From the NCBI GenBank assembly GCA_965242965.1, contig OZ251518.1, positions 3,296,001-3,360,000 of the forward strand: 64,000 nucleotides of DNA. The letters are read 5' to 3'. Under the pieces are notes generated by a model, which made no database searches, had not been told where the DNA came from, and was given only the letters and a program-made list of their open reading frames with translations. The translations under genes and the position numbers were made by a program. This DNA is from Candidatus Poribacteria bacterium (GTDB taxonomy: Bacteria > Poribacteria > WGA-4E > WGA-3G). Positions within the stretch are counted from its first letter, which is position 1; the number at the start of each line of letters is the position of its first letter. This document shows positions 1 to 64,000 of the stretch, piece by piece.

Positions 1-644
1 GGGCACAGGGAAAGGTTACGGAAACGGCGGCGTTAGGCGAGAACCTCTGCCGCACACGGCGCATTTGGAGTGAGTTGGGCTCGCGGACGTTGCATGTTGA
101 GGACATCGTCGAAAACGTGGGGTATCAGGATTCACCTCACATGTATCTCTTCCATATTAATGTCGGGTTCCCAATCCTCGCGCCGGGCAGCGAATTCCTC
201 GCGCCATCATCGCAGGTAACCCCCCGGGACGAACATGCCGCCGAAAACCTGAACAATTACAATTTCGGGGAGCCGCCAACTGCTGATTTCCAGGAGCAGG
301 TATACTATCACACGATGGCGGCGGACGTGCATAACCATAGCCACGTGGCGTTAGTGAACCGTGCGTTTAACAACGGACAAGGCATCGGTGTCTCCGTGCG
401 TTACCACAAAACGCAGTTCCCGAATTTCGTCCAATGGAAAATGTGCGGGGAAGGCACTTACGTCATGGGGTTGGAACCCTCAAACTGCCTTGTCGATGGC
501 AGGGCGGCGGCGCGCGAAGAGGGAACGTTACAGTTCATTGAACCCGGCGGCCGCCGGCACTACGAGGTAGAGATCGGCGTGCTTACCTCTAACGCTGAGA
601 TTGATGCCCTTGAAGAAAAGATTGCTGCAACGCAGAATCAATAA
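1..644 (+). CDS. Aldose 1-epimerase family / DUF4432-like protein, 5' end probably outside the window
   Basis: Motifs SPHMYLFHINVGFP and FVQWKMCGEGTYVMGLEPSN resemble the galactose-mutarotase-like DUF4432 family. The frame is open back to the window edge. Confidence 0.7.
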   Translation, partial: AQGKVTETAALGENLCRTRRIWSELGSRTLHVEDIVENVGYQDSPHMYLFHINVGFPILAPGSEFLAPSSQVTPRDEHAAENLNNYNFGEPPTADFQEQVYYHTMAADVHNHSHVALVNRAFNNGQGIGVSVRYHKTQFPNFVQWKMCGEGTYVMGLEPSNCLVDGRAAAREEGTLQFIEPGGRRHYEVEIGVLTSNAEIDALEEKIAATQNQ

Positions 645-676
645 TACCAAATTAATCCTTACTTAAGGAGAAACCT

Positions 677-2671
677 ATGACTAGGAGATGTTTACCCTTA
701 TCGCTCACCGCGTTCGCGCTCATCGCGATGTTGATATTCTTCGGATGCAGTGCGAAGGAAACACCACCGCCTGCCGCCGTGGAAGCACCGGCTGAGTCCG
801 CAGAAGCGGAAGCAGCGATGCAACCTGAATCACCGGAGGCAAAGGAAGGAGAACCGGCTGAAAGAGAAGAAGAGAGCGCGCCCGAAGCACACCGCCATCA
901 TCCGGAAGAGGAAGCGGCAATGTCTCTCCCTACCGTGCCGGAAGACAGTGTGCTCCATCTGATTCCCGAACAAACGATTGGGCTCATTTACTGCCCCAGT
1001 CTGGCTGAATTAGATACTCGGCTGAACGCGCTCGCGCAAGAGTTGATGCCCATGGCAGAACCGCCCGAGCTCCTCGCCAGCATTCTCGCCGACACGTTCG
1101 GCGCAGGTTTTGAGAGCCTTGACGAATTAGAGGAGATTGGGCTTGATTTAAACAAGGATTTCGCCATCTTTTTCACGAGTCTAGAACCGATGTTCCTCTC
1201 CGCCACCGTGCATTTGACTGAACCGGAAGCCATCATGCAGGTAATTGAGATGGAGGCAGAAGGCTCTGCACCCGTGGAATACAACGGCGTAACCTATTGG
1301 AACGCCGCTGGAGGTGGCGGTAGTTTCGCCATTTTAGATGATGTGCTTGTCTTCTCACAGCAGGCGACGGTATGTGAAAGCGCGATTGATACCTTTCAAG
1401 GGAATACACCGGCTGTTGCGATGAATGTCAATTACACCCGGTTTCTCACCGATGTTGTCGCAGGCACGAATCAACTCGCCGTTCGCTTTGACTTTGACTC
1501 CATCGGGCCGCTCTTGAGCGTGAAGTTGGAAGAAGAAGTGAACGAGATGGTTGACAGCCTAGAAAGTGCCTCCGAATCCGCCGGGCTGGTTCCGATGGTT
1601 GCGAAAACATTGGGCGGCGCGCTTTCTTTGATTGACAAAGCGAAGACACTCAGGGTGACGCTATCGGTTGAAGGTGCCGATGTGCAAATCGCGCCTTCCC
1701 TCACCTTCAAACCCGGCAGCGCGATGCAAAAAATGCTCAGTGGGATGCAGGGCGAATTGTCCCTACTCAACGGGTTACCGGAACGTGCAACGATGAGTGG
1801 CGCGATAAAGGTCAGCTCCAAGACACTGCTTGAGATAGGCAAGTTCGGGTTCATGTTCTTCCCGCAAGATACCCCCGAACAAAAGGCGGTGCTTGAACCG
1901 GTGATTGAAAGGATGACGGGATTTTACGATGCTCTTACTGGAGAGATGGCATCTACTCTCAACTTCAGCGATAGTCTGATTCCTGACTCCCTTATCGTTT
2001 ACGGCGTTCAAGACGCGGCGAAGGCGCGGGCGTATATGGACGAGGGATTTGTGGAGCAGCTGCAAGTTTCCATGCGGTTAATGCAAGGCATGATGGCGGG
2101 GTTGCCGAACGCTGACGGTGTGCTCGGCATGTATGAAGGCGCGGCACCCGGGCCGTCTGAAATGCATAGCGGCGTGGAAATTAAAAGTTATACCTTTCCT
2201 AATTTCGGGAAGGTGTGGGCGCAAGCAGAAGTCCCACTCCCCCTTCCTCCGGTATGGAATTGCTATTACGCTTTCACCGAAGCACATCTCTTTTTGGTGA
2301 TGGGGAGTAGCCCGCAACTCTTGAAAGACGCTCTCGATGGCATGGCGGGCACTGGCACAACGCTGGCAACCCATCCGAGTTATCAGCACTTAGCGCGAAA
2401 GTTGGGCACGGATAATCACGTCTTTTACGCGATTTCACCCATCATCGCGGCGAAGAGTTTGAGCCCACTCTTGATACAGAGCGACCCGGGCAGTGCCGCG
2501 GCACTGCAAATGTTTTCGGGCATGTTGGAGAATCTCCCGGATAATTACAGCATCGGCTTCGCCGCCAAAGCACATGACGGCGGAATTGATACCAAGCTGC
2601 TCCTCACCCTCGGTGATTTCAAGCAGCTCATCCAAATGATGGCGATGATGACAGGCGGAAGCCGAGGATAG
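677..2671 (+). CDS. Hypothetical lipoprotein, 664 aa
   Basis: RBS AAGGAG upstream, hydrophobic signal ending FFG-C, acidic low-complexity linker. Confidence 0.75.
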   Translation: MTRRCLPLSLTAFALIAMLIFFGCSAKETPPPAAVEAPAESAEAEAAMQPESPEAKEGEPAEREEESAPEAHRHHPEEEAAMSLPTVPEDSVLHLIPEQTIGLIYCPSLAELDTRLNALAQELMPMAEPPELLASILADTFGAGFESLDELEEIGLDLNKDFAIFFTSLEPMFLSATVHLTEPEAIMQVIEMEAEGSAPVEYNGVTYWNAAGGGGSFAILDDVLVFSQQATVCESAIDTFQGNTPAVAMNVNYTRFLTDVVAGTNQLAVRFDFDSIGPLLSVKLEEEVNEMVDSLESASESAGLVPMVAKTLGGALSLIDKAKTLRVTLSVEGADVQIAPSLTFKPGSAMQKMLSGMQGELSLLNGLPERATMSGAIKVSSKTLLEIGKFGFMFFPQDTPEQKAVLEPVIERMTGFYDALTGEMASTLNFSDSLIPDSLIVYGVQDAAKARAYMDEGFVEQLQVSMRLMQGMMAGLPNADGVLGMYEGAAPGPSEMHSGVEIKSYTFPNFGKVWAQAEVPLPLPPVWNCYYAFTEAHLFLVMGSSPQLLKDALDGMAGTGTTLATHPSYQHLARKLGTDNHVFYAISPIIAAKSLSPLLIQSDPGSAAALQMFSGMLENLPDNYSIGFAAKAHDGGIDTKLLLTLGDFKQLIQMMAMMTGGSRG

Positions 2672-2842
2672 GTATCCTGCAACCGAAAAGCATCGGGCAT
2701 CGTTAAGTTTGCAAGATAGACGATTTCCCGCGGTAGGCGCGGTTTCAAACCGCGCCTCCGGGGTTCAGTCTGCGTCTATCCTATTGCAGAATACGTAAAA
2801 AAAGTTGTTATCAGCGGCCTCGGGTCGCGAAGGAGAAAAGTT

Positions 2843-4123
2843 TTGAATTTCAGAAACCAGGGTTACAAACGCGCGCGGCACGCCATCGCCATCGGCGAAG
2901 TTGTCCTCGCCTGCCTGCTACTCATCGTCTCATTCGCTGTAGCAGACACAGGGGAGGAAGAAGCCGCGCCGCCGAAGAAAAGTCCCGTAAAAATCGGCGG
3001 GGCAATGCGGGTAAGCTATGTCTACGGCACTTACGGCACTGATGAAAGTCCGCATCGCCGCGGCCAACGCATCGGTGATGTCGATCTTGAGATTTTCCGA
3101 CTCAACGCCGATCTGGACTATCGCAACATCATCAGTCGGTTGGAATACCGGTGGTACGACAATTACAGCATGATTCATACGGCGTGGTTAGGCTATAACC
3201 TCGGCGATTTTGGAACGCTCAAAGCCGGGATTGTGCGCGTGCCTTTCGGACCCGGGCCCTACGGCGTGTCCTCGAGTTGGTATTTTGACCAGCACTATTA
3301 CGTCGGACTTGCCGATGACATGGATCTCGGGGTAAGATGGAATAGCACTTTTGACAAGTTGCAACTTGACGTTGCCTACTACTTGCAAAGCGAATTCCAA
3401 ACCGATGGCGATAGCGTCGCGAGCTCGCGCTACAGTTATGACATCGTCAAATGGGAAGAACACGCCGATGCAAAAGGTGTTGTGGCGTGGGGTGCCGGGG
3501 AAAACGGGTTTGATGAGCAACATCAAATGAACCTGCGCGCGATTTATAGCGTGGGGGATGTTGCGGACATCGGCGCGTCACTGCAATACGGGTTGCTGAA
3601 AGGAACCGACGTGGATGACGATGGCGCGAACCACTACGCTGTCTCCGCGCACATGAAAAACACGTTCTCGGATTTCACCCTCTTTTCGCAAGCCTCCTAT
3701 TACGCGTATAACATCACGGATGAAACGCCTTGGGGCACCGGAGATTTGATTCCGATGGGTGCGTTTGATTTTGCGTGGCCCATCGCCTCAAAAGGATTCA
3801 TTCCCGGCATCTCGCTGCGCTACGGTGGCATTGATGCGTCTAGTATTTCGTGGATTGACAGTGTTACGCCGTATGCTGAATTCAGCACTGTCCTGAAAAC
3901 GGGAACGGATTACAATCCCAGCCATCTGGTGGTTATCGGCGCGAGTTGGACGCTCTTCGGGAATCTCTATCTCTATAGCGATGTCGGGATTTCCAACGGC
4001 AACTTTTTTGTCGGTAACGATGGCGATGACTACGGCAACATCAACAGCGTTGGCGACTTTGGTGCCAATGGCAATGACACGTGGAATACGCGTGTTAATT
4101 TGAACTTCGGCTATTATTTCTAG
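2843..4123 (+). CDS. Outer-membrane beta-barrel / porin-like protein
   Basis: Signal peptide, alternating aromatic beta strands, C-terminal VNLNFGYYF ending in Phe; lies directly upstream of a BCCT transporter. Confidence 0.7.
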   Translation: MNFRNQGYKRARHAIAIGEVVLACLLLIVSFAVADTGEEEAAPPKKSPVKIGGAMRVSYVYGTYGTDESPHRRGQRIGDVDLEIFRLNADLDYRNIISRLEYRWYDNYSMIHTAWLGYNLGDFGTLKAGIVRVPFGPGPYGVSSSWYFDQHYYVGLADDMDLGVRWNSTFDKLQLDVAYYLQSEFQTDGDSVASSRYSYDIVKWEEHADAKGVVAWGAGENGFDEQHQMNLRAIYSVGDVADIGASLQYGLLKGTDVDDDGANHYAVSAHMKNTFSDFTLFSQASYYAYNITDETPWGTGDLIPMGAFDFAWPIASKGFIPGISLRYGGIDASSISWIDSVTPYAEFSTVLKTGTDYNPSHLVVIGASWTLFGNLYLYSDVGISNGNFFVGNDGDDYGNINSVGDFGANGNDTWNTRVNLNFGYYF

Positions 4124-4254
4124 CATTTCTCTGTATTGTCCGAAGGATGAATACGCGACCGTCGCTGAGTCGCTTAGGGCGAGGGGGGGCAAGAGACGAA
4201 AAGAAACCCCCCGCGCCTCCTTCGCGGCGATACAGAAAAATCAAGGAGAAAATT

Positions 4255-5880
4255 ATGCAGATGCACGAAGACGAAAAACAGTCGCGTTTGCCGGACGAAG
4301 AACAGTACCAGAAGCTCTTCGGCCTAAACATTCTGTTGACACCGGTATTCGTGATTTCCAGTATCGCTATCGTGGTTTTTGTTCTCGGTTCGCTTATTTT
4401 TCAGGAACACGCCACGACGCTCTTTAAGCATACGCGTTCATGGCTCACGACGAACCTTGACTGGTTTTTCATGCTCAGCGTCAATCTTGTCGTGCTATTT
4501 TGTCTGGTGGTGGCATTTTCCCCACTCGGCAAGGTGCGCCTCGGTGGGAAAGATGCGAAGCCTGAATACTCCTACCTTACCTGGTTGGCGATGCTCTTCG
4601 CCGCGGGTGTCGGCATTGGGCTCCTCTTTTTCGGGGTGCTTGAGCCGGTTACCTACTTTCAGAGTCCACCGCTCGGCGTAGAGAAAATCTATGACACAGA
4701 TACTGCCTATACCGCGGAGAATACGCCCGACATGAATGCCGCTGACACGCAGAAGGTAGCTGCCTTGGCGATAGCGACAACCACTTTTCACTGGGGCTTG
4801 CACGGGTGGGCCGTCTACGCTATTGTCGGCCTCGCGCTCGCATTTTTCGCGTATAATAAAGGGCTACCTCTGACTATCCGTTCCGCGTTCTATCCTATCT
4901 TCGGAGAGCGGATTTGGGGCTGGCCCGGGCACATTATTGATACGTTCGCAATCTTTGCCGGGCTCTTCGGGCTCGCAACATCGCTCGGTTTCGGGGCGCA
5001 GCAAGTGACAGCCGGACTCAATTATCTCTTTGGCGTGCCACAGAATATCTGGACGATGGTAGGCTTGATTCTCTTCATTACTACGATAGCGATGATTTCT
5101 GTGTTGTCCGGCATTAATGTCGGCATTAAGCGGCTGAGTCAATTCAACATCATCCTCGCCTTCGTATTGCTAGGTGTCGTGATGATTCTCGGCCCGACAG
5201 GTTACATTTTCCGCAGTCTGTTCGCAGGACTCAAGGAATATGCCGTGCAAGTTTTACCGCTCAGCAATTGGGTGGGAAGACCGGATAAGGCGTTCATGCA
5301 TGGATGGACAACGTTCTATTGGGCATGGTGGATTGCCTGGGCCCCTTTCGTTGGCTCGTTCATCGCACGTGTTTCAAAGGGGCGCACCGTGAGAGAGTTC
5401 ATGTTTTTTGTGCTTATCCTCCCGACGCTCCTCTGTTTGCTGTGGTTTAGTGTTTTCGGAGGCACCTCCATCCACGAATTCCTCACGAGCGGCTACACAG
5501 GGGTAACCGAGACTGTTGAGGCGTACAAACCGGAACTCGTGCTTTTCAAAATGTTTGACGTGCTGCCATTGACGATGCTGCTCTCCTGTGTGGGGATGAC
5601 GCTAACAATCGTCTTTTTTGTCACTTCATCAGATTCCGGCTCGCTCATCATTGACACTATCGCCTCCGGCGGTAGGGTAGATGCACCTGCCGCGCAACGG
5701 GTATTCTGGGCGTGGGCAGAAGGGCTTGTCGCAATCGTCCTGCTAGTCGGCGGTGGTTTGACAGCCTTGCAAGCCGCCTCTCTCTCTACAGGGCTGCCCT
5801 TCGCGCTGGTGCTCCTTGGGATGTGTGTCTGCGTCTGGATAGGGCTCCGTCGCGAACGCGCTGAAGAAAGAGAGGACTAA
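4255..5880 (+). CDS. BCCT family (betaine/carnitine/choline) transporter
   Basis: Motifs WLAMLFAAGVGIGL, FHWGLHGWAVY, WTTFYWAWWIAWAPFVG, FFVTSSDSG. Start placed at ATG 4255 after AAGGAG. Confidence 0.95.
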   Translation: MQMHEDEKQSRLPDEEQYQKLFGLNILLTPVFVISSIAIVVFVLGSLIFQEHATTLFKHTRSWLTTNLDWFFMLSVNLVVLFCLVVAFSPLGKVRLGGKDAKPEYSYLTWLAMLFAAGVGIGLLFFGVLEPVTYFQSPPLGVEKIYDTDTAYTAENTPDMNAADTQKVAALAIATTTFHWGLHGWAVYAIVGLALAFFAYNKGLPLTIRSAFYPIFGERIWGWPGHIIDTFAIFAGLFGLATSLGFGAQQVTAGLNYLFGVPQNIWTMVGLILFITTIAMISVLSGINVGIKRLSQFNIILAFVLLGVVMILGPTGYIFRSLFAGLKEYAVQVLPLSNWVGRPDKAFMHGWTTFYWAWWIAWAPFVGSFIARVSKGRTVREFMFFVLILPTLLCLLWFSVFGGTSIHEFLTSGYTGVTETVEAYKPELVLFKMFDVLPLTMLLSCVGMTLTIVFFVTSSDSGSLIIDTIASGGRVDAPAAQRVFWAWAEGLVAIVLLVGGGLTALQAASLSTGLPFALVLLGMCVCVWIGLRRERAEERED

Positions 5881-5973
5881 CCCGGTAGGCGCGCTTTCAA
5901 AGCGCGCCTAATCCGATGAGTCTAGCGTTTTTGTCTCAATGAAGTTGGACTACCGCTAGGCACAACGAAAAAT

Positions 5974-7032
5974 ATGAAAATCCTTGGTATTGACACTTCG
6001 TGTGATGAGACAGCGGTTGCGGTTGTCGCCGATGGGCGCGATGTGCTGTCCAACGTCATCGCTTCGCAGGTAAAAGCGCATCAGGAATACGGCGGCGTTG
6101 TCCCCGAACTCGCATCGCGCAAACACATCGAAGCGATTAACTACATCGTTGATAAAGCACTCACGGAAGCGAACGTCACCTTTCACGACGTGGATGCAGT
6201 GGCGGTGACAAATCGTCCCGGGCTCATCGGCGCGCTCCTCATCGGCGTGGCGGCGGCGAAAAGCCTCGCTTACGCGCACAACCTCCCACTGCTCGGCATT
6301 AATCACATTGAGGGACATATCTATGCCAACTACATGGTGCATGACGCGCTGACGTTTCCGCATATCTGTCTCACCGTTTCTGGCGGACATACGCTACTCG
6401 TTGAGGTGCACGAAGGATGGAGATACAAGGTTTTGGGGAGCACCCAAGACGATGCAGCCGGAGAAGTCTATGATAAAGTAGCGAAATACCTGGGACTCGG
6501 TTTCCCCGGCGGCAGAATTATCGATGAACTCGCGCAAAAAGGGAACCCTACCGCAATAGACTTCCCCCGGCCGATGCGCAACAGCGGCGATTATCAATTC
6601 AGTTTCAGCGGCATCAAAACGTCGGTTCGTTATTTCATTGAGAAAGCGCAACGTCAGCGGGCCTCGGCTTCTAATAAAACAGGCTCGCCTGATTCCGTTA
6701 CCGCAGAACTTCCAGCCGCGATTGAAGACATCGCCGCGAGTTTCCAAGCCGCCGTAGTAGACGTGCTTGTCTACAAAACGCTCCGCGCAGCGAAAGAGAC
6801 AGGCGCGAAAACAGTCACATTAACCGGCGGTGTCGCGGCGAACAGCCAATTGCGGGCATCGTTAAAAGCCGCTGCTGCGGAGCTCGGCGCGAATGTCTAC
6901 TATCCGCCGATTAGCCTCTGCACCGATAACGGTGCCATGATTGCGGGCATTGCTTACGTCAAATATCAGCAGGGCTTGCGCGATGGACTCGCACTCAACG
7001 CTGCCGCAAAAGGGACGATTGTGGACGTTTAG
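5974..7032 (+). CDS. tsaD: tRNA N6-adenosine threonylcarbamoyltransferase TsaD
   Basis: ILGIDTSCDETA, GGVVPELASRKH, NHIEGH, VSGGHT, TDNGAMIA. Confidence 0.97.
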   Translation: MKILGIDTSCDETAVAVVADGRDVLSNVIASQVKAHQEYGGVVPELASRKHIEAINYIVDKALTEANVTFHDVDAVAVTNRPGLIGALLIGVAAAKSLAYAHNLPLLGINHIEGHIYANYMVHDALTFPHICLTVSGGHTLLVEVHEGWRYKVLGSTQDDAAGEVYDKVAKYLGLGFPGGRIIDELAQKGNPTAIDFPRPMRNSGDYQFSFSGIKTSVRYFIEKAQRQRASASNKTGSPDSVTAELPAAIEDIAASFQAAVVDVLVYKTLRAAKETGAKTVTLTGGVAANSQLRASLKAAAAELGANVYYPPISLCTDNGAMIAGIAYVKYQQGLRDGLALNAAAKGTIVDV

Positions 7033-7047
7033 AGGAGGGAATGCCCT

Positions 7048-7659
7048 GTGGATTCTCATGAACGCATTAACACTGCTGCAAACTGTCTCGCAGCCGGCGG
7101 CATTGTCGCTGTCCCTACCGATACCGTATACGGGTTAGGTGCCGATGCATTTAATGCCGATGCCGTGCAGAAACTCTACACCTTGAAGGGACGGCCCGCA
7201 GGAAAACCGATTCCGCTCGTCCTCGGCACAGTGGACAATGTGCATCAAGTCGCACAAAACTTACCGGGGTTCTTTTTTCATCTCACCGAGAAGTTTTGGC
7301 CCGGCGGCTTGACTATCGTCGTGGAGGCGAAAAATCTGCTACCGATATTAACAGCCGGCGGCAGCACTGTCGGCCTGCGCATCCCGAACCATCCGCTCCT
7401 CTTGCGAGTCCTCCGGCTGTTCGGCAAGCCGATGGCGATGACGAGCGCGAATCTCTCTGGGGAACCCCCCGCGACTTCTGTGCAAGAATTCGGCGAGGAG
7501 TTGGTATCGCAAATTGATATGATAGTTGACGGCGGCAAAACACCGGGGCCCGTGCCATCCACAGTCTACGATATTTCTGTCTCGCCGCCGCAGCTCCGTC
7601 GCCCCGGCGTGATTTCCGAAGAGATACTCGTTAACGAACTCGCGTCTTACAATTTGTAA
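7048..7659 (+). CDS. tsaC: L-threonylcarbamoyladenylate synthase (YrdC/Sua5 family)
   Basis: VAVPTDTVYGL, LKGRP, FWPGGLT, TSANLSG; adjacent to tsaD. Confidence 0.93.
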   Translation: MDSHERINTAANCLAAGGIVAVPTDTVYGLGADAFNADAVQKLYTLKGRPAGKPIPLVLGTVDNVHQVAQNLPGFFFHLTEKFWPGGLTIVVEAKNLLPILTAGGSTVGLRIPNHPLLLRVLRLFGKPMAMTSANLSGEPPATSVQEFGEELVSQIDMIVDGGKTPGPVPSTVYDISVSPPQLRRPGVISEEILVNELASYNL

Positions 7660-7661
7660 GG

Positions 7662-8297
7662 ATGGATGTCTCTCTGTCCGTTTCAGATGTCTCTATCCGT
7701 CGAGAAGAAAGGAACTGTGTGTTACAACAAGCATTAAAGCAACTTCTCCAATTCCTATCCACGCCGACTGGACAGTCAATGCTCCTCGCGCTTGTCAGCC
7801 TAATTGCATTAGCAGTCGTCTACCACAAAAAACGGCAGATTCCAGGGCTGACTGTAGCGGTTATCGCCGAAGATACGTGGTTTATCAACCGCGAAGACAG
7901 CGATAAAGGGCGGCAACGCCTCGCCATCGTTGTCTCGTTGCATTTGATGAACAAATCGGCTGCACCGATTCGGTTGCGCACCTGTAAACTGAGCGGCTAC
8001 TCGCCGAAACCACCGCCAGAGAAACTCTTCTTGCAGGGACACGACAGAAGCGTTGAACTCACCTATCCGAAATACGCCCTCTTTTCAGATGCCTACAATT
8101 CGGAGTATGTCCTGAACCCTTACACCGAACAGCGGATGTGGGTTTTCTATCACTCCGGCATTGTCACGATGACGAACATGCTCCGCGCGCCGATTGTGCT
8201 GAAGGATGTCAATCGGAAGCGCAAATCGGTGCATGTCGCCGTGCCTCGCAATATGGAGCAAATCCAACTCTATCGCGAAGCGGCGATGAGATGGTAG
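7662..8297 (+). CDS. Hypothetical membrane-anchored protein (start may be GTG 7719)
   Basis: Co-oriented with tsaD-tsaC, one N-terminal transmembrane segment. Confidence 0.65.
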   Translation: MDVSLSVSDVSIRREERNCVLQQALKQLLQFLSTPTGQSMLLALVSLIALAVVYHKKRQIPGLTVAVIAEDTWFINREDSDKGRQRLAIVVSLHLMNKSAAPIRLRTCKLSGYSPKPPPEKLFLQGHDRSVELTYPKYALFSDAYNSEYVLNPYTEQRMWVFYHSGIVTMTNMLRAPIVLKDVNRKRKSVHVAVPRNMEQIQLYREAAMRW

Positions 8298-8326
8298 TCC
8301 GCAGCCTATAAGCGCGGCGTGCTTTT

Positions 8327-9370
8327 TTATGCGAACTCCGCCAACTTCACCGATTTCCCACCCGCCTCTGCCGAGGCATCCGCCGCGAAGACGACGCGGT
8401 GAGATTCAAACGCGGTGTCAAAATCTGTCAGCGGCATCGGTTCGTTTCGGTTGAGACTATCGATGAACGCTTGGAACTGCGGTTCATACGGATGATCGCT
8501 CACGTCACCGGAGTCAATGAGCGATGTCTCCAGCGTGCTCCACCGGCTCTTGTCCATTCCTTTCAGTTTCGCCGAGTAGATGCGATTATCCAGCAGGCTC
8601 CCTTCACTTCCGACGAGGTGGATGTGGAAGTAATAAGGCTGCAGGCAATCCACACAGGAGGTAACCTTCCCGATTTTCCCGCCGCCTTCAAACTTGAGCA
8701 GACTGACGCTGGTAGTCTTATACTCGTAAGGTTGGAAATCACGCCCGGTGGATTGAGTGTGATAACTCGTGACCTCCTCGACATTGCCATCCATGAAGAA
8801 GAGCAGTGCATCGAGAGCGTGGCACCCCGCCGTGAGCAGCGTGCTACCGCCGAAATCCTTCTTGATGTTCCACTCGTATTGTCCGTACCAGGGCCCGATA
8901 CCGTGGTAATAGTCAACTTCGGCGTAGTGGAGTTCGCCGAGCAGTCCGTTATCAATGACGGAGCGGATCATCGTGAAATGCGCGCTGTAGCGACATTCAA
9001 AGCAGACGCAGGCTTGCACGCCCGCGCGTCTCACTGCATCGCGAATCGCTTTGGCATCGTCATAGGTGAGGCAGATGGGCTTCTCGATGATGAGATGCTT
9101 CCCTGCCTCCGCCGCGGCGATGGCTTGCTCGGCGTGAAACGGGTGCGGCGTGCAAATATCGACGATGTGGATACCCGGGTCTGCGAGCATTTCTTCGTAG
9201 TCGGTATACGCCTTGAGCGGCGTGCCGTATGTCGCCGCGAGTTCAGTCCCATCGTGCTCGCGCCGCGAGCAGATAGCGGTGACGTTCGCGCCGTTGACAG
9301 CCTTGAATGCGTCAATGTGTGCCCCGGCCACCCAGCCGAGTCCAACAATTCCAACGTTGAGGTTATTCAT
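8327..9370 (-). CDS. Gfo/Idh/MocA family oxidoreductase
   Basis: [10 protein letters not shown] Rossmann motif, HLIIEKP, GCHALD; AAGGAG RBS. Confidence 0.93.
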
Positions 9371-9465
9371 ATTAAGTCTCCTTTTCGTGAATTTGGGATA
9401 TTGTAGCAGAGACGCGGATTTTACGTAACCGCGAATCTGTTAGTTAGCAAGAACATTTCGTTTTC

Positions 9466-9822
9466 CCCGGTAGGAGAGACCTCCCGGTCTCGATGCGAGC
9501 GATGCCCCGGTAGGAGAGCCCTCCTGGTCTCGATGCGAGCGATGCCCCGGTAGGAGAGCCCTCCCGGTCTCGATTTCTGCATCGCTCGCGCGCCGGGCCC
9601 TGTAGTTCAGGAGCACCTGCTCCTGAACCGTTTGTGATCAGGCGATCACAAACTACAGAGAGGGAAACACACATCGGGACGATGGAGATCGCGGGGGAAA
9701 CCCGCTCGGATGCGCGTATGGCATCCGAGGGCCCCCGCGCTACGGTGAAAAAAACGCCATCCCCTAAAATCGAGCCCCGAGGTCTCTCCTACCGGGAAGA
9801 CATCGAAATATGAAACACCCTC
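9466..9822. repeat. GTAG-hairpin (REP-like) repeat cluster with a right-end ATGAAACACCCTC motif
   Basis: Three tandem GTAGGAGAG.CCTCC.GGTCTCGA units plus other hairpin families. Confidence 0.85.
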
Positions 9823-9825
9823 ACC

Positions 9826-10698
9826 TTATTCATCCATCGCGACGCGCCGGTTTGCAATGCAAACAGACTCGCCATCAATTTCAATGCCGATACAGGCACG
9901 TCCCTGGCGCATCGCAGCTACCGCCGTTGTCCCACTGCCGAGGAAAGGATCTAGGACAATCTGGCCATGAACCGAAAACAGAAGTATGAGATGTTCTACG
10001 AGCGCGACAGGTTTCACCGTCAGATGTCCATTAAAATGACTGCGTTGAGGTTTCTCGACAGTCATCACGGTGCTAGGCGCGCTGCCATCTAGAGAGGCAC
10101 TCGCGTCAATCAAACCCGTTTCATGAACTTGCCAATTCTCAACAAACGTGCCGATTCGGGGTTTCTGTGCAAGAATCATCGCCTCGAATTGCGGGCGCAA
10201 CTGAGGGGTTTTCCGCCCTTGAAGGTTCGCCTTCAACGCCTCCTTTTCCTCCTCGGTCTTATCCTTCATGCGAGTGACGAAATGATCCATGGAGAATGCC
10301 TTGAATTGCGCGCGACGAGTGAAGTGCCACGCGTAAAGGTCGCGAATTTCAAACCCCGCGTCCTCAAGTCCAATCGCCATCCGATGCACCAACCGCGGTT
10401 GACTGAACACGACAGCAAACGCGCCCGGCTTCAGCACCCTTATCATCAAACCGCTCACTTCTGTCATGAAGGCTTGTAAGGCTATTCCTTGTTTCGGATC
10501 GAATTTCATTCCGACAGGCAACCCGCCGATAACCCCCGTGGCGCGTTTCGCACCCTTTTTTCCTTTCTTCCAGTCGGCATCAAGGCCATCAAGAAAATAG
10601 GGGGGATCGGTTACGACAAGATGGATGGATTCCTCTTCGAGTTCTGGCAATTTTTCTAGGCAGTTTCCGTGTATAATTTGGGAAGATGGTTTTTGCAT
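9826..10698 (-). CDS. Site-specific DNA methyltransferase (N6-A/N4-C, beta class), orphan
   Basis: IIHGNCLE, TDPPY catalytic motif, HLTVKP, LDPFLGSGTT; no nuclease gene adjacent. Confidence 0.92.
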   Translation of the reverse strand: MQKPSSQIIHGNCLEKLPELEEESIHLVVTDPPYFLDGLDADWKKGKKGAKRATGVIGGLPVGMKFDPKQGIALQAFMTEVSGLMIRVLKPGAFAVVFSQPRLVHRMAIGLEDAGFEIRDLYAWHFTRRAQFKAFSMDHFVTRMKDKTEEEKEALKANLQGRKTPQLRPQFEAMILAQKPRIGTFVENWQVHETGLIDASASLDGSAPSTVMTVEKPQRSHFNGHLTVKPVALVEHLILLFSVHGQIVLDPFLGSGTTAVAAMRQGRACIGIEIDGESVCIANRRVAMDE

Positions 10699-10717
10699 AG
10701 AATTTGTTGGTGATTGC

Positions 10718-10940
10718 GGCATGGCGAGGGACAGGCCCTCGCCCTACGGTAATCGGCACGCTTTTTTTAATCGTAGCGCGGGGGCCTGTCCCCCGCGATC
10801 TCTCCGTGCCCCAAGCATGGCGAGGGACAGGCCCTCGCCCTACAGTAATCGGCACGCTTTTTTTAATCGTAGCGCGGGGGCCTGTCCCCCGCGATCTCTC
10901 CGTGCTCCAGAGCCTGGCGAGGGATAGATTTCCCTCGCCT
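10718..10940. repeat. REP-like doublet tandem repeat
   Basis: Two near-identical units of about 97 bp: GGCGAGGGACAGGCCCTCGCCCTAC ... GTAGCGCGGGGGCCTGTCCCCCGCG. Confidence 0.9.
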
Positions 10941-10948
10941 TTACCGCC

Positions 10949-11740
10949 TCAAGGCGCGCTGTGCCGACGTTTCAGGTCTCCCCAAGCGACTGGCAGTTTC
11001 GCACGCGGCGAGACATCAAACGGAACAAGCAGGTCTTCAAAATACTCGAATTGCGCAATCTGCTTGCCTTTGCTGTCACAGATGCCGACATAAATGCCGA
11101 CTTCAAGCGGTTCATCGAATTCTTGTTCGGTTTCGCCGATGTCTGTCCAGTTGTCATTCGCTTTCCGCTTCCACCACGCCGTGAAGTTATCGCCTTCTCG
11201 GCGGAGGCGCATGTAAAGGTCCATTTCACCGGCCGGGTCTAGGAAACCGGGCACCACGCCGACGAGTCCTTCACCGTTATCAAATTGCCTCTTCTGATAT
11301 TGGATAACCGCGTTGTTATCGTTGCCGGCGCGGCCCCAGAGTTTGATTGTTACCCACTCACCATCGCGCCCCTGATGGTCCTTCGTAGTCGGCGAAAAAG
11401 CGACGACACCCGCTACAACACAAGCATCTTCGTAATCCATGTAGAGGTGTGTTTCAATGTCAAAATCGCCTTCGTGTTCCTGATAGAGGCGGTTCGTTGT
11501 ATCGTCGGGCCAGAGGTTACGGTTGCGTTCGCCGGTGATGTGCAGCCAGCCGGCTTTCGTTTTGCCGAGATCCCATTCTTCCGGTTCAACGCCTGCCTCT
11601 CTGGAGGTTTTCCATTTCCAATTCGGATTTTTTAACGCGTTGCCATCAAACGGATCGCCGAGGGAATCAGCGGCTTCGGCGGCAATGGTGCCGAACAGCA
11701 TCGCAATACCGGCAATTACTAAGAGAGTGATTTGTTTCAT
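10949..11740 (-). CDS. Secreted ConA/DUF1349-like beta-sandwich protein with C-terminal VSPRAKLPVAWGDLK tail
   Basis: Signal peptide after AAGGAG; clear paralog of 11818-12588. Confidence 0.75.
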   Translation of the reverse strand: MKQITLLVIAGIAMLFGTIAAEAADSLGDPFDGNALKNPNWKWKTSREAGVEPEEWDLGKTKAGWLHITGERNRNLWPDDTTNRLYQEHEGDFDIETHLYMDYEDACVVAGVVAFSPTTKDHQGRDGEWVTIKLWGRAGNDNNAVIQYQKRQFDNGEGLVGVVPGFLDPAGEMDLYMRLRREGDNFTAWWKRKANDNWTDIGETEQEFDEPLEVGIYVGICDSKGKQIAQFEYFEDLLVPFDVSPRAKLPVAWGDLKRRHSAP

Positions 11741-11817
11741 AAGTGTATCTCCTTGCGCGCTTTCAAAGCAAGATGACTGGCGGCGTAATTGCCGCCAGCC
11801 TGAGGATGTGCCACAAA

Positions 11818-12588
11818 TTAGCGGCGTTTCAATGCACCCCACGTGACAGCGAGCCTATCGCGCGGGTCTACGGGGGTTGCGGGGCTGGAAGCCTCCCGGA
11901 AATAGTCAAACGTGACTGTCATTTTGCCGGGGCCTTCGCCTTCGCAGATACCGACATAAATGCCGACTTCAAGCGGTTCTTGAAGTTCGTTGGTAACTTT
12001 GCTGACAGAAACCCAGTCGCCTTGGGCATCCGGCTTGAACCACGATTCATATTCATTGCCTTCGCGTTTGATGCGCAGTTCGATGGGGATAACACCCTGT
12101 TCCGGATTGTAATCCGGTTGCGTTCCGACATAAGGTTCGGCATCGTTTTGACGGCGTTGGTATTGAAGCACAGCGTTGTTGTTTTGCGCCGCACCGCGTC
12201 CCCACAACTTCAGCGTTACCCATTCGCCATCGCGATCTTGGGTATCCTTAGTTGTGGCGGAGTAGACGACGATGCCAGCGACGGTGCAAGCGTCTGCGTA
12301 ATCGACAACCATCGACGTTTCAATGTCAAACTCGTCCTGGTCGGTGATTTGATAGAAGCGCGTGGTGGTATCATCACCCCACAGATTCTGGTCAAACCCG
12401 GCTTCAGCGACGAGCAGTCCATCTTTCAGCTCCCAAGGACTTTTCTCGCTGTCCTTGACTTGCCAAAAGGATTTGAGTGTCTGGCCGGTGCCGTCAAATT
12501 CGTCGCTCATCAACGTTTGCGCGAGAACGGTATTGACGCAGCCGATAGCCAGAAGTAGCGTTAACATGACACAAAAAGTTTGTTTCAT
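11818..12588 (-). CDS. Secreted ConA/DUF1349-like protein with C-terminal VDPRDRLAVTWGALK tail
   Basis: Signal peptide; shares RDGEWVTxKLWGR and EPLEVGIYVGIC with the downstream paralog. Confidence 0.75.
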   Translation of the reverse strand: MKQTFCVMLTLLLAIGCVNTVLAQTLMSDEFDGTGQTLKSFWQVKDSEKSPWELKDGLLVAEAGFDQNLWGDDTTTRFYQITDQDEFDIETSMVVDYADACTVAGIVVYSATTKDTQDRDGEWVTLKLWGRGAAQNNNAVLQYQRRQNDAEPYVGTQPDYNPEQGVIPIELRIKREGNEYESWFKPDAQGDWVSVSKVTNELQEPLEVGIYVGICEGEGPGKMTVTFDYFREASSPATPVDPRDRLAVTWGALKRR

Positions 12589-12626
12589 CGTTAAAATATC
12601 CTTCCTATAGAATTTATTATGAAGAT

Positions 12627-12655
12627 ATTTTACGATTTTTGTGGCAAAATGTCAA
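12627..12655 (-). promoter_or_regulatory. Sigma70-type promoter for 11818-12588
   Basis: Minus strand TTGACA-N17-TAAAAT. Confidence 0.6.
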
Positions 12656-12687
12656 GATTTTATTTTTTTACTAAGGCTATTTAGTTG

Positions 12688-13245
12688 ATGGCGTTTCATA
12701 AATTCCCGTAGGAGAGACCTCCTGGTCTCGATGCATCCCCGTAGGAGAGACCTCCTGGTCTCGATTTCATCGTAGGGATTGGGCCCTCGCATGCCACACG
12801 CGCATGCGAGCGGGTTCCCCTCGCCAACGTTCGCGCGCCAGACCCTGTAGTTCGGGATCGCCTGATCCCGAACCGTTTGTGATCAGGCGATCACAAACTA
12901 CAGAGGTGGAAACACACAGCGTGACGATGGACAACGCGGGGGACAGGCCCCCGCGCTACGATAAAAAACGCCCCCTTCACCGTAGTGCGAGGGCCTGTCC
13001 CTCGCCATCGTGCGTGCACGCGCAATCCAACGTTCGCGGGGGACAGGCCCCCGCGCTACGGACAGAGAAAAGCCCCTCCTTTACCGTAGGGCGAGGGCCT
13101 GTCCCTCGCCATCGTTCATGCCTGCGCACCGCAACGCTCGCGGGGGAAACCCGCTCGGATGCGCGTATGGCATCCGAGGGGCCCCGCGCTACGGACAGAG
13201 AAAAGCCTACGGTAAAATCGAGACCGGGAGGTCTCTCCTACCGGG
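12688..13245. repeat. Mosaic REP-like cluster with a degenerate left end GGCGTTTCATAA
   Basis: At least five GTAG-hairpin families interleaved. Confidence 0.85.
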
Positions 13246-13267
13246 CAAACGGAGCAGAAAATTTCCC

Positions 13268-13325
13268 TTGCCAAATCCAAGAGATAATGCTAAAATTACC
13301 GCAATGCCACCATTGTCATAAGGAG
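13268..13325 (+). promoter_or_regulatory. Promoter and RBS for the mod gene
   Basis: TTGCCA(13268)-N17-TAAAAT(13291); TAAGGAG just before ATG 13331. Confidence 0.6.
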
Positions 13326-13330
13326 TTCGC

Positions 13331-15044
13331 ATGCCCACACTCGATTTCAGAGGCAAACAATTCATCTACTCCCATCACCTCACCGTGCCGTTTCGCACGC
13401 TGGAAGTAGATGCCACTAAATCCCTGCAAAATGCACATTATGAAGGGGGGGGTCAAGTCGCCTTCATTGCAGGATAACCTCATCATCCACGGCGATAATC
13501 TGCACGCACTCAAGGCACTCCTCCCGAAATATGCAGGGAAGATTAAGTGTGTCTACATCGATCCGCCCTATAACACCGGTAACGAAGGCTGGGTTTACAA
13601 TGACAACGTCAACAGCCCCCTGATGCAACGGTGGTTGGCGGAAAACTCGCCGATTGATGTTGAAGATTTAGAACGCCACGACAAGTGGCTGTGCATGATG
13701 TGGCCGCGCTTGCATCTCTTACGCGAGTTGCTCGCCGACGATGGCGTGATTTTCATCTCTATTGATGACAATGAGGTGCATCATTTACGACAAGTTATGA
13801 ATGAGATTTTCGGTGAAGTGCATTTTATCGCTTGCTTGCCTACCGTTATGAATCTCAAGGGAAACAATAACGAATTCGGATTCGCGGGGACTCATGAATA
13901 CACTCTCGCTTGGGCAAAAAATCGCGCGCTTGCTCAAATCGGCGAGTTTGACATGGAAGAGGAGGAACTCGCGGCATGGATGCAAGATGATTATGGGTAC
14001 TACAAAAAAGGGGCAGAACTGAAAGCCACGGGGGCAAGTGCCCCAAGGAGCGAAAGACCTAATTTGTTCTATCCGATCTTTGTTAACGAACGGAATGAAG
14101 TGTCGGTAGTCAAATGTCCCGAAACCGAGAATTATGAACAGGTGCTACCGATTACCGATGGCAAAGAAGTCCATTGGCGGTGGAGCAAACAGAAAGTCAT
14201 CAACGAGTCCTACAACATTATCGTTGAGAGGACACTCACTGGCATCCGGCTGCGGAAGAAGCAGAGGCCCGCATTAGGGGAATTGCCGACGAAAAAGCCG
14301 AAGTCGCTGCTTTACAAACCCGAATATAGCAGCGGAAACGGGACTGCTGAATTGAAGCAGGTGTTCGGCAGTAGAGCCTTTGACTATCCGAAACCTGTTC
14401 AGTTGCTCAAAGACCTGGTTGGACTTGTCACAGAGCAAGATGACATCATCCTGGACTCCTTCGCTGGCAGCGGCACTACGGCGCACGCCGTCCTCGCACT
14501 CAATAGAGAAGACGGCGGTAACCGCAAGTTCATCCTCATTGAGTGCGAAGATTATGCAGATAGCATCACCGCCGAACGCGTACGGCGCGTCATCAACGGT
14601 GTAGATACCGCCAGGGACGAAGCATTGCGTCGCGGCTTCGGCGGCACTTTCGCCTATTGTGAACTCGGCGAACCGATTGACGAGGAAGGCATGCTCTCCG
14701 GCGAAACGTTGCCTGCCTACGAAACTTTGGCAAACTACATTGCTTACGTCGCGACAGGCAGCGCGCTTGACGTTGTTACCTTGCGAGAGGACTTCTTTTT
14801 CGGGGAGACTGAGGCGATTCGCTTTTATCTTATCTATGAACCGAACCTTGAATTTTTGGAGAGTGATGCCGCCGCGCTGGATGGAAAGCGCGCCGCACGG
14901 ATTGCGGCGCGATGCAAAGCAGCAAGGAAAAAGGCGTTCGTCTATGCGGCACACAAGTTCGTCAGTCAAAAAGACTTGACACCGATGGGCATCACGTTCT
15001 GTCAACTTCCTTATGGCATCCATCAAATTGAGGGTGTTTCATAA
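13331..15044 (+). CDS. mod: Type III R-M Mod-like DNA methyltransferase, frameshifted at a G8 tract (13445-13452)
   Basis: N-terminus MPTLDFRGKQFIYSHHLTVPFRTLE from 13331 is in a different frame from DNLIIHGDNLHALKALL / IDPPYNTG / FDYPKP / LDSFAGSGTT. Removing one G joins them. No res gene follows. Confidence 0.85.
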
Positions 15045-15461
15045 ATGGCTCAACAGCGCGAGCGGTGGCGAGGGAAACCCGCTCGGATGCACGTGTGGCA
15101 TGCGAGGGCCCACACCCTACGGTGAAAGGCAGGCGTTATTTTTTTCGTAGCGCGGGGGCCTGTCCCCCGCGATCGCCATCGTCAAGTTATGTTTTTAGGT
15201 CCTTTAGGACCTGAAGAGAACAAAAGACGTTTTTCCGTAGCGCGAGGCATGGCGAGGGACAGGCCCTCGCCCCTACGGTAACACGAACCGTTTTTTTTCA
15301 CCGTAGCGCGGGGGCCTGTCCCCCGCGAGCGTTGGAGTGCGCGGACGATGGCGAGGGACAGGCCCTCGCCCTACGGTGAGGGGAGGGCGTTTTTTTTAGG
15401 CGCGCCGCCCTATTGCATCGAGACCGGGAGGGCTCTCCTACACGGATTTATGAAACACCCT
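15030..15461. mobile_element. MITE-like element with inverted ends, carrying REP-like hairpins
   Basis: GAGGGTGTTTCATAA ... TTATGAAACACCCT; the left end supplies the mod stop codon. Confidence 0.75.
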
Positions 15462-15485
15462 GATTAAGAAAAAATCTAGTTGCTG

Positions 15486-17243
15486 CTAATACAAAATATG
15501 CACCCGATTTTTCCCACGCACCGTCTCATCTGGCAGCACGAGAGGCACTTCTACCACGGCGATGAAAGTGCCATCTGCGCTGATAGCGAGTGTATCGTAA
15601 GGCAATTGCCCCTCCGTGCGATAGGTGTATAGGTATTTTGCCAAACCGCCTCCCTCCGCCTCCAAATCGAAGAGAGAAACGCCGTGTAGGCTTTCATTCG
15701 GGTTTTGACTCCGCTTGGAGACAGCGAGGACGGCGTAGCGGCCGGCCGCGTCAATGCGTAACCCTTGCGGCATGTTTTCTAGTTGCCACTGCCACACTTT
15801 TTCACCCTCCCACGAATAAGCGAACAACGTCATTCCGTTCGGATGCGCTGTCGGCGGACGTTGCGCGCCTTTTTGGAGATGATAGGGAATGTAGGTGGTG
15901 CCGGTGACAAAGAGTGCAGCGGCATCTGTCGCGCCAATAGTGCCGGAAGTCGCGATAATCGGCACGCCGCTTACCTCAAGTGGCGTTGCTAAATTTTGAT
16001 GCCAGAGGGGTTCCGATTCGTTCTCTTTCTCGGTAGGCGCGTTTTGTATGCGCGCTTCTGCATCGAATATAAAGGCGCGCCCATCGTCCGTGGTCACATT
16101 AATAAACCTGCCATCGGGGGTGATGCTGACACCGCGCCAAAAAGTGACTCCCTCAAAATACGGTTTGAGCGGTTCAAAGGTGGCGTGCCAACGTTCTGTC
16201 CCAGTTTCTACATCAATAACGACAAGGCTGCCGTTTCCTTTCCCACTTGCATCTGCCACGAGTGCCAGCGTTTTCCCATCGGCACTGACATCAAACCATC
16301 GCAAAACTTTCGGGAGCGCGCCATCGGAGGGCCATTTCCATTTCACGGTGCCTGTCTCTCCATCAAATCGGTAAAGTTGCGACTTTTTCACGGGGACATT
16401 GTCTTTTGTCCACGAATGCACGCTGGCGACAAGCACATCTCCATCTGATAGCGTCAGCATGCGAGACGGACCCGGGTATTGCACCCACGCGTAAATACTA
16501 CCCGCGTCTTGCGGCGTGGAAGTCTCAATATCATCAGCGGTGCGATATTTCCATAACTGTTGATAGTCGCGCTTTTCTTCGCGGGGGCCAGGCTCCCGCG
16601 CTGCGGTTGAAGGGGGCTTTTCTTGACTCGTGCTGATGGCATAGGCATAGATGAATCCATCAGCCGCTTGTTCACCGATATAGAGTCGGGAGGGAACGGA
16701 ATCAGGCGATTCTGTGCTAAAAGCGATGTGTTTGACATATCCCTCTGAGATGCGCGTTTTCCAAACTAGTTCGCCTGTCAGTGCCGCGACAATTGCGAGA
16801 TGTCCCGCATCCGTTGCAATTGCGACATGTTTTCCATCCGCCGAAAACGCTACCGTCGTCGGCTGTGCCGGGCGGCGCAGGTTTGCCATGAGCGATAACA
16901 TTCCATCTAAGGCAATGGTTTGGATAGGATACAGCACCGGTTTAAGCGGTGTCCGCGTTTCTACGACGCTCGCGCCGGCATCAGAGGTGAGCGTCACGCG
17001 ATAGTTCTGGTTCGGTTCCCATGCGCATTGCACCAAAATCTGCTTGGGATTCAGTTGTAAGGCTTTGGCCGGCAGTGTTTCCGTTTGGGCTAGCACTTTG
17101 ACTTTGAGTCCGCTTGTAATGTCGTGTTCCGTTTCAAGCACCGCTCCCGTGCGCGTCCAGACGATATTCATGTCTGCCGCGAATCCGTAGATGGGGGAAA
17201 CGATGAGGAGACAAAAAAGTAGTAAAAAATGTGTTTTCTTCAT
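15486..17243 (-). CDS. Secreted WD40/PQQ-like beta-propeller protein (third gene of the B12 riboswitch operon)
   Basis: Signal peptide MKKTHFLLLF; repeated S.DG and G...W blade motifs. Confidence 0.8.
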   Translation of the reverse strand: MKKTHFLLLFCLLIVSPIYGFAADMNIVWTRTGAVLETEHDITSGLKVKVLAQTETLPAKALQLNPKQILVQCAWEPNQNYRVTLTSDAGASVVETRTPLKPVLYPIQTIALDGMLSLMANLRRPAQPTTVAFSADGKHVAIATDAGHLAIVAALTGELVWKTRISEGYVKHIAFSTESPDSVPSRLYIGEQAADGFIYAYAISTSQEKPPSTAAREPGPREEKRDYQQLWKYRTADDIETSTPQDAGSIYAWVQYPGPSRMLTLSDGDVLVASVHSWTKDNVPVKKSQLYRFDGETGTVKWKWPSDGALPKVLRWFDVSADGKTLALVADASGKGNGSLVVIDVETGTERWHATFEPLKPYFEGVTFWRGVSITPDGRFINVTTDDGRAFIFDAEARIQNAPTEKENESEPLWHQNLATPLEVSGVPIIATSGTIGATDAAALFVTGTTYIPYHLQKGAQRPPTAHPNGMTLFAYSWEGEKVWQWQLENMPQGLRIDAAGRYAVLAVSKRSQNPNESLHGVSLFDLEAEGGGLAKYLYTYRTEGQLPYDTLAISADGTFIAVVEVPLVLPDETVRGKNRVHILY

Positions 17244-17266
17244 TTTGCGTTTTCCTGTAGTATAAT

Positions 17267-17850
17267 GAGGGTGTTTCCTAACTCCGTGTCGGAGAGCCCC
17301 TCCAGTCTTGATGCAAGCGATGTCCTTGTAGGAGAGACCTCCTGGTCTCGATGAAAAAACGGTTCTTAGGTCCGTAGGACCTAAAACGATGCGTCCGAAA
17401 AAACGGCGCGCGTTACCGTAGGGCGGGGGCCCTCGCATGCCACACGCGCATGCGAGCGGGTTCCCCTCGCCATCGTTCTTGCACCAGGCTCTGTAGTTCA
17501 GGATCGCCGGATCCTGACCCGTTTGTGATCAGGCGATCACAAACTACAGATGCGGAAACACACATCGTGACGATGGTGCTCGCGGGGGCCTGTCCCCCGC
17601 GCTACGGTGAAAAAACGCCGTCCCTTCACGTAGGGCTTGGGCCCTCGCATGCCACACGCGCATGCGAGAGGGTTTCCCTCGCCGTGCGTTTTGCTGTCAG
17701 AGCGCATCCCCCCTGTAGGTCAAGATCGCCTGATCTTGACCTGTTTGTGATCAGGCGATCACAAACTACAGAGGTGCGCCCGATGCCTTCTGGTGTTCGC
17801 CAGCCCTCCAAGGCGGGATAAATACCGAAACGGAGTTATGAAACACCCTC
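17267..17850. mobile_element. MITE-like element with REP-like cargo, inside the B12 operon
   Basis: GAGGGTGTTTCCTAA ... TTATGAAACACCCTC. Confidence 0.75.
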
Positions 17851-17872
17851 TGTTAAACTCTGATGGGCGGCA

Positions 17873-19786
17873 CTAATCCGCAACACGCCAGAGGCCGCGT
17901 CCCAATCGGCCGCCAAGTAACACGCCGATGAAGGTATAGACAAAACCTTCCACCAGAATGCGGATGGCGAGATACCAGTCTGCGTAGAAGAGCCGATAAA
18001 AGACAATGGACAATTGAAAATCGACGTAGACAGCGAGGGCATCACAGATGCCGAGTGCCACTGCCCATGCCAATAAACCGCGCCGTTGCACGAGCCGATA
18101 CCCGGTTTCCAGCAACAGCACGCTTGTGCCGGTATACACGATTTCCATCGGTGTAAACATTCCGAAGGTGACTGCACCGAGGAGCAGGCGCACGGCAGAG
18201 GCAAGGAGAATCACGCCGTGTGTTTTTTTCGTTATATGTCGAGACCGGGAGGTTGCGCCGACTGAACGTGTTCCCGATTTTTCTGGCGCGCCGTTGATAT
18301 AAATGAGCAACGCTGTCAACAGCGCGTAGTAAAGCGTCTCATTCATCAACCCTGTCAACAGCACCGAAACGGGCCCGAGAAGGGCCCGGATGAGGTTCAA
18401 AAACAGCGTTGAGGGAATGATAACGCACACAAAAACAGTCGCGCCGAACAGCGCGATGACAATCAGTTGTTTCGTCGTGAACCGCGCGAAGATTTGGCGA
18501 TGATACCGAAGCACCACCACTAACCCGATACTGCTAGCAAGCACCGCCAACGCTGTGACGAACAATGCCTGTCGGTTCGGCACAACGATGTGGAGCGGTT
18601 GTTGTTCACGCAGCACCGTGGCGTTACTCCCCCAAACTTTCACCTCAATCTCGCGGCTGTATTCGCCAGGGCGCGCTGAAAGCGGATTGAAGTAAATCGG
18701 CAACGGAATAGCCGTGAGTGTTCCGGGCGGTAAACTGGCGAAAGCGACGCTCTTGTCGGTGCCGGCGTTGATTGCATCGGGCGGCGCGAGAAACCGAATC
18801 GTTTCGCCACTCTTCGCATCGCGGTTAATAGACGATACGACGACATGGAGAATCGCATCCCCGTGATTCTGGAGATGCACGGTTTGGAAAGTTATCGGCG
18901 TGTAGACATCAACCGGTGCCTGTCCCCATCGTCCGAAGAGAGGCCGCGCGTGATAGAGGGTATCGGCGCGCTGTCTTGAATCTGCGACACCTGATTCATC
19001 TGTTGGCATGCGGATATCTTCAATGGAGAGCCGGGCGGCTATCTTCTCCACAGTTGCTGCCTGCAGTTGCAATTCGGTGGTGTGTTCCCAAAGCGTATCT
19101 TGTGCTTCAAAGCATACCTTGCCGGAAATCACTGCGGTGCCGGTATCAATTTTGCGCGGCATCTTCAACACAACTTCACCATACCAAACTTCGCCGGCAA
19201 CGGTAAAGGCACCGGTGGTTGAGAGACAGGTTTCCTTACCGTTATTTTGAGTCTTCCACCCCGATGGCAATTTCACGATAGTGAACGCAGCCGGAAAGCA
19301 GACGGTAAGGTGAAAATCGGCGTGCGGCGCAGTTGTCCCATTTCTGACGAGGACGGTGGCTGTCAATTCGCTATCGCGCAGCACGAGTGAGGTGGCGTTC
19401 GCGTGCGCAGCCGCGCCGTAAGGGACAGAGATTTCCAAACTGCCGCGCGCCGTAGAACGCGGGGCAGTCGCCTCTTGAACGTCCACCTCCCCCGCATCCG
19501 ATGTCACCTCAAATCGATAGGTTTCACCCGCGTCCCATTCAAAATAGAGCGATTCTACCGGGCGCGGTGACGCGGGAAAATTGAGTTGTGCAACCAACGT
19601 GCCCGCCGCATTGTAGGCGGAGACGCGGCGAAAAGGTGACGGATTCCGTTCTATTTGCTCAAATTCGAGCTTGGCACCGAGGGAAAAGAAGCTGACTTGC
19701 CACGCTGGCTGCACCTCTTTTGTTTCCCTCGTTCTGCAGCTGAGAAGCAACAGCGAAAATAAAAGCCAGGCTATTGATTTTCTCAT
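17873..19786 (-). CDS. Lipoprotein-signal protein with a large extracytoplasmic region and a C-terminal multi-TM domain (ECF S-component-like)
   Basis: LLLLS-C lipobox; C-terminal region of about 200 aa with several TM helices starting FTTKQLIVIALFG, reminiscent of ECF S components. Confidence 0.65.
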   Translation of the reverse strand: MRKSIAWLLFSLLLLSCRTRETKEVQPAWQVSFFSLGAKLEFEQIERNPSPFRRVSAYNAAGTLVAQLNFPASPRPVESLYFEWDAGETYRFEVTSDAGEVDVQEATAPRSTARGSLEISVPYGAAAHANATSLVLRDSELTATVLVRNGTTAPHADFHLTVCFPAAFTIVKLPSGWKTQNNGKETCLSTTGAFTVAGEVWYGEVVLKMPRKIDTGTAVISGKVCFEAQDTLWEHTTELQLQAATVEKIAARLSIEDIRMPTDESGVADSRQRADTLYHARPLFGRWGQAPVDVYTPITFQTVHLQNHGDAILHVVVSSINRDAKSGETIRFLAPPDAINAGTDKSVAFASLPPGTLTAIPLPIYFNPLSARPGEYSREIEVKVWGSNATVLREQQPLHIVVPNRQALFVTALAVLASSIGLVVVLRYHRQIFARFTTKQLIVIALFGATVFVCVIIPSTLFLNLIRALLGPVSVLLTGLMNETLYYALLTALLIYINGAPEKSGTRSVGATSRSRHITKKTHGVILLASAVRLLLGAVTFGMFTPMEIVYTGTSVLLLETGYRLVQRRGLLAWAVALGICDALAVYVDFQLSIVFYRLFYADWYLAIRILVEGFVYTFIGVLLGGRLGRGLWRVAD

Positions 19787-19857
19787 TGCGTTGTCTCTGT
19801 CATTACAATCAATCTGGGTAGGCGCGGTTTGAAACCGCGCCTGCCAGAATTTGGGTA

Positions 19858-21156
19858 TCAGAAGTTATTGGCAACTAACACCAGATCCAGCACGTTTACC
19901 ACGCCATCGGCGTTGACATCGCCGGGGATGTCAAGTCCTGTTTCTCCGAAATAGCGGCTGACGATGGTTAAATCAGAGATGTTCACAAACCCATCGTCGT
20001 TGACATCTTCGGCTCTAGGGACAATCTGTGCAATGGCTACGTTATCCGCCCCGGGTCCGACGCGATAGGTTTTGAGAAGCGTCTCGTCGATGCCCATGAC
20101 GCGCACCTCGTCTTGCCCACCGCCGGTCCAATCGGGATAGGTAATGTAGAGACTACCGTCCGGCGCAAACGTCATCCCTGAGCCGCCGCCGAAATCGACG
20201 AGCGCGTCGTCTTTGTCACGCACCCATTTTTCCGTGACGACATCGTAGATGAGCAGACCGGGGGTTTGCCACCCGCCTTGGATGAACAGCCGTTTTTCCG
20301 CATTGATGGCGAAACTGCCGGGTGTCATCTTCAACGATACTGTCTTGCGAACCTCATCGGTAGTTGTGTCAATAAACACGAGGTGGCCAGGGATGAGATT
20401 CCGGTCTCCCGTAGTTTTGACAATCACCGTTGACTCGCTGTCGTTGACAATCCCGCCAGCGTTTGTCGGCATCGGTATAGACTTCAGCACCGTGTCTGTC
20501 GTGGTATCAATCACGGTGACACTGCTGTCGTGGTAGAGGACTTGCCTCGCCTCTGCATCCCACTCCCACGCCGGGTTCGTCACATACGCCTTGCCGTTTA
20601 GCAGCGTGATACCGCTAGGCTTGTTGAAAGGGCCGGTGATAACCTTCGTCACATTGCGATTTGCGATGTCAACGACATGGACTTCGTGCGCCGCGTCGCA
20701 GGTGACATACATCTTATTCTCATTGACAAAAGCGAGGTTTTGCGGTTGCGCGCCTGCGCGGATGGGAATTTCTCCGACAATCGCACGCCGCTGCAAGTTG
20801 ATAATGAGGATGTTATCGCTGAAGACGTTGGGGATGTAAGCGAGATGCCCCCGAATGAGGATATCGCTCGGCACATTGCCGAGAGGAATGACTTCGTTCT
20901 CAACGGCGCGTCTCTCGTTCGGCTCCGCGAGATCGATGAGGGAGAGTGAAGTCGTAATGCCCAAGTCAGGATGCGTGAGCGCATTGACGACTACGGCGAA
21001 ATGCTGCGCGTCTACTTGCCCATCGGCATGGCGAGGGACAACCCCTCTGCCCACGGGCTCAGACGCGAAAACTGTGCTCACGAGAAGAATGGAGAGGATA
21101 GCCCGCGCTATCCACTTTAGAGCCGGCGCGTGTGCCAGCCGTTTTGGAAATGGCAT
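19858..21156 (-). CDS. YncE/YVTN-type beta-propeller with C-terminal dockerin-like domain
   Basis: Blade repeats KMYVT / KAYVTN / VTVIDTTTDTV; DVNDDGFVNISDL and DVNADGVVNVLDLVLVA; GGAGG RBS. Confidence 0.8.
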   Translation of the reverse strand: MPFPKRLAHAPALKWIARAILSILLVSTVFASEPVGRGVVPRHADGQVDAQHFAVVVNALTHPDLGITTSLSLIDLAEPNERRAVENEVIPLGNVPSDILIRGHLAYIPNVFSDNILIINLQRRAIVGEIPIRAGAQPQNLAFVNENKMYVTCDAAHEVHVVDIANRNVTKVITGPFNKPSGITLLNGKAYVTNPAWEWDAEARQVLYHDSSVTVIDTTTDTVLKSIPMPTNAGGIVNDSESTVIVKTTGDRNLIPGHLVFIDTTTDEVRKTVSLKMTPGSFAINAEKRLFIQGGWQTPGLLIYDVVTEKWVRDKDDALVDFGGGSGMTFAPDGSLYITYPDWTGGGQDEVRVMGIDETLLKTYRVGPGADNVAIAQIVPRAEDVNDDGFVNISDLTIVSRYFGETGLDIPGDVNADGVVNVLDLVLVANNF

Positions 21157-21321
21157 GAATTACCTCCGTAAGGATACAAAAAGCCTTGCTTTCCGTGAGA
21201 AGACAGGGGACGTGGCGGCGTTCATGCGGCGGTAGGTTTCCAAAATCGTAAAAATCGGAGTGCCTCTCGTGCGCGCTGCGGTTCCACTGCTCTCCCGCGA
21301 AAGCAGATATGTGAAACACGG

Positions 21322-21518
21322 TGCAGGCAGGTCTCCTGACTTCCGACTTTTTCCATTTCACCTTCCCATCCGAATGACAGTGGTTTTTGAAGTGGAAACT
21401 CTCGATTGAGAGAGGTATCGTTCACAGTGGCGGGGCCGTGGCGGATTTTCACCGCGCTTCCCTATTCTCCGATTCGCAGAGTTTGCAAGTTTCACTCTAC
21501 ATCGGCACCTGAACCGTT
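21322..21518 (-). ncRNA. Cobalamin (B12) riboswitch
   Basis: Minus strand reads GGT..AATAGGGAA..GGTGAAAATCC..CGGCCCCGCCACTGT..CCACTG..GGGAAGG..AGTCAGGAGACCTGCC (B12 box). Confidence 0.95.
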
Positions 21519-21542
21519 TGCTTATTTAATTGTTATGGATAT

Positions 21543-21571
21543 ATTATATCATATTCTTGTGCGTTTTGCAA
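21543..21571 (-). promoter_or_regulatory. Sigma70-type promoter upstream of the riboswitch
   Basis: TTGCAA-N17-TATAAT. Confidence 0.65.
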
Positions 21572-21664
21572 ATTTTTTTTGTTTCGTTGTCTGGAGCAGG
21601 ATTTTCAAGATTTTCTGGAGCAGGATTTTCAAGATTTTTCAAGATTTTCAGGATTAGGGTTATT

Positions 21665-21892
21665 GAGGGGGTTTCATAAATTTATCCCTTGAGGGGAGGC
21701 GCATCGGGCCCACCACTGTAGTTCGGGATCGCCCGATCCCGAACGGGTCAAGATCAGGCGATCTTGACCTACAGGCCTGGCGCGCGAGCGATGGCGAGGG
21801 ACAGGCCCTCGCCCTACGTGAAGGGGTGGCGTTTTTTTCACCGTAGCGCGGGGCATGTCACCGCAACGTTGAGCGATTTATGAAACACCCTC
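21665..21892. mobile_element. MITE-like element with REP-like cargo
   Basis: GAGGGGGTTTCATAA ... TTATGAAACACCCTC. Confidence 0.75.
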
Positions 21893-21933
21893 ACATTAAG
21901 GTCTTACAGACCTAAAAACACGGACGGATCTCT

Positions 21934-23440
21934 CTATCCGCTCTCCCGCTGAAAATAGGTCTGCTCGCCGCCGTAGTGCCGTTCCGCCTTTGGACGTTCG
22001 CTGACCTGCCACGGCAAAGTCACCGAGATGGTGCCGTCCTGAAAATAGGCATCGGTTATCTGCCAAAACTGCAGGCGCGGGTAATGCCTCCCGTTATGCT
22101 CAAAGGTGCCTGCCGCTTCGGCGACGTTACGCATGCCGCGCGTCACGGGATGCAGGGTGATGAAAATGCCGATGACGGCATCGGTATCCTGCATCGCCGT
22201 GCGGAAGGCGCGCACCTGATTCGGGTTCAAACTCCTCCCCGATTTTACTTCGGCGATGACAGGCAGTTTCGTCTGCGTCGCCTCGGCGAGATGGTGATTT
22301 TCCCAGAGGACAACTTTCCCACTGCCGTCAAACCCGCCATCGTTGGTATTGGAAGTGGGCGAGAGGCCCAGACGAGTCACTGCCCAATTGGCGAAATCGT
22401 GTGGATTCTGCTCGGCGAGGAGGATGGCATCCTCCCATGTCCCCGGATATCCCTCAATGGTGTAATCTGCCTTTGGACGAAGCCCATGGCGTTCGCGCAG
22501 CCGACGCTCCATCGGTTCCAAAGCGAGAACGGTTAAATCGATACCTACCCAGTGCCGCCCGAGGCCGTGGGCGGCATCTAACGCTGTGCCGCAACCACAA
22601 AACGGATCGAACACGATGTCGCCGGGGTTCGTGGAGGCTTTGATGATGCGTTCCAAGAGCGCGAGCGGTTTCTGCGTCGGATAGCCGAGGCGTTCCTTGG
22701 ACGTTCTGCCGATGATATTAATGTCCCAGACATCGCGCATTGATGCCATCGTATACCAACGGCCATGCTCATCCTGATACTTCTCGATGCCTTTGAAACC
22801 CGGCGGCGCATTCGTTGAATACGAACGTTCCTTCTGCACATTGAAGGTATGCACATTCTTGGCTGACTTCGTATAGAACAGAATCACGTCGTGCTTGCGC
22901 GCAAACCAATTTTTGCTCACGCCGCCAGAACGGTAGGACCAGATGATTTCGTTTCGGAAGTGCGCCGCCCCGAAAATCGTATCCATTAACACCTTCAAAT
23001 AGTGGCTCGCATGCGGATCGCAGTGCAGATACACACTTCCATCCGGCGTTAGCAACCGCCAAATCTCGGCGAGGCGCGGTGCCATGAAGGCGAGGTAAGC
23101 GCGCATCGATTCGGCTTCGCTTTTTCCCTTATACCCTTTCGACCCCCCCCTTCAAAATTTGGTCAAAACCCGTTAAACAGTCTGACAAATTGGCCATAGT
23201 TTCAACGAGTTCGGGGTGCCGCCCATCGTAGTGAAGGACAGCGGCTTGATTTTCGCGCGCGGCATCGTCCCATCGCCAGATGTCGTCAAACGCTTTGCGG
23301 TGCGCTTTGGAGCCGGCGAAGAAGATGTTGTAGTTGCGGCCGCTGTTGTAAGGCGGATCGAGATAACAGGTGTGGTAGCGTGCGGTTTGCATCTCGCGCA
23401 TGACGTTGAGGTTATCGCCGAAATAGAGTGCGTTCTTCAT
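21934..23440 (-). CDS. DNA methyltransferase fused to a C-terminal Mrr-like PD-(D/E)XK domain, frameshifted at a G8 tract (23143-23150)
   Basis: N-part MKNALYFGDNL..YLDPPYNS (23440-23129). C-part MRAYLAFMAPRL..GYPTQKP..FDPFCGCGT..DGGFDG..AEVKSG (23106-21934). G7 joins the frames (KGGSKGYKGKSEAESMRAY). Confidence 0.85.
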
Positions 23441-23464
23441 TTTTTGATGCAATCTCTTTGCAAT

Positions 23465-23710
23465 AAACGATCGCGAGGGACAGGCCCTCGCGCTACGGGG
23501 GTGGAACGCCTTGATGAACGTTCGCGAGGGACAGGCCCTCGCGCTACGGTGAACGTAGACGTAGGGTGGGGGCCTGTCCCCCACCTTGCTCGGTTAACTT
23601 ATCAATGAACGTTCGCGAGGGACAGGCCCTCGCGCTACGGGGGTGGAACGCCTTGATGAACGTTCGCGAGGAACAGGCCCTCGCGCTATGGGGATGGAAC
23701 GCCATGATAA
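23465..23710. repeat. Tandem REP-like repeats
   Basis: Four copies of GAACGTTCGCGAGGGACAGGCCCTCGCGCTAC-like units. Confidence 0.9.
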
Positions 23711-23730
23711 ACGCGCTCCCGGAATTCAAT

Positions 23731-25329
23731 TTACGCGCGACGCTGTCTGCGCTGTTCTTGGAGCCGGTCCCACGGGTAGATAAAACACCTGTCAGCCCAG
23801 TCTTGATACAGCCCGATGAGCTCTTTCAATTTCTGGGGATGCTTGTCAGCGAGGTTGTTCACCTCGGTCCGCTCTGCCTCGAGGTCATAGAGTTCCCATT
23901 CACCGGGGAATTTGCAGCCGAGTTTCCACTTGTCTTGACGCACGGCGCAATTGCCTTCGTGCTCCCAATACAGCACCTCTTTCCCGTTGTCTTTCCCGTC
24001 AAAAATCGGGGTTAAGCTAGTGCCCTCTAACGGCAAAATCGGGTTTCCGTTGTGTTCCGAGGGATAGTTTGCACCGGAAACGTCAAGGCATGTCGCCATG
24101 ATGTCCGGCAGTTGCCCCGGTTGATGGCGGAGTTCACCGGTGGATTGGATCGCCGCGGGCCAGTGCGCGATGAGCGGTGTCGCGATGCCGCCTTCATGCA
24201 CCCAGTGCTTGTATTCGCGGAACGGCGTATTGGACAGGTTCGCCCACGGCACGCCATAACTCTGATAGGTAGTTTCCGGTCCCGGCATGATACTCGGGTC
24301 GTTGCCGCGATAAACAGGTCTGCCATCGGAAGTCGTCTCCGTGCTGATGAGTGAACCGCCCTCGCGTCTGGCAGTCGGACCGCCGAGTTCCTCCGCGCAA
24401 CCGCCATTATCGGCTAAAAACAGGATGAGCGTATTGTCAAGTTGTCCTGTCTCCTCAAGCGTGTTAATAATTCTCCCGATGCCTGCATCCATGCGCGTGA
24501 TTTGCGCGGCGTAGACTTCCATGCGGCGTTGATTCCACGCTTTATGCTGTGCATCGCGCCACGGCGGTTGCGACGGGTCGCGGGCAGTGAGCCGCCATGC
24601 CTCATCCAAGATGTTCATCTCGCGCATTCGTGATAGCCGTTCTTCGCGGAGTTCGTCCCATCCTGCTGCAAAACGGCCGTTGTATCGCGCGATGTCTTCT
24701 TCGTGCGCATGCAGGGGCCAGTGCGGTGCTGTGTAGGCGACATAAGTGAAGAAAGGATCCTCCGGAGACTTTTCGGTGTGATGCCGAATGAAAGTTGAGG
24801 CTTCATCGCTGATGGCATCAGTGAGGAAATACCCTTCGGGAAGTTCATCGTGTTGGATGCGCGTGTTATCCCGTGTCAAAGTGTTCGGCTTCCAGAAATT
24901 GGCGGCACCCGTGATGATACCGTAATACCGGTCGAACCCACGCTGACAGGGCCAACTATGTTTCGGTCCGTCGGGTCCGGCATGCCGCGAGATATGCCAC
25001 TTGCCGCTCATATAGGTGCCGTAGCCTTCGGCGCGGACAGCGTCAGCGATGGTAATGCAACGGTTGTTCAGGTCACCGCGGTAGCCCTCCAAACCATCAT
25101 CGCTCATCATGTGGCCGACACCGGTTTGATGCGGATGAAGTCCAGTGAGCATAGAGGCACGGGAAGGACAGCAGCGCGCGGTATTGTAAAACTGCGTGAA
25201 GCGCACCCCGCCCGCGGCGAGCCTGTCAAGATTTGGCGTGTGGACTTCGCCGCCGTAGCATCCCAGGTCGGAGAAGCCCATGTCGTCGTTGAGGATCAGG
25301 ACGATGTTCGGTTTTCGGTTTTCGTTCAT
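23731..25329 (-). CDS. Arylsulfatase (Cys-type formylglycine sulfatase)
   Basis: KPNIVLILNDDMGFSD, CCPSRASMLTG (CxPxR), GKWH, YTAPHWP, DNG. Confidence 0.95.
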   Translation of the reverse strand: MNENRKPNIVLILNDDMGFSDLGCYGGEVHTPNLDRLAAGGVRFTQFYNTARCCPSRASMLTGLHPHQTGVGHMMSDDGLEGYRGDLNNRCITIADAVRAEGYGTYMSGKWHISRHAGPDGPKHSWPCQRGFDRYYGIITGAANFWKPNTLTRDNTRIQHDELPEGYFLTDAISDEASTFIRHHTEKSPEDPFFTYVAYTAPHWPLHAHEEDIARYNGRFAAGWDELREERLSRMREMNILDEAWRLTARDPSQPPWRDAQHKAWNQRRMEVYAAQITRMDAGIGRIINTLEETGQLDNTLILFLADNGGCAEELGGPTARREGGSLISTETTSDGRPVYRGNDPSIMPGPETTYQSYGVPWANLSNTPFREYKHWVHEGGIATPLIAHWPAAIQSTGELRHQPGQLPDIMATCLDVSGANYPSEHNGNPILPLEGTSLTPIFDGKDNGKEVLYWEHEGNCAVRQDKWKLGCKFPGEWELYDLEAERTEVNNLADKHPQKLKELIGLYQDWADRCFIYPWDRLQEQRRQRRA

Positions 25330-25424
25330 TAGCAATTTCTCCTGTTTACCTTGATGTTGGTGAAAATTTACGTTATTATATTCCTAACAGTAAAAAATAG
25401 ACAATTTTTCGGAGGACTTTCCCC

Positions 25425-26027
25425 ATGGTTGCGAATTTGATTACGCTTTTCCGCCTCACCCTGGTCTTCGTCGTGATTTCGCTTTTCGGGCAGCATGTCT
25501 ATTTAGACGTTCTGCTCGTCGCGATGATAGGCGTGATTCTGTTCCTCGATGCGGTGGACGGTTATGTCGCCAGAAAACTGAATCAGGCATCGGATTTCGG
25601 CGCGCTATTTGACATCGTCGGCGACCGGATTGTCGAATGTATCTTCTGGGTTTACTTCGCCGTTGTTGGGCTGATTCCGTTTTGGATTCCTGCCATCGTG
25701 ATTGCGCGCGGCTTTTTCACGGACGGCTTGCGGAGTGCCGCTTTCGCTGATGGCAAAACCGCTTTCGGCGAGAAGACGATGATGTCCTCTCCTTGGACAC
25801 GTGCCCTCACCAGTTCACGCGCAAGCCGCAGTATCTATGGCATCGCCAAGACGCTTGCTTTTCTCTACCTCGGCGGCGTATTGACGTTCAAAAATTTCGG
25901 TGCCTACCCTGAATTCGTCGTCGGTTTAGAGTTGGCAGGCGTGATTATCTCCGCTGTCGCTGTTGCGATGTGCCTAATCCGCGGCCTCCCCGTTTTGGTT
26001 GATGGATGGAAGTATGTCAAAAGTTAG
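25425..26027 (+). CDS. CDP-alcohol phosphatidyltransferase family protein
   Basis: ANLITLFR; DAVDGYVARKLNQASDFGALFDIVGD signature. Confidence 0.93.
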   Translation: MVANLITLFRLTLVFVVISLFGQHVYLDVLLVAMIGVILFLDAVDGYVARKLNQASDFGALFDIVGDRIVECIFWVYFAVVGLIPFWIPAIVIARGFFTDGLRSAAFADGKTAFGEKTMMSSPWTRALTSSRASRSIYGIAKTLAFLYLGGVLTFKNFGAYPEFVVGLELAGVIISAVAVAMCLIRGLPVLVDGWKYVKS

Positions 26028-26036
26028 TGCGCGGCT

Positions 26037-26448
26037 CCGTAGCGCGAGGGCCTGTCCCTCGCGACCTTTGTCCGCGCCAAAAGCCATCCAAAGTTCCCCG
26101 TAGGGCGAGGGCCTGTCCCTCGCCATGCGTTTTGGTGTCAGCCCGCATCCCTCCTGTAGGTCAGGATCGCCAGATCCTGACCCGTTCGGGAGCGGGCGCT
26201 CCCGAACTACAGAGATGGGGCAAAAACCGTCCGTAGTTCCCCGTAGCGCGAGGGCCTGTCCCTCGCGAACCTTATCCGAGACAAAAACCGTCCGCAGTTA
26301 ATCGTAAGTTAATCGTAGCGCGAGGGCCTGTCCCTCGCGATCGTTGTTCGCGCCAAAAACCGTCCGAGGCCCCGGAGCCGGCGAGGGACAGGCCCTCGCC
26401 CTACGAGTGATAATAGATGATGTCGAAAGACAGGCCCTCTCCCTACGG
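26037..26448. repeat. REP-like repeat cluster between convergent genes
   Basis: Multiple GTAGCGCGAGGGCCTGTCCCTCGCG units. Confidence 0.9.
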
Positions 26449-29379
26449 GCCAGGGTCTGTTAACTTTAGCAACAACCGACTCCCATCTTCACTTGCGAGT
26501 TGCGTAAAAAACCGCTTCGCCTCCACATACGCCGCTTCACGGATGATGCGCTCTTTCAGGGTAAACGTTAACCGATAAGTGACCGTCCCTTCAGTTTGTC
26601 TATACTGCCGCGTCAATTCTGCGAAATCTGTCGTGTGATGGATGTCGGCTGGGAGAACGGCAGTCCAGCCTTCCGGCAGATGAATCTGAATTGCTTTTTC
26701 AAGCTGCGTTGGATAACCCAGGTCGAGGGAATAGACACGCTGCGGTGCCGCGACCATCTCTGCATATTCCGCGAACTCATCGATTGGCATCGGCATCATC
26801 ATTTTTTCGTCTTCTAACAATGTAGCGTAATTCCGGACATGAAAACCGAGTTCCATTTCCACAGGCACGTTAAGGGCTCCTAAATCAGAGATGTTGCTCC
26901 ATTCTACCGCAATTCCCGGAAATTGCTGGCTGAGTTCCGTTGCTAGGGTTGTCTGCAGTTGGCTTGGCGGCACCTGCTGATAAGTCCAGCGTGCATTGAT
27001 TGCGTATTGCCCGCGCGTCTCAATGTGGAGCCTCCCTTGCAAGGAGCCTTCTTCGCTGAGCCACAATTCTGTTGTGCTGACGAGTCGGTTGGTTTCTGCC
27101 GGGAAAATAGGGATGTCCACAAACTCGCCTTGCTCTTCACCTATCAGGAACCCCTTTCGTCCTTGGACACTGTAGGGCAAATTGCCGTAGCTGCAGGTTG
27201 ACGAGGTTGCATCAAGCCAGATATAGTGGGACATTGAGACCGGGAGTTCTCGCCTACGGGCAAAGGGAGTCGTGCCCGGGAGGTTGCTCTTCTGGGCAGA
27301 GGGAGTCGAGACCAGGAGGTCTCTCCTACCGGAAATAGGAATTGCCGCCAGCATGTGGCTAAACTGGTTCAGCGATGGCAGTTCTGTATCTGTCCGTTCA
27401 TAAGGCGATGGGTTAATCAGCACCGGATAGGCGCGGATGCCGACAAGTTCCAGCATCGCGATGAGCAACGTCGTTTTGTCCTTGCAATCGCCGTACTGTT
27501 TTTGCAGCACCTCTGCGGCGGGAGATGGCTGATACGCGCTCTGTCCCAGTTCAATGCCGACATAACGGATGCGCGAGGCGACGAAATGGTAAATCGCGCG
27601 AATCTTATCCGCTTCTGTCGTCAAATCCTTTGTGAGTTGATGAACTAACGCCTCAATCTGTGCATCCGGCGTGTATCTGTCCGCGGCGAGTTGTTTATAC
27701 CATTGGTAGACATCGTTCCACGAGGGGATTGAGGAATAGTGCAACCGCGGTGCAATGTCATTGATGTGAGGCATCCCCTCTTCAATTGTGAGTGCGGGCG
27801 TTTCGCCGTAGTGCCACACGTAGATAGTGTTACCGTTTTCGTCATAGCGAATTGAGACTGGGGGTTCGTTCCTATCGTTTGCGTTGTGATGCATCGAGAC
27901 CGGGTATTGCATCGAGACCAGGAGGTCTCGCCTACCCGAAGAAATCGAGACCGGGAGGTCTCTCCTACGGGGATGCATCGAGACTGGGAGGGCTTTCCTA
28001 CTGAAGTTCTCCGTTTTCCACTGAAGATGCCACGCGCTGGGGATGCGAAGCGCGTAACTTGTCTCCAAGGTTACCTCCGTTGACTGAAAATTGAACCCGC
28101 CGGTAATCCACGTCTCACCGCCGACAGCGTTTTCGGGTTTATCCTCAAGCGTTACCTGATATTCAATGCAAACTCCCGGCGTTAGTCCTACCATTGAGAT
28201 AACGCGCCACATCGTATCCGAATAGAGATTTTGGGATAGCAGACCTGGCGGCGTTACGTCGTTGAACGCCTCGGCTGGCGGTTGATGCACCGTGCCATCG
28301 GCGGCGATAGTGCGCGCAATGTTCACCGTGATATTCTGCGCGCTCGGTTGGAAAGGGATGGCAATATCGTCGTATTTTTCGATGCCTCTTTCAGTTAGCA
28401 GTTTGACGACTTGATGCGTGGTATAACGAGATTGTCCTGTCGGCAAAACATCGTGGCTGAAGTGGTTGAAGAGAATCAGCGCGTCTGCATCCGGATAATC
28501 GTCTGCATCGGGAGCGTTTGCGATACGCAGGTCTGCGTCCACTTGCAGCAGATTAACAGGCGGCACATCTACTGCCACTTCGGTAGGTGCGATTTTTGTC
28601 GCCAAAGCCTGCATCCGCGTCACCGCAAGCAGATTGTCCGGCGCAACCTCCAAGAGCTCCTGATATTGGAGTAGTGCCTCGTAGTAACGTCCCCTGTCTT
28701 CGTAGATTGATGCCAGTTGCTGTCTCGCCCAAACATCCTTTGGAAACAACCGAATCGATTCTCGCAGTTCGGCAATTGCTTCACCGACTTCTCCCCGTTC
28801 CAGATAGATTAATCCGAGGTAATTGTGCAAATTTTCGCTTTCGGGACGTTCACACCTCGGGTCAACTGCCAACGCGTCCAACAGAACCTTCATCGCCTCA
28901 CCAAGCCGTCCCAGTTGTTTGTAAGCCAGACCGAGGTGATTCAGCGCGTAGAGGTTATCCTTGGCGACGGTAAGCACCTGTTCGTAGTGTTCGGCGGCGG
29001 CTTGATAGTCGTTCAATTTTTCAGCGATGTAGCCGGCGTAGTTCAGCGCGTTCACGTTCTTTGGCTCTAGTGTTAAAAATGCGGCAAACGCATCGCGCGC
29101 GTTTTCGTATTCCTCAAGTTGAAAATAAATCTCCGCGATTTTCATGTGCGGGCCGCCTGCATCCGGCCGAGTGGCGACAGCGGCTTGGTAAGCAACGAGT
29201 GCATCGCGCAGATTTCCGCGCCGGAGTTCCTCGTTGCCCCGCTCAACGTGTTCTTGCCACTGCCGATTCCGTTCTACTAGCGGATCGACTATCGGTTTCG
29301 GCGCGGGACCTGTCGCGCATCCCGCCAGCACGACGAGCAGGCAAAGTAGAAAGGGGATGTGGATTTTGTGGAAAGTCAT
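26443..29379 (-). CDS. TPR + DUF3857 + transglutaminase-like lipoprotein with in-frame repeat insertions
   Basis: LAG-C lipobox, TPR repeats, IRYVGIELG..YGDCKDKTTL, FSHML, WLDATS (Cys-His-Asp triad). Confidence 0.88.
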   Translation of the reverse strand: MTFHKIHIPFLLCLLVVLAGCATGPAPKPIVDPLVERNRQWQEHVERGNEELRRGNLRDALVAYQAAVATRPDAGGPHMKIAEIYFQLEEYENARDAFAAFLTLEPKNVNALNYAGYIAEKLNDYQAAAEHYEQVLTVAKDNLYALNHLGLAYKQLGRLGEAMKVLLDALAVDPRCERPESENLHNYLGLIYLERGEVGEAIAELRESIRLFPKDVWARQQLASIYEDRGRYYEALLQYQELLEVAPDNLLAVTRMQALATKIAPTEVAVDVPPVNLLQVDADLRIANAPDADDYPDADALILFNHFSHDVLPTGQSRYTTHQVVKLLTERGIEKYDDIAIPFQPSAQNITVNIARTIAADGTVHQPPAEAFNDVTPPGLLSQNLYSDTMWRVISMVGLTPGVCIEYQVTLEDKPENAVGGETWITGGFNFQSTEVTLETSYALRIPSAWHLQWKTENFSRKALPVSMHPRRRDLPVSISSGRRDLLVSMQYPVSMHHNANDRNEPPVSIRYDENGNTIYVWHYGETPALTIEEGMPHINDIAPRLHYSSIPSWNDVYQWYKQLAADRYTPDAQIEALVHQLTKDLTTEADKIRAIYHFVASRIRYVGIELGQSAYQPSPAAEVLQKQYGDCKDKTTLLIAMLELVGIRAYPVLINPSPYERTDTELPSLNQFSHMLAAIPISGRRDLLVSTPSAQKSNLPGTTPFARRRELPVSMSHYIWLDATSSTCSYGNLPYSVQGRKGFLIGEEQGEFVDIPIFPAETNRLVSTTELWLSEEGSLQGRLHIETRGQYAINARWTYQQVPPSQLQTTLATELSQQFPGIAVEWSNISDLGALNVPVEMELGFHVRNYATLLEDEKMMMPMPIDEFAEYAEMVAAPQRVYSLDLGYPTQLEKAIQIHLPEGWTAVLPADIHHTTDFAELTRQYRQTEGTVTYRLTFTLKERIIREAAYVEAKRFFTQLASEDGSRLLLKLTDPGP

Positions 29380-29465
29380 TGTGAGTCTCCGTTGTCAATA
29401 TTGGGACCAGGACAGCATCGCGCCACCGTAGCGCGGGGGCCTGTCCCCCGCGATCACCGTCTCTC

Positions 29466-29804
29466 CTACGGTTCTTGCAATTTCACGTTAGTTCGATGGC
29501 GTTCGGTGTCACGCTGCGTCTTCTTCTCGATCGACTTCTTGAAAGCCGCCTCAAGATCTACGCCAGTTTGGTTGGCCAAGCAGATTAGCACGAAAAGGAT
29601 GTCCGCCATTTCTTCCCCGAGGTCTCGGTTGCGTTCGTTTTCTTTGAAGCTCTGATCACCGTAGTGGCGCGCCATGAGCCGTGCGAGTTCACCGACTTCC
29701 TCCATCAGAATCGCCGTGTTGGTTAATTCCGAGAAGTAGCGGATGCCGATGTCGTGAATCCAGTCGTCCACCAATTTTTGGCAGTTTTGGAGTGTGTAAT
29801 CCAT
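29466..29804 (-). CDS. MazG-like nucleotide pyrophosphohydrolase (YpjD type)
   Basis: LMEEVGELAR..YGDQSFK..EEMADILFVLICLAN. Confidence 0.92.
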   Translation of the reverse strand: MDYTLQNCQKLVDDWIHDIGIRYFSELTNTAILMEEVGELARLMARHYGDQSFKENERNRDLGEEMADILFVLICLANQTGVDLEAAFKKSIEKKTQRDTERHRTNVKLQEP

Positions 29805-30027
29805 GAGGTATGCTCCGATGTGTTGCGTTTTTTGTCATTATAGCAAATTTCGGGATGTAGGGCAACAATTTTTTTTATGGTGTTTCCGTTGCAATGGAAC
29901 GATCGCGGGGGACAGGCCCCCGCGCTACGGTAGGGTTGAAATCAACTCGCGGCTCCCGATCTCGGCAAAAACCAAAACGATACCGATGAAAAACCGAAAC
30001 GGCACTATTTTTTTTCTGACAAAAAAG

Positions 30028-30501
30028 TTGACAAAATTTGATAATGTGCGTATAATTAATAGCAGCATCGTCAATTTACTGCACGTTGTGTTAAAATTTC
30101 AAAAAATTTGGGGATTTTCTCATTTTTCTTTGATTTTAATTTGACAAATGTTGGAAAATCGTGTATAATTAACATATTGAGTGATGCCTATGCCATTTCC
30201 GGAGACGCGCCCGCTGCGCGAAATCTGGAAAATGGCTTGACAAAAATGTGAAAATTGGTTATCATTTAAGAAAACCACACATTTTTGCATTTTAATTTGA
30301 CATCGTTTGTCAATTGTGGTATAATTAACATATTGAATGATGCCTATGCCGTTTTTCTCAGCCTCGCCTACTTCGCGGGGTTTCAGAAAATAGCCTTGAC
30401 AACATTCTGCAAATCGGTTACCATCGTAGAAGTCATTTCACGGGACCATTTAGTTTTCGGTTCATAATAGACTTGACAAAAATGGTGAAATCGGTTATCA
30501 T
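30028..30501 (+). promoter_or_regulatory. Array of six tandem sigma70 consensus promoters
   Basis: TTGACA at 30028, 30141, 30237, 30297, 30396 and 30473, each followed after exactly 17 nt by TATAAT, TATAAT, TATCAT, TATAAT, TACCAT and TATCAT. Confidence 0.85.
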
Positions 30502-30509
30502 TTCGGAAA

Positions 30510-31410
30510 TCGCTAGACTCGGTGCCGGGAGTGTTCCTTTACCACCGGCCCCACTGAATCTATCTGGACGCTATTACAAAGCGCGAAACGCTGCAAACGG
30601 GCAACGACGATAATGATGAATCAAACGCACTACGTTGACACCTCATCTGAAAATACGCGAGGACGAAGCACTTGGCACCTCCACACCCGGTGGGGGACGG
30701 CCGGCTTGCGTCTTGACGTGCCTGCGGTTGCAATGTCCATAGATCCGGCGAAGACCCCCCCTTATCTCATGACCCGTTAAGGGATACTGACTCTCTCATC
30801 GCCGCGAGTTGCGCGGAGACCACTCTCTTCACGCAGCGCGCAGATGGCAACATGAGCACCTTGGATTCCCACGTTGGGAAACACCCCAAGGTGCTAGATC
30901 TGTTGCACGGTAGTCACTTCATTTCTTCCCTCAAAACGCGACACCCCAGTTGCGGTTTCCCTGCTTGTGCTTTGCTTCGTTCCATTAAGAAGCATCGGCA
31001 GGTATCTTCCGGTATCCTCACTCCCTCCAATAAACATAGGCATTCTTGCGCCGAATTTTTTGTCGGCAGTTGTCTCTCTGACGCTGCGCCGATGCGGCCC
31101 CTTCCTGCCTATTCGCTGATGTTGGAAGATTTTAATCGAACCGATGGCGGGCAATTCGCCTGCTTACGGAATGCGGGCATCGGCCCGCTGTTTGCCTCAC
31201 GACGAGGCACCGAAGACACGAAAACCCGCGTGGGTTCAGTCGTGTCTCGCGCCCGCTGCAACGGTAGCGGGGTTTGAAAAAGATTTCCGAACGGACTCCG
31301 GTCTGTTTGGAATTGGTGGTATCTCATCAAAAACCCTCGGGTCGCTGATGAGGTGCTCAAAACTATAAAAGTGAAAGGTTTTTCGGTTGAAGAACTTTTC
31401 GCTAAAATTT
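30510..31410 (+). ncRNA. Candidate large structured non-coding RNA or very long 5' leader (unclassified)
   Basis: Continuous nested helices with G-U pairs that work on the + strand; no convincing CDS; directly downstream of the promoter array. Confidence 0.55.
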
Positions 31411-31428
31411 AACAGATAGGAGGATAGA

Positions 31429-33093
31429 ATGAAAATGAAAGCATTTTCGATTCTATTGACGCTCGTGTGTATCGAGTTCGTCTTGATGCTTGCAGGGAAC
31501 ACCTCTGCGCAACAAGCGAAGATTGAGTTTACAGCGGAAACTGATGATGTCGTAGTGGAAGAAAGGCAGTATGAGATAGATGATAAGACAACGCTCACCA
31601 TTACCCTCAGACGCGGCGGTGCAGTGGTGCCGAACCAACCTGTCGAATTTCGGGTTCTTGGTTTTGTGGACCAGAACAATCGCTTCCTACCGCCGCCGGT
31701 TCCTGAGGCTGCTTCAGTCAGTCCAGAGAGGGGAGTCACCGACAATAACGGGCGGGTAACAACCACGGTGACTTTCCATAAGTCAGGACGCGTTGGAATC
31801 GAAGCAGAAGCACTTGATTCTCTCTACGTTCATGCTTTTCGGGTTAAGGCCGAACCGCCGCCACCGCCACCGCCTCCACCACCGCCACCGCCACCGCCGG
31901 AAATAACCCGCATTGTTGCGACTCCGAAGGTTGAGGGGGCCCTCGCTGTCGGCGATACCTTCACATACTCGATCGAGATTAAAAATGTGAAAGATTTAGC
32001 CGGCTGGCAGATGGACCTTGCCTACAATCCGGCGGTGCTTGAAGCCGTTGCTGTCAGAGAAGGTGATTTTCTGGCATCTGGTGGTGTAAATGCCGCGTTT
32101 CAGTCCGGGACTATGAGTGCAGGCAAAATCATGGGTATATGGCAAGCGCGCGTTGGAAGGACTGTGGATGCTACCGGAGAGAATGTCCTCACCGATCCCG
32201 TGGCGGGTGTTACCGGCTCTGGCGAATTGCTGTCAATCGAGTTTCAAGTCAAGCAATTTGCTGAGGACGCATTGGGACTGTCCAATGTGCAACTCAGTAA
32301 CACCGCGCATATAGGCGATGGCGGATCTGCTGGTATCCCAGCCCTGATCTTCAGTGAGGACTCACAGAAACCTCATAAGCGGATCTCTTACCATATCATC
32401 AGTAACCCCGTTGTGGTAACTCACCGGTATCCTCGGGAGGATGTCAATCGGGATGGAATGGTCGATGTTCTGGATCTGGTAACGGTGGCAGGGCAACTCG
32501 GTGAAGCCGCAACTAACCCACGCGCTGACGTAAACAACGATGGATTCGTCAATGTAATGGATGTTATCCTTGTTGCCCGGCACCCTAACTGGGGCAAAAG
32601 TGTGACCCCTATTAAGGTTAGGGACGCGAATGATCAGGTAGGAGGGGCTCCGCTGTCCGTAAGCGTTGGACAATCGGCAGACCTCGCACCTGCAACGATT
32701 CAGGCGTGGATCGACCTGGCACAGGTTGAGGACGATGGTTCCGCGATTTTCGACCTCGGCATCGCGAAACTGGAGCACCTGTTACAGGCAACGGTTCCGG
32801 AAGAGACGAAGCTGCTGCTGAACTACCCGAATCCGTTTAACCCGGAAACGTGGATACCGTATCAGTTGGCAAAAGCCACGGATGTCACGGTGTCCATCTA
32901 TTCGGTGAACGGCACCTTGGTTCGCACTTTGGCGTTAGGGCATCAGGCCGCTGGTGTCTACCAGACTAAGAGCCGCGCCGCGTACTGGGATGGCCGGAAC
33001 GAACTCGGCGAGCGCATCGCCAGCGGCGTGTATTTCTACACGCTCATAGCGGGCGATTTCTCGGCGACAGGCAAGATGCTTGTCAGGAAGTAA
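31429..33093 (+). CDS. Secreted modular protein: Ig-like, poly-Pro linker, cohesin, dockerin, C-terminal FlgD-Ig/T9SS-A-like domain
   Basis: AGGAGG RBS, signal peptide, long proline run, DLAGWQMDLAYNP (cohesin), DVNRDGMVDVLDL (dockerin), LLLNYPNPFNPETWIPYQL..WDGRN..ASGVYFY. Confidence 0.88.
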   Translation: MKMKAFSILLTLVCIEFVLMLAGNTSAQQAKIEFTAETDDVVVEERQYEIDDKTTLTITLRRGGAVVPNQPVEFRVLGFVDQNNRFLPPPVPEAASVSPERGVTDNNGRVTTTVTFHKSGRVGIEAEALDSLYVHAFRVKAEPPPPPPPPPPPPPPPEITRIVATPKVEGALAVGDTFTYSIEIKNVKDLAGWQMDLAYNPAVLEAVAVREGDFLASGGVNAAFQSGTMSAGKIMGIWQARVGRTVDATGENVLTDPVAGVTGSGELLSIEFQVKQFAEDALGLSNVQLSNTAHIGDGGSAGIPALIFSEDSQKPHKRISYHIISNPVVVTHRYPREDVNRDGMVDVLDLVTVAGQLGEAATNPRADVNNDGFVNVMDVILVARHPNWGKSVTPIKVRDANDQVGGAPLSVSVGQSADLAPATIQAWIDLAQVEDDGSAIFDLGIAKLEHLLQATVPEETKLLLNYPNPFNPETWIPYQLAKATDVTVSIYSVNGTLVRTLALGHQAAGVYQTKSRAAYWDGRNELGERIASGVYFYTLIAGDFSATGKMLVRK

Positions 33094-33153
33094 GCTGATT
33101 TGTAGGGGCAAGTTTCAAACTTGTCCCTACGCTTTTTCATTTAGATACTCCGA

Positions 33154-33190
33154 TGGGTAAAGAGCCTTTCGCTGAGGCTCTTTACTCTGT
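33154..33190 (+). terminator. Probable terminator hairpin
   Basis: GGGTAAAGAGCCT..AGGCTCTTTTACTC stem after 33093. Confidence 0.5.
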
Positions 33191-33286
33191 CAAAACGAGG
33201 AAGCACCCTGAAAAATTAGAACTTTTTGATAAATATCCTGCCTAGCAACTTTCTGTTAACTTTTATTTTTACGAGGAGCATTGAGA

Positions 33287-34264
33287 ATGCAAAAATTTCA
33301 AGTCGGCTTGATTGCTATGCTGATTTGTTGTGTGGCTTTCGTTTCCTGCCACAGGGATCCTCAGAAGCGGATGATGGCCCCGGAAAAGCCTACTGAGCAG
33401 ACAATGCCGGTTGGTATGGGCCCAGAGATGATAGAATCCCCGACTGATACGGAACCCAGCAAAATGCCCGTTGATATGGGCGACGGTGATAGTGATGTCC
33501 CCGAAGGCATGGTGCTCATTCCCGCCGGAGAATTCCAGATGGGCAGCATTGATGCAGATGCAGACGGCGATGAAAAGCCGGTGCATACCGTTTCCGTGGA
33601 TGCGTTCTACATGGATACACACGAGGTGACGAATGCCGAGTATAAGGCGTTTGTCGATGCGAATCCGCAGTGGCAAAAAGGGAACATTCAGGCGGCGAAC
33701 TTCCATGATGGCGATTACCTCAGCGATTGGGATGGCAATAACTATCCCGCTGGGAAAGCCAATCATCCGGTGACGTATGTGAGTTGGTATGCAGCTATGG
33801 CATATTCGGCATGGGCAGAGAAACGGCTTCCAACGGAGGCAGAGTGGGAATACGCTGCCCGCGGTGGGCTGGAGAGTCAAAAGTATCCGTGGGGTGACAC
33901 GATTTCCCCCCGGAATGCCAATTACTACCCGCATGTTGGTGAAGCGACAGCGGTTGGGCAGTATGCGGCGAACGACTACGGCTTATACGACATGGCGGGT
34001 AACGTGTGGGAATGGTGCCTTGACGAATGGAAATTCGATTTCTACGCTGTTTCTCCTGACCGGAACCCGCTCTCTGGGGAACATAAGCTCCCATCGATAC
34101 AAAAGCAAAAGAACTTTGAAATTGTTCAATCTGTCCGCGTATTGCGCAGTGGGTCTTGGAACTCTAAAGCGCACGGTGTGCGCGTCGCCAATCGCGAATT
34201 CTATGAGCCTATGCTCACGAGTAGCGTGTTCGGTTTCCGTTGTGTGAGGGCTGTTGCCCCTTAA
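33287..34264 (+). CDS. FGE-sulfatase (SUMF1) domain lipoprotein, probably non-catalytic
   Basis: FVS-C lipobox, IPAGEFQMG, RLPTEAEWEYAARGG, GLYDMAGNVWEW, GFRCV; lacks the CxxxxC core after RSGSW. Confidence 0.9.
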   Translation: MQKFQVGLIAMLICCVAFVSCHRDPQKRMMAPEKPTEQTMPVGMGPEMIESPTDTEPSKMPVDMGDGDSDVPEGMVLIPAGEFQMGSIDADADGDEKPVHTVSVDAFYMDTHEVTNAEYKAFVDANPQWQKGNIQAANFHDGDYLSDWDGNNYPAGKANHPVTYVSWYAAMAYSAWAEKRLPTEAEWEYAARGGLESQKYPWGDTISPRNANYYPHVGEATAVGQYAANDYGLYDMAGNVWEWCLDEWKFDFYAVSPDRNPLSGEHKLPSIQKQKNFEIVQSVRVLRSGSWNSKAHGVRVANREFYEPMLTSSVFGFRCVRAVAP

Positions 34265-34282
34265 GACTGTAACCCCATGAGT

Positions 34283-34335
34283 GAGGCGGTTGAGGTGTGT
34301 CCTTCGGGCGCGCTTCAATCGCCTCTTTCTTTTTC
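34283..34335 (+). terminator. Intrinsic terminator
   Basis: Long stem with a cTTCGg loop followed by TTTCTTTTT. Confidence 0.75.
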
Positions 34336-34349
34336 TGCTCTGAATGATT

Positions 34350-34745
34350 TCACCGTAGGGCGGGGGCCTGTCCCCCGCCATGCTGGATCGAACGTAGCGC
34401 GAGGGACAGGCCCTCGCGCTACGGTTTAGAGAACGTTAATGATTCTAACGTAGGGCGAGGGCCTGTCCCTCGCCGTGCACCGGTCTGAGCAGCAAACATC
34501 CGTGGTCTCTGGATTGCAGGCGTTTTTCATCTAGGTCGCAGATCGCGGGGGACAGGCCCCCGCGCTACGGTAGAAAGTTGATTTTCCTCGCCAAGAGGTT
34601 CCTAATCTTGGGAATCTTGGGAATCTTGGAAATCCTGCTTCAGACTATTAAGATTGCGAGGGACAGGCCCTCGCCCTACTGTTTGAATGAATGCATGATT
34701 TCACCGTAGGGCGAGGGCCTGTCCCTCGCCATGCCCCGATCTCGG
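34350..34745. repeat. REP-like cluster with an AATCTTGG(G/A) 9-mer tandem
   Basis: Alternating GTAG hairpin units and AATCTTGGG x3. Confidence 0.85.
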
Positions 34746-34880
34746 CAAAAACCGAAACGATGCAAGATCGCCTTCAATTTAAGTTGACACCGTTTGCAAA
34801 ATCGTATATCGTTAAACGTGTTGAATAGGGCGGTGCCCAGTATATTTCACCGTGCATCGCCATAACATCGGAGGTGAAGT

Positions 34881-35432
34881 ATGAGACGAACGCTGAGCAT
34901 CGTGTTGTTCAGTATAACGATTGTGATGGTGGAAAGCGGATGCGTGTCCACCCCAGTCCCTGGAAAAGCAGGCGAAAGTTTCAGAGATTATGAAAAGGCA
35001 TTTGATGCACGTCAAATCCTTGAGGCATTTGAAACGAATCGCATTGCGGCGCAGTGGGAATACTCTGGCAAGGTTTGCAAAGGATTCGGTAGAATCTGGA
35101 AAGCCGAATTTGATGGAAAACGGCATCGCATCTATTTTGAAATCGGTGATCCGATGCAAAGCCGCACGAAGAAAGTGCAGAATGTCTGTATTGAACTGAC
35201 CCCTGCCGAACTGAATAGGCTGCCCTACAATGTCCTTGCAAATGACATTATCTGGGTGGAAGGCACGGTATCGAGATATGAAAACGGTGTCATTGTGATC
35301 CGCGATGTTAGACGCTATCAGGTGAGAGATAGGATTGCGCCTTTCGGCTGGGACACACCGGGAGACAGACAGATCGATCCGCGGTTGTATAAGCCGAAAA
35401 CCGAAGTCGGCGAACCGGAACCTGTTGATTAA
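34881..35432 (+). CDS. Hypothetical lipoprotein, possible OB-fold (tRNA_anti-like)
   Basis: GGAGGT RBS, ESG-C lipobox, FETNRIAAQWEYSGK..IIWVEGTV pattern. Confidence 0.65.
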   Translation: MRRTLSIVLFSITIVMVESGCVSTPVPGKAGESFRDYEKAFDARQILEAFETNRIAAQWEYSGKVCKGFGRIWKAEFDGKRHRIYFEIGDPMQSRTKKVQNVCIELTPAELNRLPYNVLANDIIWVEGTVSRYENGVIVIRDVRRYQVRDRIAPFGWDTPGDRQIDPRLYKPKTEVGEPEPVD

Positions 35433-35448
35433 TACGAACTATGAGTCA

Positions 35449-35499
35449 GGCGGTTGAGGCGTGTCTGAAGGACGCGCTTCAATCGCTGTTTCTTTTTTC
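35449..35499 (+). terminator. Intrinsic terminator homologous to 34283-34335
   Basis: GGCGGTTGAGGCGTGTC..GACGCGCTTCAATCGCT followed by a T-tract. Confidence 0.7.
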
Positions 35500-35507
35500 A
35501 GCGAGCC

Positions 35508-35886
35508 TGATTCTAACGTAGGGCGGGGGCCTGTCCCTCGCCATGCTGGATCGAACGATCGCGAGGGACAGGCCCTCGCGCTACGGTTAAAGGAAGGCTA
35601 ATGATTCTAACGTAGGGCGGGGGCCTGTCCCCCGCCATGCTGCGATTCAGGGGACGTTCGCGAGGGACAGGCCCTCGCGCTACGGTTTAAGGAAGGCTAA
35701 TGATTCTAACGTAGGGCGGGGGCCTGTCCCCCACCATGCTGCGATTCAGAGAACGTTTGCGAGGGACAGGCCCTCGCGCTACGATTCAGGGAAGGCTCAT
35801 GATTCTAACGTAGGGCGGGGGCCTGTCCCCCGCCATGCTGCGGTTTAAGGAGCGTTTGCGAGGGACAGGCCCTCGCGCTACGGTTA
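35508..35886. repeat. BIME/REPIN-like tandem array of inverted REP doublets
   Basis: Four units of about 95-100 bp: TGATTCTAACGTAGGGCGGGGGCCTGTCCC..GCGAGGGACAGGCCCTCGCGCTACG. Confidence 0.9.
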
Positions 35887-35939
35887 ATGGATTCTACATG
35901 TCAACAAATTTCTGGCATATCTCGTTTAAGAAAAATAAC

Positions 35940-35968
35940 TTGACATTTCGGGAAAATTGCTATATAAT
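35940..35968 (+). promoter_or_regulatory. Sigma70 promoter for the phyH-like gene
   Basis: TTGACA-N17-TATAAT. Confidence 0.75.
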
Positions 35969-36008
35969 ATATCTTGTCCATAATCAAAAAAAGGAGCCCA
36001 GCAACAAC

Positions 36009-36749
36009 ATGGGAATTACAGCCACAGAACAGCAATTTTATGAGGAAAACGGCTTCCTCCTGAAAAAAGGGCTTGTCTCAGCCGAAGACATTGCGCGGAT
36101 TCAGGGGGAGATTGAGGATATTCATAACCGCATGGCGGAAAACCCGACGGACGGCATCGGCATTTCGTGGGAAGTCTACGATACGGAAGCCCATCCGCCG
36201 CGGATTAAACAGTTGATGCACAGCGAGCTTGTGAGCCCAACGCTCAATAAGCTGCTCCGTTCCAACTTGATGCTTGACTGTTTAGAGGCGATGATGGGAC
36301 CCGATATTTCGCTTTTTCACAGCAAGCTGCTGCCAAAGGCGGGCGGCGATGGCACGGCTATCCCGTGGCATCAGGATTACGCCTATTGGAAAAATGATGA
36401 CAACAAGCCTGTCATGATTAACTGCCAACTCGCCATCAGCGATGCGAATCTGGCGAACGGATGCATCCAGTTTGTCCCCGGCAGCCATAAGTGGGGACTA
36501 CAAGAGCATGAGCGGAAGCAACAGACGTTCGGCGTGTTTTTGCCGGGCCACTACCACGAACGCGAAGACGCTGTCGCCGTCGAGATGGAGCCGGGAGATG
36601 GCGTGTTTTTTAACGCGTTGATTATCCACGGGTCTGCGCCGAACAATTCGCAGCGCGACCGGCTGATGAACACGTTCGCTTACAACGTCACCGGTAACGG
36701 CGCGGCGCGCTCGCGTGAAGTGTTACGAGGAAAACCCGATGCTTCGTAA
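36009..36749 (+). CDS. Phytanoyl-CoA dioxygenase (PhyH) family protein
   Basis: FYEENGFL, PWHQD, GCIQFVPGSHKW, IHGSAPN..R (HxD...H facial triad). Confidence 0.93.
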   Translation: MGITATEQQFYEENGFLLKKGLVSAEDIARIQGEIEDIHNRMAENPTDGIGISWEVYDTEAHPPRIKQLMHSELVSPTLNKLLRSNLMLDCLEAMMGPDISLFHSKLLPKAGGDGTAIPWHQDYAYWKNDDNKPVMINCQLAISDANLANGCIQFVPGSHKWGLQEHERKQQTFGVFLPGHYHEREDAVAVEMEPGDGVFFNALIIHGSAPNNSQRDRLMNTFAYNVTGNGAARSREVLRGKPDAS

Positions 36750-37794
36750 AGAAGGTTTCTCCGAGCGTGCCTTTTACCGTAGGGCGAGGGCCTGTCCCTC
36801 GCTAGGTTTCGGGCTCTGGATACCGCTTTTCCTCATCTTCATGATAGCAGGCTGCGGCGGCGATGATGTCAGCAGCAGCAACTTCGCCCCACGGATTCTG
36901 GTTTTTGAGACAGACTCGGACATCGTGCCACCGGGCGCGAACGTGCCGATCCGGGTAGAAGTGGCAGACCTCGAGAACGATACCTTGACGTTCACCTGGT
37001 CGGCAACGGAGGGAAAACTCACTGAAACCGACACGGGCGCGGTTTGGGCGGCACCGGAGACTGAGCGCAAATACCAGGTCGAGCTCACTGTCAGCGATGG
37101 CGCGAAATCGACGACGAGCACCTTGGATTTGCGCGTCTGGCGCGTTCGGCCCGGCAATTATTATCCCCTCGCCGTTGGAAACCTCTGGCGATACCGCGAT
37201 GAACAAGGCACGCAGATTACGTTTGAAATCGTGGATACCATCCAGATCCAACTGGAAGGTGGAAAGACTGTCGACAGTTTTGTCCTACAGAAATCTAGCT
37301 CGGCTGATGGGCTTGAGAACGTCGTGAATTATACATACCTCGGCAATAAACTTAACGAGCAAGGCGAGGTCGTTGCGGTTGTGCAACATGCGCAAAATAC
37401 GACTTCGGGCACGACAGACACGATTATGTTTGTCCCCTTTCTGCCGCTCTATCAATTTCCACTCATTCCGGGAGAGGAATGGCATGTCAATTTTGAGGCG
37501 CAGTTGACACCGGAACTGTTTCCAATTGGCGGCGGACTTGACGAGTTTGAGGTGCTTTCCGAGGAAACCGTCAGCGTGCCGGCGGGAACGTTTGAGCATG
37601 TTTTTCAGGTCCAAGAGTCATTTCGGTGGGGGTTTGACATCGGCAATCAGGACTTTCCGCTTGACATCACCGTTGTGAAGAAGTGGCTTGCGCCCGATGT
37701 CGGTATCATCAAATTCACGCAAGCGCAAACCCGGGGCGAAGTTACCGTTGAAACGGTTTTTGAATTGGAAGTTTTTGAGCTCGTGTCGCCTTAG
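36739..37794 (+). CDS. Lipoprotein with PKD/Ig-like domain
   Basis: IAG-C lipobox, NFAPRI..DTLTFTWSA..LTVSDG, YYPLAVGNLWRY, VSVPAGTF, WLAPDVGIIK. Confidence 0.75.
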   Translation: MLRKEGFSERAFYRRARACPSLGFGLWIPLFLIFMIAGCGGDDVSSSNFAPRILVFETDSDIVPPGANVPIRVEVADLENDTLTFTWSATEGKLTETDTGAVWAAPETERKYQVELTVSDGAKSTTSTLDLRVWRVRPGNYYPLAVGNLWRYRDEQGTQITFEIVDTIQIQLEGGKTVDSFVLQKSSSADGLENVVNYTYLGNKLNEQGEVVAVVQHAQNTTSGTTDTIMFVPFLPLYQFPLIPGEEWHVNFEAQLTPELFPIGGGLDEFEVLSEETVSVPAGTFEHVFQVQESFRWGFDIGNQDFPLDITVVKKWLAPDVGIIKFTQAQTRGEVTVETVFELEVFELVSP

Positions 37795-37796
37795 CA

Positions 37797-38166
37797 ACGA
37801 TCGCGGGGGACAGGCCCCCGCGCTACGGTAATAAAAAACGTCTGATTAATCGTAGGGCGAGGGCCTGTCCCTCGCCAGGCTCTGGGGCACGCGAGAGATC
37901 GCGGGGGAAACCCGCTCGGATGCGCGTATGGCATCCGAGGGCCCCCGCGCTACGGTAATAAGAACGTCACCTTAGTCGTACAACGATCGCGGGGGACAGG
38001 CCCCCGCGCTACGGTAGGCCAGGCCGCTTCCTTTCACCGTAGGGCGAGGGCCTGTCCCTCGCCATGCCGCGATCGCGGGGACAGCCGGAAGGCAGCCATC
38101 GAGACCGGGAGGTCTCTCCTACCTCGCCATGCCACGATCGCGGGGGACAGGCCCCGCGCTACGGTG
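37797..38166. repeat. REP-like cluster
   Basis: Repeated CGATCGCGGGGGACAGGCCCCCGCGCTAC units. Confidence 0.9.
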
Positions 38167-38181
38167 ATGAGAACGTTTGAT

Positions 38182-39201
38182 ATGCAACATTCAACACAGA
38201 AAAAACCTGACATTTTAACCACAACCGTCGGTTCTTATCCGATTCCGGACTGGCTTTCGGTGATGCCGACTGAACAGGCACTCATCGATGCGACGCGCGT
38301 CGTCGTTGACATTCAACGCCAACACGGCATCGATATGCCCACGGACGGCGAACTTTACCGTTTTGATGTCAATCACCCCGATACTAACGGGATGATAGAC
38401 TATTTTATCCGTCCGTTGGGAGGCATCAGTGCAGAGGTAGGGCGGCAGGAGTGGCATGAATTTCGGCAGATGCAGACGATGGCGTTTCGCGCGAAACCCG
38501 CCGGGGTTGTTCACGCACCCCTCGGCGAAGGAACGCTCAACCTCGTCACCGACTGCCAACGGATGACGAGTGTCGCTGGCAAGGACATCAAGTTCACCGT
38601 GACGAGTCCCTATATGCTCGCGCGCACCTTGTTGGATAAGCATTACGGCGATTTTGAAGCGTTGCTTTCCGCTTTGGCAGAGGTATTGGCGGCGCAAGTC
38701 GGCGAACTTGACTGTGCCTGCCTCCAAGTTGACGAGGCGAATATACCGGGCAATCCACAAGACGGTCCTCTCGCCGCTGCTGCGATTAACATTGTTCTGG
38801 ATGCGTTTCCGGGAGAGAAGGCAGTCCATTTCTGCTTCGGTAACTACGGCGGACAGGTTATCCAGAAAGGGAATTGGCGCGCGCTGACAGATTTCTTGAA
38901 CCTGCTCCGGTGCGATCATCTCGTTTTAGAGTTGCAACATCGGCCAGAGGCAGACCTGGAGGCACTCAAAGCAGTTTCGTCGGACATTGTCCTGGGCATC
39001 GGCGTGATTGACGTAAAGAGCAACCCCGTTGAAACGCCGGACGAGGTGGCGGCAAGTATTGAGAAAGCCGAAAGAGTGCTTGGCTCCTCCCGGGTCGGCT
39101 GGGTGCATCCGGATTGTGGTTTTTGGATGCTCAAGCGTTCGGTAGTTGACAGGAAGATAGAGGCTCTGGTGCAGGGTAGGGATAAATACCTCGGCTATTA
39201 G
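38182..39201 (+). CDS. Cobalamin-independent methionine synthase II family protein (single catalytic domain)
   Basis: TTTVGSYP, TDGE, QVDEA, VHFCFGN, PDCG zinc-ligand pattern. Confidence 0.9.
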   Translation: MQHSTQKKPDILTTTVGSYPIPDWLSVMPTEQALIDATRVVVDIQRQHGIDMPTDGELYRFDVNHPDTNGMIDYFIRPLGGISAEVGRQEWHEFRQMQTMAFRAKPAGVVHAPLGEGTLNLVTDCQRMTSVAGKDIKFTVTSPYMLARTLLDKHYGDFEALLSALAEVLAAQVGELDCACLQVDEANIPGNPQDGPLAAAAINIVLDAFPGEKAVHFCFGNYGGQVIQKGNWRALTDFLNLLRCDHLVLELQHRPEADLEALKAVSSDIVLGIGVIDVKSNPVETPDEVAASIEKAERVLGSSRVGWVHPDCGFWMLKRSVVDRKIEALVQGRDKYLGY

Positions 39202-39468
39202 GTTAATCTAGGGGGTTTCATATTTCGATTAGTCTCGATGTTCCCGTAGCGCGAGGGCCCTCGCCCTACGATGAAGGGGGCTTTCTGCCGCCGCGGCCCC
39301 GGTAGGCGCGCCGCCCTATTGCATCGAGACCGGGAGGTCTCTCCTACCGGGGAAAAACACGCTCAGGTTAATCCGTATACCCGTGTCCCCGTAGGGCGAG
39401 GGCCTATCCCTCGCCGTGTCTAAATCGAAAATATATTTATCTCGAAAAGGCTGTAGAAAGGATACGAA

Positions 39469-39789
39469 ATGTTTGAAGTCCATTTACCGGCGTTGAAGAA
39501 ATATCAGCATATCGCCGGTATCACCGCGGGTGTGGGATTTGTGCTTGGAATGCTCATTCCCGCGTTCGCTATTTTCACGACGAGGTGGGCCTGTCCGTTT
39601 GGGGATGGGTTGCTTCGCATCGGCGGGTTTTTGTTGCTCACAGGGCTTGTAAGCGCAATTGTGTTCGGCAATCTTGTCGCCGTTTTCTTAATGGGACTCG
39701 CGAAGATGAAACAGAGGCGTGCGAACCGCACGCGCTCGCGTGTAACTGCACGCCGCGGGTCACGAAAGGGAAAAAACACAAATGTTTGA
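39469..39789 (+). CDS. Hypothetical small membrane protein
   Basis: Two hydrophobic segments, basic tail, overlaps the next start. Confidence 0.65.
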   Translation: MFEVHLPALKKYQHIAGITAGVGFVLGMLIPAFAIFTTRWACPFGDGLLRIGGFLLLTGLVSAIVFGNLVAVFLMGLAKMKQRRANRTRSRVTARRGSRKGKNTNV

Positions 39790-40654
39790 ATTGCTTGAAT
39801 TCATTCAAAGCCATATTTTATACCTTGCCCTGCTCCTGGGGACAGGCGTGTTAGCAGGATTCCTGAACACGCTCGCGTGCGGCGGTTCTCTGTTGACACT
39901 CCCAATGCTGATCTTTCTGATGGATCTTCCGGGACTCGCCGATGCGCTCCCGGCGGCTGATGAGGCAGCCGAAGATAAGGATGTGACACCCTACGCCAAC
40001 GGCACGAATAGGGTGGCAATCCTCTTTCAAAACCTCAGTGCGATTCTGGGGTTCCGAAACAAGGGGATTTCAAATTTCCGTTATGCCATTATCCTCGCGG
40101 TACCAGCGGTTGCAGGAGCGGCAATCGGTGCCGTCCTCGCGACACAGACCGGGGATAGAGTCTTTGAACCCATTCTCGCCGTTGTCCTCGTGAGCATGCT
40201 CTTTTTAACGCTATTCAATCCTACGGAGTGGCTGCACGATAAAATCAACCCTGGTGACACGCACCACAAAATCATCACGGGTATCGTTCTCTTTTTTATC
40301 GGCATCTACGGCGGGTTCATTCAGGCTGGCACGGGATTGCTGATTATCGCCGCCCTACGGATTATTGACGGCGATGACCTGGTGATTACCAACTCGCTCA
40401 AGGTGTTTATTATTTTCGCCTATACCATCATCGCGCTTGGCATTTTTATCAGCAAGGGGCAGATTGTGTGGATTCTGGGGATAACCTTAGCCATCGGCAA
40501 TGCCACCGGCGCGTGGATTGGCAGTCATTGGGCAGTCGCGAAGGGTGAAAAGTGGATTAAAGTCGTGCTAGTCGTCACCGTGCTCGCCTATTCGATAAAT
40601 CTTTTCCTGAAGCCTTTTGGTTTGGATGTCGTGTCGCTTCTCGGAGTTGGCTAA
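39782..40654 (+). CDS. TauE/SafE (TSUP) family transporter
   Basis: AGFLNTLACGGSLLTLP, ANGTNR, GIYGGFIQAGTG. Confidence 0.92.
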   Translation: MFELLEFIQSHILYLALLLGTGVLAGFLNTLACGGSLLTLPMLIFLMDLPGLADALPAADEAAEDKDVTPYANGTNRVAILFQNLSAILGFRNKGISNFRYAIILAVPAVAGAAIGAVLATQTGDRVFEPILAVVLVSMLFLTLFNPTEWLHDKINPGDTHHKIITGIVLFFIGIYGGFIQAGTGLLIIAALRIIDGDDLVITNSLKVFIIFAYTIIALGIFISKGQIVWILGITLAIGNATGAWIGSHWAVAKGEKWIKVVLVVTVLAYSINLFLKPFGLDVVSLLGVG

Positions 40655-40661
40655 CTAGTCT

Positions 40662-41400
40662 TCGTAGGGCGAGGGCCCCCGCGCTACGGTTGTCAAGGCC
40701 GTCTCCCTTTACCGTAGGGCGAGGGCCTGTCCCTCGCCGTGCCTCGATCGGAACGAGAAATAACCTGGGTCGGCGCGCGGTTTTCGCGCGGATCGAACGT
40801 TCGCGGGGGACAGGCCCCCGCGCTACGATGAAAAAACGTGCCGCTTACCGTAGGGCGAGGGCCTGTCCCTCGCCGTGTCTCGATCGAGAGGGAAACGGCC
40901 TTGGTCTGTGTTCGTTTTTCGCGCGGGTCGAGCGATCGCGGGGGACAGGCCCCCGCGCTACGGGCCCGGAAAGGGTTCTCCTCAAGGTCCTTTAGGACCT
41001 TAATGTCTATAGCACGCGCAGTCCGCCAAGTCCTCAAGGTTCTTTAGGACCTTAATGGTTTTCGGTGGCGTTGCGTGTGCTGTCTATTAAGGACCTAAAG
41101 GACCTTAGCGTTTTTTTTCGTCGACGGGTTACTATAGACATGCAGGACCTAAAGGACCTGAAGAGGTGCCGTTTACCCTAGGGCGAGGGCCTGTCCCTCG
41201 CCGTGCCTCGATCGGGAAACCGGCGTTGGTCTGCGTGCGGTTTTCGCGCGGGTCGAACGCTCGCGGGGGACAGGCCCCCGCGCTACGGGCCAGGTAAAGG
41301 GTTTTCCTCGCCAGACCCGTTCGGGAGCAGGTGCTCCCGAACTACAGTCTCCTGCTCCGCTCTTGCTAATCGTGATAATCGTGCAAATCCTGCTCCTCTA
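40662..41400. repeat. Mixed repeat cluster (REP-like plus AGGTCC-N3-GGACCT palindromes)
   Basis: GTAG hairpins flank several AAGGTCCTTTAGGACCTT units. Confidence 0.85.
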
Positions 41401-41416
41401 AGGAATTATCTCGTGC

Positions 41417-43405
41417 CTACCGATATGCCTTAAATCCCGCTTCCACGCGCCGTTTGTGATAGAGATTCAGCATATCGCCTTCCACACGTGCAGTTGCGCG
41501 CCTACCATCAGTAAAGGTTAACAGAAATTCTGTGTCGGATGCCTGCGTTATCTCCTCAGTTTTCGGCAGCGGCACCGCCTTTTGTGCTGCCCATTCTTGG
41601 AGAGTCTTGGTGAGCGCAGCAGCATTCTTCGGCACAGCATCGGCATCCTTCAACGGAATGCTGAAAGCGGTAACGTTTTTCTGGACATAAGGAAACCAGC
41701 GGGCAGTCCTGAGGAACGGCACTAATGCCTGCAACGCTTCTGCCGTGCCAATTCGGCTGAGTGCCTCAGCGGAGAAGCCGCGCACATAGGCAGACTCGCT
41801 TTGCAAAGCGGCAGCTAATACGGGAATAGCCGCGGCGGCCGCCGGCCCAATGCGTGTCAACGCCTGCGCCGCGAAGAAACCTAAATCCAAGTCTTCCCGA
41901 TTTTCAAGCACGCCTATCAACGCCGGCACCGTTTTCTCGGTTGGCACCTGAATCATGCCTAACGCCGAGATTGCATGCCGCCGCACCTCGTCGGATGCAT
42001 CGGTTAACAACCGAATGAGCGTGTCAACTGCGCCTGCGGCATCCGGTCCCATTTCGCCAAGCGCATACGCGGCAGAGGCTCGCACGTTTTCACGTTCATC
42101 TACTAAGGCGGTTTTGAGCGCGGGAACAGCCGGTGCGCCGATGGCAGCGAGGCCATGTGCAGCATCACAGATATGGAGGATTGGCTCAGCTTCAAACGCT
42201 TCTTGTTCCGCAGCGAGTGCCTCGGCAAGGGGTGCGACAGCCGGTTCGCCTATCGCGCCGAGGGCATAGAGCGCGTTGCGTCGAACAGGTTCATAAGCAT
42301 CGGCAAGCGCGTCAATGAGTGCCGGGACTGCCGCCGCTGCATCTTCACGCAGAAAACCGAGTTCATTGGCGGCCTCCATCCGAGTCGCCGCGTCACTGCT
42401 TTTTAGCGAGGCAATTAGGGTGCTTTGTCGAGACTGGGAGGGCGCGTTTATTGGAGTTAATCGAGACCGGGAGGTCTCGCCTACTGGTGTTTGTCGAGAC
42501 TGGGAGGGCTCTCCTACAGGGAGGCGCGATGTGGAAGCGCGAGCCTGTCCCGTTTCATACAAATCTGTTTTCCCATACATCCAATTCCACATGTATGTCC
42601 ACAGAATCTCGGCATCATAGGGGATGTGATTGATTTCAGGCGGTGCCCAGGTATCCGTTTCGCTGTGCCACGAAGGCGCAGTCGGCTGCTCGGTGCGCAT
42701 AAAGACGAATTTCATGCCGTATCGGTTTAGCGAGGCGTAATTCTGGAGAAACGAATGCACCATATCAAAGTGCATAATCCAGACAGTGCCGAGTTCACCC
42801 GACATCGGCACAAGGTTCCGATTGACATAATTTTCCGGCAAGCGGCGTGTGCCGCTGTGCCCTTCGACATGCTGTTCGTGCCGTTGGTGCTGCCCATCGT
42901 GCATAAATCCGCGGAGATACTGCGTGCCCGGAATGATACACGTCGGCCCTTGTTCGGCAAGGCACGGCTGCGGGTAATAGAAAAGGATTGCCCAGCGCGG
43001 TGTGCGGTGACGGGGCCGTTTGCCGCCAGCGTGTCCATCTTTGTGGAGCGGCATCATCAACCTTTCTATGCCTGCCTCGTTCGGATTAGGTTCACTGCCC
43101 GCGAAATTGGGGTGGCAGTGCCGATGCGGGTGCATCACGTAACCGGCACCTAAAATGCTGGTGAGCGCGCCGCGCACCGCCGGTGACTCCAAAACGACTT
43201 GAAGTTCCGGCACCAATGGCAAAATGTTATTGAGGGGGTTGTGCGCCCGGTCCCCCCGGAAATCCAATGCGCCCGCGAAGAGCGCATCGGTTTTGTGATA
43301 GATAGTCTCGTGAAGCCCTGTCGGCACGTCAGCGGTAACGTCCACATAGCCGTTGACGATGAAGTGGCGAATCTGTTCATCGTTTAAGAGCTGCTGTTTG
43401 TCCAT
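41417..43405 (-). CDS. PhyH-like dioxygenase domain fused to HEAT/PBS-lyase repeats
   Basis: HFIVNGYV, LHKD, GPTCIIPGTQ, DMVH; repeated VRRNALYALG / VRASAAYALG. Confidence 0.85.
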   Translation of the reverse strand: MDKQQLLNDEQIRHFIVNGYVDVTADVPTGLHETIYHKTDALFAGALDFRGDRAHNPLNNILPLVPELQVVLESPAVRGALTSILGAGYVMHPHRHCHPNFAGSEPNPNEAGIERLMMPLHKDGHAGGKRPRHRTPRWAILFYYPQPCLAEQGPTCIIPGTQYLRGFMHDGQHQRHEQHVEGHSGTRRLPENYVNRNLVPMSGELGTVWIMHFDMVHSFLQNYASLNRYGMKFVFMRTEQPTAPSWHSETDTWAPPEINHIPYDAEILWTYMWNWMYGKTDLYETGQARASTSRLPVGEPSQSRQTPVGETSRSRLTPINAPSQSRQSTLIASLKSSDAATRMEAANELGFLREDAAAAVPALIDALADAYEPVRRNALYALGAIGEPAVAPLAEALAAEQEAFEAEPILHICDAAHGLAAIGAPAVPALKTALVDERENVRASAAYALGEMGPDAAGAVDTLIRLLTDASDEVRRHAISALGMIQVPTEKTVPALIGVLENREDLDLGFFAAQALTRIGPAAAAAIPVLAAALQSESAYVRGFSAEALSRIGTAEALQALVPFLRTARWFPYVQKNVTAFSIPLKDADAVPKNAAALTKTLQEWAAQKAVPLPKTEEITQASDTEFLLTFTDGRRATARVEGDMLNLYHKRRVEAGFKAYR

Positions 43406-43469
43406 TGTTTCTCCTCTTATTCCAAAAATGACACCAATGCGTCTTGTCCTTTCTTGCCCTATTTGGGCT

Positions 43470-44054
43470 GAGAGTGTTTCATAAATCGCTCAACTTGGTA
43501 GGCTGCCCCCGGTCTCCATACATCCTTGTAGGAGAGACCTCCCGGTCTCGATTGCCCGTAGCGCGGGGGCCCTCGGATGCCAGACGCGCATCCGACCGGG
43601 TTTCCCCGCGTTGGCCATCGTCAAGCGGGGGGCGTTTTAGGTCTTTAGCACCTACATGTCTATAGAAACACGTGCAGGTCCCACGTCAAGGTCCTTTAGG
43701 TCCTTAATAAAAAAACACGCGCCGCAGCAAAACACATTAAGGACCTAAAGGACCTTAGAGCTCTTCGCGTCGCCGAGTGCTATAGACATTAAGGTCCTAC
43801 GGACCTAAGAGACGTTCTTTCCGTAGCGCGAACGATGGCGAGGGCCTGTCCCCCGCCCTACGATGAAAGGAAGGCGTTATTTTTATCGTAGCGCGGGGGC
43901 CCTCGCATGCCATACGCGCATCCGAGAGGGTTTCCCCCGCGATCGTTGGAGTGCGTGAACGATGGCGAGGGACAGGCCCTCGCACTACGATGAAGGGGGG
44001 CCTATTGCATCGAGACCGGGAGGTCTCTCCTACACGGATTTATGAAACACCCTC
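43470..44054. mobile_element. MITE-like element with a 9 bp target-site duplication
   Basis: GAGAGTGTTTCATAA ... TTATGAAACACCCTC flanked by ATTTGGGCT at 43461-43469 and 44055-44063. Confidence 0.85.
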
Positions 44055-44078
44055 ATTTGGGCTCAGGCGATTTTGAGA

Positions 44079-45602
44079 TTACAAGATATACTTGCTCAAA
44101 TCCTGGTCTTTGACGATTTCGGCGAGCTCGGCGGTGACATAAGCGGCATCGATTGTCACCGAGTCTTTCCCGAGGTCTGGCGCGTCAAAGAAAAGGTTTT
44201 CAAACAACTTCTCCATGATAGTATGGAGTCTGCGCGCGCCGATGTCCTCAACCGATTCGTTGACTTGGAAGGCGAGGGCGGCTATCTCGTCAATAGCGTC
44301 ATCGGTAATCACGGCATCGACACCCTCTGTCGCCAACAACGCGGTATACTGCTTGACGAGGGCGTTCTTCGGTTCCGTCAAGATGGATTTGAAATCGGTT
44401 CGCGTGAGGCTTTTGAGTTCCACACGAATCGGAAATCTGCCTTGCAGTTCGGGGATGAGGTCTGACGGACTGGAGACGTGGAACGCGCCTGCGGCGATGA
44501 ACAAGATATGATGCGTGCGAATCGGCCCGTATTTCGATGCGACGGTGCTGCCCTCAATAATCGGGAGGATGTCGCGTTGCACGCCTTCGCGCGAGACATC
44601 AGGGCCGTGCCGCGATTCACGCCCGGCGATTTTGTCAATCTCGTCCAAGAAGACTATCCCGGCGTTCTCCACACGTTCGATCGCCTCGCTGATGACAGTG
44701 TCCATGTCAATCAGTTTCTCTGCTTCCTCTTGCAGGAGGATCTGGCGTGCTTCCGAGACTGGCAGTCGGCGTTTCTTCGTCTGATTCGGCAGGATGCTAC
44801 TGAACATGTCCTTGAAGTTAATGTCCATCTCCTCGATGCCGCCGGGGGAGAAGATTTCGACGAACGGGACGCTGCGCGGTTTGACGTTCACCTCTACCGG
44901 TTTATCCTCCAGTTTGCCATCGCGGAGCCATTTTTTGAACATTTCGCGCGTCTTATAGTAGCGTTCGCGCCGGGCATCAAGATTGTCCGGGTCTGGCAGC
45001 TCATCCCCAACATTAGGACCGTCGGAGGGACTGTCAAGAGTCACCTGCGTGTCCTCTTCATCTTCGTCCTCTTCGGCAAGTGCAATCTCGTCATCCTCAT
45101 CATTCTCAAAAATATCGAGGAGCCGCTGGTCTGCCTCTTGCTGTTGCCGCCGCAGGGAGCGCGGCATCGGGATAAGCGCGTCTAACAGCCGTTCTTCGAC
45201 GAAGTCGCGCGCCTTCTCTTCAACCGCCACAGTCTGCTCCGCCTTAACGCGGGCGATGGCGATTTCCGTCAAATCACGAATCATCGACTCAACATCGCGG
45301 CCAACGTAACCGATTTCGGTATACTTGGATGCCTCTACCTTGATAAAGGGCGCGTCAACGAGGCGCGCGAGTCGGCGCGCAATCTCGGTTTTCCCTACCC
45401 CTGTCGAGCCAATCATGATGATATTCTTCGGGGCGACTTCGTCCTGAATATCTTCGGCGAGCATCTGCCGACGCGCGCGGTTGCGCAACGCAATGGCAAC
45501 GGCGCGCTTGGCATCGAATTGCCCAATAATGTAGGTGTCAAGCTCCTCAACAATCTGCCGTGGCGTGAGTGCATCGGCTAAGGTTTTGTTTTCTTTCGTC
45601 AA
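44079..45602 (-). CDS. hslU: ATP-dependent protease ATPase subunit HslU
   Basis: [64 protein letters not shown]. Confidence 0.97.
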
Positions 45603-45627
45603 TTTCGGTTTCTCCTACAAGGTAAAT

Positions 45628-45885
45628 GAGGGTGTTTCATAAATCGCTCAACATCGCGGGGGACAGCCCCCGCGCTCCGATGAAAAAAACGATTTCCCTT
45701 CACGTAGGGCTTGGACCCTCGCCTGCCACACGCGCATCCGAGCGGGTTTCCCTCGCCATGCGTTTTGCTGTCAGACCGCATCCCCCCTGTAGGTCAGGAG
45801 CGCCTGCTCCTGACCCGTTCGGGAGCGGGCGCTCCCGAACTACAGAGATAGGCCCGATGCCTCTCGGTATTTATGAAACACCCTC
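45628..45885. mobile_element. MITE-like element between hslV and hslU
   Basis: GAGGGTGTTTCATAA ... TTATGAAACACCCTC. Confidence 0.8.
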
Positions 45886-45984
45886 AGTAAAACCCAATGT
45901 CTTGCCTGTCTCGGGGTCTTGCCGATATCGGGACGCGGAAACCTTCCGACTGGCATGTCAAGACCGGGCGGGTTCTCCTAGGGG

Positions 45985-46518
45985 TTATGCAGTCAGCGTT
46001 TCAACGTCAATGCAAGAATTCGTATAAACGCAAATCTCACCGGTAATCTTCAGTGCTTCGGTGACAATCTCGCTAGCGGACAATTGGGAGTGCGCGTGCA
46101 GGGCACGAGCGGCGGCTAATGCGCTGGCACTCCCCGAGCCGATGGCGAGGATGTCGTCATCGGGACTGATGACATCGCCGTTGCCGGAGATGAGATAGCC
46201 GCCTTCGGCATTAACAGCGATGAGCACTGCATCCACGCGCCTGAGCACCCGGTCGGTGCGCCACTCCCTTGCAAGTTCAACGGCGGCTCTTTGCAGATTC
46301 CCGCGGTATCGTTCAAGGTTCTTCTCCAACATCTCGTAGAGCGTGAGGGCATCCGAGGCGGCACCGGCGAATCCGATAAGCACCTGGTCATCGTGAATTC
46401 TTCGGATCTTGCGGGCACGATGCTTGATAGCCATGTCACCGAGTGTCACCTGGCCATCGCCGCCGATGGCGACGGTGCCGTCGCGGCGGACAGCTAAAAT
46501 GGTTGTTGAACGTATCAT
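45985..46518 (-). CDS. hslV: ATP-dependent protease subunit HslV
   Basis: STTILAVRR, GDGQVTLG, GFAGA, AIGSG, ICVYTN; start ATG 46518 after AGGAG. Confidence 0.96.
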   Translation of the reverse strand: MIRSTTILAVRRDGTVAIGGDGQVTLGDMAIKHRARKIRRIHDDQVLIGFAGAASDALTLYEMLEKNLERYRGNLQRAAVELAREWRTDRVLRRVDAVLIAVNAEGGYLISGNGDVISPDDDILAIGSGSASALAAARALHAHSQLSASEIVTEALKITGEICVYTNSCIDVETLTA

Positions 46519-46769
46519 TTTTTCTCCTGCTGGCCCGTAGGGCGAGGGCCTGTCCCTCGCCATGTCAAACGCGCACGGAGGGCCTGTCCCTATAACTTCT
46601 GCTTGTCAAGACGAATCGAGACCGGGAGGTCTCTCCTACCGGGCGAGAGCCTGTCCCTATAACTCCTGCTGGTTCGTAGGGCGAGGGCCTGTCCCTCGCC
46701 ATCGTTCACGCACCAGGCTGACCGGTAGGCTCATTTGGCCCGTAGGGCGAGGGCCTGTCCCTCGCCATG

Positions 46770-47414
46770 TCAGAGATAAAAAATTAAAAACGTGAAAAAC
46801 TGCAAGGCACCCATAAAGATGCCGCACCGTATCCCGGCGATGACCGGGGGTTGCTCCCGATGAAAGTAATACGGGCACAACAGGAACGTGAGCAGAAACG
46901 CGAGCGGCACGAAGAGCGGTACCGATGCAACCTGCGGGAAACTGTCAACGCGCAGCGCGTTCCATACCCACAACCGCGAGTCCCCGAGCGCATAGATGAC
47001 AAAACTCCCAAGCCCCGCTAGACATCCCGTGACAGCAGCGGCGAAGAGACGGCGGGGCCAGAGCCTGAGACTCCGTTCGTAACAGTAAGCCATCAAGGCG
47101 GCAAAAATTACCCATGTGAACACCAGCGCGACCGGCACGCCTAAACGCGCAAATTCGGCATCAAGGTAAAAGATGAGACGCGCCTTCCTCGAAAACAGCC
47201 AGTCTATCGGTAAATAGACAACGATGGCGGCGGCACCAAAGAGGATACCCCTTGTGAGTTCCTCGCGCTGTCTCAGCCAATACCCAAACCAGCCGATGGT
47301 GAACACAAGGTTTGGATAAAGCGTCCACACTGAACCGAACTGGTTTACCATAATAAACGTCATTAATGTCGTAGCGGATACAATAATGACAGCGGTGTCT
47401 GTTGCAATGCGCAC
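46770..47414 (-). CDS. Hypothetical integral membrane protein
   Basis: Several TM segments; co-oriented between the ArsA-family gene and hslV. Confidence 0.65.
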   Translation of the reverse strand: MRIATDTAVIIVSATTLMTFIMVNQFGSVWTLYPNLVFTIGWFGYWLRQREELTRGILFGAAAIVVYLPIDWLFSRKARLIFYLDAEFARLGVPVALVFTWVIFAALMAYCYERSLRLWPRRLFAAAVTGCLAGLGSFVIYALGDSRLWVWNALRVDSFPQVASVPLFVPLAFLLTFLLCPYYFHREQPPVIAGIRCGIFMGALQFFTFLIFYL

Positions 47415-47451
47415 AAATGAACTCCCGGTTTCAAACCGCGCCTACCGGATG

Positions 47452-48639
47452 CTAAGCCGTTTCAAACGTAATCACGAGTTGTTCGCCGCTCAGTTTCGCC
47501 CCGGTCGTCCGCCTATTGGCGAGGCTTCGCGGCAAAGCGACATGCCGCTTAAAGCCGCCGATGGTGACGATTAATTCGTCGCCGTGCTTGGTGAGTTCGA
47601 TATCCTTCTTCGTTAGAAACGGGAGCCGCATCGTCAACTGATAGATGCCGTTCCGCTCCTGAAATTGATAGGGCCGCCGTTCGGAAAACCGTTCCGCCGG
47701 ATTGATGTCCGCATAGAGTGAATCGGCGAGTTGCTGCAACCCGGCTTTCCCGATGATTTCGTCGGAGAAGAGGTTCACCTTCCATATCGGCACATCCGAG
47801 AAATAGTGGGATGCCTCCTGAATGTAGTGCCGCTGCGTCTGCTTCCAGAGCTCAAAATAGTCGGCATCCACGCCTTCCGGGAAAATGCGGTTGATAATAA
47901 CAGCATCGATGCAAAGCCCATACAGGCAAAAATACATGAAGGCGCGCTGTGTTTCCTTGATGACAATCTTCTCCGGATTCGTTACCAACCGCACCGTCGT
48001 GATTTTCGGATCCGTGAGCACGCCATCAATACCCTCCAATTTATCAAAAAGATCTTGGATATTTTGGAAGTAGGTATCGCGCGGGAGCGGCACGTTGCTG
48101 ACGCGTTCAATTACCGGGCCCGCGACCTTCGCCAAACTCCGCTCTAGCTTAAAGATGCGGTTCATATACCACTCCAGCGTCGTCGGAATGCTGACGAACC
48201 GCAGCGATTCGCCGGTGGGCGCGCAATCCAAGATGATGACATCGTAAGTCTTCTCGCGCACGTACTGGTTGATATAGAGGAGCGCGCAGATTTCTTCCAT
48301 CCCCGGAAATACCGCAATCTCCTCGGCGACAAGCGTCTCTAACCCAGAGCGATTGAGCAACGAACGGATGTAGTTGTAAACCTCGTCCCAATACTCGGCA
48401 ATCGCTTCCTGAATGTTAATCTCTTGTATCCAGAGGTTCTCGCCGACCGGAATCTGTTTTTCGGTTTGGATGAGCGTTTCGGCAGCTGCGTCGCTATCAA
48501 ACGCATCTCGCAATGAATGCGCTACATCCAGCGAGATGACAATCGTCCGGTAGCCGAGCTGCGCGAGTTTCATGCCGGTTGCGGCGGCGATGGTAGTTTT
48601 CCCGACACCACCTTTGCCGGTGTAAAAAATAATTCGCAT
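47452..48639 (-). CDS. ArsA/GET3 family ATPase with C-terminal HSP20-like domain
   Basis: TGKGGVGKTT, DVAHSL, PGMEE, LDCAPTG, GDELIVTIGGFKRHVALP. Confidence 0.92.
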   Translation of the reverse strand: MRIIFYTGKGGVGKTTIAAATGMKLAQLGYRTIVISLDVAHSLRDAFDSDAAAETLIQTEKQIPVGENLWIQEINIQEAIAEYWDEVYNYIRSLLNRSGLETLVAEEIAVFPGMEEICALLYINQYVREKTYDVIILDCAPTGESLRFVSIPTTLEWYMNRIFKLERSLAKVAGPVIERVSNVPLPRDTYFQNIQDLFDKLEGIDGVLTDPKITTVRLVTNPEKIVIKETQRAFMYFCLYGLCIDAVIINRIFPEGVDADYFELWKQTQRHYIQEASHYFSDVPIWKVNLFSDEIIGKAGLQQLADSLYADINPAERFSERRPYQFQERNGIYQLTMRLPFLTKKDIELTKHGDELIVTIGGFKRHVALPRSLANRRTTGAKLSGEQLVITFETA

Positions 48640-48793
48640 CGTTTAAAATCCAAAGGCGTTACGCAAAGTTCATCATGCGTTTCCGCAGTTTATGTTAATC
48701 TAATTTTATTGATGTTGGTATATCTTATTTAAAGTATACCACAAAACTTTTTGATTTGCAAGGGGGATATCGAAAAAAAAATAGGTAACAGAT

Positions 48794-49740
48794 GAGGGTG
48801 TTTCATAAATAGTTCAACGTCGCGGTGACAGGCCCCCGCGCTACGATGAAAAAACGCCGCCCCTTCACGGAGGGCTTGGGCCCTCGCATGCCACACGCGC
48901 AGGCGAGGTTTCCCGCGCCAGCACTCGCGTCATCCAACGCTCGCGGGGGACAGGCCCCCGCGCTACGAAAAAAAACGCCCTTTTCACCGTAGGGCGAGGG
49001 CCTGTCCCTCGCCATCGTTCTCGCGCCAGGCCCTGTAGGGCAAGATCGCCTGAAGCTCTGGCAGACTTGCCAAGCGATCCCGAACCGTTTGTAATCAGGC
49101 GATCAAAACTGCAGAGGGGAACACACATCGTGACGATGGAGCTCGCGGGGGACAGGCCCACGCGCTACGAAAAAAACGCCACCCCCGCACCGTAGGGCGA
49201 GGGCCTGTCCCTCGCCATCGCTCGCGTCAGCCAACGCTCGCGGGGGACAGGCCCACGCGCTACGATGAAAAAAACGCCGCCCCTTCACGTAGGGCGAGGG
49301 ACAGGCCCTCGCCATCGTTCTCGCGCCAGACCCTGTAGTTCGGGATCGCCGGATCCCGAACCGTTTGTAATCAGGCGAGCACAAACTACAACGGGTGAAC
49401 ATACATCGTGACGATGGAAATCGCGGGGGACAGGCCCACGCGCTACGAAAAAAAACGCCACCCCCTTCACGTAGGGCGAGGGCCTGTCCCTCGCCATCGT
49501 TCACGCGCCAGCCCCTGTAGGGCAGGATCGCCGGATCCTGACCCGTTCGGGAGCGGGCGCTCCCGAACTACAAAGTGGGCCCAATGCCCTCCGGTAGAAG
49601 AGACATCACTTGCATCGAGACCGGGACGGCGCGCCGACAGGAAAAAATCGAGACCGGGAGGGCTCGCCTACCAAGAGGGCTCGGTATTCGCCCGCTCTCA
49701 AAGGGGCGATAAATACCGAAACGAAGTTATGAAACACCCC
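48794..49740. mobile_element. Large MITE-like element with internally duplicated REP cargo
   Basis: GAGGGTGTTTCATAA ... TTATGAAACACCCC, about 950 bp. Confidence 0.8.
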
Positions 49741-50085
49741 TATCCTTAACTGCTGCGCCGCCTGTGGTGTCGCCTGCCTCCGTTTCCACAAGAAAAGCAC
49801 ACCGAGAACAGCGAGAGGCAAAACAAAAGGGGTGCTCTTTAGGGACAGAGCGAAGAGGTAAAAGAGCCACCCCGGGTCATAGACAACTTTGCCGAGGAAA
49901 AAGTGTTCCACCTCATGCGCCGTTGTAACGGCCCACTCAATCCCCGAAAAACTCTGCCACACTGCGTGCAGGGCAAAAAAGCACGCGACACCCAGTACGA
50001 CAGACGAGGAAACTGTCAGCACTAGCTGCCGCCGCGGCTTCGCGAATAGAAAAAGGTTTTCAGCAGTCCGATTGCCGGCTTGATT
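49741..50085 (-). pseudogene. Fragment of a membrane glycosyltransferase-like (GT39/ArnT-type) gene
   Basis: HFFLGKVVYDPGWLFYLFALSLKSTP segment; no clear start; runs into the MITE end. Confidence 0.45.
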
Positions 50086-50091
50086 CGGCTC

Positions 50092-50841
50092 TTACTCTCC
50101 GACTTTAACGTCAAAGCGGATGCCGCCTTGTTCGCCGTATTCTTCCAATGTCTTAAGCTCCCGCAGGAATTCAAGTTGAAGTGCAATCACATCACGACTT
50201 ACCTTCTGGTTCTCAGGCATGATTCTTGAAAATGCCTCCGCCATCTGAATTGCATCATCCAGCGTCAGAGTTTCCTCGTTTGCACGCTTGATATTTTCAA
50301 CAATCGTATCAACTCCGGGAAAATCCCCATACATCTCTCGCAAGCCATCAGCAAGTCGCGCGTAAGCATACTCGGGATGAGTGTGTAGGAAATCGTTGTA
50401 ATCTCGGCCGGCTGCTTTTGCCTGGACCCAGTCGATTCCTTCAACAGGCGCGTCTGTCCATTCTTCAGGAAATTCCACCTTAGAAAGCGACAACGCGTCT
50501 GAGTCAGAGTCAAGTGCAGGTAACTCTGTTTCGGTGAGCAGCACAGCAGGCGTTTCCCTCTCGGGGGCATCAACCTCTAGCACCTGGCTCTCAAAACGCT
50601 CAACGGACACCGTTGTCCGCGGCGTTGTATAGCCGGGGCGTTCATCTGTCATCACCTCTCTGGGGAACACATCCGCCGGATCGGCTACAGTTTCGGGAGG
50701 TGTTTCTAACTTAGGCGGTTCGCCAAGTGAGTCCTCAAAGCGTTTCAAATCCCACTGCGCGTAGATAAGAAATCCTGCACAGATGATGACAGTCAAAATT
50801 AACGCACCACCAATCACTTGGAGGTTATATTGCATTTTCAT
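50092..50841 (-). CDS. Hypothetical membrane-anchored protein
   Basis: AAGGAG RBS, N-terminal TM segment, acidic. Confidence 0.7.
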   Translation of the reverse strand: MKMQYNLQVIGGALILTVIICAGFLIYAQWDLKRFEDSLGEPPKLETPPETVADPADVFPREVMTDERPGYTTPRTTVSVERFESQVLEVDAPERETPAVLLTETELPALDSDSDALSLSKVEFPEEWTDAPVEGIDWVQAKAAGRDYNDFLHTHPEYAYARLADGLREMYGDFPGVDTIVENIKRANEETLTLDDAIQMAEAFSRIMPENQKVSRDVIALQLEFLRELKTLEEYGEQGGIRFDVKVGE

Positions 50842-50934
50842 AACTATTCTCCTTTCATGCCAGGACGTAAGCAGAATTAAATGTGAAATTTCCTCACAGC
50901 GAGGGCACGAGGAACGATGAAATTTACGTCAACC

Positions 50935-51591
50935 CTATTCTAGGATAAGGGTGAATTTCATTTCAAACGTTTCTGGCGTTTCCCCCTGGAGTTTACACAT
51001 TTTGGCCATCACTTCATACTGCTTCAGGGTCCTGCGGGCATTTCGGATGAGCTCGGCATGTTTTTCAGGCTCTTTATCCATCAGCATCTGAAGCCCTAGT
51101 TCAGTGAGCCGAATATGGTCTGATAGAGGCCCTTTCCCATCACGAACAAGACGAAAATAGAGAGCGGACCACGCCTCAACAAAAGCGTGTTCTCCGTATG
51201 TGAGTTTGGCAAATTTTGAGAGTGCTTCCTTGGCTGCATCCGGATTCGACAAGACGAGTTTCTTAAACACCCTCAAACTCTCCATTGCCTCTCCCTTATC
51301 CTGCCGTAGAGACTCGCGGTAATCTGCCAATGCCTTCGCTTCCGTTTCCGTCGGCTGGAGTTCATTATGCTCCTTCAGCAGTTTCGCTGCCTCGCCGATA
51401 GCCTCCTCAGCATGGAGATGATTTTCGCCACCAATAGAAGCGTGGTTCTTGGATTGGCCGGGGGGCGCGGCAACGGTAGAAGCACGCTCATGCGTCTGCA
51501 GGCTACTTTTTTCAGATTCACCGGACGGTTTTGAGAAAAAGCATCCGTTAATCAACAGAAGGAAAACAAGGCTAACGATCAGAAATCGCAT
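50935..51591 (-). CDS. Hypothetical lipoprotein
   Basis: AAGGAG RBS, ING-C lipobox. Confidence 0.7.
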   Translation of the reverse strand: MRFLIVSLVFLLLINGCFFSKPSGESEKSSLQTHERASTVAAPPGQSKNHASIGGENHLHAEEAIGEAAKLLKEHNELQPTETEAKALADYRESLRQDKGEAMESLRVFKKLVLSNPDAAKEALSKFAKLTYGEHAFVEAWSALYFRLVRDGKGPLSDHIRLTELGLQMLMDKEPEKHAELIRNARRTLKQYEVMAKMCKLQGETPETFEMKFTLILE

Positions 51592-51845
51592 CGTTTCTCC
51601 TTTATAGGACCCATCTCATAGATGAATTTCACGTTCCCCGTGGTGCGAGGACTGATGCTCTTGCACTACGGGGTATTTATGAGATAGGTTGGTTGTAGCT
51701 AGATTACGTTCAAACCGCTGAGGACAAATTCATCTGGTGTTAAACAGGCGGCAGATAAACTATTCAGTTTTGCGCCGATAGAAACTCTGCCCCACAGCGA
51801 CTCAATAGTAGCACTCAGCATCACCGATAGATGAACTAGTTAACT

Positions 51846-52376
51846 GAGGGTGTTTCATAACTCCGTTTCGGTATTTATCCCGCTTGGGGGCGGGCGAATA
51901 CCGCGTCCTCTTGGTAGGAGAGCCCTCCCGGTCTTGATGCAACGCTATAAACCTTATTAAGGTCCTACGGACCTTGATAGGTGCTGCACGTTTTTCTATA
52001 GACATTCAGGTCCTACGGACCTAAAAGAGCGGTTTGATAGACCGCAGCATGGCGAGGGACAGGCCCTCGCCCTACGATGAAGGGGGCCGTTCTGCTGCCA
52101 AGAAACCGTCCGGTTACCGTAGCGCGGGGGCCTGTCCCCCGCGAGTGAAAAAACCGTCCGGTTACCGTAGCGCGGGGGCCTGTCCCCCGCGAGCGTCCCG
52201 GTAGGAGAGACCTCCCGGCCTCGATTCCTCCGCGAACGGCCGATGGCGAACCGTAGGAGAGTCAGACTCCTCACCTCTGTAGGTCAGGATCGTCTGAAGC
52301 TCTGGCACATTTGCCAAGCGATTCTGACCCGTTCGGGAGCGGGTGCTCCCGAACTACAGAGTTATGAAACACCCTC
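51846..52376. mobile_element. MITE-like element with an imperfect 8 bp target-site duplication
   Basis: Inverted ends flanked by AGTTAACT / AGCTAACT. Confidence 0.8.
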
Positions 52377-52657
52377 AGCTAACTTCTAATGTGAGGTTAG
52401 GTGCCAATGAATTTCAAGATGGCAGCCGGTCAATCAGATACCATCTGCACAATTTCTTACCATATTATACCACATAAAAACCCTTTGTCAAATTAATTCG
52501 ACCTAATTTTTCGGATAAAAATGCATTTTTGGGGAGAATCCGGTCTTTTTTTGCAAAAAGATGGCAGTTGCCTTCAATATTTCAGCGAGAGACACGGGAG
52601 GCAGTCCTAATGTTTCCTCGCCAATAAACCGCACTGCTGAAAAAAATCACAAAAAAT

Positions 52658-52686
52658 TTGACAAACGCAATTTTTTGTGGTATAAT
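52658..52686 (+). promoter_or_regulatory. Sigma70 promoter of rplM-rpsI
   Basis: TTGACA-N17-TATAAT. Confidence 0.8.
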
Positions 52687-52753
52687 ACTATACAGAATTC
52701 TGTTGGCATGGGAATTCGCGAACGTATCCCTGCCACAAAAATGGACGTTCAAC

Positions 52754-53191
52754 ATGGTACTGAAAACGAAAACCTATTTTCCAAAGGCGGATAAAGAGAT
52801 CCAATGGTATGTGGTGGATGCAGAGGGACAGGTGCTTGGCAGGTTGGCATCGCGCATTGCACAGGTGCTGCGCGGGAAGCATCACCCGCGGTTTACACCG
52901 CACGCTGATCTCGGCTTTCGCGTCGCGGTGATTAACGCCGAGAAGGTTGTTGTCACAGGAGATAAACCCGCGCAGAAAACCTATTTCCGATACAGCGGTT
53001 ACCCCGGCGGCGACAAATACCGCACCTTTGCGGAACAGATGGCGGTGAAACCTGAATTCATTCTTATGAACGCTGTCAAAGGGATGCTGCCAAAGAATCG
53101 CCTCGGACAGCAACTGCTGAAGGGCCTGAAGGTTTACGCGGGCCCGAATCATCCGCATCAAGCACAGGCACCCGAAGCATTACCGCTTTAA
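52754..53191 (+). CDS. rplM: 50S ribosomal protein L13
   Basis: WYVVDAEGQVLGRLAS, LRGKH, YSGYPGG, GMLPKNRLG, HPHQAQ. Confidence 0.97.
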   Translation: MVLKTKTYFPKADKEIQWYVVDAEGQVLGRLASRIAQVLRGKHHPRFTPHADLGFRVAVINAEKVVVTGDKPAQKTYFRYSGYPGGDKYRTFAEQMAVKPEFILMNAVKGMLPKNRLGQQLLKGLKVYAGPNHPHQAQAPEALPL

Positions 53192-53290
53192 CGGAAAACC
53201 TTGCGCGCTTGAAAACCGCGCCTACCGGGCTTGCATCGCGCTACACCGGCGGCACGTTTTGGAAACGCGCACGATAAGTGAGGAACCAGC

Positions 53291-53689
53291 ATGGCAACGA
53301 TTGAACAATACTGGGGAACCGGGCGGAGGAAGACAGCAGTCGCGCGCGTCCGAGTCATCCCCGGTGCAGGCGGCGACGTGCTCGTCAACAAGAAGCCCAT
53401 CTCGGAATATTTTGACCGCGCTGACCACGCGATAGTCGCTCAGCAGCCGATTACGCACGTCGAAAAAGTCGGCGAGTATGCCATTCGCGTCAACGTCAAA
53501 GGCGGCGGCAACACCGGGCAAGCCGGTGCGATTTCACACGGCCTCGCCCGCGCCCTCGTCAAAGCCGATGAATCCCTGAAACCCGCATTGAAACAGGGCG
53601 GCTTTTTGACACGCGACCCGAGAATGGTGGAACGCAAGAAATACGGGCAGAAAGGCGCGCGCGCCCGGTACCAGTTCTCAAAACGTTAG
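53291..53689 (+). CDS. rpsI: 30S ribosomal protein S9
   Basis: GTGRRKTAVARV, GGGNTGQAGA, RDPRMVERKKYG, QFSKR. Confidence 0.98.
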   Translation: MATIEQYWGTGRRKTAVARVRVIPGAGGDVLVNKKPISEYFDRADHAIVAQQPITHVEKVGEYAIRVNVKGGGNTGQAGAISHGLARALVKADESLKPALKQGGFLTRDPRMVERKKYGQKGARARYQFSKR

Positions 53690-53814
53690 GAAGGACAGCA
53701 CGGACACGAGACGTTCTCACACCGGCGGCGCGATTGCAAACCGCGCCTACCGGCAGAATACGGATGTTGTGTCCACCGGTTGGCATCAAGTGCCAGCCCG
53801 AAAAAAGGATGCGT

Positions 53815-55107
53815 ATGTCAAACCTTGTCATTTTAGGTGCGCAGTGGGGCGATGAGAGTAAGGGGAAACTCACCGATGTCTTCGCGGAAAACGCCGACAT
53901 TGTCGCACGCTATCAGGGCGGCGATAACGCCGGCCATACCATCGTCCTCGGCGATAAAACTTTTATCCTCCATCTCATTCCCTCCGGTATCCTCCGGTCC
54001 GAAACCGTCAACGTCATCGGCAACGGCGTTGTCGTGAATCTGGAGACGCTTTTCGGCGAAATCGACCGGTTGCAGGCGCAAGGCATCGCTGTCAGCAGCG
54101 AAAACCTAAAAATCAGCGACCGGGCGCATCTCATCTTGCCTTATCATAAGGCAGTTGAACACTGGGAGCAGATGGGCAGCGGCACGAAAATCGGCACTAC
54201 CGCCCGCGGCATCGGGCCGACTTACGCCGATAAGATGAACCGACACGCCGGCATCCGCGTCGCTGATCTGCTGGAGTTTGACCATTTTCGGAAGAAACTG
54301 GACTATAATCTGGACACAAAAGCGGAGGCACTCCAAATCGGTGGCGTGGATGCGCACCGCCTGCTTGAAACTTACCGTGGTTACGCCGAACGCCTCGCGC
54401 CTTATGTGACAGATACCGTCGCCTTCATGCACGACGCGCTCGCGGCGGAAAAACGCATTCTCCTTGAAGGCGCGCAGGGAACGATGCTAGACATTGACTT
54501 CGGCACCTATCCTTACGTCACATCGTCAAACTGCACAGCCGGCGCAGTCTCCACCGGACTCGGCATTGGGCCGAAGGCGATTGACGAGGTGATGGGCGTT
54601 TCAAAGGCGTATGTCACGCGCGTCGGCGGCGGGCCGTTTCCAACCGAAATGGAACCGGATTTAGATGAAAAGATTCGGGACATCGGTAAGGAATACGGGG
54701 CGACAACACAGCGGCCCAGACGCTGCGGCTGGCTGGATCTGGTTGCACTCCGTTATGCAACGCGCATTAATGGGTTCACTTCCATTGCAATGACGAAATT
54801 GGACGTATTTGACACGCTTGAGGAACTCCAGGTCTGCGTCGCCTATCGCTATCAAGGGAAGGAGATAACGACTTTTCCGAGTAGCCTGCAGGTACTGGAA
54901 CAGTGCGAACCTGTCTATGAGACGTTGCCCGGGTGGCAGCAGCCGCTCACTGAGGCACGCTCGCCGGAAGAAATTCCATCGCGCACAAAAGACTATGTCG
55001 CTTACGCGGCGGCGTATCTCAACGTCCCAATTCCGATTATCTCCGTCGGCCCGGACAGAGAGCAGATTGTGACTTTGGATGCATCGCACGTCGATTTCCT
55101 TCGGTAG
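53815..55107 (+). CDS. purA: Adenylosuccinate synthetase
   Basis: GAQWGDESKGK, GGDNAGHT, EGAQG, GTYPYVTSS, GATTQRPRRCGW. Confidence 0.97.
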   Translation: MSNLVILGAQWGDESKGKLTDVFAENADIVARYQGGDNAGHTIVLGDKTFILHLIPSGILRSETVNVIGNGVVVNLETLFGEIDRLQAQGIAVSSENLKISDRAHLILPYHKAVEHWEQMGSGTKIGTTARGIGPTYADKMNRHAGIRVADLLEFDHFRKKLDYNLDTKAEALQIGGVDAHRLLETYRGYAERLAPYVTDTVAFMHDALAAEKRILLEGAQGTMLDIDFGTYPYVTSSNCTAGAVSTGLGIGPKAIDEVMGVSKAYVTRVGGGPFPTEMEPDLDEKIRDIGKEYGATTQRPRRCGWLDLVALRYATRINGFTSIAMTKLDVFDTLEELQVCVAYRYQGKEITTFPSSLQVLEQCEPVYETLPGWQQPLTEARSPEEIPSRTKDYVAYAAAYLNVPIPIISVGPDREQIVTLDASHVDFLR

Positions 55108-55270
55108 GAGAGACATCCTTGTCTCGACTCCCCCTGGTAGGAGAGACATCCTTGTCTCGACTTCCCCGGTAGGAGAGCCCTCCCGCGTCTCGATTTCTGC
55201 ACTCCCGGGCGCGATTACGGCGATTAACATCAAAAAAATGTGAAAAAATGAATTTTTTTTACATTTTAAT

Positions 55271-55299
55271 TTGACATCTGCCAAATTTTGTGGTATAAT
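55271..55299 (+). promoter_or_regulatory. Sigma70 promoter of the tRNA pair
   Basis: TTGACA-N17-TATAAT with an AT-rich upstream element. Confidence 0.8.
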
Positions 55300-55320
55300 T
55301 AAAACGTATTGTCAAAAGAT

Positions 55321-55396
55321 GAGCCGTTAGCTCAGCAGGTAGAGCATCTGACTTTTAATCAGGTGGTCACAGGTTCGATCCCTGTACGGCTCACCA
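55321..55396 (+). tRNA. tRNA-Lys (anticodon TTT)
   Basis: Cloverleaf: GAGCCGT/ACGGCTC acceptor, CTTTTAA loop, GGTTCGATCC, encoded CCA. Confidence 0.97.
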
Positions 55397-55399
55397 TTT

Positions 55400-55474
55400 G
55401 CCCCCGTCGTCTAGCCTGGCCAAGGACACCGCCCTTTCACGGCGGCGACACGAGTTCAAATCTCGTCGGGGGTA
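55400..55474 (+). tRNA. tRNA-Glu (anticodon TTC)
   Basis: GCCCCCG/CGGGGGT acceptor, CCGCC-CTTTCAC-GGCGG arm, GTTCAAAT; CCA not encoded. Confidence 0.95.
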
Positions 55475-55617
55475 TCCCACACTTGCAGATTCTCTCATGG
55501 TTTTCTCCTGAAGCAGTCAAGCCTCGATAGACATCGGGGCTTGACTGTTTTTGCGTGCTCGTGTAAAAACCGTTTCATGCTATAATCCCCATAAACCGTC
55601 TCAAGGAGAGTCAAAAT

Positions 55618-55913
55618 GAGGGTGTTTCATAAATCGCTCAACGTCGCGGGGACAGGCCCCGCGCTACAGTGGAAAAAACGCCTCACCTTCACGTAGGGCG
55701 AGGGCCCTCGGATGCCACACGCGCATCCGAGCGGGTTTCCCTCGCCATGCGTTTGGCTGGCAGAGCGCATCACTCCTGTAGGTCAAGATCGCCTGATCTT
55801 GACCCGTTCGGGAGCGGGCGCTCCCGAACTACAGAGGTGGGCCCGATGCCTGCCGGTATTCGCCCGCCCTCCAAGGCGAGATAACTACCGAAACGGAGTT
55901 ATGAAACACCCTC
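55618..55913. mobile_element. MITE-like element with a perfect 9 bp target-site duplication
   Basis: AGTCAAAAT at 55609-55617 and 55914-55922. Confidence 0.88.
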
Positions 55914-55922
55914 AGTCAAAAT

Positions 55923-57476
55923 ATGCCGATGCAGCGTTCGCTTTTGTCGCTCCTATGCCTATGCGCCATCTTCGCGCCCATTTTCACCCTTTATCCGGAG
56001 CCGCCAGTCGCGTCGCTTCACGGCACGTTCGTTGATGCCGAAAACCGGCAGCCCATCGCTGGGATCCTCGTGCGCGTCGCATCAGAGAAGCGCGATAGCG
56101 TCTATCCCGATAGGGACTTCGCGCGCGAGACAGAGACAGCTGCAGACGGCACTTTTTCTCTCACCACACCGAACGATGCCCAAAACTATTACGCCTTCTC
56201 CATCATGGCACTCCATTCCCGCTATCAGGCGCGGCTGTGGCGGTTTGAGATGTCTCCCGACAAAAATCGGTATGACTTGGGTGAAATGACGATGAGAAAG
56301 GTGCTGACGTTGCAGGGCAGCGTTGTCGGTGCTTCGCAACCGCGCCGGGGATGCGTCGTTCGTTTAAAAATGCACGCGAAATCAGCGGAATTCTTCCGTG
56401 CCGCCGCGCAACCCGAACTCACAACGGAAACCGATACCCAAGGCAACTTCGTCTTCACAGAACTCTACCAGATCGAATATACCTTGACAATTTCTGAAAA
56501 TAACGTTATCATAGGGTATATAGAGTCGGTTTATCCGCAAAACAGAGAACGGCTCACGGTGCAGTTGCCGAAGTTGGAGACGTTACACGGCACGGTTGTC
56601 GATGCGCAAGGGCATCCGCTCCCAGAAGCACAACTTTACGCGATGCGGCTCAGCGAAACACCGCACGGACACGGTGCCCTTCTCGCTGTCACCGAAACCG
56701 ATGCCAACGGCAAGTTTCAGATGGAAGTGCTTGAAACTGCACCGAATCTGCTCAGCGTGGAGATAGGCAAAAAAGGCTATTTTACCACCGGCTATGAAAA
56801 CGTTGATATTGGCGAGAAACCGCTTCTTGTCACGCTTGAAAAAGGGGTGACGCTTACGGGAAGTGTGATTTTGCCAGCCAATGTCGCCAGTGATGGACAC
56901 TACGCGGTTAAGATATTTCCGGCGGACATCCCGCTTCAGCCGACGCTGCATCCGATGGCGTTACTGACACCGCTCCTTACCAAGCGGTTTCCCGTAACCG
57001 AAACGACATTCACGATAGAGGGACTCTTTGCGGAAAAATACGCCGTATATGTCGTCGGTGATGGCATCGCAGCTGCAAGTGTAGAGGTGGATGCCGCCGC
57101 CGATACAACCGCTCTCCTCACAGCCAATGCGCCGACGAAGAGACTGCAGGGATATGTCTATTGGGCAGATACGGGTGAACCGGTGCGCAACGCGCTCATC
57201 ACGCGTTCATGGTATCCGTGGGAACTGGATACCTACGATATGTCCATGACGCTGGAGCGGTTTGAAACCGAAACCGATGCTCAGGGACAATTTCAATTTG
57301 AAAACGTGACGGAGGGGCATTATCAGCTGCGCATCCGGGCAGTCAACGCCGCGCGAGACGAAACAACTGGCAGTTATCAACGGATGCTGATTCAGAAACT
57401 GGTTGATATTCCTGCCTGCGGGAACATCTATCACATTTATGTCGGAAGAAAAGATGGCATTCCTGTTAATCCGTAG
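55923..57476 (+). CDS. Secreted protein with carboxypeptidase-regulatory-like (beta-sandwich) repeats
   Basis: Repeated GTVVDA.G.P and ETD..G.F motifs. Confidence 0.8.
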   Translation: MPMQRSLLSLLCLCAIFAPIFTLYPEPPVASLHGTFVDAENRQPIAGILVRVASEKRDSVYPDRDFARETETAADGTFSLTTPNDAQNYYAFSIMALHSRYQARLWRFEMSPDKNRYDLGEMTMRKVLTLQGSVVGASQPRRGCVVRLKMHAKSAEFFRAAAQPELTTETDTQGNFVFTELYQIEYTLTISENNVIIGYIESVYPQNRERLTVQLPKLETLHGTVVDAQGHPLPEAQLYAMRLSETPHGHGALLAVTETDANGKFQMEVLETAPNLLSVEIGKKGYFTTGYENVDIGEKPLLVTLEKGVTLTGSVILPANVASDGHYAVKIFPADIPLQPTLHPMALLTPLLTKRFPVTETTFTIEGLFAEKYAVYVVGDGIAAASVEVDAAADTTALLTANAPTKRLQGYVYWADTGEPVRNALITRSWYPWELDTYDMSMTLERFETETDAQGQFQFENVTEGHYQLRIRAVNAARDETTGSYQRMLIQKLVDIPACGNIYHIYVGRKDGIPVNP

Positions 57477-57587
57477 GAGAAACCGCCTGTTAACCCGTAG
57501 GAGAGACCTCCTGGTCTCGACAAACACCGGTAGGAGAGACCTCCCGGTCTCGATGCTTCATATCGCGATACGGAGACAAAAAGAACC

Positions 57588-58262
57588 ATGAGACTGTTTA
57601 TCGGCTTCTGCATCGCCGCTATCTTCATAGCCGCCACCTTCGCGGCGGCCTGGCACGATGACTTTACCGCGCCTGGCGAAAAAGAGGGTGCGTGGCAACA
57701 AGAAGGCAACGAATCCGCTTGGACGTTTGAAAACGGCGTGTTAAAGGCAGAGACGCGTCCCCAAAAATTGTTCGGCACGCTGGTGGAGCATCTGCGCTTC
57801 GCCGCGATTTCCGCGCCTTACGAGGAATTCACCGTCATCCTCCACAATGCTGGCGCGGAACATGCACACTTCGGCATCGCGCTCGCGAAACACTTTGGAA
57901 ACGACGAAACGGAAGATACGGGGTATTATCTCTTTTTTACCAATGACATGCGCGTCTCCCGAAACGGAAAAGTGCTAGTCGGCGATGGAAACCGTTGGAA
58001 CTCCGATGAACTTGAACAGCTGGAAGTGCGGTTTCATGCCGGGCGGTTTCAACTGTTCGGCGATGGTGAAGCGCGCCTTGATTTCAAAGATGCCAACTTC
58101 GATAGGATTGACAGCATCAGCCTTGTCCTCGCCAGTTTTGTCCAAGACGATGGCAAAATCGGAAAAGCATGGGCAGATGCATTTACGTTTTCTAGTCCTG
58201 CACTAGACGTGTCTTCCAAAGGAAAATTAGCGATGACATGGGGCTCCCTCAAGCGTCAGTAA
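57588..58262 (+). CDS. Secreted protein with C-terminal VSSKGKLAMTWGSLK tail
   Basis: Signal peptide, WHDDF start; paralog of 60457 and 61193. Confidence 0.8.
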   Translation: MRLFIGFCIAAIFIAATFAAAWHDDFTAPGEKEGAWQQEGNESAWTFENGVLKAETRPQKLFGTLVEHLRFAAISAPYEEFTVILHNAGAEHAHFGIALAKHFGNDETEDTGYYLFFTNDMRVSRNGKVLVGDGNRWNSDELEQLEVRFHAGRFQLFGDGEARLDFKDANFDRIDSISLVLASFVQDDGKIGKAWADAFTFSSPALDVSSKGKLAMTWGSLKRQ

Positions 58263-58276
58263 CGGAGGAGAGGAAA

Positions 58277-58594
58277 ATGAACCCAGAAGAATTGCGCAAA
58301 CTCATTGCCGATGAGATTGGCAAAGCTGTCAAAGCGGAAGTCGCTGAAGCACTCAAACCTATTGAAGTCGCGATAACCGAAGTGAAAATCGAACAAACGC
58401 GGCTCAACGCCATTTTCGAGATGCACATCGCCCACACCGCCGAACGCAAGGCGGATGCAGAAACAGCCAAAGCACAGCAAAAGGCAGAGACTACAGAACG
58501 GTGGAAGATTGCCGCCATTCTCTCTGCTATCGGGTTTAGTGTCATCTTGCTCCTCAATCAGATTTTCGGTTGGTTCGGCAAGCACGGCAACTGA
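58277..58594 (+). CDS. Small coiled-coil protein with C-terminal TM helix
   Basis: GGAGGAG RBS; heptad-like region, then a hydrophobic tail. Confidence 0.7.
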   Translation: MNPEELRKLIADEIGKAVKAEVAEALKPIEVAITEVKIEQTRLNAIFEMHIAHTAERKADAETAKAQQKAETTERWKIAAILSAIGFSVILLLNQIFGWFGKHGN

Positions 58595-58598
58595 AACT

Positions 58599-58854
58599 GA
58601 GGGGATTTCATAAATCGTCCAACGTCGCGGTGACAGGTCTCGCGCTACGGTAAAAAAACGCAGCTCCTTCACGTAGGGCGTGGGCCCTCGCATGCCACAC
58701 GCGCATGCGAGCGGGTTTCCCTCGCCATCGCTCGCGCGCCAGGCCTGTAGGTCAAGATCGCCTAATCTTGACCCGTTCGGGATCGGGCGATCCCGAACTA
58801 CAGAGGTGGGCCCGATGCGCTTCCCCTCAAGGGATAAATTTATGAAACCCCCTC
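58599..58854. mobile_element. MITE-like element with an imperfect 10 bp target-site duplication
   Basis: GAGGGGATTTCATAA ... TTATGAAACCCCCTC flanked by AACTGAAACT / AACTAAAACT. Confidence 0.8.
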
Positions 58855-58893
58855 AACTAAAACTGCCTCGACACACGGACAAGAGAAAGACTC

Positions 58894-59643
58894 ATGCGAA
58901 AAATTTACACATACCAAGACATCTTGTTTGCAGCACTCTTACCTGCAGTCATCCTTGGGATAGCGTTGTGGAATACCCACGCGCGCGCCCGCCTCAATCA
59001 GGGTGAAACGGCAGAACCTCGTGATGCAGGTGCATACTATCGAACGCCAGGGCGAAATGGACAATGGTTCGGCCCCGAAGTCAATTCCCTCACGCTGTGT
59101 CCCGGTGTCCATAACCCCTATAACAACCGTGGGTTTTTTGATATTCCCGAGATAATAGAACGCGCAGAGGTGGCACCGTCTCGCATCCGCGGCGCGTTAT
59201 ATTGGCATCGCGCACAGCGGTGGTATTTCGCCACCGACCGGACACCGTGGGGCACTAACTACGCTTATATCACACTCCGCGATGACCTGGGATGGAGTGA
59301 AATCAACGCAGGGAGCGGCACAACGGGATACCCGTGGAGCGGCGTGGAGAGACACTGGCGCGATGGCCGGATTATCCGCGCGCAGGCAACTGTCACCGGC
59401 TGGCGACGGTATGCCCGCGGGCAGGAACGCTGGATTTGCCCGATGTATTACAAAATCGGCGGATGGGAAGACGAAAGCATTGAGGTGCATTGCAAAACCT
59501 TGAAAACGTGGTTTCCACCCGATTGGGATGTCCTGAAACAGAAAGATGGCGACTTCGGGCCGCCGATGGAACGCAAACCCGGCGTGCTCAGCCGCAGAGG
59601 AAAAAAGACGAAGCGGTGGTATGATTGCATCAAAATTAACTGA
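58894..59643 (+). CDS. Hypothetical protein with N-terminal membrane anchor, Trp/Arg-rich
   Basis: 249 aa ORF between repeat clusters. Confidence 0.65.
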   Translation: MRKIYTYQDILFAALLPAVILGIALWNTHARARLNQGETAEPRDAGAYYRTPGRNGQWFGPEVNSLTLCPGVHNPYNNRGFFDIPEIIERAEVAPSRIRGALYWHRAQRWYFATDRTPWGTNYAYITLRDDLGWSEINAGSGTTGYPWSGVERHWRDGRIIRAQATVTGWRRYARGQERWICPMYYKIGGWEDESIEVHCKTLKTWFPPDWDVLKQKDGDFGPPMERKPGVLSRRGKKTKRWYDCIKIN

Positions 59644-59649
59644 TTTTCC

Positions 59650-60410
59650 CCGGTAGGAGAGACCTCCCGGTCTCGATTTTTCCGTAGCGCGGGGCCCTCG
59701 GATGCCATACGCGCATCCGAGCGGGTTTCCCCCGAGATCTCCATCGTCAAGAGGTGGCGTTTTAGCTCCTACTCCCCTCTCTGTAGTTTGTGCTCGCCTG
59801 ATCGCAAACGAGTCAGATCGCTTAGTCTCTGGGCTGCGGGGGTTTTTCGCCGAGGTCGGTAGATCGCGGGGGACAGGCCCCCGCGCTACGGTAACAAATA
59901 AGAAATCGGCCCCGTTCACCGTAGGGCGAGGGACAGGCCCTCGCTATGCCTAAGGTCCTTTAAGTCCTTAATGTCTATAGATGAGCGGGATGAACAGCAT
60001 CCTAAGGTCCTTTAGGTCCTTAATATGATTTTTCACGTTTTGTCTCCCGCACATTAAGGTCCTAACGGACCTTGAAAAGTTTGGCAGACCGGGGTTGCTA
60101 TAGACATGCAGGTCTTAAAAGACCTGAAGAGGTCTCCATTGCAAAAGGAATGCTCGTTGCGCAGGAGATAATCCTGTAAATCGTGTGAATCTTGTGAATC
60201 CTGCTAATGATTTGCCTCGCCAAGAGGTTCCTAATCTTGGAAATCTTGGAAATCTTGGAAATCCTGCTTCAGACAACTAAGATCGCGGGGGACAGGCCCC
60301 CGCGCTACGTCATAAGCAGCGGTTTTTGATGCACCGGGGGACAGGCCCCCGCGCTACGAACTACGGACATTTGAGGCATCGAGACCAGGAGGTCTCTCCT
60401 ATCGGGGACA
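59650..60410. repeat. Mixed repeat cluster
   Basis: GTAG hairpins, AGGTCC..GGACCT palindromes, AATCTTGGA tandem. Confidence 0.85.
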
Positions 60411-60456
60411 TCGCTGGCATCAAGACAGGGACAGCGCACCAGGAAAGAAGACTACC

Positions 60457-61161
60457 ATGAAAAAGATGATTCTTGTCTCCCTTTATACGATTATCTGCCT
60501 ATCCATCTCACCCACTTTTGCCGAGGTGTGGCACGACGATTTTGAGGTAGAAAACCCTGAAGCGTGGAAAATCGTCGGGAATCCCAACATCTGGAAAATC
60601 GCCGATGGGTTCCTCCGCGCTGAAGTCAAACGCGAATGGGAGTTGGACTACGAACTCTATCGATTTCAGGCACTCCCCGCGCCCTATACGCATTTCACCG
60701 TGACGCTTAACGACTTCGGTGGTGACAGAACGCGATTCGGGTTCGCCCTCGGCAAAAGTTTCCCTGATACGCCCGAAGATGACGCGTTTTTCTACGTCTT
60801 TTTCACGGATGAAATCCGAGCGAGGCGATTTAATGGCAAGGGGAGCAGTCATCCGTTTCGGCTGCGCGTCTCCAGAGAACCGCGAACGCGCTGGGATACG
60901 GAGGCACTGACGCAATTGGAATTGCATTTTCGCGTCGGGCATTTTGAGGTGTATGCCGATGGCGTATTCCGCGCCGAATTCCGAGATGCCAATTTTGACA
61001 AAATCGAGACGCTCGGTTTCGTCATGGAAGGCATTAACGTCGCGAACGAATGGGAAGGCACGGCGTGGGTGGATGCGTTTACCATTTCCGGTCCGACGCT
61101 TGCCGTTTCGCCCAAAGCCAAATTGGCGACGACTTGGGGAAGTCTCAAAACAGGAAAATAA
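60457..61161 (+). CDS. Secreted protein with C-terminal VSPKAKLATTWGSLK tail
   Basis: Signal peptide; paralog family. Confidence 0.8.
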   Translation: MKKMILVSLYTIICLSISPTFAEVWHDDFEVENPEAWKIVGNPNIWKIADGFLRAEVKREWELDYELYRFQALPAPYTHFTVTLNDFGGDRTRFGFALGKSFPDTPEDDAFFYVFFTDEIRARRFNGKGSSHPFRLRVSREPRTRWDTEALTQLELHFRVGHFEVYADGVFRAEFRDANFDKIETLGFVMEGINVANEWEGTAWVDAFTISGPTLAVSPKAKLATTWGSLKTGK

Positions 61162-61192
61162 ACCCCAACTTTTCAAAGGAGACTGCTGAATC

Positions 61193-61969
61193 GTGAAACC
61201 TATCGTCAACGTTTTGAGACTGGCAGCACTCGTTTCTCTCGTTATTGGGATGGGGGCTGTGCTGGCGGAAGCAGGAACCTGGCGCGACACTTTCCAGACT
61301 CCCAAAAAAGACGACTGGGAACTCTGGGGCGAAGATTCCACATGGAATGTGCAGGATGGATTTTTGAGGACAGAGATTCAGACGCAAGATACGGCGCGAT
61401 ATGAACTGCTCCAATTCAAGGCACTTCCAGGCCCCTATGGACACTTTGAAACCACCTTCAACAACCGCCTCATCAATAGATGGGTAAAAAGGCCAGGGTA
61501 TGAAGACTTCGTCATTACCGTTGAAGACCTTGGGAGTGAAGCGGCGAGTTTCGGTATCGCCTTGGGAAAACTGTTTCCAGAAGTGCGGCCGGATAAGCCG
61601 TTTTTCTATCTCTTTTTTACCGAAGTGATAGAAGCCCGTATTTTTAACGGTGGTGGGGGTATTCTTCCATTTCGGCGGCGGATACCGCGGCACCCAGGCA
61701 CCTTTTGGAATACTTGGGCACTCAAAAAGATGGAAATCCGTTTTCATGCAGGCCACTTTTTGATGCACGCCAATGGTGAGTTACGCGCCGATTTCCATGA
61801 CCCGGGGTTTTCCCCGATTGAGATTATCGGTTTTGTCATCGTCGGCTCGGAAAACGCCGTGGGCACTGCATGGGCAGATGCATTCACGATTACCGGCCCC
61901 GCGCTGGACGTGTCACCTAACGCCAAATTAGCAACAACCTGGGGGACACTCAAGAAACGGAGGAAATAA
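61193..61969 (+). CDS. Secreted protein with C-terminal VSPNAKLATTWGTLK tail
   Basis: AAGGAG RBS, signal peptide; paralog family. Confidence 0.8.
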   Translation: MKPIVNVLRLAALVSLVIGMGAVLAEAGTWRDTFQTPKKDDWELWGEDSTWNVQDGFLRTEIQTQDTARYELLQFKALPGPYGHFETTFNNRLINRWVKRPGYEDFVITVEDLGSEAASFGIALGKLFPEVRPDKPFFYLFFTEVIEARIFNGGGGILPFRRRIPRHPGTFWNTWALKKMEIRFHAGHFLMHANGELRADFHDPGFSPIEIIGFVIVGSENAVGTAWADAFTITGPALDVSPNAKLATTWGTLKKRRK

Positions 61970-62448
61970 TGAAAATCTTTAGCGAATCACTCATCATCAC
62001 GTTTTGCATAGGTATCGGTGCCCTGGCACTCTGGTGCACAGATCTTGCGGGAATACTTCCTGACAACGCTGTCAGCCAACGCGGCACGCCGTCCATAGTG
62101 CTTGAATTGCCGGAGGTGCACCAGGTCTGGCAGCGAGGCGAAGCCGTTTTTGTAGATGCCCGCGCCGCCAAATACTTCAAACTGGGACACATCCCCGGGG
62201 CAGTGAATGTCCCTGTCAACCGCGTTACGGAAACGTTGTCCGTATTGCCAACGAACAAGGACGCGTATCTGATTACCTACTGCGGGAGCATCAGCTGCCC
62301 GATTGCATATATCCTGCGGGAATTCCTGTTGGAAGAGGGATACCGAAACGTCCAAGTTTTTCCGAGCGGCATTCTCGGATGGGAAAGCGCGGGCTATCCG
62401 CTGGAGAAGGCAGATGTGGCACAGCCGGATTCCCACAGAAATGACTAG
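61969..62448 (+). CDS. Rhodanese-like domain protein with N-terminal anchor
   Basis: FVDAR..GHIPGAVNVP, ITYC, GW...GYP. Confidence 0.9.
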   Translation: MKIFSESLIITFCIGIGALALWCTDLAGILPDNAVSQRGTPSIVLELPEVHQVWQRGEAVFVDARAAKYFKLGHIPGAVNVPVNRVTETLSVLPTNKDAYLITYCGSISCPIAYILREFLLEEGYRNVQVFPSGILGWESAGYPLEKADVAQPDSHRND

Positions 62449-62460
62449 GGACACTGAAAA

Positions 62461-62922
62461 ATGAAACAGGTTGCTGCTGTCTTGATGACACTCCTCCGAG
62501 TCGCCCTCGGCATAATTCTCCTCTTCTCCGGCATCGCCAAACTTGATGGCTTCGGCACTTTCGTTGCAGCGGTTGAGAGCTATCATATTTTACCAGCGGT
62601 GCTGCTCCGCCCCGCGAGTTACCTGCTCCTATCGGCAGAGATAACGTTGGGGCTAGCGTTGTGTATCGGCTATCGGCTATCAGGGGCTGGCGTAGTAGCA
62701 TCGCTGTTGTTCCTCTGCTTTGCAACGGCACTCGCATCGGTGCTGTGGCGGCAGCTGCCGCTCTCCTCGTGCGGATGCGAGAATGTGCTGTTTGAATGGC
62801 TGTCGCTTTCGCAAGCACCAACGTGGCAAGTAGTTTTCATTGACGGCATTTTCGCTGCCGCGAGTCTGTTCATCGCTTTCTCCCAAGAACAAGGATATAC
62901 CGTTGCATCTTTCGTCAAATGA
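62461..62922 (+). CDS. MauE/DoxX family membrane protein
   Basis: RVALGIILLFSGIAKL, EITLGLAL, CGC motif. Confidence 0.88.
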   Translation: MKQVAAVLMTLLRVALGIILLFSGIAKLDGFGTFVAAVESYHILPAVLLRPASYLLLSAEITLGLALCIGYRLSGAGVVASLLFLCFATALASVLWRQLPLSSCGCENVLFEWLSLSQAPTWQVVFIDGIFAAASLFIAFSQEQGYTVASFVK

Positions 62923-63044
62923 TTGTTGTGCTGGCGCAAACCGTTCTGTTCTGTCTCGCAACACAGATTCACTTACCAGAAAGATTCAGCACAAAAACGT
63001 AGAGATCGACAACGTCGATATCGGATAAACGGAGAGAGACACCG

Positions 63045-63515
63045 TTGCACCAGAAATCCCTATCAAACGCCTTGCGAAATACGAAAATCATTGTTCCCGC
63101 GCTGTTTCTCCTCGCCATCCTCACTATCTTGGTGAACAATCGGCGTGAAGGAAACAACGTCAATGCCGTTCCGAAACCTTTCGCTGAACTGAGCACGGAC
63201 TTATGCGATTTCGGAGATATCCTACCCGACACAACGCATAAACAGCAGGTAACCCTCTCCGTAAATGTGCCGATGGATACCGACAAGATCCGCCTGATGC
63301 CGACACACCACCCCGCGTTGACATGGAAACGCGCGCCGACATCAGAGGGCAACTTCCTCATCACTATTCAGTTGGGACTGCTGAAAGAACTAGGCATTTT
63401 TTCAGCGTTACTTACGGTGGCTTTCCCGAATGAACGCACCCTGACACTCCCTGTCACCACTCGTGTGGTGGTGCCCGTGACAGGGCAATTCAAGCACGCT
63501 CCGAAAAACCGGTAG
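63045..63515 (+). pseudogene. Possible degenerate Ig-like (DUF1573-type) gene, uncertain
   Basis: TM segment then DFGDI..; stop supplied by a REP GTAG; weak start. Confidence 0.35.
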
Positions 63516-63790
63516 GAGAGCCCTCCCGGTCTCGATGCCTCCGCGAACGTCCGATGGCGCGCCGTAGGAGAGTCAGACCGCCTCACCTCTGTAGGTCAGG
63601 ATCGCCTGATCCTGACCCGTTCGGGAGCGGGCGCTCCCGAACTACAGAGTTATGAAACACCGTCCTGTTCCCGTAGCGCGGGGGCCTGTCCCCCGCGAAT
63701 GTGAAGAAACCGTCCTGTTCCCGTAGCGCGGGGGCCTGTCCCCCGCGATCGTGGCATGGCGAGGGACAGGCCCTCGCCCTACGGTAACGG
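63510..63790. repeat. REP-like cluster
   Basis: Same GTAG hairpin families, including a TTATGAAACACC end motif. Confidence 0.85.
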
Positions 63791-63805
63791 GGAGCATTTT
63801 TCGGT

Positions 63806-64000
63806 CTACGCGAGGAGAGGCGGCAATTCCCCAACCAACCGCACCGTCTCTTCACTAACGTGCATCACTTGCCCCACCAACCGAACAATATATTGCGCAT
63901 CCGAACCATTCGGATCGGAGACAATACCACTCCCATTCGGATCGGGTTTGACGCGATACCTATCAATAAGCCACTCTAATGCCGAACGAGTGCCTAAACG
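63806..64000 (-). CDS. C-terminus of a Type ISP restriction-modification enzyme (partial, not in the ORF track)
   Basis: Manual translation RLGTRSALEWLIDRYRVKPDPNGSGIVSDPN..YIVRLVGQVMHVSEETVRLVGELPPLLA* matches the typical Type ISP C-terminal pattern. Confidence 0.8.
   Translation of the reverse strand, partial: RLGTRSALEWLIDRYRVKPDPNGSGIVSDPNGSDAQYIVRLVGQVMHVSEETVRLVGELPPLLA

Follow-up and report, generated by a model that had tools for sequence, protein, structure and literature searches.

At SSR contingency loci, homopolymers lie at the 5′ end of surface-protein genes, as described for Neisseria, Haemophilus, Campylobacter and Helicobacter (PMC5320596, PMC5084427, PMC6321876; these sources and the following ones are drawn on in part). 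Repeats have also been described in mRNA leaders: in Haemophilus influenzae hmw1A, a repeat tract lies within a structured 5′ UTR that is processed by RNase III (PMC12721329), and in Helicobacter pylori tlpB, a leader G-repeat is targeted by the small RNA RepG (PMC8295292). Rho attenuation that depends on a leader peptide or upstream open reading frame (uORF) is described for mgtA, mgtCBR, corA and topAI-toiL (reviewed in PMC12360218), and in the part of that review drawn on here phase variation is tied to Rho solely via invertible DNA.

Here we describe positions 30510–31410 of a window of 64,000 nt (the whole stretch of DNA analysed) from a sponge-symbiont Candidatus Poribacteria genome. Our analysis supports this region being the strongly folded leader of a surface-protein gene and not a free-standing RNA gene. 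As the best explanation of the sequence comparisons, and with slightly better than even confidence, we propose a modular mRNA leader of a cohesin/dockerin gene that would combine a conserved RNA core with a poly-C contingency switch.

Results

Strong promoters and a folded leader precede a cohesin/dockerin gene

The main gene of the locus (31429..33093, + strand) encodes a secreted 554-aa cohesin/dockerin surface protein, in which a signal peptide is followed by a Big_1-like domain, a Pro-rich linker, a cohesin, a dockerin and a FlgD_ig/Por_Secre_tail-like C-terminal domain. Its Shine-Dalgarno (SD) sequence, AGGAGG, is located at 31418..31423 (+ strand). Upstream, at 30028..30501 (+ strand), are six sigma-70 consensus promoters that match 10–12 of the 12 consensus letters, contain internal tandem repeats and are conserved within the genus. 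This array, first noticed by a model given only the letters (hereafter the sequence-only reading), proved to be real, with 13 promoter-like sites against 2.7 ± 1.9 expected. Clusters of at least three strong promoters occur only twice in the 5.7-Mb genome, here (six promoters) and before a tRNA-23S rRNA cluster; relatives G001 and G002 have six and four strict-pattern promoters, respectively (the present genome is G000). The whole 5′ leader spans 30510..31428 (+ strand): it presumably starts downstream of the last −10 box, and it ends immediately ahead of the main ATG.

The + strand of 30510–31410 folds at −348.2 kcal/mol, against −292.1 ± 4.9 in dinucleotide shuffles (z −11.4; 0 of 20 shuffles fold as well), whereas the − strand reaches a z of only −2.2. 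A folding score on both strands was one of the checks proposed beforehand, and it is significant on the + strand; the difference between strands is consistent with the earlier observation that most non-Watson-Crick positions in the stems read as G-U on the + strand. The six helices named by the sequence-only reading were all found in place and all occur in the minimum-free-energy fold (+ strand: 30847–30906; 31004–31130, enclosing ATAGGCA/TGCCTAT; GACACGA/TCGTGTC; 31284–31313; 31319–31357; 31373–31400). When segments were scored separately (+ strand, 100 shuffles), z was −2.2 for the 5′ part, −4.0 for the middle (30741–31118), −4.8 for the core (31119–31282) and −6.5 for the 3′ hairpins, and the small frame at 30613–30780 was unstructured (−0.2). 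Strand bias was mixed in other species, with G009 and G069 folding better on the − strand (15 shuffles).

Comparison with relatives divides the leader into parts. The first of the six helices is a conserved two-tier hairpin (30847..30906, + strand), retained in G001, G106, G098 and G066; its inner stem shows a C-G pair replaced by U-A. The last three are genus-specific hairpins (span 31284..31400, + strand) that lie between the core and the ribosome-binding site. A pyrimidine-rich middle module with more C than G, missing in G002, occupies approximately 30737..31111 (+ strand; boundaries read from the alignment). Its C/G ratio is 1.35 here, with 2.1 in the best 78-nt window, and 1.10–1.80 in 10 of 10 species.

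Large structured bacterial RNAs in Rfam 15 include OLE, GOLLD, ROOL, HEARO and raiA. The Rfam 15 covariance models gave three matches in the 64-kb window, none of them within 29400–31600; zero matches at threshold within the region agrees with the earlier view that no signature of tmRNA, RNase P, 6S, SRP or a known riboswitch is present. A relaxed search yielded six weak matches, the best at 22.5 bits against a threshold of 60, and the best relaxed E value, 0.057, fell inside the AT-rich promoter zone.

A covarying RNA core is shared by 16 species

The sole part of the leader common to all 16 species is an RNA core at 31132..31282 (+ strand), composed of a closing helix and hairpins H1–H5. All 16 belong to one family and have this core of ~150 nt ahead of the same gene, and compensatory base changes occur within it. 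The core model, R1, matched 17 of 112 genomes of the family, 16 strongly (E 1e-12 or better) and one as a weak partial match, and 0 of 47 genomes in three sister families. In a 19-row core alignment, which was fitted to the model itself, 84.7% of cells pair versus 37–49% with slid partners, both sides change in 13 of 24 pairs, and the covariation score was reached by 0 of 500 shuffles; the closing helix and H1 are outside this counted covariation and come from single-sequence folds and alignment reading. The claim of a structured and conserved RNA held, the covariation check proposed with it being positive for the core. Metagenome contigs contained 0 stretches that matched a genus-specific core pattern and eight that matched a wider one, of which none passed model R1.

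The covarying multi-helix junction of the core is a feature that riboswitches share, and a terminator scan and predicted SD pairing revealed no recognisable expression platform. The core would be best explained as a cis-acting element.

A poly-C tract lies where a leader frame and a long open frame overlap

A leader frame of 55 codons with an ATG start (the uORF; 30613..30780, + strand) crosses a poly-C tract of seven residues (C7; 30755..30761, + strand) and stops 19 nt past it. A long stop-free frame of 561 nt (186 codons; 30717..31277, + strand) spans the middle module and the core. With eight or five residues in the tract (C8 or C5), the uORF would continue into this long frame; the present state would be OFF. 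An ORF at 30852–31277 had been noted before, and it is only the ATG-delimited part of the stop-free frame. That the long frame can be reached from an upstream ATG frame via the poly-C tract had been missed.

Tracts of C7–C12 were found in 11 of the 16 species, 210–380 nt upstream of the core, with C7 here, C8 in three species, C9 in five and C12 in two. In all 11, an ATG frame enters the tract; it ends 7–24 nt past the tract in 10 and is joined to the long frame in one (G123). Again in 11 of 11, stops close two of the three frames 3–22 nt past the tract, and the remaining frame runs open for 317–550 nt. The P values of this openness against shuffles were 0 in two species, 0.0005 in three, 0.001 in one, 0.0025–0.0035 in three, 0.011 here and 0.0625 in the remaining one. 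The tract is absent from G002, G068, G064 and G114, indicating that the tract module is dispensable.

A homologous leader ATG frame is present in 13 of the 16 species, namely the 11 with tracts, G002 and G058, the last of which has a continuous 163-codon leader frame and no tract. Two genera have similar leader-frame N-termini, between which the changes look synonymous. The leader frame of G000 shows no clear SD sequence, and other genera have GAGG 12–13 nt upstream of theirs. At its far end, the long frame stops between the SD and ATG of the main gene in G046, G123 and G058, 23 nt before the main ATG in the g2-genus species G069, G082 and G021, and 352 and 91 nt before it in G001 and G009. 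In G000 the distance is 152 nt, so coupling here would be indirect. Predicted pairing of the SD (0.34–0.96) did not clearly separate tract-bearing from tract-less species, and a leader that hides the main ribosome site was rejected as a candidate.

Natural variants include joined forms. Two of nine database proteins (P0003 and P0007) are the leader frame fused to the long frame, with tracts of about C5–C6 as deduced from the protein sequences, not from DNA. P0007 is identical to the G001 leader frame at 40 of 44 residues, yet it is fused in frame; the in-frame state of G123 and P0003 results from indels located elsewhere than in the tract. In three sponge metagenomes from three studies, the contigs, which lose rare variants, were all C7 without a tract indel. 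No RNA run spanned the region; one run presumed to be RNA (X20) matched just fragments of the promoters and the 3′ half of the gene, which paralogues share, and so does not bear on expression.

Similar arrangements occur elsewhere in the genome, which contains 224 C/G runs of at least 7, with C8 and C7 at 78 and 106, a run-length distribution that we judge to be long-tailed. The design of two stops and one open frame occurs at 21 runs, 16 of which look like switch cassettes (13 with a promoter and an ATG frame, three without a strict promoter match), a minimum for the genome, and four are currently in frame. Tracts of the classical in-gene kind also occur in this genome: they lie at the N-termini of giant secreted proteins and are in frame in some of these and out of frame in others. 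Among 36 tblastn matches in the genome to the cohesin/dockerin/C-terminal module, an upstream tract was found at this gene only, and a pattern built on the first 164 aa of the main protein had 122 matches in genome contigs, no relative among them.

The architecture of SSR contingency loci, with a homopolymer of at least 7 inside an ATG frame and early stops in the wrong frames, is thus present in 11 of 11 tract-bearing species, and the leader probably carries a contingency (phase-variation) switch that in this genome would be OFF. In the mechanism that we propose, the six rRNA-type promoters would transcribe the leader together with the main gene, and ribosomes would start at the ATG at 30613 and run into the presumably hypermutable poly-C tract. 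Ribosomes in two of the frames would meet a stop within ~20 nt of it; those in the third frame would go on for ~500 nt, through the C-rich middle module and the folded core, in the direction of the main start. With C8 or C5 here, translating ribosomes may cover the C-rich stretch, which resembles a Rho-loading site, and melt the leader structure, and such an in-frame tract would let transcription and translation continue into the main gene. The C7 tract of this genome would make ribosomes drop off early, and the naked folded leader would damp expression. We infer the role of Rho from the excess of C over G in the middle module and from the rho gene present in the genome.

A switch at the level of RNA or ribosomes that is not heritable would use the same sequence differently, and we consider it unlikely. 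Both tRNA-Pro and RNA polymerase can slip on runs of C, such that polymerase slippage or a frameshift on C CCC CCC could lead into the long frame; in this form, a fixed share of ribosomes would always enter it. Proline-rich leader peptides offer another form, in which stalling at Pro-Pro(-Pro) senses EF-P or proline supply, and every frame of the tract does encode 2–4 prolines followed by a nearby stop, with structured RNA directly downstream. The out-of-frame state of 10 of the 11 genomes is expected if this state is the norm, and C7 in all three strain consensus sequences also fits. However, the shift needed to enter the long frame is +1 nt in seven species, −1 nt in three and none in one, and tract length varies from C7 to C12 in genomes and down to about C5–C6 as deduced from proteins; neither the conserved shift direction nor the conserved slippery site of programmed frameshifting or slippage was found. 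Stalling alone would leave the 500-nt open third frame unexplained, and the classical in-gene tracts in this genome, with their mixed states, also count against this reading.

The element is tied to its downstream gene

The sequence-only reading had left two interpretations, a long regulatory leader for the gene at 31429 and an undescribed large non-coding RNA (ncRNA). Our results uphold the first and not the second. An SD sequence and ATG follow the core at 65–150 nt in 16 of 16 species, and the orthologous gene has the same signal-peptide-like start in 14 of these (G106 is divergent and G123 was not scored). The element is modular, its length varying from ~350 to 1100 nt between species with entire modules lost in some: the G002 leader is without ~375 nt of the middle, and the core alone is kept in the g5-genus species G068, G064 and G114 and in two database variants. 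Terminator-like sites numbered three against 2.6 expected by chance, with none between the core and the gene, and we find no convincing terminator belonging to the element.

A free-standing, abundant, large structured ncRNA produced from the promoter array and acting in trans or as a scaffold, which the sequence-only reading preferred, would account for the stack of rRNA-type promoters, the extreme fold score with its strand bias and the covarying core. Should transcription end early while the switch is OFF, an RNA of the leader alone could even accumulate. We nonetheless regard this as quite unlikely, because neither an own 3′ end nor independence from the neighbouring gene was seen, terminator-like sites are at the chance level, the same gene is attached in 16 of 16 species, the length changes with whole modules lost, and a reading frame is held open across the element.

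Openness of the long frame appears to be selected

Across six pairs of species, pN/pS was 0.66–0.93 in the open frame and 0.45–0.89 in the other frames, giving no sign of amino-acid constraint. The sequence-only reading had named codon-type conservation of the ORF at 30852–31277 as evidence that would count against an RNA, and by pN/pS it is absent. Indels in the open frame were multiples of three in 4 of 4, 7 of 9 and 6 of 8 cases in three pairs; G106 and G098, in contrast, differ by one gap of 2 nt and one of 29 nt, which are not multiples of three. In the tract-less controls, frames open across the core numbered 0 of 3 in G064, 0 of 3 in G114 and 1 of 3 in G068. Pfam searches returned no family for any of four leader-frame products tested, with E values up to 1. 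These comparisons suggest that selection acts on the openness of the long frame and not on its protein.

It is very unlikely, in our estimation, that the leader frame and long frame instead form a genuine, fast-evolving, phase-variable protein gene of ~190–235 aa whose folding is incidental. Such a gene would explain the open frame in 11 of 11 species, the preponderance of indels in multiples of three, the in-frame forms G123, G058, P0003 and P0007, and the leader-frame N-terminus that is alike in two genera with synonymous-looking changes. But pN/pS is not below that of the other two frames, the products have no Pfam family, the frame closes in tract-less species and the helices change by compensatory pairs. 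In the core, moreover, the frame slides against the nucleotide alignment (G000 versus G046 at H5, by eye). Given the structure and covariation together with the conserved openness of the long frame, the same region is a folded RNA and, apparently, a stretch that ribosomes are meant to cross.

Part of the leader has a relative elsewhere in the genome. The hairpin at 30857–30904 has a 48-nt twin, 83% identical, within a methylase-like gene of 889 codons; this gene carries a C11 tract of its own 139 nt upstream, and the long frame has weak similarity to this gene (E ~4e-4 over 38–68 aa, in a one-sequence database). A functionless patchwork of repeat hairpins and gene fragments in decay, for example from the 5′ end of a phase-variable methylase, would fit the twin, the weak similarity and the gain and loss of modules between species, but it is highly improbable given that one open frame and two immediate stops are kept in at least five well-separated lineages, that the core covaries, that synteny holds in 16 species and that the likeness to the methylase is confined to the hairpin region, on which ground an origin from a methylase gene fragment was rejected.

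Discussion

Beyond this locus, we tentatively suggest, with somewhat less than even confidence, that Poribacteria reuse a translation-gated leader cassette, in which poly-C in a frame whose peptide is irrelevant would gate ribosomes through folded, Rho-accessible RNA ahead of surface and defence genes, and that this locus is its most elaborate copy. If so, the locus adds to the cassette a promoter stack of rRNA strength and a separately conserved core, an undescribed cis-regulatory motif, and contingency switching through leader-frame translation would be a phylum-wide principle in a non-pathogenic symbiont. To our knowledge, nearly all known cases of phase variation come from pathogens, and the repeat is almost always in the promoter or in the regulated gene. 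Such a device was not described in the listed papers on Poribacteria with phase variation, homopolymers or dockerin/cohesin, or in those on phase variation in general with leader peptides or uORFs. With the repeat in a separate, unconstrained leader frame over folded RNA, the act of translation, and not the peptide, would be the signal.

If confirmed, these findings would mean that surface variation in uncultured sponge symbionts is stochastic, a point relevant to host recognition and phage pressure, and that a heritable switch can be wired to translation-dependent leader readthrough. They would also provide a new 150-nt RNA motif to which a partner can be assigned. For annotation, the locus is a warning that a long ‘non-coding’ leader can be a folded RNA and an open reading frame simultaneously.

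Compared with known systems, the leader shares its size, strong folding and covarying multi-helix junction with the large Rfam RNAs and riboswitches; unlike them, it has no model match up to E 10, is not autonomous and has no expression platform that we recognise. As far as the cited accounts describe SSR contingency loci, the common ground is wider: a G/C homopolymer of at least 7 in a frame, stops in the wrong frames, a surface-protein target, and many loci per genome in mixed in-frame and out-of-frame states. Here, in contrast, the tract is outside the regulated gene, in an unconstrained leader frame over a conserved RNA, and the host is an uncultured sponge symbiont and not a pathogen, with switching predicted from sequence. 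The tlpB leader, in the account cited, likewise has a variable homopolymer that tunes the downstream gene post-transcriptionally, as proposed here; that repeat pairs with a small RNA acting in trans, whereas here an ATG frame that has designed stops contains the tract. With hmw1A the locus would share a hypermutable repeat in the long folded leader of an adhesin or surface gene, and in hmw1A the leader structure is part of the mechanism. There, as the cited account has it, heptamer repeats without a leader frame act by way of a hairpin and RNase III, and expression is graded with the number of repeats, whereas here a homopolymer would set the frame. The Rho-attenuation leaders, as presented in the review, are alike in that a small frame governs ribosome cover versus Rho access, as it would here, and a C-rich, G-poor stretch follows its stop. 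In those leaders ribosome progress follows a metabolite or ion, whereas here a mutable tract would set it, with a putative role for Rho.

The folded leader and its conserved RNA core

The plus strand of 30510–31410 is predicted to fold at −348.2 kcal/mol, against −292.1 ± 4.9 kcal/mol for dinucleotide shuffles (z −11.4, equalled by 0 of 20 shuffles), and the minus strand gives z −2.2. Strong folding had been claimed by the sequence-only reading; the helices that it listed are all present within this interval, and the presence of folded structures is confirmed. Its remark that no tmRNA, RNase P, 6S, SRP or known riboswitch signature was visible also held, as Rfam 15 returned no family in 30510–31410 at gathering thresholds or when relaxed to E up to 10. 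At gathering thresholds, the only matches in the whole window were one cobalamin riboswitch (21309–21527, minus strand, 100.1 bits) and two tRNAs. When segments were folded separately (100 shuffles each, both strands), z on the plus and minus strands was −2.2 and −0.3 for 30510–30740, −4.0 and −1.7 for 30741–31118, −4.8 and −3.6 for 31119–31282, and −6.5 and −2.6 for 31283–31428; a small ATG frame within the leader (30613–30780) gave −0.2 and +1.4.

The leader lies 5′ of a gene (31429–33093) encoding a signal peptide, a Big_1-like domain, a proline linker, cohesin, dockerin and a FlgD_ig/Por_Secre_tail-like end. The start codon of this main gene pairs into a local hairpin with the gene’s own first codons (31418–31470), with a predicted pairing probability of 0.99 in G000, the genome of the window. 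Within the genus, G001 carries the whole region at 86% identity, and in G002 the 5′ part (77%) directly adjoins the 3′ part (87%), about 375 nt of the middle being absent. Leader length differs among close relatives.

When the upstream regions of eight orthologues were aligned, a common block emerged (31132–31282) whose hairpins vary by compensatory pairs. A covariance model built from this core, R1, found matches in 17 of 112 family genomes, 16 of them strong and one a weak, doubtful 78-nt partial match. Across 121 genomes sampled from the order it gave 11 matches, all from the same family, and in three sister families it matched 0 of 47 genomes. In a 19-row alignment fitted to R1, standard pairs make up 84.7% of cells, versus 37–49% with partners slid by 1–3 columns, 13 of 24 pairs are altered on both sides, and the covariation score is reached by 0 of 500 shuffles; the fitting to R1 biases these figures in favour of the structure. 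The H1 hairpin and the closing helix, which fall outside the covariation count, appear in single-sequence folds of most species. A second, weak core copy (35.5 bits) is intergenic at G000 C1:4243171–4243337 (minus strand); a cohesin/dockerin paralogue has its C-terminal module about 1.6 kb downstream of it. In G009, too, the core occurs a second time, as a partial copy.

A poly-C tract within a leader frame, and a long open frame beyond it

A run of C7–C12 lies 210–380 nt before the core in 11 of 16 species, and is C7 at 30755–30761 in G000. An ATG frame of 48–61 codons enters the tract in all 11 (30613–30780 in G000), ending 7–24 nt past it in 10 and continuing in frame across it, for 231 codons, in G123. 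Past the tract, two frames stop within 3–22 nt and the third is stop-free for 317–550 nt in every one of these species. Among 2000 dinucleotide shuffles of each species’ region, the probability of so long an open frame was 0 for G009 and G066, 0.0005 for G046, G098 and G123, 0.001 for G106, 0.0025–0.0035 for G069, G082 and G021, 0.011 for G000 and 0.0625 for G001; these 11 species are not independent and represent at least five well-separated lineages. The long frame of G000 spans 30717–31277, and its leader frame would join it at C8 or C5. To join the two frames, seven species need +1 nt, three need −1 nt and one needs no change. The long frame ends 152 nt before the main ATG in G000, 23 nt before it in the three species of one genus (G069, G082 and G021), and at a TAA between the main SD and ATG in G046 and G123. 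In G058, where there is no tract, an uninterrupted frame of 163 codons begins with the same N-terminus and ends between the main SD and ATG, as in G046 and G123. The main gene’s frame in G058 is open for 102 codons only, and therefore the gene may be broken there.

In contigs from three sponge metagenomes, each of a different study, the leader is matched at about 95–99% identity and C7 is retained throughout; one strain lacks 15 nt immediately ahead of the leader ATG (30597–30611). A search with the long-frame protein returned nine database proteins. In two of them the leader frame is fused in frame to the long frame: P0003 matches 41/50 residues of the G000 leader frame and then 132/172 of its long frame, and P0007 matches 40/44 and then 112/139 residues of the corresponding G001 frames. 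From the residues, not DNA, we infer tract lengths of about C6 and C5, respectively. Five more are internal-start calls, and two (P0008 and P0009) belong to variants whose promoter region almost directly abuts the core.

Conservation of the open frame

By Nei–Gojobori counts in six species pairs, pN/pS of the open frame was 0.66–0.93 versus 0.45–0.89 in the other two frames, and therefore these pairs give no sign of amino-acid constraint on it. By the same measure no codon-type conservation was found in the frame of 30852–31277, the ATG-delimited portion of the long frame, where the sequence-only reading had held that such conservation would count against an RNA. Upstream of the tract pN/pS was 0.37–0.71, below one alternative frame and not below the other, and the first dozen codons of the leader frame are similar in two genera. 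Indels in the open frame keep frame in most pairs, with gaps in multiples of three in 4/4 cases for G046/G123 (12, 15, 9, 15 nt), 7/9 for G046/G106 (6, 15, 3, 9, 3, 9, 3, 1, 38 nt), 6/8 for G066/G106 (6, 4, 96, 6, 21, 6, 45, 1 nt) and 0/2 for G106/G098 (2, 29 nt; net 27). Strain differences counted by hand in the metagenome contigs number 3, 4 and 5 at codon positions 1, 2 and 3, and none of four tested leader-frame products matched a Pfam family. Among tract-less species, G064 and G114 have no frame open across the core, and G068 has one of 249 nt. The lack of amino-acid constraint, the frame-respecting indels and the closed frames of G064 and G114 together suggest that the conserved property is passability for ribosomes, not the product made.

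A conserved leader hairpin (30857–30904) has an 83% identical 48-nt twin at G000 C1:2065373–2065420, inside an 889-codon methylase-like gene, where it codes for the segment immediately preceding the SAM-binding motif; an in-frame C11 tract belonging to this gene lies 139 nt upstream. The 5′ end of a gene of this kind may be the origin of the leader module.

Similar cassettes and the promoter array

G000 contains 224 C or G runs of at least 7 nt (106, 78, 29, 7, 3 and 1 of lengths 7–12), a distribution that we judged long-tailed. Twenty-one have two frames stopping within 30 nt and the third open for at least 250 nt; 16 of these, the present locus among them, look like switch cassettes, and the remaining five correspond to ordinary genes or repeats. 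Thirteen of the 16 precede large secreted genes and combine a promoter with an ATG frame and a poly-C tract; the other three are without a strict promoter match. Examples of the 16 lie on C1 at 453532, 1165574, 2734619, 3948983, 4262531 and 3795254. The locus at C1:2222329 (C9) has the same layout as the present one. In the cassette at C1:3948983 the stop of the long frame overlaps the start codon of a gene of 1368 codons, and in some cassettes it is the giant gene that carries the tract, in its N-terminus. In most cassettes, a GTTAA motif 10–20 nt past the tract provides one of the stops; four of the 16 are now in frame.

Six plus-strand promoters, each with 10–12 of 12 consensus letters, precede the leader at 30028–30501; promoter-like sites numbered 13 in total, versus 2.7 ± 1.9 expected. 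The strict pattern has 385 matches across the 5.7-Mb genome, and clusters of at least three occur only twice: in this array (six) and at C1:3550490–3550738, before a tRNA and 23S rRNA. Portions of the array are similar to other single promoters, one of them (55256–55302) directly 5′ of the window’s two tRNA genes (55321–55474). The array consists at 30100–30430 of internal tandem repeats, with two promoters and a GC-rich hairpin per unit, which are conserved in three species. Judged by promoter quality alone, transcription of the leader is probably very strong. In other genera too, strong promoters lie about 350–1100 nt upstream of full-length main-gene orthologues.

A putative translational switch and its nearest known kinds

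The middle module (about 30737–31111) is C-rich and G-poor in 10/10 species (C/G 1.10–1.80; best 78-nt windows 2.1–3.7), the core is C/G balanced, and G000 encodes Rho. At an ON tract length, ribosomes on the leader frame would cover the C-rich region and melt the leader’s structure as far as the main ribosome site. At OFF lengths they would stop at once, and the naked leader would be exposed to Rho or left folded; predicted pairing of the main SD (0.34–0.96) does not decide between the two. We regard the architecture of this switch as well supported and its function as unproven. Since the core is kept even without the switch, it must have a role of its own, perhaps mRNA stabilisation or protein or ligand binding. 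An SD and ATG follow the core by 65–150 nt in all 16 strong R1 matches. A free-standing large ncRNA, the first of two readings initially offered for the folded region, is unlikely; the second, a long regulatory leader, was right as to the leader and incomplete.

Among the papers listed for Poribacteria in connection with phase variation, homopolymers or dockerin, none describes such a device. None of the four nearest known kinds, as described in the sources consulted, brings together a conserved folded RNA and a mutable tract lying in a leader frame of unconstrained sequence; these are the homopolymer contingency loci of host-adapted pathogens, hmw1A, whose repeat lies in a 5′ UTR that is structured and processed by RNase III (PMC12721329), the tlpB leader, whose G-repeat is targeted by RepG (PMC8295292), and uORF-dependent Rho attenuation (PMC12360218).
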